Shown here in pieces: positions 1 through 24,000 of a stretch of DNA of 24,000 nucleotides. This stretch comes from Leptolyngbyaceae cyanobacterium RM1_406_9. Its GTDB lineage: Bacteria > Cyanobacteriota > Cyanobacteriia > Elainellales > Elainellaceae. Positions within the stretch are counted from its first letter, which is position 1, and every line of letters begins with the position of its first letter. The stretch spans positions 25,604 to 49,603 of the forward strand of contig JAAUQZ010000002.1 in the NCBI GenBank assembly GCA_012033355.1, given 5' to 3'. The notes under the pieces were generated by a model. The model saw nothing but the letters and a program-made list of their open reading frames with translations. It did no database searches and was not told the DNA's origin. The position numbers and the translations under genes were made by a program.

Positions 1-1266
1 TAAATTGACATCATCAAACAGAGGTTTGAACGATGTTCCTTCGTTGTCAGGTGTATCCAGGTCTAATAAATGGCTGCGCCCCTGGTGAATTTCGTACCCC
101 GTGACAGGTAAACCTGTTTGAGGAAAATTGGACGTAACCAGGCGTTGACGAGCCACTTTCTGCCCCGTGATTACCGTTTTTAGGGGCAGCAATCCTAGCC
201 CTTTGTAACGACCTTCTTGACCTTCGATGCCTTCTGGGTCAGCCAACATTCTACCCATCATTTGGAAGCCGCCGCAGATGCCCATGACGGTTCCTCCGGC
301 GGCGGCGTAGTTTTGAATTGCCTCTGCCATGCCCGTGCGCTGCATCATGATCAGGTCGGCGATGGTTGTTTTTGAGCCGGGGAGAATGACGGCATCAGGA
401 TAGCCTAATGAATCTTTTAAGCCGATGTATCGGACTGAGACGCTTGGCTCGGATTCTAATGGATCAAAGTCGGTGAAGTTAGAGATTCGAGGCAGGCGAA
501 TCACGGCAATGTTAATTTCGCTGTTGGTAGGGCTGGCATTTCGCTCAAGCAGAGAAAGGGAGTCTTCTGCCGGAAACGCATGGTCGAGCCAGGGAACCAC
601 GCCAACAACGGGAATTCCGGTGCGCTCTTCTAGCCAGGTAATGCCCGACTGTAGGAGCGATCGCTGTCCTCGAAATTTGTTAATGACAATTCCTTTGACC
701 AATGCCCGTTCTTCTGGCTCCAGCAGTTCCAGGGTGCCGACGATGTGGGCAAAAACGCCGCCTCGTTCAATGTCAGCAATGAGTAACGTGGGCGCATTCA
801 GATGACGAGCCACGCGCATATTGGTCAGGTCGCGATGCTTCAGGTTGATTTCAGCCGGACTACCAGCCCCCTCACAAATCACCAGGTCAAATTCTTCTCC
901 CAGACGGGCGAGGGATTCTTCGATCGCTTGCCAGCCCGGTTCAAAATACTGTTCGTAATAGTCAGCCGCGCCAACCCTGCCTACGGCTCTGCCTTTCAAC
1001 ACAACTTGAGAGGTCATATCGCCCTGAGGTTTGAGCAAGATGGGGTTCATCTCAACGCGAGGAGTCACTCCAGCGGCCCAGGCCTGTACCGCTTGAGCAT
1101 GACCAATTTCGCCACCGCTAGCAGTCACATAGGCATTGAGCGCCATATTTTGCCCTTTGAACGGGGTCACTCGCCAGCCCCGGCGACATAAAATTCGACA
1201 TAGTGCCGCAGTTAAGAGCGATTTCCCAGCGTGGGATGTTGTCCCGACAACCATGATGGCTTTCAT
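1..1266 (-). CDS. cobQ: cobyric acid synthase CobQ (partial; C-terminus runs off the left window edge)
   Basis: The reverse-strand frame is open from the ATG at 1266 down to nt 1 with no stop. My translation begins MKAIMVVGTTSHAGKSLLTAALCRILCRRGWRVTPFKGQNMALNAYV. It continues through FDLVICEGAGSPAEINL and a glutamine-amidotransferase part with VMGICGGFQMMG. It is missing from the ORF track because the window edge truncates it. The + ORFs at 425-1387 are antisense shadows of it. Confidence 0.9.
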   Translation of the reverse strand, partial: MKAIMVVGTTSHAGKSLLTAALCRILCRRGWRVTPFKGQNMALNAYVTASGGEIGHAQAVQAWAAGVTPRVEMNPILLKPQGDMTSQVVLKGRAVGRVGAADYYEQYFEPGWQAIEESLARLGEEFDLVICEGAGSPAEINLKHRDLTNMRVARHLNAPTLLIADIERGGVFAHIVGTLELLEPEERALVKGIVINKFRGQRSLLQSGITWLEERTGIPVVGVVPWLDHAFPAEDSLSLLERNASPTNSEINIAVIRLPRISNFTDFDPLESEPSVSVRYIGLKDSLGYPDAVILPGSKTTIADLIMMQRTGMAEAIQNYAAAGGTVMGICGGFQMMGRMLADPEGIEGQEGRYKGLGLLPLKTVITGQKVARQRLVTSNFPQTGLPVTGYEIHQGRSHLLDLDTPDNEGTSFKPLFDDVNL

Positions 1267-1439
1267 GCAAAACCTCCAAGAAGTCCCTGGCGATCGGGCA
1301 AAGCCGAACGAGGGGATGGCTGATATGAAAAATGAACGTTTGGACGCTTCAACGCGGTCCCTCGACCAGTCATTATATTCGAGATAAATATTTGAGCCAG
1401 AGTTGAGTCAGTTGAGAAACTCAAGCTGGTTGAAGGCAG

Positions 1440-1745
1440 CTATCGTATCCAATCTGGCAGACGTACCCAGCGATTCCAGGCATTCTGTAAGCGATCGAGC
1501 AGGCTTGGTGTAGGTAGAGTATCACCCTGATGCTGCCACTGTTCGACTAGTTGCCGACCCAGTGGTGTGAGTCGAAAGCTGTCTGTTAAACCCTGTCCGT
1601 CTACTTCTCTTCGCAGCAATCCAGTTTGAATCAGCCAAAGTAAATCATTTTCTGCCACTAATTCGGGCAGGGGGCGACGGGTATAACGGTTTTGGATGCC
1701 AGGTTGTCCGGCGATCGCCTTTAACCCGACGCTCTGCTGGCTCAT
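1440..1745 (-). CDS. hypothetical protein (small, probably a conserved cyanobacterial family)
   Basis: This is the ORF-track frame 1440..1865 (-). The 141-aa version starts at a TTG (1865), with ATGs at 1859 and 1745. I prefer ATG 1745 (MSQQSVGLKAIAGQPGIQNRY...) because the 40-aa extension is basic, Pro/Arg-rich and looks non-conserved. The start is uncertain and I recognise no domain. Confidence 0.5.
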   Translation of the reverse strand: MSQQSVGLKAIAGQPGIQNRYTRRPLPELVAENDLLWLIQTGLLRREVDGQGLTDSFRLTPLGRQLVEQWQHQGDTLPTPSLLDRLQNAWNRWVRLPDWIR

Positions 1746-2261
1746 TGTGGCAAACAGATGAAGCTGAAAGGGAGCGCACCTTACTGCCCGTTCTGCCCGC
1801 TCAACTGCACGGCGGGGATAGCGAATCAACTGGGCACTGCTGGATTGAATGGGGGGCATTAGCAACTGTTGAGGCTGGTATAGGTGAGGCTAGCGAGAGG
1901 AAGTCCGGCAAAGCTAAAAATTTACATTCTTGTCTATCTTATGCTGTTTTTTGGGGGCGATCGCACCCCATCAGGCTTTACCAGCAGCTCATGGGCAAGT
2001 CCGAAGCAGTTAAGTAAAGACAAAAATCAAGGGTTTTGATCGGCTGAACATTTTTTGGTAGCGCTCATCACATTTTTTATTTAGCTCCATTGGTAACTCT
2101 TTTACTAAGCGCTTGCAAGATTCGTTAGCAGAGCAAAGAGGCGTTCTATCGGCGCTTGAGTTGTGTTGCTTCGGGTCTTGAGCAGAGGTAAGCCGATTTA
2201 GAAACCGAAATTTAACGGGTTCTTGAGTAGGGTTCCCTCTGTTAGAGCTAGTAGAAACAAT

Positions 2262-2390
2262 TAGGTCGCTTCTAGGGTTCCGGTTTGGGTGTCATCCAAA
2301 TGGCTGGTCCGAGAGAAGCCAGCTAGCTTTTGAAAGTTCTGTTTGAGAACTTTCGGCTAGCCACACGGCGGGATAAAAGCCCGGGAGAAG
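2262..2390 (+). promoter_or_regulatory. ykkC: guanidine-I (ykkC/yxkD class) riboswitch aptamer
   Basis: All three hallmark conserved blocks of the ykkC motif are present in order: CTAGGGTTCCGG (2272-2283), GGTCCGAGAG (2306-2315) and ACACGGCGGGATAAAAGCCCGGGAGA (2363-2388). An extended internal helix (GCTAGC..GAAAGTTCT gttt GAGAACTTTC..GCTAGC) lies between them. The aptamer ends about 115 nt upstream of the first CDS. Its boundaries are approximate. Confidence 0.85.
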
Positions 2391-2430
2391 CAGTCTAGTG
2401 GCTGAGACTGTCTCCTGGGCTTTGCTTTGC
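2379..2430 (+). terminator. riboswitch expression platform: intrinsic terminator sharing its 5' arm with the aptamer 3' end
   Basis: GCCCGGGAGAagCAGTCT (2379-2396) pairs with AGACTGTCTCCTGGGC (2405-2420). That gives 16 bp with one G-U pair and a 2-nt bulge, and an 8-nt loop. TTTGCTTTG follows. The 5' arm is the conserved GCCCGGGAGA of the aptamer, so aptamer folding and terminator folding are mutually exclusive, which is ON-switch logic. Confidence 0.7.
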
Positions 2431-2504
2431 AGTTCAACTGAAAGGCGGGTTTCCCAGGACAGTCATGGAATTGGCATAATTCAACGATTTCTGGGTGATT
2501 AACT

Positions 2505-3695
2505 ATGACGGATGATCCTCTCTTTCAAAGTCCATCTAACGGACAGCAGCCTCAAACGCAGGCTCAACACGCCCTAGAGCGGGAAGCCCAGTTGCCGATG
2601 ACGGGGTGGCAGCAGGAGGTTTCTAGAGGGCTGGAGTTTGGGCTAGAGGCGGCTGAAAGTATCCGCGATCGCTCCATTCCCACCTTTTCTCGCGGTGAAT
2701 TGCCTCACTATGCAGGCATCAATACTTTCCTCAAAGCGCCTTACCTGGAAGATGTGCGAAAGGTGGGAGAATATGACGTGGCGATCGTCGGTGTGCCGCA
2801 CGATTCTGGCACTACTTACCGCCCTGGAACTCGCTTTGGACCACAGGGAATTCGCCGCATTTCTGCACTTTACACGCCCTACAACTTCGAGCTAGGCATC
2901 GACCTGCGCGAACAGATCACGCTCTGCGATGTCGGCGACATTTTTACCATTCCCGCCAACAACGAGAAGTCATTTGACCAGATTTCTAAAGGCGTTGCTC
3001 ACGTTTTCAGTTCTGGTGCATTCCCAATCATCTTAGGCGGCGATCACTCGATTGGGTTTCCGACCGTGCGCGGGGTCTGTCGGCATCTGGGCGACAAAAA
3101 AGTAGGAATTATTCACTTCGATCGCCACGTAGACACCCAGGAAACCGACCTGGACGAGCGGATGCACACCTGCCCCTGGTTTCACGCCACCAACATGAAG
3201 AATGCGCCCGCCAAAAACCTGGTGCAGCTTGGGATTGGTGGATGGCAGGTGCCGCGTCAGGGGGTGAAAGTGTGCCGCGATCGCGCCACCAACATTCTCA
3301 CCGTCACCGACATTACCGAAATGGGACTGGATGCCGCCGTAGACTTTGCCCTGGAACGCGCCCTCGATGGCACCGATTGCGTCTACATTAGCTTTGACAT
3401 TGACTGCATCGACGCGGGCTTTGTCCCTGGCACGGGCTGGCCCGAACCTGGCGGACTACTGCCCCGTGAAGCCCTCTACCTGCTCGGCAAAATCGTCCAA
3501 AAAGCGCCCGTTTGCGGACTAGAAGTGGTTGAAGTCTCACCGCCCTACGACATCAGCGATATCACCTCCCTGATGGCTACGCGAGTCATCTGTGACACGA
3601 TGGCGCATCTGGTGCTGTCGGGACAACTGCCGCGATCGCAAAAACCCGCTTACATCCACCCAGAGGCTCAGCCGGAATTGGTGGAGTGGAGCTAG
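2505..3695 (+). CDS. gdmH: agmatinase/ureohydrolase-family enzyme, predicted Ni-dependent guanidine hydrolase (GdmH-like)
   Basis: The 396-aa ORF carries the arginase/agmatinase-fold metal-ligand motifs LGGDHSIGF, HFDRHVD (DxHxD), SFDIDCID and GLEVVEVSPPYD. The guanidine hydrolase call, rather than agmatinase, rests on context. A guanidine-I riboswitch sits directly upstream and hypA/hypB-like genes sit directly downstream, as in Synechocystis sll1077-sll1079. Confidence 0.85.
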   Translation: MTDDPLFQSPSNGQQPQTQAQHALEREAQLPMTGWQQEVSRGLEFGLEAAESIRDRSIPTFSRGELPHYAGINTFLKAPYLEDVRKVGEYDVAIVGVPHDSGTTYRPGTRFGPQGIRRISALYTPYNFELGIDLREQITLCDVGDIFTIPANNEKSFDQISKGVAHVFSSGAFPIILGGDHSIGFPTVRGVCRHLGDKKVGIIHFDRHVDTQETDLDERMHTCPWFHATNMKNAPAKNLVQLGIGGWQVPRQGVKVCRDRATNILTVTDITEMGLDAAVDFALERALDGTDCVYISFDIDCIDAGFVPGTGWPEPGGLLPREALYLLGKIVQKAPVCGLEVVEVSPPYDISDITSLMATRVICDTMAHLVLSGQLPRSQKPAYIHPEAQPELVEWS

Positions 3696-3739
3696 GGAAG
3701 GGATGAGGGATGAGGGATGAGGGGTGAGGGAGGAAGGCA
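3696..3739. repeat. tandem heptanucleotide repeat (GGATGAG)3-GGGTGAG with degenerate flanks
   Basis: Read directly: gggaag ggatgag ggatgag ggatgag gggtgag ggaggaagg, starting right after the gdmH stop codon (TAG 3693-3695). Related G-rich heptamers occur at 6221-6237, 6305-6315, 15184-15205 and 16262-16299. Confidence 0.85.
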
Positions 3740-3750
3740 TTTTTCCACCT

Positions 3751-3904
3751 CATTACCAAGCTAGAGCTTGGTAATGACGGACTGGAAGTCCAGCTTCCTG
3801 CGCTAACAAGGAACCGCTCAATGGCAACAGCCCGTGGGACTCATCCCCTTCATCAAAGGAAGCTGGAGCTTCCTTGACTGCATTGCTAAGCTGGAGCTTG
3901 GCAA
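3751..3904. repeat. composite palindromic (REP/MITE-like) element, copy 1
   Basis: There are four palindromic units in the order A-B-spacer-B'-A'. They are CATTACCAAGCTagAGCTTGGTAATG (3751-3776), GGAAGTCCAGCTTCC (3784-3798), GGAAGCTggAGCTTCC (3859-3874) and TTGCTAAGCTggAGCTTGGCAA (3883-3904). The same architecture recurs at 9513-9672. Confidence 0.8.
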
Positions 3905-3975
3905 CGAGGTTATTCCGCATCTACTTCATCCAACCTGCATCTGAAAAGGACGACCGCAAATTTTGGACTTTTGCT

Positions 3976-4356
3976 ATGCATGAAACCGATATGACAAAAG
4001 CACTAATTTTAACCGTGCAAAATTGGTGGGAAGCGCAGCCAGAACGCCCCAAAATTTCTCAGGTGCATCTCACTGTCGGTCAGTTTACCTGTGTGGAACC
4101 CGTTAGCTTGCAGTTTGCCTTTGAAGTGCAGACTCGCAATACCTTTTTAGAAGCTGCCAAACTGGTGATTCAAGAAACCCCTTTGGTCGCTTTTTGTCAC
4201 CACTGTCAGCAAGAATATCGCCCCGAAATCGGCGTTCAATATGCTTGCCCTGAGTGTCGATCACCCATGGAAGACATTCGCTCAGGGCGAGAGCTAAAAA
4301 TTAATCGCATCGAATACTGTTCTGACTCTGCGGAAAGTTATGCATCAAACCTTTGA
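3976..4356 (+). CDS. ghaA: HypA-like nickel metallochaperone (GhaA-like accessory protein)
   Basis: In the ORF-track frame 3874..4356 I place the start at ATG 3976, giving [10 protein letters not shown]. The MHE N-terminus is the HypA Ni-binding signature. The zinc-site pairs CHHC and CPEC are present (FCHHCQQEY...ACPECRSP). The upstream TTG-started extension lies inside the palindromic repeat element and is unlikely to be coding. Confidence 0.85.
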
Positions 4357-5053
4357 CGCGGCTCTAGAAATTAACCTGCTTCACGCCAACCAGGAAGGAG
4401 CCGACCACAATCGCGCCCACTTTGACGCATGGGGAATCACCTGTCTGAACATCATGAGCAGCCCCGGCGCAGGTAAAACCGTACTGCTAGAAAAAACCCT
4501 GGCAGCGCTCAACCAAACGCTAAAAATCGCCGTAATTGAAGGCGACATGACAACAGAATTAGATGCCGATCGCCTACGTCAACATAATGTTCCAGTAATC
4601 GCAATTAACACGGGTCGTTCCTGTCATCTGGATTCAAAAATGGTAGCAGGAGGGCTGTACCAGTTAGAGCATCAATACAACCCTTCTGACTTTGATTTGG
4701 TGCTGGTTGAGAATGTCGGAAACCTGGTTTGCCCCGCCGAATTTGAAGTGGGAGAACACGCCAAAGTTGCGCTTTTAAGCATCACCGAAGGCGAGGACAA
4801 ACCGCTGAAATATCCGGTGATGTTTCAGGAAGCAGATTGCCTACTGATCACCAAAATGGACTTAGCGCCGCATTTAGAAATTGACGTAAATCGAATCATT
4901 GCAAACGTCCGCCAGATGAATCCAAATGTGACGATTATTCCTGTTTCTGCCAAAATCGGAGAAGGCTTAACCGCCTGGTTTGATTGGCTACAGTCACAAA
5001 TCCCTGCTGCTGAAAAGATAGCTTCTAAATTGCCAGACCTAACATCAGCGTAG
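4340..5053 (+). CDS. ghaB: HypB-like Ni-binding GTPase (GhaB-like accessory protein)
   Basis: The 237-aa ORF has the SIMIBI/G3E GTPase motifs SSPGAGKT (P-loop), [17 protein letters not shown] (NKxD-like) and VSAK. The GTPase-domain metal ligands SCHLD plus the Cys of NLVCP are present. It overlaps the 3' end of the hypA-like gene by 17 nt, which suggests translational coupling. Confidence 0.85.
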
Positions 5054-5154
5054 GTTGGGTTGAGTTAACGAAACCCAACAACACCCAATCTCTAACCAAT
5101 TCAATCACGTGAGATCTACGTTTGTTGGGTTCCGCTTTGCTTCACCCAGCCTAC
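5049..5154. repeat. GTAGG..CCTAC-bounded palindromic element with an inner hairpin
   Basis: GTAGGTTGGGT (5050-5060) is the near-perfect inverted complement of ACCCAGCCTAC (5144-5154), matching 10 of 11. The inner hairpin is GTTGGGTT (5054-5061) / AACCCAAC (5072-5079). It belongs to the same family as 9698-9779 and 20434-20484. Confidence 0.7.
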
Positions 5155-5182
5155 AGTTCTAACCTGTTTCAAAGGAGCCTGA

Positions 5183-6220
5183 ATGAGAGTTCGCAAACTA
5201 TTATCTTGGGGAATTGCTTTTCTATTTGGTTTAGTTGTTGTAGTAAGCTGTGCGCCCAACCCAGGAACCGATACAGCAACTTCTGGAACCGATACGGCTG
5301 GGGAACCTGTCGTAATGGGCTTCAGCGCTTGGCCGGGTTGGTTTCCCTGGCAGGTCGCTGAGGAGGAAGGCTTGTTTGAGCAGAACAACGTCAACGTCGA
5401 ACTGACCTGGTTTGACGGCTATCTCGATTCAATTAACGCTCTGGCGGCTGGACAGCTTGACGCAAACGCCCAAACGCTCAACGACACGATTAGCTCGATC
5501 GCGGCTGGCTCTGATCAGGTGATTGTGTTGGTAAACGACAACTCGACGGGCAACGACATGATCATCGTCAGCGAGGAAATCAACTCCATTGAAGACCTGC
5601 GCGGCAAACGAGTTGCAGCGGAAGAGGGTACAGTCGATCACTTCTTGCTGCTATTGGGGTTGCGAGATGCTGGAATGACCCAGGCAGACATTGACTTTCA
5701 GCCGTTAGAGACGGGGGCTGCCGCTGCTGCTTTTGCGGCAGGTCAGCTAGATGCAGTTGGAGTATTTGCGCCATTCACCACACAGGCTCTAGCTCGTCCA
5801 GGCAGCAAGACGCTATTTAGCTCTGCGGACTACCCCGGTGCAATTCCCGATCATTTGGTTGTGACTCGTCAAATGGTCGATGAGCGTCCTGAAGAGGTGC
5901 AAGGTCTGGTCAATACCTGGTTTGCCACGCTGGAATTTATTGAAGGCAATCAGGACAAGGCGTTTGAAACAATGGCGAAACGGGCGGGTGTGACAGTTGA
6001 TGAGTACAAGGAATATGACCAGGGCACAACTATCTTCAGCATTGAGGACAATTTGGCAGCGTTTGAACCCGGTTCAGATATGTCTTCTTTGCCCTATGCC
6101 GCTGAACAAATTAGCCAGTTCCTAGTAGAAAGCGGACTGGTTCAAGAGGCTCCCGATGTTAGCAATATTTTTGACGACCAGTTTGTCCGAGCGTATGCAG
6201 AGCAGGCAGGAAAGGGATAA
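5183..6220 (+). CDS. ABC transporter substrate-binding lipoprotein, NitT/TauT (NMT1-like) family; candidate guanidine-binding protein
   Basis: The 345-aa ORF has an AGGAG Shine-Dalgarno about 6 nt upstream of the ATG. The N-terminus MRVRKLLSWGIAFLFGLVVVVSC looks like a lipoprotein signal peptide with a VVSC lipobox. The overall composition fits aliphatic-sulfonate/nitrate-type SBPs. It sits in the operon with the matching permease and ATPase. Confidence 0.85.
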   Translation: MRVRKLLSWGIAFLFGLVVVVSCAPNPGTDTATSGTDTAGEPVVMGFSAWPGWFPWQVAEEEGLFEQNNVNVELTWFDGYLDSINALAAGQLDANAQTLNDTISSIAAGSDQVIVLVNDNSTGNDMIIVSEEINSIEDLRGKRVAAEEGTVDHFLLLLGLRDAGMTQADIDFQPLETGAAAAAFAAGQLDAVGVFAPFTTQALARPGSKTLFSSADYPGAIPDHLVVTRQMVDERPEEVQGLVNTWFATLEFIEGNQDKAFETMAKRAGVTVDEYKEYDQGTTIFSIEDNLAAFEPGSDMSSLPYAAEQISQFLVESGLVQEAPDVSNIFDDQFVRAYAEQAGKG

Positions 6221-6241
6221 GGAAAGGATGAGGGATGTTAC

Positions 6242-6288
6242 TAGATCTCGTTAGATCTCGTTCCCAGGTAGAACCTGGGAAGAGATCT
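6242..6288. repeat. direct repeat plus strong stem-loop between the SBP and permease genes
   Basis: TAGATCTCGT is duplicated in tandem (6242-6251 and 6252-6261). AGATCTCGTTCCCAGGT (6253-6269) pairs with ACCTGGGAAGAGATCT (6273-6288), giving 16 bp with a 1-nt bulge and a 3-nt loop. G-rich GGATGAGGGA motifs flank it on both sides. Confidence 0.8.
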
Positions 6289-6375
6289 AAGAGGGGAAAC
6301 GAAAGGGATGAGGGAACCAGGTCCCATCTACTACCTACCACCTACCAAGCAAAAGGCAATCTTGAGGCAAAGCAA

Positions 6376-7233
6376 ATGAGCCAATCCAGCGAATTTATTG
6401 AGCAGGAAAACGTTTCTGCTGCACCTAGAATGTTGTCGCCTACTGTGTTTTGGCGCATTGCCGAAGATATTCCTAAAAACTTGTCCTGGACGCTGATTGT
6501 TTTGTCGATCGCCATTCCAATTTCCCTCTGGTGGATCATTTCTGAATACATTGCCGCAAACTATGAAGTCTATGCAATTTTTCTACCTACACCACTGCGG
6601 ACTCTAGAAGCGCTACAGCGTCTCTGGACAGAAGGACTATTGCCGACAGACATAGCATACAGTATGTTTCGGGTCTTCAGCGGTTTCCTATTAGCGGCGA
6701 TTATTTCGGTTCCTTTGGGTGTATTGATGGGGTCGTTTGCGAGTTGGCGATCGCTCCTAGAACCGATCATTGGCATCATTCGCTATATGCCAGCCCCCGC
6801 CTTTATTCCCCTCCTAATTCTCTACTTTGGGTTAGGCGAAGTTCCTAAAATTCTGCTGATTTTCATTGGCACCCTATTTTTCAACACGCTGATGATTATG
6901 GATGCGGTGAAGTTTGTGCCCAAAGAATTAATCGAAACCACCTATACACTGGGAGGGAGACGCTTACAGGTTTTACTTCAGGTGATTTTGCCCTACATCT
7001 ATCCCAGCATTATTGATGCCTATCGCGTCAACATGGCTTCAGCCTGGAACCTGGTTATCGTGGCGGAGCTGGTTGCCGCAACGGAAGGTTTGGGTAAGCG
7101 AATTAGCATCGCTCAGCGGTTTTTGAGAACCGATGAAATTTTTGCTGGACTGATTGTAATTGGATTGATTGGTTTAGGGATCGATTTGCTATTCCGGTTG
7201 TTGTTAAAGTTTTCCTGTCGATGGGCGGCTTAA
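6376..7233 (+). CDS. ABC transporter permease (NitT/TauT family)
   Basis: In the ORF-track frame 6235..7233 I place the start at ATG 6376 (MSQSSEFIEQ...), with GAGG 8 nt upstream. The earlier part of the frame is made of the intergenic repeats. The protein has six predicted hydrophobic spans and a binding-protein-dependent permease loop (TLGGRRLQVLLQVILPYIYPSIID). Confidence 0.85.
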   Translation: MSQSSEFIEQENVSAAPRMLSPTVFWRIAEDIPKNLSWTLIVLSIAIPISLWWIISEYIAANYEVYAIFLPTPLRTLEALQRLWTEGLLPTDIAYSMFRVFSGFLLAAIISVPLGVLMGSFASWRSLLEPIIGIIRYMPAPAFIPLLILYFGLGEVPKILLIFIGTLFFNTLMIMDAVKFVPKELIETTYTLGGRRLQVLLQVILPYIYPSIIDAYRVNMASAWNLVIVAELVAATEGLGKRISIAQRFLRTDEIFAGLIVIGLIGLGIDLLFRLLLKFSCRWAA

Positions 7234-7260
7234 TCAGGTTAAAAAGCTCAATTCCTTGAA

Positions 7261-7324
7261 GGGCGTAGCATTCGGGCAAAAAATCTCGGTTTACTTCAGG
7301 GGCTATCTGGCGAATGCTGCGCCC
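7261..7324. repeat. palindromic intergenic element (14-bp stem, 36-nt loop)
   Basis: GGGCGTAGCATTCG (7261-7274) pairs with CGAATGCTGCGCCC (7311-7324), with 13 Watson-Crick pairs and one G-U. It lies between the permease and ATPase genes. Confidence 0.75.
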
Positions 7325-7400
7325 CTACGCCTGCTTTAATTTGGCTTCTAATTTTTAATTGCTACGGTTTTTTCTACTCACACTTCTCTCACTCACAGCC

Positions 7401-8177
7401 ATGCACCTTGAAGTCTCTCAACTCCATAAACAGTTTCAGACTCGAAATGGTCCGATTGTTGCACTTAAGGATATTAATCTGCACATTGAGGAGGGTGAGT
7501 TTGTTTGTGCGGTGGGTGCGTCGGGGTCTGGTAAGTCCACCCTGTTGCGGCTGATTGCTGGACTGGAAACGCCAACGGCAGGTGAGGTGCGGGTAGACGG
7601 AGTGCGCGTCACGGGGCCAGGGGCAGACCGGGGTATGGTGTTTCAGCACTACACGCTGTATCCCTGGATGACGGTTGCCAAGAATGTTGGGTTTGGGCTG
7701 AAGTTGCAGGGCATGGCTGAGAAGGAACGCCGACAGCGGGTGTCTTACTATCTGGACGTGGTGGGGCTGGCGCAGTTTGCCAAAGCCTTACCCAAAGAGC
7801 TATCGGGCGGCATGAAGCAGCGGGTGGCGATCGCCCGTGCCCTTGCCTCTCAGCCCAAAATCTTGCTGATGGACGAACCCTTTGGAGCGCTGGATGTGCA
7901 AACCAAAGAAACGATGCAGCAATTTTTGCTGCAAGTGTGGGAACGGACGCGCACCAGCATTTTCATGATTACTCACGACGTGGAGGAAGCTGTTTTTTTG
8001 TCACAGCGAATTTATGTCTTGACTTCACGCCCTGGCACCATTTTGCGTGAGGTCGTGCTGGAATTGCCAAGCCAGCGAGACTACCACATCAAGCGTCAGC
8101 CCAAGTTTCAAGACTACAAGGAGGAAATCATGGGGTTGCTGCGCGGCGAGTCGGTCGAAGCAATGGCAGCAGGGTAG
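7401..8177 (+). CDS. ABC transporter ATP-binding protein (NitT/TauT family)
   Basis: In the ORF-track frame 7359..8177 the start is probably ATG 7401 (MHLEVSQLHKQF...). It has Walker A GASGSGKST, the signature LSGGMKQR, Walker B ILLMDEPFGALD and the H-loop ITHD. Confidence 0.9.
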   Translation: MHLEVSQLHKQFQTRNGPIVALKDINLHIEEGEFVCAVGASGSGKSTLLRLIAGLETPTAGEVRVDGVRVTGPGADRGMVFQHYTLYPWMTVAKNVGFGLKLQGMAEKERRQRVSYYLDVVGLAQFAKALPKELSGGMKQRVAIARALASQPKILLMDEPFGALDVQTKETMQQFLLQVWERTRTSIFMITHDVEEAVFLSQRIYVLTSRPGTILREVVLELPSQRDYHIKRQPKFQDYKEEIMGLLRGESVEAMAAG

Positions 8178-8188
8178 TTCAGTCGGTT

Positions 8189-8461
8189 TTAAGTGGCGCA
8201 AAACTGGTTTTCGTGCAGCAAAATTTCGCCGTGATCGGGAACCCAGGCTAACCAGCGATCGCCCGAATGTTGACACAGCAAAAGTGCCTCATCAAAGCTA
8301 AAGGGATTGGGAAGCTCTAACAGATGCACCCAGGTAGACGCTTGAAACTCAGGTCGAGGAACTTCTGGGTGCCGAACGGTCTGCCCATCGCAGGCGATTT
8401 TAGGTAGATCGCACCAGCGAGATTGGGTATCGTATTCTACTGGGCAAAAGTCTAGCTGCAT
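8189..8461 (-). CDS. hypothetical protein (90 aa, Cys-containing)
   Basis: It is an ATG-initiated ORF convergent with the ABC ATPase gene. It does not overlap repeats and its codon usage looks similar to its neighbours. I recognise no domain. A perfect palindrome AACCTTGGGttCCCAAGGTT (8489-8508) lies just upstream. Confidence 0.5.
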   Translation of the reverse strand: MQLDFCPVEYDTQSRWCDLPKIACDGQTVRHPEVPRPEFQASTWVHLLELPNPFSFDEALLLCQHSGDRWLAWVPDHGEILLHENQFCAT

Positions 8462-8595
8462 ATCCTGTCTCTCAATTTAAGGAGTAAGCAACCTTGGGTT
8501 CCCAAGGTTATCCTGCCTGTTAGCGATTCTCAATGTTGCAGGACTTAGGCATTTGAAACCTAAAACCTTGATCCTCCCCAGCCCCCTTGAAAAAG

Positions 8596-8795
8596 GCTAC
8601 CGTGTACACACATCTCCTGTATCAAGCTCAACATCCTGCATTGTGCCCCCCAACCCCCCAAGTTTGGGGGACTTCCGAGCCTCGAACCGTTTCCGTAGAG
8701 CGCTCTAAACGGCTCAAAGTCCCCCAGAATTGGGGGATTTAGGGGGCGAAAAGGACTCAAACGAAGTTAGACCCGATTTGTGTGTACACGGTAGT
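8596..8795. mobile_element. non-autonomous MITE-like element with perfect 16-bp terminal inverted repeats and a 9-bp target-site duplication
   Basis: The left TIR is CTACCGTGTACACACA (8597-8612) and the right TIR is TGTGTGTACACGGTAG (8779-8794), an exact reverse complement. TTGAAAAAG directly flanks both ends (8587-8595 and 8796-8804). The interior has no credible ORF, only G/C-run hairpins such as CCCCAAGTTTGGGG and CCCCCAGAATTGGGGG. Confidence 0.7.
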
Positions 8796-9050
8796 TTGAA
8801 AAAGAGGGGAACTCCGGAAGCCCCCTTAAAAGGGTTGGGGGATCTGGCTGCGTAAGTCTTACGTTTCTTGAGAGCTAAGGCGCGGCAAGATCGTTATAAA
8901 CAGAAAATATTCTGTATTAGTTACTACAAAAATATAGAAAATTGGCTGCTGATATCAAGCAGTTGTCGCACATCTTTACGCGGAGGGCGATCGCCGCACC
9001 AAAATTGCAGTTACAATCTGTAACGAACAATGCAATAGCAGGAAAAAACC

Positions 9051-9488
9051 ATGCCTTTATCAGTTGGCACAACGGCTCCCGCCTTTACCGTCAAAGACAC
9101 CAACGGCAATACGGTTTCACTCTCCGACTACGCTGGCAAAACCGTCGTTCTGTATTTCTATCCCAAAGACGACACACCGGGCTGCACCAAAGAGGCTTGC
9201 GGCTTTCGAGATTATTACGCCGATTACCAGGGCAAAGACATTACCGTATTTGGGGTGAGCATGGATGATGAAGCGTCTCACCAAAAGTTCACCGAAAAAT
9301 ATAGCCTTCCCTTCCCGCTCCTGGCTGATGTGGACGGCGCAATGACCAAAGCCTATGACGTAGATGGCGGCGGCTATTCTAAGCGCGTTACCTATGTTGT
9401 TGATGGCGAGGGCAAAATCGCTAAAGTTTACGGCACCGTCAAGACCGATACCCATGCCAGTGACATTTTGGCTGAGCTAGCTGTCTAG
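9051..9488 (+). CDS. bcp: peroxiredoxin, BCP/PrxQ type
   Basis: The 145-aa ORF reads MPLSVGTTAPAFTVKDTNGNTVSLSDYAGKTVVLYFYPKDDTPGCTKEACGFRD. This is the canonical PrxQ/BCP active site, with the peroxidatic Cys in PGCT and the resolving Cys five residues later. Confidence 0.93.
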   Translation: MPLSVGTTAPAFTVKDTNGNTVSLSDYAGKTVVLYFYPKDDTPGCTKEACGFRDYYADYQGKDITVFGVSMDDEASHQKFTEKYSLPFPLLADVDGAMTKAYDVDGGGYSKRVTYVVDGEGKIAKVYGTVKTDTHASDILAELAV

Positions 9489-9512
9489 CGTTGATATCGC
9501 TAGTCCCTGCTT

Positions 9513-9672
9513 AAACTTGTTGCCAAGCTGGGGCTTGGCAACAAGTTTGGTTTGGGAAGCTCCAGCTTCCTCTGGGTGACGGCAACAGGCAAGTCCTAGT
9601 CAATCTGGAGGTTCTTGCTGTCAATGGAAGCAGGAGCTTCCAAAATGCCGTTCCCAAGCTCCAGCTTGGAAA
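9513..9672. repeat. composite palindromic (REP/MITE-like) element, copy 2
   Basis: It has the same A-B-spacer-B'-A' layout as 3751-3904. The units are AAACTTGTTGCCAAGCtgggGCTTGGCAACAAGTTT (9513-9548, perfect 16-bp stem), GGAAGCTccAGCTTCC (9555-9570), GGAAGCaggAGCTTCC (9627-9641) and TTCCCAAGCTccAGCTTGGAAA (9651-9672). The first hairpin starts 25 nt after the prxQ stop. Confidence 0.8.
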
Positions 9673-9697
9673 CGAGCAACAAGCAAGTCCCAGAAGC

Positions 9698-9779
9698 GTA
9701 GGATGGGCAAAGCAGAGTGTGCCCATCAAAGTGCAATTCTTTATCGATGGGCACGGGCAACGCCCTTTGCCCATCCTAC
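9698..9779. repeat. nested palindromic element bounded by GTAGG..CCTAC
   Basis: The outer arms are GTAGGATGGGCAAAG (9698-9712) and CTTTGCCCATCCTAC (9765-9779), a perfect 15 bp. The inner arms are GTGCCCATC (9719-9727) and GATGGGCAC (9746-9754). Confidence 0.8.
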
Positions 9780-9844
9780 AGTTGACTCACTAACTGAAAC
9801 CCAGCAAACTCGTGAATCGCCAAAGTTGAGTTGAAGTGCTGGGC

Positions 9845-10186
9845 TTACTCACAGGGACGAGCGGGTAAAATTTGGCTGAATCGGCGGTATTCTGCCAAAT
9901 ATTGCTCTAGTACCACAAACTGAGTCAAATTGAGACTGTAGTAAATCCATCGTCCTTCCTGGCGAGTTCGCACGAGGGCAGCTTCTTTAAGCGTCTTTAA
10001 GTGAAAAGACAGCTTGGATTGGCTAACCCCGATAAAGTCACACAGTTCGCAAACGCAAAGTTCTTGTTCTCGTAATAAATCCAACACTTTTATCCGTAAA
10101 GGATCGGAGAGGGCGTGAAAGCCAACCGTAATCAGGTTTGTGGTCAGTGAGATAGATGAAGCAGGTGTTGTAGAAGTGGTTTGCAT
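9845..10186 (-). CDS. ArsR/SmtB-family metalloregulatory transcription repressor
   Basis: The 113-aa ORF has the winged-HTH core LSDPLRIKVLDLLREQELCVCELCDFIGVSQSKLSFHLKTLKEAALV. It includes the ELCVCEL motif typical of ArsR-type alpha-3 thiolate sensor sites. Confidence 0.88.
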   Translation of the reverse strand: MQTTSTTPASSISLTTNLITVGFHALSDPLRIKVLDLLREQELCVCELCDFIGVSQSKLSFHLKTLKEAALVRTRQEGRWIYYSLNLTQFVVLEQYLAEYRRFSQILPARPCE

Positions 10187-10230
10187 CGAGCTAATCGCAA
10201 AGCTGGGTTGGATTTAGACTAGGCTGGAGT

Positions 10231-11145
10231 TTAGGCAGTGGGAGAGAGCTTTCCCTTTGAGTTTAGCGGTCTACTTACTGCATTAGGGGAGTCGGACTCG
10301 TTGAAGGCGATCGCCTTCTCTGCAAGCGTAATCACGGTCACTTCTGGGCGACAAAACAGCCGACCTGGCAAGTAGGTGCCCAAGCCCCGATTGACATACA
10401 GATAGTTAGAGCCAACCTGGTGAAAGCCCTGGGCCCATTCCCAGTGACGCACCACTTTATAGCAGTCTTCTCGCATATAGGGAATCCAGCGGCGCAGCGG
10501 TTTAGGAACGTGCCGTCGCACAGCTTGATACCAGGTGGGAATTGGCCCTAGTCCAGGAATAACGACCTGCCCGCCGTGCGTGTGCCCCGAAAGCTGGAGG
10601 TCTACTCGCCAGGGCTGGAGATAAACGGTGCTATCGGGATTGTGAGACAAAACGATGCGAGGGGTTGCTGGGTCTAACCGATTCATTACCGGAGCGGGGT
10701 CAAAATCTTTAGACCAAAAGTCAGCCAGCCCCACCAGCGGTAGCTCTGTTCCAAAAGGATAGCCAATCTGATTCCACAAAACTTGGATTCCGGCTTCGAC
10801 AAACGCATTCGTAATTTCGGTTTGCGAACCCGCAGGCACAATATCATGATTGCCCAACACCGCATAGGTGCCAGCGCTGCTGCGAAGTTGCTGTAACTGC
10901 GCGGCAAGGGCACGAGCTGGGGTTGGGTCGTCGGTCACGTAGTCGCCAGTCAGCACTACCAGATCGGGTTGGACTGCATTCGTGGCAGCGATCGCCTCTG
11001 CCAACAGTCGCTCTGAAAGCCGCAAGCCATCGTAGTGTAAGTCTGACAGTTGAACGAGCTTGCAGCCCCGTAAGGGTTTTGGCAGTCCGGTGATTTCAAC
11101 GGTTAGGTGGTCAACGCTCAGCGATCCTGATAGTAACCTGTGCAT
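10231..11145 (-). CDS. metallophosphoesterase (calcineurin-like, YkuE/YaeI type)
   Basis: The 304-aa ORF has the motifs SDLHYD, VLTGDYV, LGNHD, SHNPD and SGHTHGGQ in canonical order. The arsR-like gene starts 44 nt downstream on the same strand. Confidence 0.88.
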   Translation of the reverse strand: MHRLLSGSLSVDHLTVEITGLPKPLRGCKLVQLSDLHYDGLRLSERLLAEAIAATNAVQPDLVVLTGDYVTDDPTPARALAAQLQQLRSSAGTYAVLGNHDIVPAGSQTEITNAFVEAGIQVLWNQIGYPFGTELPLVGLADFWSKDFDPAPVMNRLDPATPRIVLSHNPDSTVYLQPWRVDLQLSGHTHGGQVVIPGLGPIPTWYQAVRRHVPKPLRRWIPYMREDCYKVVRHWEWAQGFHQVGSNYLYVNRGLGTYLPGRLFCRPEVTVITLAEKAIAFNESDSPNAVSRPLNSKGKLSPTA

Positions 11146-11335
11146 AACTTAGAGGGGTTTTCTCTGGATTAGCCACCCCAGCTTATCAAAATAAACTGGG
11201 AGTACCGGGAGAAAGGTATTGGTGGAGACATAGAGGAAGGGGCTGGGAGCTAGGAGCTGGGGGCTAAGGGCTAAGGGAGCCTAACCCTCAGTTGTGTTTA
11301 CCTTTGCAGTGAAAAAAGGCTTTTTTTCTGCCTTT

Positions 11336-12019
11336 TCAAGATCCGGTTTCGCGCAGCACGTAGCCTACACCTCGCACAGTTTGAATTAGGCGTTTTTCAC
11401 CATCGGCTTCTAGTTTGAGACGCAGATAGCGAATATAAACTTCAATTATGTTGGAGTCGCCCATGAAGTCGTAACCCCAAACTTTTTCCAGGATGCGATC
11501 GCGGGTAATCACCTGGCGCGGATGGGCCAGCAGATATTCCAATAGGTCAAACTCTTTGGCGGTTAGCTCGATGGGGCGATCGCCCCGAAACACTTCGCGG
11601 GTCTGTCGATTTAGCAACAGATCTGTAAAGCTCAGCACATCCTCTCCAGTACTTTGAGCGCGACGCAAAAATGCTCTCACTCTAGCCAACAGTTCCTCAA
11701 TGCTAAAGGGTTTGACCACATAATCATCGGCTCCTGCATCTAAGCCTGCAACGCGATCGCCAATTTCATCTTTAGCAGTCAGCATAATCACGGGTGCTTT
11801 GCCGCCCGTCGCCCGAATTCGCCGACAGATTTCTACCCCGCTCAACCCAGGTAACATCCAGTCGAGGATGATCAGATCGGGCACAATGTCTCGCGCTTTG
11901 GTCAATCCAGTTAAGCCATCATGAGCAACCGTGATGCGATAGCCTTCATAGCCCAGTTCTAGCTCAATGAACCGCGCTAAGTTAATTTCATCTTCAACCA
12001 CTAGGATATGAGCCGTCAT
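11336..12019 (-). CDS. OmpR/PhoB-family response regulator
   Basis: The 227-aa ORF has a receiver domain (ILVVEDE, phospho-acceptor context [10 protein letters not shown], conserved KPF). It also has a C-terminal winged-helix trans_reg_C domain ([12 protein letters not shown]...VRGVGY). Confidence 0.92.
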
Positions 12020-12020
12020 A

Positions 12021-12064
12021 GTTCTACGGAGTTCTGTGGAGTTTTATGGAGTTCTATGGAGTGA
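12021..12064. repeat. tandem 10-bp repeat, about 4.3 copies, abutting the response-regulator start codon
   Basis: The + strand reads GTTCTACGGA GTTCTGTGGA GTTTTATGGA GTTCTATGGA GTG. In gene sense this is (TCCATAGAAC)n, ending 1 nt before the ATG at 12019. A TATAAT hexamer in gene sense lies at 12075-12070. Confidence 0.85.
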
Positions 12065-12167
12065 AAGGCATTATAAAGTTAAAAAATTGGCATTAGGTTG
12101 AAGTTAGAGCGTGATTTAAGTGAGTTGAAAGGGTTACTTTTGTGCGCGAGGCACATCTGGACAACCC

Positions 12168-13625
12168 TCAGGTAGTCGATAAGGGCAATGTAACAACAAA
12201 AATGCTGCCCTCGTTTAACTTTGAGCGCAGGCTGACGCTGCCACCCATGCCCTCAACGAGAGTTTTGACGATCGATAGCCCCAATCCACAGCCCCCTGTC
12301 GTGCGGGCACGGGCTTCGTCTACTCGGTAGAAGCGATCGAAGATTCGAGCCTGATGCTGGAGGGGAATGCCGTAGCCGCGATCGCATACCTGAATCACTG
12401 CCTGACCGCCCAACTGATCAAGTTTAAGCACAACGGGCTGGTCTGGCTCTGAATATTTCAGCGCATTGTCGAGCAGGTTGAGCAACACTTGCTTTAGTCG
12501 ATTGCGATCGGCTTTTACTAAAACTTCTTCATGAGGGGTTTCAATTTGAATGTCGCGATCGTTAAACCCGGCTGCCATGCCCAGCAGTTCTGTAACCACC
12601 TCAGTTAGCGAAAAAGGTTCGAGGTTAAAGTGCATATGTCCTGTGTCGGCCCGCGCCAGGTCAAGCAAATCTTGCAGCAGGCGAATGGTGCGATCAGTTT
12701 CTGAGGCGGCGATGCTCAGGGCTTCTTGCTGCGGCTCACTCAAGTTAGTGCTGCGGCGCAGGGTGCTTTGAATGTAGCCATAGACGACCGTAAGCGGAGT
12801 CCGGAGTTCGTGGGAAACGTCGCTGACAAATCGTCGCTGTTGCTCTAGCGATTCCGATAACTTTGTCAGCATTTGTTTGCAGGTTTGCACCAGTTCTCTT
12901 ACTTCAGTCGGAGCGTGCTGAAGCTGGGTTTGTGCTTTGTCCAGGTCTTCGGCAGATATTGTGGAGGTAAGCTGGCTCACTTGCCGCAGCGGTTGCAGCG
13001 ATCGCTTCACATACAGCGCGATGATAATAGCGATCGCCACCATCGCCAGCACGCTGCCGATCGCCAAATTACGAATCACCGCCCAAAACATTGCGTAAGC
13101 GGTGGTAACGTCTTGCGCGACGTGCAGGTTACCTAAATTATTGCCGTCTATCACCAGTGGCGTTTTACAAAGAATAATGTAGCGATTGTGGGTCTGATAG
13201 ATTTCGGGCTTGGGAACGGCAGAAAGAGCCGTAATCGCAGCCGAAAGCTCTTCGCGCTGCCATACATCCCTGGATTGCGTGATCACCTGCCCTGCGTTGT
13301 CCGTTACCACAATCATTAGATTGGGCAAGGTGCGAGTGTCTACCGCTCGCCGTAGTGCTTCTGGCATAGGCAGCATATCGCCATAGAGTTCAACATCCTG
13401 GGGGAAGCGATCGCTAACCGCCTGAATACTTTGCTCATAGCTGCCCACCAAAATCTGCTGCGTCTTCCAGGTTGTCCACATTCCTACGCCGCCGATGCCC
13501 AAAATTGAGACAACCGTAGCGCCAACCGTCAGGCGAAACTGAAGCGAAAATGGGTCAATCTCTCGCCAACCCTGTTTGAAGTGAATCAGATTTAACAAAC
13601 GCTGCCTAACTGTTTTGATGTCCAT
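12168..13625 (-). CDS. sensor histidine kinase (two TM segments, periplasmic sensor, HAMP, HisKA, HATPase_c)
   Basis: The 485-aa ORF has TM1 VGATVVSILGIGGVGMWTTW and TM2 LAIGSVLAMVAIAIIIALYV. It has the H-box SHELRTPLT, the N-box LLDNALKYS, and the G-boxes DRGYGIP and GGCGLGLSIV. It lies upstream of the response regulator on the same strand. Confidence 0.92.
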   Translation of the reverse strand: MDIKTVRQRLLNLIHFKQGWREIDPFSLQFRLTVGATVVSILGIGGVGMWTTWKTQQILVGSYEQSIQAVSDRFPQDVELYGDMLPMPEALRRAVDTRTLPNLMIVVTDNAGQVITQSRDVWQREELSAAITALSAVPKPEIYQTHNRYIILCKTPLVIDGNNLGNLHVAQDVTTAYAMFWAVIRNLAIGSVLAMVAIAIIIALYVKRSLQPLRQVSQLTSTISAEDLDKAQTQLQHAPTEVRELVQTCKQMLTKLSESLEQQRRFVSDVSHELRTPLTVVYGYIQSTLRRSTNLSEPQQEALSIAASETDRTIRLLQDLLDLARADTGHMHFNLEPFSLTEVVTELLGMAAGFNDRDIQIETPHEEVLVKADRNRLKQVLLNLLDNALKYSEPDQPVVLKLDQLGGQAVIQVCDRGYGIPLQHQARIFDRFYRVDEARARTTGGCGLGLSIVKTLVEGMGGSVSLRSKLNEGSIFVVTLPLSTT

Positions 13626-14036
13626 GTTTGCCCAAAGGCTAGCGAGTTCAGTCAGTAGAGGGTTGCAACTTAAGTCCGAACCAATTGCCCGTTACGCCAA
13701 TGTAGTTTGAGCCGCATTGGTTCTAACCCAACATTGCTCAAATATTGCTCAAACGAGTACGCTCAGACTTTTCAGAACTTACGCATTTCCCTTTGGAACA
13801 AGGGGCTTAAGCCTCCTGCTAGGGTGGCGATCGCCTGACTTCACGTTCTACTTGCGTAAGTTCCGCTTTTGTATAAATGCTGACATCCTGCCCCGTTTAC
13901 ACAAAAGCCAAATCAGTCTATTCAAACCTATACTTCATTCACTGTATTGAAAATCGTTCTGACCTGGATGAGTTTTTCCTGAGTCACTCTTTAAATTTCT
14001 TGTTGTAGTTTACGCAGTTAGTGAAAAGCTAAATTT

Positions 14037-15056
14037 TCAACGCATATTTTGTTTTCGTTCTGCTTTTGGGTCGCGAGTTCCAGCAGCAGCAAGCTCGGCA
14101 TCAAGCAATGTTTTTCCGGTCGCCGCCAGATAAACGTCATCCAGGCTAGGACGGGCTTGAGAAATCCCAAATGTGGGTAGTCCAGCTTCTTTCAAGGACT
14201 GCTGAATGGTGATCAAGGCTTCGCTCTGTGGATCAACGACGAGGTTTAATGAATTGCCCTGCGCCTCGTTGATGATTACTTCCTGCACAAAGGGGAGATC
14301 TTTGAGCATCGTTCTAGCGATTTCGGCTTCGTCGGGTGGGGTAAATTCTCGAAGGCGGAGAGTGATGCGATCGCCCCCCACTCTATCCTTCAACTCAGAC
14401 GGCGTACCTGTGGCGATGACTACACCCTTATCTATAATTGCGACTCGATCCGCTAGCGCGTCCACTTCTTCTAAATAGTGACTGGTGATTAAAACCGTCG
14501 TGCCATTGCTGCGAAGCTGGCGCAAAAAGTCCCACACGGCAGTGCGGCTTTCGATGTCTAGCCCAACCGTTGGTTCGTCTAACACCAAAACATCAGGCTG
14601 GTGCAGCAGTCCCGCTGCCAAATCTAGCCGCTTCTTCAAACCACCCGAATAGGTCCCAGTTTTTTGGTCTGCCCAGTCAGATAAGCCCAGCAGTAAAAGC
14701 ATTTGGTCAATTCGCGCTTTGGCAGTGCTGCGCGGCAGATGGTAGAGTGCTGCCTGAAGCTGAAGCAACTCTCGCCCAGTCAGCACTTTGTCGAGGGCGA
14801 CTTCTTGCGCCACATAACCCAGCAGTTGCCGCGCCATTTTAGGGTTGTCTAGAACTGAAACGCCTGACACCTCTAGCTTTCCAGCATCAGGAGTAGCAAG
14901 CGTACAGAGGCAGCGCAAAGTCGTCGTTTTGCCTGCCCCGTTTGGCCCAAGCAGCCCAAAGATTTCTCCAGGCTCAACCTGGAGCGAAACCTCTTTGACC
15001 GCTTCGACGCTGCCAAAGCGCTTTTGAAGTTTTTCAATGAAGACTGCGGGAGACAT
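14037..15056 (-). CDS. ABC transporter ATP-binding protein, ABC-2/DrrA-like subfamily with a C-terminal extension
   Basis: In the ORF-track frame 14037..15095, ATGs occur at 15095, 15068 and 15056. I prefer 15056 (MSPAVFIEKLQKRFGS...), which has a GAAGGG-like SD, but the start is uncertain. It has Walker A GPNGAGKTT, the signature YSGGLKKR and Walker B VLVLDEPTVGLD. No cognate permease ORF is adjacent. Confidence 0.85.
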   Translation of the reverse strand: MSPAVFIEKLQKRFGSVEAVKEVSLQVEPGEIFGLLGPNGAGKTTTLRCLCTLATPDAGKLEVSGVSVLDNPKMARQLLGYVAQEVALDKVLTGRELLQLQAALYHLPRSTAKARIDQMLLLLGLSDWADQKTGTYSGGLKKRLDLAAGLLHQPDVLVLDEPTVGLDIESRTAVWDFLRQLRSNGTTVLITSHYLEEVDALADRVAIIDKGVVIATGTPSELKDRVGGDRITLRLREFTPPDEAEIARTMLKDLPFVQEVIINEAQGNSLNLVVDPQSEALITIQQSLKEAGLPTFGISQARPSLDDVYLAATGKTLLDAELAAAGTRDPKAERKQNMR

Positions 15057-15124
15057 ATCACCCTTCATGGGTTCACAAATGATGGAACAGTTCAATTTTA
15101 AGGCGATGTCAGCTTTGTCGAACT

Positions 15125-15205
15125 GCCCTCACCCTAAATTCTTCTCTCCAGAGCTACCGTGTATAGACAGATATCTGGGGAGAAGGGGTGGGGTGGGGTG
15201 AGGGG
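15125..15205. repeat. long imperfect palindrome with G-rich heptamer arm
   Basis: CCCTCACCC..TTCTCTCCAG (15126-15150) faces CTGGGGAGAAGGGGTGGGGTGGGGTGAGGGG (15175-15205). The loop contains CTACCGTGTATAGACA (15154-15169), which matches the MITE TIR at 8597-8612 in 14 of 16 positions. Confidence 0.65.
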
Positions 15206-15233
15206 TTTCGCTGCACATCGCATGACTCGTGTT

Positions 15234-16214
15234 CTATCCCCAGGAGCGGCTATTGACTAGAGCGGTCAGATTGTCTGCCAAAGCGTCTGTGATTTGATGG
15301 GTGATCGGCAGGCTATCAACCCCCATTCCTGCACAAAGCAGCATCATGTAGAGGATGGAGTATTTGAATAGCGATCGCGCCAATTGTTGATCAGAGGGCG
15401 ATCGCAGCAAGGCCCAAGCCTTTGCTGCAAAAATGCCGCCTAGCACCAGTGCTACAGCCGTATAAACTGCACCCATCACGTGTAGCGGGTATACCAGCAG
15501 CAGCGTCACCGGAATCAACAGCAGCGTGTAAATCCAGATTTGGCGGGCAGTGGGAGCATCGCCAACAATCACAGGCAGCATCGGCACCTTCACTTTGGCG
15601 TAATCTTCGCGAATCATCATCGCCAGCGCCCAAAAGTGAGGCGGTGTCCAGAAAAAGACGATCGCAAAAAACACCCAGGCTGCCCAGCTAAGCTCACCCG
15701 TGACCGCAGCCCAGCCCACCAGCGGCGGAATCGCGCCAGCCGCACCGCCAATTACAATGTTTTGGGTGCTGTGGCGCTTGAGCCAGTGAGTGTAGACGAC
15801 AACATAAGTGGCAATGCCCGACATTGCCAGCAGTGCGCTCAGCAGGTTGGCAAAGACGGTCAGCAAGGTAAAGGAAAGAGCGGCAAGGGCGATCGCAAAC
15901 AGCAGTGCATCACGCGGCTGTATCCGTCCAGAGGGCAGGGGACGATGGCGAGTTCGCTCCATTTCATAGTCAATGTCGCGATCGTAGAGACAGTTAATTG
16001 TATTGGCGGAAGCCGCAGCAAACCCGCCGCTCAGCAGCGTCACCAGCAGCAGCAGCGGATCGACTCTGCCTTCCGCAGCGATCCACATACTGCCTGCGGT
16101 GGTGATCAGCAGCAAGATAATGATGCGGGGCTTAGTTAACTGCCAGTAGCTTTGCACCACCTGCCAAAGGTTTTGGTGGTGACGGGGGGCATCATTCCAA
16201 ACAGTTTCATGCAT
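15234..16214 (-). CDS. ctaB: protoheme IX farnesyltransferase (heme O synthase)
   Basis: The 326-aa polytopic membrane ORF is in the UbiA prenyltransferase family, with [23 protein letters not shown] (the Asp-rich motif of CyoE/CtaB). It lies between ctaA and the rest of the locus, as in other cyanobacteria. Confidence 0.93.
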
Positions 16215-16254
16215 TAGTGAGTTTCCTAGAATCGGTAAGGCAAGGCAGCCAGGG

Positions 16255-17235
16255 TCAGGTGGGAAGTGGGGGGTGAGGAGTGGGGAGTGGGGAGTGCGAA
16301 GAGGTTTTAGTAGATTGGCGATCGCGCATTCCCAGGGCAGTAAAACAGACTAACGTACCCAGTAGGGCGGCTCCGACCGCTTGATGGGCGATGGTAAGCG
16401 GCTCAATTTGCAGATGGAAGTGGAAGGTCGCAAATCCTAACGCCACTTGGAGCAGCAGGAACCCTCCAGCCAAGTAAGATAGTCGTCGCAGAGCAGGATA
16501 GAGAGCCGGAGTACGCCAGGCTAAAATCACAACCGCCAGAGTCATCAGGCTCGCCGGGACTACACCCAGCAAATGAGTATTCATCACCTCACAAAGTTGG
16601 GAGCCTGCTAAACACTGGTGCAGCGCCCAGCGAGAACCAACCAGTGCCCCCGATAGGCTTTGCAGATAAACCAAAATTGCGGCTGTAAGGCTAACCCAGG
16701 GCAGTTTACCGACGTTACCCGTTCCCTGATAAGGCAGTAGCGCTACCCCCATCAACAGCAGAGTGGTAAAGAACAGCAGTGCCGTTCCCAGGTGGGCTGT
16801 GACGATATCAAATCGCAATAGCTGGGTAACGGTGAGTCCACCCAGAATGCCTTGAAACACAATCAGGCTAAGAGCAAGGGTAGCCACCCAGGGTGTCCAG
16901 CGGGGCAGGGCGCGACGGTGCCAGACGCTCAGGGCGACGAGGGCGATCGCCATCAGCCCAATTAGCGCTGCATCAAGCCGATGAAACCACTCTAGAAATA
17001 CCTGCAAGTTCATCTGCTGGCTGGGAACTAGAGTGCCATAGCACAGCGGCCAATCGGGGCAGGCCAGCCCTGCATTCATGACGCGAGTGGCGCTGCCGAT
17101 CGCCATCAACAGAAAAGTGGCGATCGCCATCTTCCACACCAACCGTCGAATCTGATCTTGAGGCTGAAGCGACAATTTAACTGGAGAAGAAACGGATTTT
17201 GGCATATCTTGACGGGCTGGATAGGAATCAGTCAT
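16255..17235 (-). CDS. ctaA: heme A synthase (COX15/CtaA)
   Basis: The 326-aa polytopic membrane ORF has the CPDWPLCYG motif and conserved His-containing helices ([22 protein letters not shown]). A GGAGG Shine-Dalgarno sits about 9 nt upstream of the ATG at 17235. The last 12 or so codons are encoded by a heptamer repeat. Confidence 0.9.
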
Positions 17236-17659
17236 CAGCTATGCCTCCGTAGTGAGTTGAGAAGTGAGTTGAGAATCATTCAATACCAAATCGATACCAA
17301 AGTTGACAAAACCTGAGTATTTACTTCATTCGCTACCTGCTACTGATTTGAAGTAGCTCTATTCACCAGCTTAGCGATGCAATTCACAGGCGGGAAAAGC
17401 TTTAGGATTTTCTTCGGATTGTGGCAGAAAAATTCTTAGCTGAAGGAATTAAAAAACTGAGGCTTAAAGATAGGTTTCGCCCAAATCTTTTACAAGATTT
17501 AATATTGCAACTTTTACTTGTAGTGATTGCTACACAAGGGCTGCTGAGATCCCAAAAAAAGAGTTAAGGATGGATATCAATTCTGTGAGGTTCTCAATTC
17601 CTGCTTTAACGTGGTAATTGAACGGAACCAAAGCTGAGTGAGCTCAACCAAAACTTACC

Positions 17660-18676
17660 GTGAAAATTCCAAGCAACATTCTTACCCTGCTAGCGGGTGT
17701 CATCCTGACGCTGGTTAGTCTTTGGTATGGTCAAAACCACGGTTTACTGCCCGAAGCCGCTTCAGACGAAGCCGCACTAGTTGACGGGCTGTTTAACTCC
17801 ATGATGACGGTCTCAATTGGGCTGTTCATCCTAGTGCAGGGAGTACTAATTATCTCTGCCATTCGTTTTCGCCGTCGCGCTGGTGACAACACCGATGGTC
17901 CGCCGATTCATGGCAACATTCCGCTGGAGATTGTCTGGACGGCAATTCCAGCCGTAATTGTTCTGGTAATTGGGGTCTACAGTTTTGATATCTACAAGGC
18001 GATGGGCGGCTTCGACCCCCAGGCAGCGACCGATCCTGGCATCACTCAAATCGCCATGCTGCCTGGAGAATCGGTTCCTGGGCTAATCGATTCGAGTAGC
18101 CAGCCCAAACCACGCCACGCTCACAATCACGTTGCCCTCGGAGTTGGTGCGTTCCCCGAAGATGAAGGCCGACCGGCCGATGTGAACGTTGACGTAATGG
18201 GGTTGCAGTATGCCTGGATCTTTACCTACCCTGACAGTGGCGTAACTTCAGGTGAGTTACACATTCCTGTGAACAAAGAGGTGCAGCTTAACATCAAGGC
18301 GCAGGATGTGCTTCACGCCTTTTGGCTACCCGAATTTCGGCTGAAGCAAGATGCTATTCCCGGTCGAGATACAGAGTTGCGATTTGTCCCCCGACACATC
18401 GGCACCTATCCGGTCATTTGTGCAGAACTGTGTGGTGCCTATCATGGTGCGATGAACACGAAGCTGTATGTTCAGAGCCAGGAAGAGTATGACGGCTGGC
18501 TTCAAGAGCAGATTGCAAGTTTGAATGACCCTAATCAGGCTATTGCAATGAGGGCGATCGCCCCCTCCGAAAGTCGTTCTAACGCTGAATTCTTGGCCCC
18601 CTTTGCAAGCCAGATGGGAATCGACACCGCAGCCCTGGAGCAGCTTCATCCCCAGCACATCTCAATGAATCGTTAA
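17660..18676 (+). CDS. ctaC: cytochrome c oxidase subunit II
   Basis: The ORF starts with GTG, and its N-terminus (M)KIPSNILTLLAGVILTLVSLWYGQNHGLLP is typical of cyanobacterial CtaC. The CuA ligand set is intact: HAFWLPEF and CAELCGAYHGAM. Confidence 0.93.
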   Translation: MKIPSNILTLLAGVILTLVSLWYGQNHGLLPEAASDEAALVDGLFNSMMTVSIGLFILVQGVLIISAIRFRRRAGDNTDGPPIHGNIPLEIVWTAIPAVIVLVIGVYSFDIYKAMGGFDPQAATDPGITQIAMLPGESVPGLIDSSSQPKPRHAHNHVALGVGAFPEDEGRPADVNVDVMGLQYAWIFTYPDSGVTSGELHIPVNKEVQLNIKAQDVLHAFWLPEFRLKQDAIPGRDTELRFVPRHIGTYPVICAELCGAYHGAMNTKLYVQSQEEYDGWLQEQIASLNDPNQAIAMRAIAPSESRSNAEFLAPFASQMGIDTAALEQLHPQHISMNR

Positions 18677-18699
18677 TTTAGAAGTCGCAACAGCCAGCT

Positions 18700-20418
18700 A
18701 TGACACAAGCAGAATGGCAATCCACTACCACCCCCACCACCGAAGGCGCGATTCCGGGGCAGCGGAAGTGGCAAGACTACTTTACGTTTAACACTGACCA
18801 CAAAGTAATCGGGATTCAGTACCTGGTTACATCTTTCATCTTCTACATGATTGGCGGCGCTTTGGCCACCGCCATTCGCACGGAGCTAGCCACGCCAGAG
18901 TCAGACTTGGTTAGCCCGGAACTCTACAACAACCTGCTGACCGTTCACGGCACAGTGATGATCTTCCTCTGGATCATTCCGGCAGGGTCAGGGCTAGCAA
19001 ACTATCTGATTCCGCTGATGGTCGGGGCGCGAGACATGGCATTCCCTAAGATGAATGCTCTCGCCTTCTGGATGGTTCCCCCGGCAGGGTTAGCGCTAAT
19101 CGGCAGCTTTTTCCTGGAAGCGCCCCAAGCAGGCTGGACTTCCTACCCGCCGTTGAGCCTGATGACGGGCAAGGTAGGGGAAGGAATCTGGATTTTTACC
19201 CTGCTGGTCTTGGGAACATCTTCAATCTTGGGTGCAATCAACTTTTTTGTCACCATCCTGCGGATGCGCGTGCCCAGCATGGGGATTAACGATATGCCCC
19301 TGTTTTGCTGGTCAATGCTGGCAGCTTCGGCGCTCATCCTGATTGGTACGCCCGTATTGGCAGGGGCACTGATTTTGCTGGCGTTTGATCTGCTGGCAGG
19401 GACGGCATTTTTTAACCCCACGGGGGGCGGCGACCCGATTGTTTACCAGCATATGTTCTGGTTTTACTCGCATCCGGCGGTTTACATCATGATTTTGCCG
19501 CTATTTGGCGCAATTTCAGATATTCTCCCGGTTCATGCGCGGAAGCCGATCTTTGGCTATCGGGCGATCGCCTATTCCAGCCTCGCCATCAGCTTCTTGG
19601 GGCTAATCGTCTGGGCCCACCATATGTTTACCAGCGGCACTCCGGCCTGGTTGCGGATGTTCTTCATGATCACCACAATGGTGATCGCCGTGCCCACCGG
19701 AATTAAGGTATTTGGCTGGCTAGCCACGATTTGGGGCGGCAAGATCCAGCTTAATAGCGCCATGCTGTTTGCGATGGGATTTATTTCGATGTTCGTAATT
19801 GGCGGTATCAGCGGCGTAATGGTCGCGGCGGTGCCCTTCGACATTCACGTTCACGACACCTACTTCATCGTGGCGCATCTGCACTATGTGCTGTTTGGCG
19901 GCAGCGTGTTTGGTATCTATTCTGCAATTTATCACTGGTTCCCTAAAATGACCGGACGAATGATGAATGAGCCGCTGGGCATCGTTCACTTTGTTCTCAC
20001 GTTCATTGGCATGAACCTGACCTTCATGCCGATGCACGAACTGGGTCTGTTGGGAATGAACCGTCGAATTGCGCTGTACGATCCAAAATTTGCGACGCTC
20101 AACTTGGTCTGCACGATTGGCACCTACATCCTTGCCGTTTCAACTCTGCCATTCCTGGCAAACGCAGGCTGGAGTTGGATCAGCGGCAAAAAGGCAGGAA
20201 ACAATCCCTGGCGGGCTCTAACCTTTGAGTGGATGACGACCTCACCCCCAGCGATCGAAAATTTTGAGCAGTTGCCCGTCCTAACCAGCGGTCCGTATGA
20301 CTACGGCTTAAGCAAGCGCAATCCGCAAATGGAGCCAGAGGAATCTCGATCCAATGTCGAGGCTCCGCCTGGGTTTATTCCACCTGAAGAGGCAAGGGCC
20401 GGAAGTCCAGAGCCTTAA
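18700..20418 (+). CDS. ctaD: cytochrome c oxidase subunit I
   Basis: The 572-aa ORF has heme-copper oxidase hallmarks: HGTVMIFLWIIP, WFYSHPAVYIMILP (CuB His/Tyr region), VWAHHMFTSG and HDTYFIVAHLHYVL. Confidence 0.96.
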   Translation: MTQAEWQSTTTPTTEGAIPGQRKWQDYFTFNTDHKVIGIQYLVTSFIFYMIGGALATAIRTELATPESDLVSPELYNNLLTVHGTVMIFLWIIPAGSGLANYLIPLMVGARDMAFPKMNALAFWMVPPAGLALIGSFFLEAPQAGWTSYPPLSLMTGKVGEGIWIFTLLVLGTSSILGAINFFVTILRMRVPSMGINDMPLFCWSMLAASALILIGTPVLAGALILLAFDLLAGTAFFNPTGGGDPIVYQHMFWFYSHPAVYIMILPLFGAISDILPVHARKPIFGYRAIAYSSLAISFLGLIVWAHHMFTSGTPAWLRMFFMITTMVIAVPTGIKVFGWLATIWGGKIQLNSAMLFAMGFISMFVIGGISGVMVAAVPFDIHVHDTYFIVAHLHYVLFGGSVFGIYSAIYHWFPKMTGRMMNEPLGIVHFVLTFIGMNLTFMPMHELGLLGMNRRIALYDPKFATLNLVCTIGTYILAVSTLPFLANAGWSWISGKKAGNNPWRALTFEWMTTSPPAIENFEQLPVLTSGPYDYGLSKRNPQMEPEESRSNVEAPPGFIPPEEARAGSPEP

Positions 20419-20433
20419 GCAGAACGGCTCGTT

Positions 20434-20484
20434 GGTGGGCAGTGCCCACCCTACACGCTCTCAGTAGGGTGGGCACTGCCCACC
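20434..20484. repeat. double palindrome GGTGGGCAGTGCCCACCCTAC / GTAGGGTGGGCACTGCCCACC
   Basis: The two 21-mers (20434-20454 and 20464-20484) are exact reverse complements, and each is internally palindromic. They sit in the ctaD-ctaE spacer. Confidence 0.85.
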
Positions 20485-20526
20485 TCGTAAAATCTATAAA
20501 ATCGCATTCATAGGTATCAGAAACTT

Positions 20527-21150
20527 ATGCAAGGTTCAACGATTGATCCCGCTAAGACTGCACTCAACTATCATCACGAAACTGAGGCAGCCGCTCACCA
20601 CGAGGAACATCCCGACCATCGTCTGTTTGGATTGCTCGTCTTCCTGGGTGCTGAGAGCATGATCTTTGCAGGTCTGTTTCTGGCATACCTGACTTTCCGC
20701 GTGGTTGCTCCGGTTTGGCCGCCCGAAGGCACCCCCGAACGCGAACTGCTAGTGCCGGGAATCAACACGCTGATTCTGATTTCTAGCAGCTTTGTGATCC
20801 ATCAGGCAGATGTGGCGGTTAAGAAAAATAACGTTAACGGCTTGCGTACCTGGTTTCTGGCGACTGCGGTGATGGGCGCAATCTTCCTGGCAGGTCAGGT
20901 GTACGAGTACAACAACCTGGAATTTGGATTAAAGACGAACCTATATGCCAGTACCTTTTATGTGTTGACTGGCTTTCACGGGTTACACGTCTTTCTGGGA
21001 CTGTGCTTGATTTTGGCGGTGCTGTGGCGATCGCGTAACAAGGAACACTACTCCGGTGAACATCACTTTGGCGTAGAAGCCGCAGAACTCTACTGGCACT
21101 TTGTAGACGTAATCTGGATTGTGCTGTTCTTCCTGCTTTACATTCTTTAG
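20527..21150 (+). CDS. ctaE: cytochrome c oxidase subunit III
   Basis: The 207-aa ORF is a polytopic membrane protein with the conserved C-terminal region TGFHGLHVFLG...YWHFVDVIWIVLF, typical of COX3. Confidence 0.93.
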   Translation: MQGSTIDPAKTALNYHHETEAAAHHEEHPDHRLFGLLVFLGAESMIFAGLFLAYLTFRVVAPVWPPEGTPERELLVPGINTLILISSSFVIHQADVAVKKNNVNGLRTWFLATAVMGAIFLAGQVYEYNNLEFGLKTNLYASTFYVLTGFHGLHVFLGLCLILAVLWRSRNKEHYSGEHHFGVEAAELYWHFVDVIWIVLFFLLYIL

Positions 21151-21161
21151 CGATCGCTGGT

Positions 21162-21198
21162 TAAGATCTGCGACTTCTCAGAAAAGTCGCAGATCTTA
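21162..21198 (+). repeat. perfect 15-bp stem-loop directly after ctaE
   Basis: TAAGATCTGCGACTT (21162-21176), loop ctcagaa, then AAGTCGCAGATCTTA (21184-21198). It begins 12 nt after the ctaE stop and has no adjacent T-tract. Confidence 0.75.
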
Positions 21199-21217
21199 TG
21201 CCTCAATTCGTTTTGAA

Positions 21218-21250
21218 GGGGGGGGACATTGCCCACCCCTTTTGTTTATT
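21218..21250 (+). terminator. candidate rho-independent terminator for ctaCDE (shared convergent gap)
   Basis: GGGGGGGG (21218-21225), loop acattg, then CCCACCCC (21232-21239; 7 GC pairs and one mismatch), followed by TTTTGTTTATT (21240-21250). It ends 1 nt before the stop of the convergent peptidase gene. Confidence 0.65.
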
Positions 21251-21251
21251 G

Positions 21252-23117
21252 TCAGGCAGCTTGCGGTTTACGTCTTAAGCGTGAACCCGCCCCCACAATC
21301 ACCGTCAGCAGACTTAACGCCGAAGTAGGTTCAGGTACTTTCTCATGGGGAGCGCCAGTTAAAGCTCCTATCGCCCGATCTGCCTGGATCAGTCCATAGC
21401 CACTGTCAAAGTCAACGCCTGGAGCATTCATATCAATCGCTGTCTCTTCCAGCGTTTGGTAAATCACTTCAGGACTTGTACCAGGAGCCGCTTCTAGCAT
21501 CAAAGCTGTCACGGCTGCCGCATGGGGAGCCGCAGCCGACGTGCCAAAAAAGTTGGGGAAGCCGTCTCCCTCCACGTCTAGACCCGGAATAAAGAATGTA
21601 GTGTTGGTGCCGTCTGGCGCAACAATTTCGGGCTTGAGGCGAGTTTCGGGGGTGGAGAGGCGATCGCCATTCAAATCAAACAAAATCGGAGTCGGCCCAG
21701 CCGAAGAAAACGGCTCTAACACAGGAGGATTTACCCCAAACTCAGGCGTATTGGCATAGAAAGCGGCTCCAACGGACTCAGCCCCTTCAGCATTGGCATG
21801 ACCATAAACGGTGCCGCTGGCGGTGTCATATTCATTGACGCTGCTACCACCGAAGATCACGTATTTCATCAAGCCAGCATCGGGTCCAGTGAAGTTAGAG
21901 ATCGCCAGGTTGAACCGATCGGTGCCAAAAGAGCCATCGTTGAAGAAACTCAAGATTTCTACCGCATCGCCACCGAGATTTGCATCTATTCCTCCCGCGA
22001 GCGGATTGCCGAAATCGTCAAACAGGAAGATATCGAGATCATTAGGAGAGCCATCGCCGCCGCTAACCGAGAAGAAAGGGGAGTCCCACTGAAAGGAAAT
22101 GAGCAGTTCTTCTCCCACTGGAACCGTGACGTTCTGAAACGGATCTACGCCTGCACCTGGGTCAAAATCGTGCAGTTCAGCACCAAATATAGGTTCAAAT
22201 TCGCCGCTTCTTCTAAAGCGACTCTCGTAGGCATTGCGATCGTTATTGCCCGCAGAGGAGAAGTAAGGTACGCCATCGGCTACAACCTGGTCAACCGCCT
22301 GAGCAATGATGCCATCCTGAAACATCGGCTCAGCCAGGTCAATCACATCATCTACAATCACGTCAGATCCGGTTGCGGCTAGCTCAAGGATGCCGTTTGC
22401 AAAGGCTGCCTGCCCTCCCAAAAATGCAGTGTAAAACGATAGGTCAGCCCCAGGAGCAACATCATGAATCAGTTGCAGCATTGCCCTCCCTTCATCGCTG
22501 CCGCCGCTTGGCAAGTCTAGAAGTACGTTCACATCAGATGGCAAATCGCCGCTAGCAATATCGTCTGCTTCTCCGTTCAAATTGTTGTAGCTATCAGACA
22601 AAGCGCCTACCGTAACTCCAGTTCCATCGACTCCAAAGGTCGAGCGAGCAACGTTAGCCCGCATTGATGGATCTGCCTGACTTGTGGTAATGCCTACATT
22701 GGGCAAAAGCTGTACGGGTCGAGCAAACTTTAAGCTGCTGAGGCTATCCATTGAAGAGATTGCATCAATGGGCAGCAAACCGGAAACAAAGGAGCCATAT
22801 TTGGAGCCATTTTGTAGCCCCAATCCGAGCAAGTCGTCATACAGGGCATCGGTGCTGTCAGAGGCGATCGCATCAATCACCACATGACCGTTATGAATCA
22901 TCAAAGAATGACGGGTCTGAAGCTTTGGAATAGGCTCCTCGGTCGCACCACTCGAACTTGCTGCAAGCGAGATCAGACTTAAACTGACCTTACGCCCAGA
23001 GGTTTTTGAGAGATATTCTCCTGTCAGCGTTGCTGCTTGCGTACCAAGACACACACTACCGAACAAAGTGGTCGTTACGAGGGTTGCAGATGCAAAAGTC
23101 TGGCTGAGAGGCTTCAT
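21252..23117 (-). CDS. secreted subtilisin-like (S8) serine peptidase with C-terminal PEP-CTERM sorting signal
   Basis: The 621-aa ORF has the N-terminal signal peptide MKPLSQTFASATLVTTTLFGSVCLGTQAA. S8 catalytic-triad contexts are present: GVTVGALSDSY (Asp), EGRAMLQLIHDVAPGA (His) and FFGTSAAAPHAAAVTALM (Ser). The C-terminus VPEPTSALSLLTVIVGAGSRLRRK has the PEP motif, a hydrophobic span and a basic cluster. Confidence 0.88.
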   Translation of the reverse strand: MKPLSQTFASATLVTTTLFGSVCLGTQAATLTGEYLSKTSGRKVSLSLISLAASSSGATEEPIPKLQTRHSLMIHNGHVVIDAIASDSTDALYDDLLGLGLQNGSKYGSFVSGLLPIDAISSMDSLSSLKFARPVQLLPNVGITTSQADPSMRANVARSTFGVDGTGVTVGALSDSYNNLNGEADDIASGDLPSDVNVLLDLPSGGSDEGRAMLQLIHDVAPGADLSFYTAFLGGQAAFANGILELAATGSDVIVDDVIDLAEPMFQDGIIAQAVDQVVADGVPYFSSAGNNDRNAYESRFRRSGEFEPIFGAELHDFDPGAGVDPFQNVTVPVGEELLISFQWDSPFFSVSGGDGSPNDLDIFLFDDFGNPLAGGIDANLGGDAVEILSFFNDGSFGTDRFNLAISNFTGPDAGLMKYVIFGGSSVNEYDTASGTVYGHANAEGAESVGAAFYANTPEFGVNPPVLEPFSSAGPTPILFDLNGDRLSTPETRLKPEIVAPDGTNTTFFIPGLDVEGDGFPNFFGTSAAAPHAAAVTALMLEAAPGTSPEVIYQTLEETAIDMNAPGVDFDSGYGLIQADRAIGALTGAPHEKVPEPTSALSLLTVIVGAGSRLRRKPQAA

Positions 23118-23452
23118 GTCCAGGTTCCTTGTTCAGGGATGAGGAAATAATCGGAGGGCTTAACGACCCACGTAGCTCAAGCAGAGATTTCAGGGTTATA
23201 CCCACCCAACTTTTACTGAAGCTTTAAGTTTTGGTCTAGCGGCTTCACCTAGTCTTGTTTGAAAGCAGATACAGCGTGATTTCCTGTGAAGATTAGATGA
23301 TTTTCTCGGAGGCTAGACTTTGATTGGTTATAATCTTCACTTATCTTTTGCGTGAGCTGAGGCAGGCGATCGCCCCTTCACAAAGACCCCCTTCCGCTAA
23401 GATACAGACAGTATTCAGGCAAACTTTCGGCGGGCGTTCTGGTATTCGTAGC

Positions 23453-24000
23453 GTGCTTCAACGGTTTTTTCCTTTTTTAAGAGTTTTGATTCTCAGTTTC
23501 ATGCTGCTGCTTGCAGGCTGTACTTTGCCCCAGGTCAGTGCCGAAGAGCGGTTATTTTTAAACCTTTCCCTTGACTTTCTAGGCGAATACCGATTACCCA
23601 GCGATACGTCATTTGAAGCTACGCCCGTGCGAGGACTGTCGGCGATCGCCTATGACCGACAGGGCGATCGCTTCTACGCTCTCTCAGACGATCGCAGCGA
23701 GTTTGCGCCTGCCCGCTTCTACACGCTAAAGCTCAATTTGAGCAATGATGCTGGGGAAGTGGCGATCGCTGGAGTCGAAGTCGAGAGAGTAACCACCTTA
23801 CTCAAAGAAGACGGAGAACCCTTTGCCCAGGGCACCATTGACCCTGAAGGGCTGGCCCTCTCTCCTCGCCAAACGGTTTTTGTTTCTAGCGAAGGCATTG
23901 CCTCAGAGGGCATTCCTCCTTTCATTGACGAATTTGATTTAGTGACGGGCGCCTGGCAACAACGCTTACCCATTCCAGACCGTTACATTCCCAAAACCGT
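23453..24000 (+). CDS. lipoprotein, probably esterase-like/phytase-like beta-propeller family (partial; runs off the right window edge)
   Basis: The frame is open from 23324 to the window end. My translation from GTG 23453 reads (M)LQRFFPFLRVLILSFMLLLAGCTLPQVSAEERLFLNLSLDFLGEYRLPSDTSFEATPVRGLSAIAYDRQGDRFYALSDDRSEFAPARFYTLKL. It has a lipobox LLAGC. The GLSAIAYD...FYALSDD pattern resembles phytase-like esterase domain proteins. The start codon choice is uncertain, and the antisense ORF 23719..23973 is rejected. Confidence 0.65.
   Translation, partial: MLQRFFPFLRVLILSFMLLLAGCTLPQVSAEERLFLNLSLDFLGEYRLPSDTSFEATPVRGLSAIAYDRQGDRFYALSDDRSEFAPARFYTLKLNLSNDAGEVAIAGVEVERVTTLLKEDGEPFAQGTIDPEGLALSPRQTVFVSSEGIASEGIPPFIDEFDLVTGAWQQRLPIPDRYIPKT

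Follow-up and report, generated by a model that had tools for sequence, protein, structure and literature searches.

The guanidine locus has been under discussion since 2017, and the copy in Synechocystis was reportedly characterized experimentally by Funck et al. in Nature in 2022. In Synechocystis sp. PCC 6803, it comprises sll1077-sll1082 (gdmH, ghaA, ghaB and gimABC) with an RF00442 riboswitch (PMC8390497; PMC12704784), and it was studied experimentally in 2021 (Wang et al., PMC8390497) and in 2025 (Itzenhauser et al., PMC12704784). Experiments on it showed that guanidine can be the only source of nitrogen for growth, gdmH is controlled by NtcA, and ghaA and ghaB are stated to be needed for nickel loading of GdmH (PMC12704784). 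The structural roles of the gating Trp, the metal motifs and the C-terminal extension have been described (PMC11410670), in a paper that also identifies 9FEK as the guanidinase of Nitrospira inopinata.

A six-gene block very probably devoted to guanidine assimilation

We analysed a 24 kb stretch of DNA, hereafter the window, and assign one block within it, with high confidence, to the cyanobacterial guanidine-assimilation locus gdmH-ghaA-ghaB-gimA-gimB-gimC, as the orthologue of Synechocystis sll1077-sll1082. The six genes, an upstream guanidine-I aptamer and a competing terminator hairpin are all co-directional on the + strand. The features, with the basis of each assignment, are as follows.

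2058..2099, + strand: predicted NtcA-type promoter (box alignment with relatives)
2261..2389, + strand: guanidine-I (ykkC) riboswitch aptamer (RF00442 covariance model)
2379..2429, + strand: expression platform (fold energy and a design shared with relatives)
2505..3695, + strand: gdmH, guanidine hydrolase (guanidinase) of arginase fold, 396 aa (homology to Sll1077)
3699..3915, + strand: spacer repeats between gdmH and ghaA (comparison of copies with relatives)
3976..4356, + strand: ghaA, HypA-type nickel metallochaperone, 126 aa (Pfam/NCBIfam, synteny)
4340..5053, + strand: ghaB, HypB-type metal-binding GTPase, 237 aa (TIGR00073, PDB HypB match)
5183..6220, + strand: gimA, periplasmic guanidine-binding protein of an ABC importer, NitT/TauT, SsuA-like (NMT1_2 / SsuA_fam)
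6235..7233, + strand: gimB, ABC permease (BPD_transp_1)
7401..8177, + strand: gimC, ABC ATPase of 258 aa with the ATG at 7401 as its probable start (homology start)

An earlier note on this DNA had proposed seven elements of such an operon, and all are present on the + strand, at or very near where it had placed them. The Synechocystis Sll1077/Sll1078/Sll1079 architecture that it invoked is likewise borne out, the six genes following one another behind a guanidine-I aptamer just as they do there. The remaining genes of the window encode a peroxiredoxin, an ArsR regulator, a metallophosphoesterase, a two-component pair, an ABC ATPase, CtaB, CtaA, CtaCDE and a subtilase.

To place the locus among its 80 best cyanobacterial relatives, we counted conserved gene order, and for the aptamer we used the 78 loci with enough upstream sequence. 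The order gdmH-ghaA-ghaB recurs in 71 of the 80 loci, and the full six-gene order, with gimABC collinear with gdmH, in 48. Since the aptamer lies upstream of gdmH in 68 of 78 loci and the six-gene order is kept in 48/80, the association of aptamer with gene, and of the genes with one another, is far beyond chance. Sequence identity, aptamer, terminator design and conserved synteny are all direct observations, and we found no sequence feature that contradicts a guanidine-assimilation reading. The proposal that the locus scavenges guanidine for nitrogen is supported by the published growth of Synechocystis on guanidine with the orthologous locus (PMC12704784).

Promoter and riboswitch

Ahead of the aptamer lies an NtcA-like box (GTAGCGCTCATCAC, 2058-2071) with one mismatch to GTA-N8-TAC (CAC replacing TAC), followed by a 22-nt spacer and a -10-like hexamer, TAACTC, at 2094-2099. 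Transcription is predicted to start near 2106, ~155 nt ahead of the aptamer. In 55 related loci, a perfect GTA-N8-TAC is found in the 320 nt that precede the aptamer, where ~0.08 per locus would be expected by chance; the box in the window aligns with the perfect box of one relative (L044) and with an invariant block, TGGTAACTCT. NtcA would probably control gdmH here too, such that transcription would start at the promoter near 2058-2099 under nitrogen limitation.

The aptamer is the sole Rfam match in the 24 kb window. It matches RF00442 over model positions 1-107 of 107, scores 84.1 bits where the gathering score is 63 (E 5.7e-14), and contains every conserved block, so that the guanidine-I aptamer claimed earlier is present at full length. 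A terminator hairpin (2379-2420) takes its 5′ arm from the 3′ end of the aptamer (GCCCGGGAGAA), the two structures having 2379-2389 in common, and a U-rich tail, TTTGCTTTG, comes next at 2421-2429. The terminator fold has an energy of -38.7 kcal/mol (z -4.7), and the same platform, with a hairpin that shares sequence with the end of the aptamer and then a U-rich tail, recurs in 36 of the 38 relatives scored.

A platform that competes with the aptamer in this way is predicted to act as a transcriptional ON switch. In the absence of guanidine, the leader would adopt the terminator hairpin and transcription would halt; with guanidine bound, the aptamer would keep the shared 3′ segment, the terminator would be blocked, and RNA polymerase would continue into the genes. 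For the orthologous Synechocystis riboswitch, guanidine binding and switching were shown by in-line probing and a GFP reporter (PMC12704784), and by analogy the aptamer in the window probably binds guanidine and switches expression.

The predicted guanidine hydrolase and its nickel maturases

The 396-aa product of gdmH matches Pfam Arginase (E 4e-78), and its metal-ligand motifs GGDHS, FDRHVD and SFDIDCID are intact and identical to those of Sll1077, in agreement with the earlier description of an arginase-fold ureohydrolase with all binuclear-metal motifs. It also shares GTGWPEPGG with Sll1077, and the gating Trp and C-terminal extension are conserved, the alignment reaching residue 390. Comparison with Sll1077 on the one hand and agmatinases on the other, as the earlier note had proposed, puts the enzyme nearer the former: the match to Sll1077 (GdmH; PDB 7ESR/7OI1) has E 7e-237, with 327 of 377 aligned residues identical (87%), and that to the N. 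inopinata guanidinase 9FEK has E 1e-177, versus only E 1e-34 to 1e-37 for solved agmatinases. Given its orthology with Sll1077, the enzyme would use Ni2+ to hydrolyse free guanidine, and the urea and ammonium released would feed nitrogen assimilation; the urease would be encoded elsewhere.

Both maturase genes adjoin gdmH in the same direction, and ghaA lies directly 3′ of gdmH in 79/80 loci. GhaA matches Pfam HypA (E 2e-31) and TIGR00100 (125.5 bits), and the features claimed for it, an MHE N-terminus and two CxxC zinc-site motifs (CHHC and CPEC), are all there; its true start is the ATG at 3976 (MHE...), versus the TTG at 3874 in the open reading frame list. GhaB matches TIGR00073 with 306.8 bits and the HypB structure 2HF8 with E 9e-45, and its claimed 17-nt overlap with ghaA is exact (4340-4356). 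By analogy with Synechocystis, GhaA and GhaB would insert nickel into GdmH, and not into a hydrogenase, in this organism. As previously noted, there are no hydrogenase or urease structural genes nearby, nor anywhere in the rest of the window.

Could gdmH instead encode an ordinary agmatinase (SpeB) of polyamine synthesis, with Hyp-like genes that serve a hydrogenase encoded elsewhere? The best NCBIfam matches of the enzyme are indeed agmatinase models, which agrees with the earlier remark that such genes tend to be annotated as agmatinases, and ghaA and ghaB both exceed the hypA and hypB equivalog cut-offs. However, the enzyme falls below both curated agmatinase cut-offs, those of TIGR01230 and NF002564 (172 bits versus 174.3 in one case, 209 versus 302 in the other), and its agreement with the GdmH structures is far beyond the ~1e-35 seen for solved agmatinases. 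The conserved setting argues against it as well, with a guanidine-specific aptamer ahead of the gene in 68/78 relatives and the Hyp-like pair downstream in 71/80 loci, as does the preference of the 87%-identical orthologue Sll1077 for guanidine over agmatine (PMC8390497). We consider an agmatinase extremely improbable.

The ABC importer

The NitT/TauT-type binding protein, permease and ATPase that had been proposed are found in this order, as NMT1_2 / SsuA_fam, BPD_transp_1 and ABC ATPase matches. GimA begins with a lipoprotein-type signal sequence ending ...VVVSC. For gimB, M48 at 6376 is the probable, though uncertain, start: homology with relatives sets in anywhere from residue 8 to residue 66, mostly at 44-48 or 64, and nucleotide homology to a close relative (L003) is gone over 6235-6328. 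The open reading frame of gimC spans 7359-8177, and homology begins at the ATG at 7401 in 48/49 relatives, making this the probable start.

Several properties of GimA bear on the substrate. It passes the cut-off of the NCBIfam SsuA_fam subfamily (229.9 versus 163.5 bits), and among solved structures the nearest are proteins that bind sulfonates, nitrate and taurine, as might be expected if the transporter imported another substrate (an aliphatic sulfonate, taurine, nitrate or urea) and were a mere neighbour of the guanidine genes. These structural matches are weak, however, at E 1e-16 or worse. By spacing rather than by direct alignment, and with a one-residue offset allowed, W50, W53, D125, F195 and D223 fit the published guanidinium pocket of Sll1080 (W59, W62, D135, F205, D233; PMC12704784); across 176 homologues the two Trp and two Asp never vary, and an aromatic residue always occupies position 195. 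The Kd of the orthologue for guanidine is 97 nM, and mutants are unable to use 0.1 mM guanidine (PMC12704784). Together with the conserved linkage to gdmH or a guanidine aptamer, these points make a different substrate very unlikely, and GimABC would take up guanidine when external concentrations are low.

One transcript or two

The importer had been placed by the earlier note in the same riboswitch-controlled unit as the enzyme. Its adjacency to ghaB stands, but the arrangement is not special to the window, since it is also found in Synechocystis and in 48/80 relatives. Riboswitch read-through into gimABC, with all six genes on one transcript, is plausible because the 129-nt gap between ghaB and gimA has no terminator and no recognizable NtcA box: we found no terminator-like site after ghaB or in the gap, and no GTA-N8-TAC with at most one mismatch within it.

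In Synechocystis, by comparison, gimABC has its own NtcA-dependent promoter and forms a separate transcript, TU794, a separate start and NtcA-dependent promoter upstream of gimA having been demonstrated with a GFP reporter (PMC12704784). The description as one riboswitch-controlled unit may therefore be only partly true. The riboswitch might gate gdmH-ghaA-ghaB alone, while a separate promoter, in the ghaB-gimA gap or close to it, drives most transcription of gimABC and the importer escapes riboswitch control; the 129 nt that precede gimA would leave room for such a promoter. Against this, the only near match to an NtcA box in this region, with one mismatch, lies within ghaB (4978), a perfect box in the ghaB-gimA region is found in only 3/52 relatives, and transcription meets no terminator-like site on leaving ghaB. 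All six proteins also rose in guanidine-producing Synechocystis (PMC8390497). Furthermore, in two relatives (L038 and L070) gimABC lies apart from gdmH with its own guanidine-I aptamer; that gimABC acquires an aptamer when separated suggests a usual dependence on the aptamer upstream of gdmH. We regard two separately regulated units as possible but doubtful, and the gimA promoter of Synechocystis is a regulatory detail of one species, not a defining property of the transporter family.

Repeats in the gdmH-ghaA spacer

The spacer between gdmH and ghaA contains a tandem (AGGGATG)x4.7 at 3699-3731 and a MITE-like nested-palindrome element at ~3745-3915, which widens it to 280 nt. A second copy of this element lies inverted at ~9505-9690, and neither copy is present at the matching sites of L003 and L001, the closest relatives. 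The insertion is lineage-specific and the sole local peculiarity of the locus; the repeats are inserted in the operon and are no functional part of the published guanidine system. The RNA of the spacer folds strongly (-113 kcal/mol, z -5), and this hairpin could attenuate read-through from gdmH into ghaA.

Comparison with known systems

The maturases resemble those of [NiFe] hydrogenase (HypA/HypB) and urease (HypA/HypB/UreG). GhaA and GhaB belong to the same families, score above the hypA/hypB cut-offs, and share the MHE nickel site, the two CxxC zinc motifs, the GTPase P-loop and the CH motif. Unlike in those systems, their likely client is a ureohydrolase, the pair being syntenic with gdmH in 71/80 loci, and hydrogenase and urease genes are absent from the window.

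Guanidine carboxylase operons (in Pseudomonas syringae and Nitrosomonas, for example) use the same riboswitch class, guanidine-I, and often have a homologous NitT/TauT-type ABC importer alongside (PMC12704784, PMC11410670). In contrast to the window, they degrade guanidine in an ATP-dependent way by guanidine carboxylase, carboxyguanidine deiminase and allophanate hydrolase, without a nickel hydrolase. In the comammox bacterium N. inopinata (9FEK), a guanidine-I riboswitch likewise controls an arginase-fold guanidinase, clearly homologous to the window enzyme (E 1e-177), and a guanidine importer (PMC11410670). Comammox loci differ in having an APC-family permease instead of the ABC importer and in lacking HypA/HypB-like chaperones (PMC11410670), and the N. 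inopinata guanidinase has no C-terminal extension, whereas the window enzyme does.

Synechocystis sp. PCC 6803 is the closest match. All six genes, their order and orientation are the same, as are the guanidine-I aptamer in the gdmH leader and its platform of the terminator type. The two GdmH proteins share 87% of residues, their metal motifs, the gating Trp and the C-terminal extension; the residues of the GimA pocket, as placed by spacing, are conserved, and an NtcA-type promoter is predicted upstream. Guanidine hydrolysis, nickel use, the binding of guanidine by GimA and NtcA control would by analogy be as in experiments on the Synechocystis orthologues. The window differs in its host, a filamentous, Leptolyngbyaceae-like cyanobacterium (its DNA is 88-94% identical to MAG SM1_4_3), in having no recognizable NtcA box ahead of gimA, in the gdmH-ghaA spacer widened by the lineage-specific MITE-like insertion, and in a long predicted pre-aptamer leader of ~155 nt. 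As a gene cluster for guanidine import and cleavage, the locus is already published and common: a textbook copy rather than a new system.

A guanidine-I aptamer precedes six co-directional genes

All seven elements described in the earlier note, an aptamer and six co-directional genes, are present in the following order (names used here in brackets).

2261-2389, + strand, guanidine-I aptamer
2505-3695, + strand, arginase-fold protein, 396 aa (gdmH)
3976-4356, + strand, HypA-family protein with CHHC and CPEC motifs (ghaA)
4340-5053, + strand, HypB-family GTPase overlapping the HypA-family gene (ghaB)
5183-6220, + strand, SsuA/NMT1-type binding protein (gimA)
6235-7233, + strand, permease, ORF as listed (gimB)
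7401-8177, + strand, ABC ATPase, this start being the most likely (gimC)

The aptamer is the sole Rfam hit within the window; it covers the whole guanidine-I model (RF00442), and its 84.1 bits exceed the gathering score of 63. The real start of the HypA-family gene is the ATG at 3976 (MHE...), and the 17-nt overlap with the HypB-family gene given in the earlier note is exact. Conservation is lacking over the first ~47 codons of the permease ORF (6235-6375), even with the closest relative, so its annotated start is probably too early and the true start probably M48 at 6376. Three opposite-strand ORFs (5116-5394, 7389-7649 and 8025-8276) were rejected as short and as facing + strand genes with strong family matches. 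The observation that hydrogenase and urease genes are lacking nearby holds across the remainder of the window, which encodes a peroxiredoxin, an ArsR regulator, a metallophosphoesterase, a two-component pair, an ABC ATPase, CtaA, CtaB, CtaCDE and a subtilase.

A single scan across species-representative genomes returned at least 584 relatives. We searched the loci of the best 80 (cyanobacterial or unclassified titles, protein identity 87-98%), which do not include Synechocystis, with the six window proteins and an aptamer profile. Among these best loci, gdmH-ghaA-ghaB is present in 71/80 and all six genes occur in the same order in 48/80; the importer is absent from 9 of the 80 despite more than 3.5 kb of sequence left downstream of ghaB. 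An aptamer lies on the same strand within 600 nt upstream of gdmH at 68 of the 78 loci with enough upstream sequence, and one locus (L040) has an additional, divergent copy on its minus strand. The window is syntenic with, and 88-94% identical in DNA to, the Leptolyngbyaceae MAG SM1_4_3 (L003). It is rich in the cyanobacterial HIP1 motif GCGATCGC.

The ureohydrolase resembles guanidine hydrolases rather than agmatinases

In a search against all PDB sequences, the 396-aa protein matched best to 7ESR/7OI1 (E 7e-237), with 327 of 377 aligned residues (87%) identical, gap-free, to Synechocystis Sll1077 (GdmH). The second match was 9FEK (E 1e-177), the Nitrospira inopinata guanidinase (PMC11410670), whereas solved agmatinases reached only 1e-34 to 1e-37. 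The metal-ligand motifs GGDHS, FDRHVD and SFDIDCID are the same in the window enzyme and Sll1077, as are an active-site-gating Trp and the cyanobacterial C-terminal extension, whose structural roles are described in PMC11410670. The protein also falls under the cut-offs of both NCBIfam agmatinase models (172 vs 174.3 and 209 vs 302). Based on this PDB ranking, the shared motifs and the sub-cut-off scores, we read the 2505-3695 product as a guanidine hydrolase orthologue, in agreement with the earlier assignment to the Sll1077 type. The far weaker agmatinase structure matches, together with those scores, make a SpeB agmatinase very unlikely.

Riboswitch terminator and predicted NtcA-type promoter

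A strong hairpin (2379-2420) lies directly 3′ of the aptamer, within a folded stretch (2370-2450) of -38.7 kcal/mol (z -4.7). The final 11 nt of the aptamer form its 5′ arm, and TTTGCTTTG follows the hairpin. Among 38 scored relatives with the conserved aptamer 3′ end, 36 share this layout of an overlapping hairpin and a U-rich tail, the standard ON-switch design of the guanidine-I class. Guanidine binding would hold the shared segment in the aptamer, leaving the terminator unable to form. This class permits transcription only with guanidine (PMC11410670), and the Synechocystis copy binds guanidine with a Kd of about 58 uM and confers guanidine-induced reporter expression (PMC12704784). Our generic sigma-70/terminator scan produced fewer hits than it did on shuffled controls, and the long loop of the riboswitch terminator caused it to overlook that hairpin.

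Upstream of the aptamer, 55 related loci carry a perfect GTA-N8-TAC within 320 nt, against a chance expectation of ~0.08 per locus, and most of these have a -10-like element ~22 nt further on. No exact NtcA box occurs between 1800 and 8400 of the window, but the sequence GTAGCGCTCATCAC at 2058-2071 has a single mismatch, aligns with the perfect box of a related locus (L044) and is followed by an invariant TGGTAACTCT. These features suggest that transcription starts near 2106 from an NtcA-type promoter. Such a promoter fits both the NtcA control of gdmH in Synechocystis (PMC12704784) and the nitrogen-scavenging role proposed earlier. A second candidate box at 2188-2201 was rejected, as it is not conserved in the close relative L001 and its spacing to a -10 element is wrong.

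The predicted leader (2106-2260) is unusually long at ~155 nt and matches no Rfam family; several relatives, including L008, L010, L017, L052 and L063, have a similar length, with the box ~200 nt before the aptamer. Rfam searches for further RNA elements in this leader, the gdmH-ghaA spacer and the ghaB-gimA gap gave only chance-level matches. The whole window holds four exact NtcA-type boxes against 1.6 expected by chance; two lie downstream of the cluster at 8427-8440 and 8914-8927, the latter ~125 nt upstream of a peroxiredoxin ORF (9051-9488).

The importer and its expression

Sll1080 (GimA) of Synechocystis binds guanidine with a Kd of 97 nM through a pocket comprising W59, W62, F205, D135 and D233, and gimA and gimB mutants are unable to use 0.1 mM guanidine (PMC12704784). 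Judged by spacing, W50, W53, D125, F195 and D223 of the window protein are candidate counterparts of these residues if an offset of one residue is allowed. Across 176 aligned homologues, both Trp and both Asp are invariant and every residue at position 195 is aromatic. Among solved structures, the closest are proteins for sulfonate, nitrate or taurine, all of them distant (E 1e-16 or worse). In L038 and L070, two relatives where ghaB is not followed by the importer genes, these genes have their own guanidine-I aptamer (~4.2 kb upstream of gdmH in L038; between gimA and gdmH, on the minus strand, in L070), tying the importer independently to guanidine.

In Synechocystis, gimABC is transcribed separately, from an NtcA-dependent promoter of its own (PMC12704784). 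The 129-nt gap between ghaB and gimA in the window lacks an NtcA-like box, the sole near match being at 4978 inside ghaB, and the generic scan that missed the riboswitch terminator gave no terminator-like site there. Perfect boxes are likewise rare in this region, with 3 of 52 relatives carrying one. Together, these observations make read-through from the riboswitch into gimABC plausible, possibly as the dominant source, though gimA may also have an internal promoter of another kind than NtcA. The earlier note was correct that the importer sits directly behind ghaB, but its suggestion of a fusion particular to this locus does not stand, as Synechocystis itself has the same arrangement.

Repeats and a MITE-like element within the proposed operon

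The 280-nt gdmH-ghaA spacer contains a purine-rich heptamer repeat, just 3′ of the gdmH stop codon, and one of two copies of a MITE-like nested palindrome built from the modules CCAAGCTnGAGCTTGG and GGAAGCTGGAGCTTCC.

3699-3731, (AGGGATG)x4.7 tandem repeat
~3745-3915, + strand, MITE-like copy 1
~9505-9690, inverted, MITE-like copy 2, diverged

Stretches of GGGATGAGGGA, akin to the heptamer, occur at the gimA/gimB junction (6199-6235 and 6290-6315); both are similar to short tandem repeats known from filamentous cyanobacteria. Elsewhere, a perfect 21-nt inverted repeat (GGTGGGCAGTGCCCACCCTAC / GTAGGGTGGGCACTGCCCACC, 20434-20484) separates COX1 and COX3 in the cytochrome oxidase cluster. An imperfect 29-nt inverted repeat rich in C/G runs (CCCCCCAACCCCCCAAGTTTGGGGGACTT and its partner, 8646-8745) is intergenic after the guanidine cluster, in a region that both L003 and L001 lack.

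Both MITE-like copies are absent from the corresponding positions in these two closest relatives and thus represent lineage-specific insertions. An 87-aa ORF on the second copy (9511-9774, - strand) is probably spurious. Lying within the operon, the spacer copy would be transcribed, and its predicted fold is strong (-113 kcal/mol, z -5); a regulatory role for it is speculative. In one reading, of low probability, NtcA and the riboswitch control all six genes of this lineage as a single transcript and gimA lacks a promoter of its own, unlike the two-unit organization of Synechocystis. This hairpin might then be a processing or attenuation site, which would determine how much GdmH is made relative to the maturases and importer.

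Relation to known guanidine systems

Under standard models the genes would be labelled agmatinase, hypA, hypB and sulfonate ABC transporter. The practical value of our analysis is therefore annotation: the correct names, gdmH, ghaA, ghaB and gimABC, imply that guanidine is probably a usable nitrogen source for the filamentous RM1_406_9. The architecture itself is not new, being already known and widespread in cyanobacteria. Work by Funck et al. (Nature, 2022) is reportedly among that covering the system. The system was put forward in 2017; operons of agmatinase-like, hypA, hypB, SsuA_fam, TM_PBP2 and ABC_NrtD_SsuB genes controlled by guanidine riboswitches are cited from Nelson et al. 2017 in PMC8390497, and experimental work from 2021 to 2025 covers the enzyme, maturases, importer, riboswitch and NtcA control (Wang et al. 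2021, PMC8390497; Itzenhauser et al. 2025, PMC12704784; PMC11410670). Our comparative counts modestly extend this published picture for the aptamer, terminator design and NtcA box, and for how rarely such a box precedes gimA.

Follow-up and report, generated by a model that had tools for sequence, protein, structure and literature searches.

Analysis of a 24,000-nucleotide stretch of DNA (hereafter the window) indicated that positions 2261-2428 are very probably the leader of a gdmH-ghaA-ghaB(-gimABC) operon, and that this leader acts as a guanidine-I riboswitch of the transcriptional ON type. The initial annotation had already read the region as such a switch, a reading now supported by the overlap between the aptamer and a terminator hairpin, by the co-varying arms of that hairpin, by the guanidine operon that follows, and by an orthologous riboswitch from Synechocystis, with termination itself as the predicted outcome. 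The coordinates of the relevant features are collected in Table 1.

Table 1. Features of the riboswitch leader and of the operon downstream of it, in window coordinates
Feature	Position	Strand	Basis
Possible degenerate NtcA box GTAAGCCGATTTAG (GTA-N8-TAG, 5/6 consensus positions), low confidence	2188-2201	+	84 nt upstream of CTAGGG
Possible −10 element TAGGGT (TAN3T), putative	2228-2233	+	Position relative to putative NtcA box
Guanidine-I (ykkC subtype 1) aptamer	2261-2389	+	RF00442, full-length
P1	2268-2273 with 2314-2319	+	Covariance-model alignment and fold
P1a/P1b, apical hairpin 2285-2299	2276-2310	+	Covariance-model alignment and fold
P2, extended hairpin (7 bp, UUU bulge, 9 bp, 5-nt loop)	2322-2361	+	Covariance-model structure line and fold
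Long-range pair	C2364-G2384	+	Covariance-model alignment
P3	G2370-G2372 with C2380-C2382	+	Covariance-model alignment
Intrinsic-terminator hairpin (5' arm 2379-2396, 3' arm 2405-2420)	2376-2423	+	Energy and conservation
Conserved tail GGGAGA	2383-2388	+	Covariance-model alignment
Interrupted U-tract TTTGCTTT	2421-2428	+	6 T in 8
Shine-Dalgarno-like GGGTGA, 6 nt before ATG, outside switching hairpin	2493-2498	+	Read from sequence
gdmH, Ni-dependent guanidine hydrolase (arginase family)	2505-3695	+	PDB 7esr/7oi1, Pfam Arginase
ghaA, HypA-like nickel chaperone	3976-4356	+	TIGR00100 hypA, 125.6 bits vs cut-off 88.1
ghaB, HypB-like nickel GTPase	4340-5053	+	TIGR00073 hypB, 306.8 bits vs cut-off 121.2
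gimABC guanidine ABC importer	5183-8177	+	NitT/TauT-type family matches
gimABC binding protein	5183-6220	+	NitT/TauT-type match
gimABC permease, exact start uncertain	6235-7233	+	NitT/TauT-type match
gimABC ATPase, exact start uncertain	7359-8177	+	NitT/TauT-type match

Identification and anatomy of the aptamer

A cmscan search of the whole window against Rfam 15 returned RF00442 (Guanidine-I) as the sole match, which scored 84.1 bits where the gathering score is 63 (E 5.7e-14), covered model positions 1-107 of 107, and agreed with every upper-case nucleotide of the consensus. The covariance-model check proposed in the initial annotation was thereby passed, and a permissive Rfam scan of 2200-2520 (E up to 10) added to RF00442 only chance-level MAT2A matches and no credible family. 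The three conserved blocks on which the ykkC aptamer had originally been recognised, CTAGGGTTCCGG (2272-2283), GGTCCGAGAG (2306-2315) and ACACGGCGGGATAAAAGCCCGGGAGA (2363-2388), were all present, each lying where it had been placed or within one base of it, and the Guanidine-I invariant nucleotides CUAGGGUUCCG, CUGGUCCGAGAG, ACACGG and GGGAUAAAAGCCCGGGAGA were matched exactly. The window RNA is a guanidine-I riboswitch aptamer, a confirmed case of an ordinary and already described kind of RNA switch.

The structure line of the covariance model demonstrated the presence of the three-hairpin architecture (P1/P1a/P1b, P2 and P3) plus the long-range C-G pair. An independent minimum-energy fold recovered P1, P1a, P1b and P2, while the 3-bp P3 and the long-range pair were taken from the covariance-model alignment. 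The helix at 2321-2362, initially described as P1b-like and unusually long, corresponds to P2 according to the Rfam structure line, and the second part of that description holds only relative to the Rfam consensus, against which the window carries a 21-nt insert: among the gdmH riboswitches considered below, its 49-nt P2 segment ranked 27 out of 67 (range 21-68 nt). In a close relative (locus L001), the distal part of P2 consists of a different sequence which still forms a hairpin.

The terminator hairpin and its overlap with the aptamer

The hairpin that follows is composed of an outer stem in which GCCCGGGAG (2379-2387) pairs with CTCCTGGGC (2412-2420), and an inner stem in which GCAGTCT (2390-2396) pairs with AGACTGT (2405-2411). 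The two stems amount to 16 bp, interrupted by a 2-nt bulge and closed by an 8-nt loop, and three A-U pairs between AAA (2376-2378) and TTT (2421-2423) can extend the hairpin to as many as 19 bp. Estimates of its energy fell between about −26 and −31 kcal/mol (−26.4 to −30.9), the most stable value being obtained when the hairpin was folded alone (z = −4.6; equalled by none of 200 shuffles), and folding the entire leader to minimum energy produced the same hairpin. Directly 3' of it lies TTTGCTTTG, a T-rich tail broken by a G and a C. A simple terminator scan did not report the 2376-2423 hairpin, because its ungapped-stem rule bars the 2-nt bulge.

The segment GCCCGGGAGA (2379-2388), which comprises the 3' half of P3 and the conserved tail, can alternatively pair with TCTCCTGGGC (2411-2420), as had been claimed from the outset along with the 16-bp extent of the hairpin and the U-tract behind it, all of which were confirmed. 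Thus C2380-C2382 and G2384, whose partners in the aptamer are G2370-G2372 and C2364, respectively, find their hairpin partners within 2415-2419. Since 2379-2388 is needed both by P3 plus tail and by the hairpin, the two structures are mutually exclusive, and the proposal that the conserved 3' segment of the aptamer doubles as the 5' arm of a terminator is borne out by the occurrence of these nucleotides in both.

When P3 and the C2364-G2384 pair were forced and the tail was blocked, the best available structure lay 20 kcal/mol above the terminator state in energy. A difference of this size in secondary-structure energies implies that control is kinetic, and is uninformative on the competition with ligand because the model omits tertiary and ligand energies. 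As the hairpin wins when ligand and tertiary contacts are left aside, any action of the ligand must fall within the synthesis of roughly 2389-2420.

The hairpin ends 77-84 nt upstream of the gdmH ATG and leaves the Shine-Dalgarno-like GGGTGA untouched. A function as terminator of an upstream gene was considered and ruled out: the genes upstream of the riboswitch, cobQ (1-1407, −) and an Npun_F0494-family gene (1440-1865, −), are divergent, and the hairpin therefore cannot be the terminator of either.

Conservation of the hairpin among gdmH leaders

When genomes were scanned with GdmH, 584 matches were confirmed, and the best 80 loci among them were retained. The window GdmH was 87-98% identical to these best 80 of the 584 confirmed genomic matches, which were mostly cyanobacterial, and the closest among them came from Leptolyngbyaceae cyanobacterium SM1_4_3 (98% amino-acid identity) and FACHB-471 (97%); the source of the window is a filamentous cyanobacterium close to these two. 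An aptamer was located upstream of gdmH in at least 69 of the 79 orthologous loci having enough upstream sequence, a count built up from 65 loci found with a strict pattern, two more with a looser pattern, and a further two with Rfam. On rechecking 15 loci with Rfam, 15 of 16 pattern matches reached the gathering score (67-86 bits), and the 28 gdmH loci scanned with Rfam yielded 18 Guanidine-I matches, likewise at 67-86 bits.

The 67 aptamers detected by regular expression (66 in fetched loci plus that of the window) were then compared with respect to the hairpin. In 64 of them the first base of the hairpin was the G of GCCCGGGAGA, and 59 of these hairpins had an energy of −20 kcal/mol or stronger; in the other three the hairpin began one or two bases further in. 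The 64 hairpins had a median energy of −27.6 kcal/mol and a median length of 19 bp, with a median of 5 T among the 8 nt that follow, and the corresponding values for the window in the same set (−26.4 kcal/mol, 16 bp and 6 T) lie near enough to them to make it an average member. The U-tract is indeed interrupted, as initially reported, although its shortness is no peculiarity, 6 T in 8 against a family median of 5 being typical of the subgroup; 7 T in 8 occurred at only 4 of the 64 loci, and a T-rich run directly 3' of the hairpin was found in almost all loci.

Inner stems exhibited a mean ungapped identity between loci of only 31%, with pairing kept. After removal of nine outer positions per side, chimeras were constructed by combining 5' and 3' halves taken from different loci: the median inner-stem energy was −9.3 kcal/mol for native pairs and −3.4 kcal/mol for chimeras, of which 3.8% reached the native median. 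It was apparent from this far better pairing of the native inner stems that the arms of the hairpin co-vary, and such covariation supports selection for the hairpin itself. A fixed-register count at positions 10-13 gave 56% paired as against 45-54% with the partner slid, but carries no information, since bulge positions differ between loci; the comparison with chimeras took its place. Across loci the gdmH start codon lies 58-250 nt beyond the aptamer, which places the ribosome-binding site outside the switch.

Around one in eight gdmH loci (L004, L027, L029, L043, L058, L060, L061, L075 and L079), including those of Nostoc mirabile, Nostoc minutum, Lyngbya confervoides and Prochloron, had no RF00442 match at the gathering score in their available flanks, and gdmH is therefore not always under riboswitch control. 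An Acaryochloridaceae contig (L038) carried two aptamers (1082-1202 and 5058-5183): one, at 82 bits, upstream of a gimA homologue 61% identical to the window GimA, and the other upstream of gdmH, where it matched the pattern at a score below the Rfam gathering score. It follows from the former that in some cyanobacteria the importer has a guanidine-I riboswitch of its own. At two further loci (L040, 4817-4921, −; L070, 524-659, −), a guanidine-I aptamer was recorded on the opposite strand to gdmH, where it presumably controls a gene that diverges from it.

The downstream operon

Genes of guanidine metabolism and transport (gdmH, ghaA, ghaB and gimABC) lie immediately downstream of the riboswitch. 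The product of the first matched the Synechocystis protein of PDB entries 7esr and 7oi1, deposited as 'Probable agmatinase 2', over 377 residues (E 7e-237). The names of the accessory and importer genes follow a study of Synechocystis in which the arrangement gdmH-ghaA-ghaB-gimABC was described, the importer being sll1080-1082 (PMC12704784), and the operon downstream of the riboswitch is this known cyanobacterial guanidine assimilation cluster.

Two of the spacers within the operon contain structured elements. The 280-nt gdmH-ghaA spacer (3696-3975) is filled with repeats, comprising a heptamer array (AGGGATG x4.7, 3699-3731), a perfect 13-bp palindrome (3750-3777), three copies of AAGCTGGAGCTT, and 30-nt inverted repeats at 3747-3776 and 3881-3910, and resembles short cyanobacterial repeats or MITE-like material that sits within the operon. 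A GTTGGGTT/AACCCAAC hairpin occupies the ghaB-gimA spacer just past the ghaB stop codon.

Beyond gimC, an 870-nt gap with no convincing gene (8178-9050) precedes a Bcp-type peroxiredoxin gene (9051-9488). The gap contains inverted repeats of the C-run/G-run type (8646-8674 with 8717-8745) and a further inverted repeat pair of 16 nt, perfect and with 166 nt between its members (8597-8612 with 8779-8794), and GTA-N8-TAC occurs in it twice in perfect form (8427 and 8914). Further along the window, a decamer array (AGTTCTATGG x4.3, 12020-12062) lies between response-regulator and histidine-kinase genes, and a heptamer array (GTGGGGA x5.4, 16259-16296) at the 3' end of a ctaA-like ORF (16255-17235, −).

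Promoter and nitrogen control

NtcA control of gdmH has been reported for Synechocystis, with NtcA promoters before both gdmH and gimA (PMC12704784). In agreement with that report, in 39 of the 67 orthologous leaders a perfect GTA-N8-TAC occurred no more than 160 nt upstream of the aptamer, mostly 60-125 nt from CTAGGG, and usually followed about 22 nt further on by a −10-like element. The window contains four perfect matches to this NtcA consensus, none of them near the riboswitch or in front of gimA, and no NtcA box was found within 5054-5182, the region upstream of gimA. At the putative NtcA site of the window, the relative represented by locus L001 lacks even the GTA.

The putative −10 element TAGGGT begins 26 nt downstream of the putative NtcA box, a little more than the spacing of about 22 nt that is usual between box and −10 at NtcA-activated promoters, and its position corresponds to the TTGATAT-/TTGCTA-type −10 regions of other loci. 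Transcription would on this basis start near 2238-2242. The assignment is tentative, since the imperfect NtcA box leaves the window promoter uncertain.

A sigma-70-like site (2451-2480: TTCCCA, 18 nt, CATAAT, with a preceding TG) is located downstream of the terminator and ahead of the gdmH start codon, in a region where about 0.6 such matches are expected by chance. It is identical in locus L003 and has lost the TG in L001, and could give rise to transcripts independent of the riboswitch, with a predicted start near 2487. The degenerate GTA-N8-TAG taken together with the extended −10-like TGGCATAAT inside this site might even signify that gdmH has escaped control by nitrogen status and acquired a basal promoter independent of the riboswitch; this seems unlikely, and if true would make the riboswitch an amplifier instead of the gate in a logic of 'N limitation AND guanidine'.

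Proposed mechanism and alternative explanations

The terminator mechanism envisaged for the window riboswitch, with guanidine as the ligand that this copy would be expected to bind, would be decided within the next 16-30 nt or so of synthesis after the polymerase has passed the aptamer. With guanidinium bound, P3 (2370-2372 with 2380-2382), the C2364-G2384 pair and the GGGAGA tail would be kept in the aptamer, so that the 3' arm (2405-2420) would be without a partner and transcription would read through into gdmH; without ligand, the 3' arm would displace the weak 3-bp P3 to form a hairpin of 16-19 bp before UUUGCUUU, and the transcript would be released. The operon is most likely transcribed only when guanidine is present. 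According to reviews, guanidine-I riboswitches usually act by preventing terminator formation, and the gdmH aptamer of Synechocystis binds guanidine with a Kd of about 58 µM, its 5' UTR conferring a 4-5 fold ON regulation of GFP that was abolished by a point mutant (PMC12704784).

If the aptamer were genuine and control exerted mainly on translation or mRNA stability, for instance through refolding of the leader so as to hide the ribosome-binding site or lay bare an RNase site, the hairpin would be left with a structural or stabilising role alone. Such an explanation would accommodate the imperfect U-tract, the complementarity of CCCAGGACAGTC (2452-2463) to the terminator 3' arm, and a fold of the full 5' UTR in which strands of the aptamer pair with 2445-2520, start-codon area included; moreover, the Synechocystis reporter carried the whole 5' UTR and for that reason cannot separate transcriptional from translational control. 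It is nevertheless considered decidedly unlikely, given that the hairpin is clear of both GGGTGA and ATG, that the T-rich run which follows it in almost all loci would be needless in a pure stability element, and that the leader shows no conserved complementarity to either the terminator arm or the aptamer core. Duplexes formed by the leaders of 57 loci were no better than those of shuffled leaders (median z of +0.24 and +0.20 for terminator arm and aptamer core, respectively), and a second regulatory pairing was accordingly rejected as a conserved feature. The equivalent values for the window leader were −1.57 (terminator 3' arm) and +0.09 (aptamer core), and the pairing of CCCAGGACAGTC with the terminator 3' arm was thus neither significant in the window nor conserved in the 57 other leaders. 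As an observation in its own right, CCCAGGACAGTC, the complement of 2407-2419 in that arm, resembles a partial copy of the 5' arm.

Short palindromes and repeats are abundant elsewhere in the window, and the hairpin might on that account be a constitutive attenuator or a lineage-specific palindrome, overlapping the aptamer by chance and unresponsive to it. However, the overlap with the 3' strand of P3 is kept in 64 of the 67 aptamers detected by regular expression, across many cyanobacterial families and with changing inner stems; a chance palindrome would not keep such a register and is excluded for that reason, and the explanation as a whole is very improbable. The probability is smaller still, to the point of being barely worth entertaining, that the window RNA is a subtype 2-like variant of the ykkC fold that senses a ligand other than guanidine (ppGpp, PRPP or a nucleoside diphosphate), even though the fold and most of the conserved nucleotides are common to such variants and guanidine-I (PMC5912903, PMC6031431). 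The feature that separates subtype 1 is adenosine A46 (Reiss et al. numbering), a position taken by a pyrimidine in the ppGpp and PRPP aptamers of subtypes 2a and 2b (PMC6031431). In the window the GGUCCGAGAG block is identical to the guanidine-I (subtype 1) consensus, and the model numbering would map A46 to A2312 within it, so that the discriminating adenosine is probably present. Furthermore, conserved 5' and 3' extensions able to form P0 are absent, the 3' flank being the terminator; the gene context consists of a guanidine hydrolase and a guanidine importer; and the orthologous Synechocystis RNA binds guanidine.

Significance and comparison with known systems

The family, its ligand, the usual terminator mechanism and the association with cyanobacterial gdmH have all been published, and the window copy would be found by any Rfam-based annotation. 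With the transcriptional ON switch as the preferred reading, what is modestly useful is the conservation, in about 60 cyanobacterial gdmH leaders, of a P3-overlapping terminator with co-varying arms, as this supports a transcriptional mechanism which for the cyanobacterial representative was only inferred in the 2025 study (PMC12704784). With their varied stem strengths and U-tracts, the gdmH leaders also provide a panel of natural expression platforms for the engineering of guanidine-inducible expression.

The ykkC subtype 2 riboswitches (ppGpp, PRPP) have the overall fold, many conserved nucleotides and a common use of terminator-based ON switching in common with the window. They differ in that a pyrimidine occupies the discriminating position and conserved 5' and 3' tails form an additional P0, whereas the window exhibits the guanidine-I signature and no P0.

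The canonical guanidine-I riboswitches of Bacillus subtilis, Nitrosomonas europaea and Dickeya dadantii (Nelson et al. 2017; Reiss et al. 2017) have a three-hairpin aptamer with the same invariant nucleotides as the window. As in the window, the 3' end of their aptamer is overlapped by the 5' arm of an intrinsic terminator, with ligand leading to read-through, and the genes they control mostly encode guanidine carboxylase or Gdx/SugE exporters. These serve to detoxify guanidine, whereas the genes of the window import and hydrolyse it, and thus serve assimilation. The P2 of the window is also some 21 nt longer than the Rfam consensus, as it is in most gdmH-associated copies.

A further counterpart is the riboswitch in the 5' UTR of gdmH (sll1077) in Synechocystis sp. 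PCC 6803, validated in 2025 (Itzenhauser et al. 2025, PMC12704784). The window differs from it in belonging to another, filamentous lineage, in having an NtcA box that matches at only 5 of 6 positions, and in having none found before gimA. The likeness is one of family and gene context: the two belong to the same Rfam family, are located directly before gdmH, and are accompanied by ghaA, ghaB and gimABC, and the enzymes they regulate are nearly identical, as judged by the match to the Synechocystis structure. Both are ON switches for guanidine assimilation, that of the window putatively so. The window riboswitch is an orthologue of this published and validated riboswitch, and is already known with its usual gene context and expression platform.
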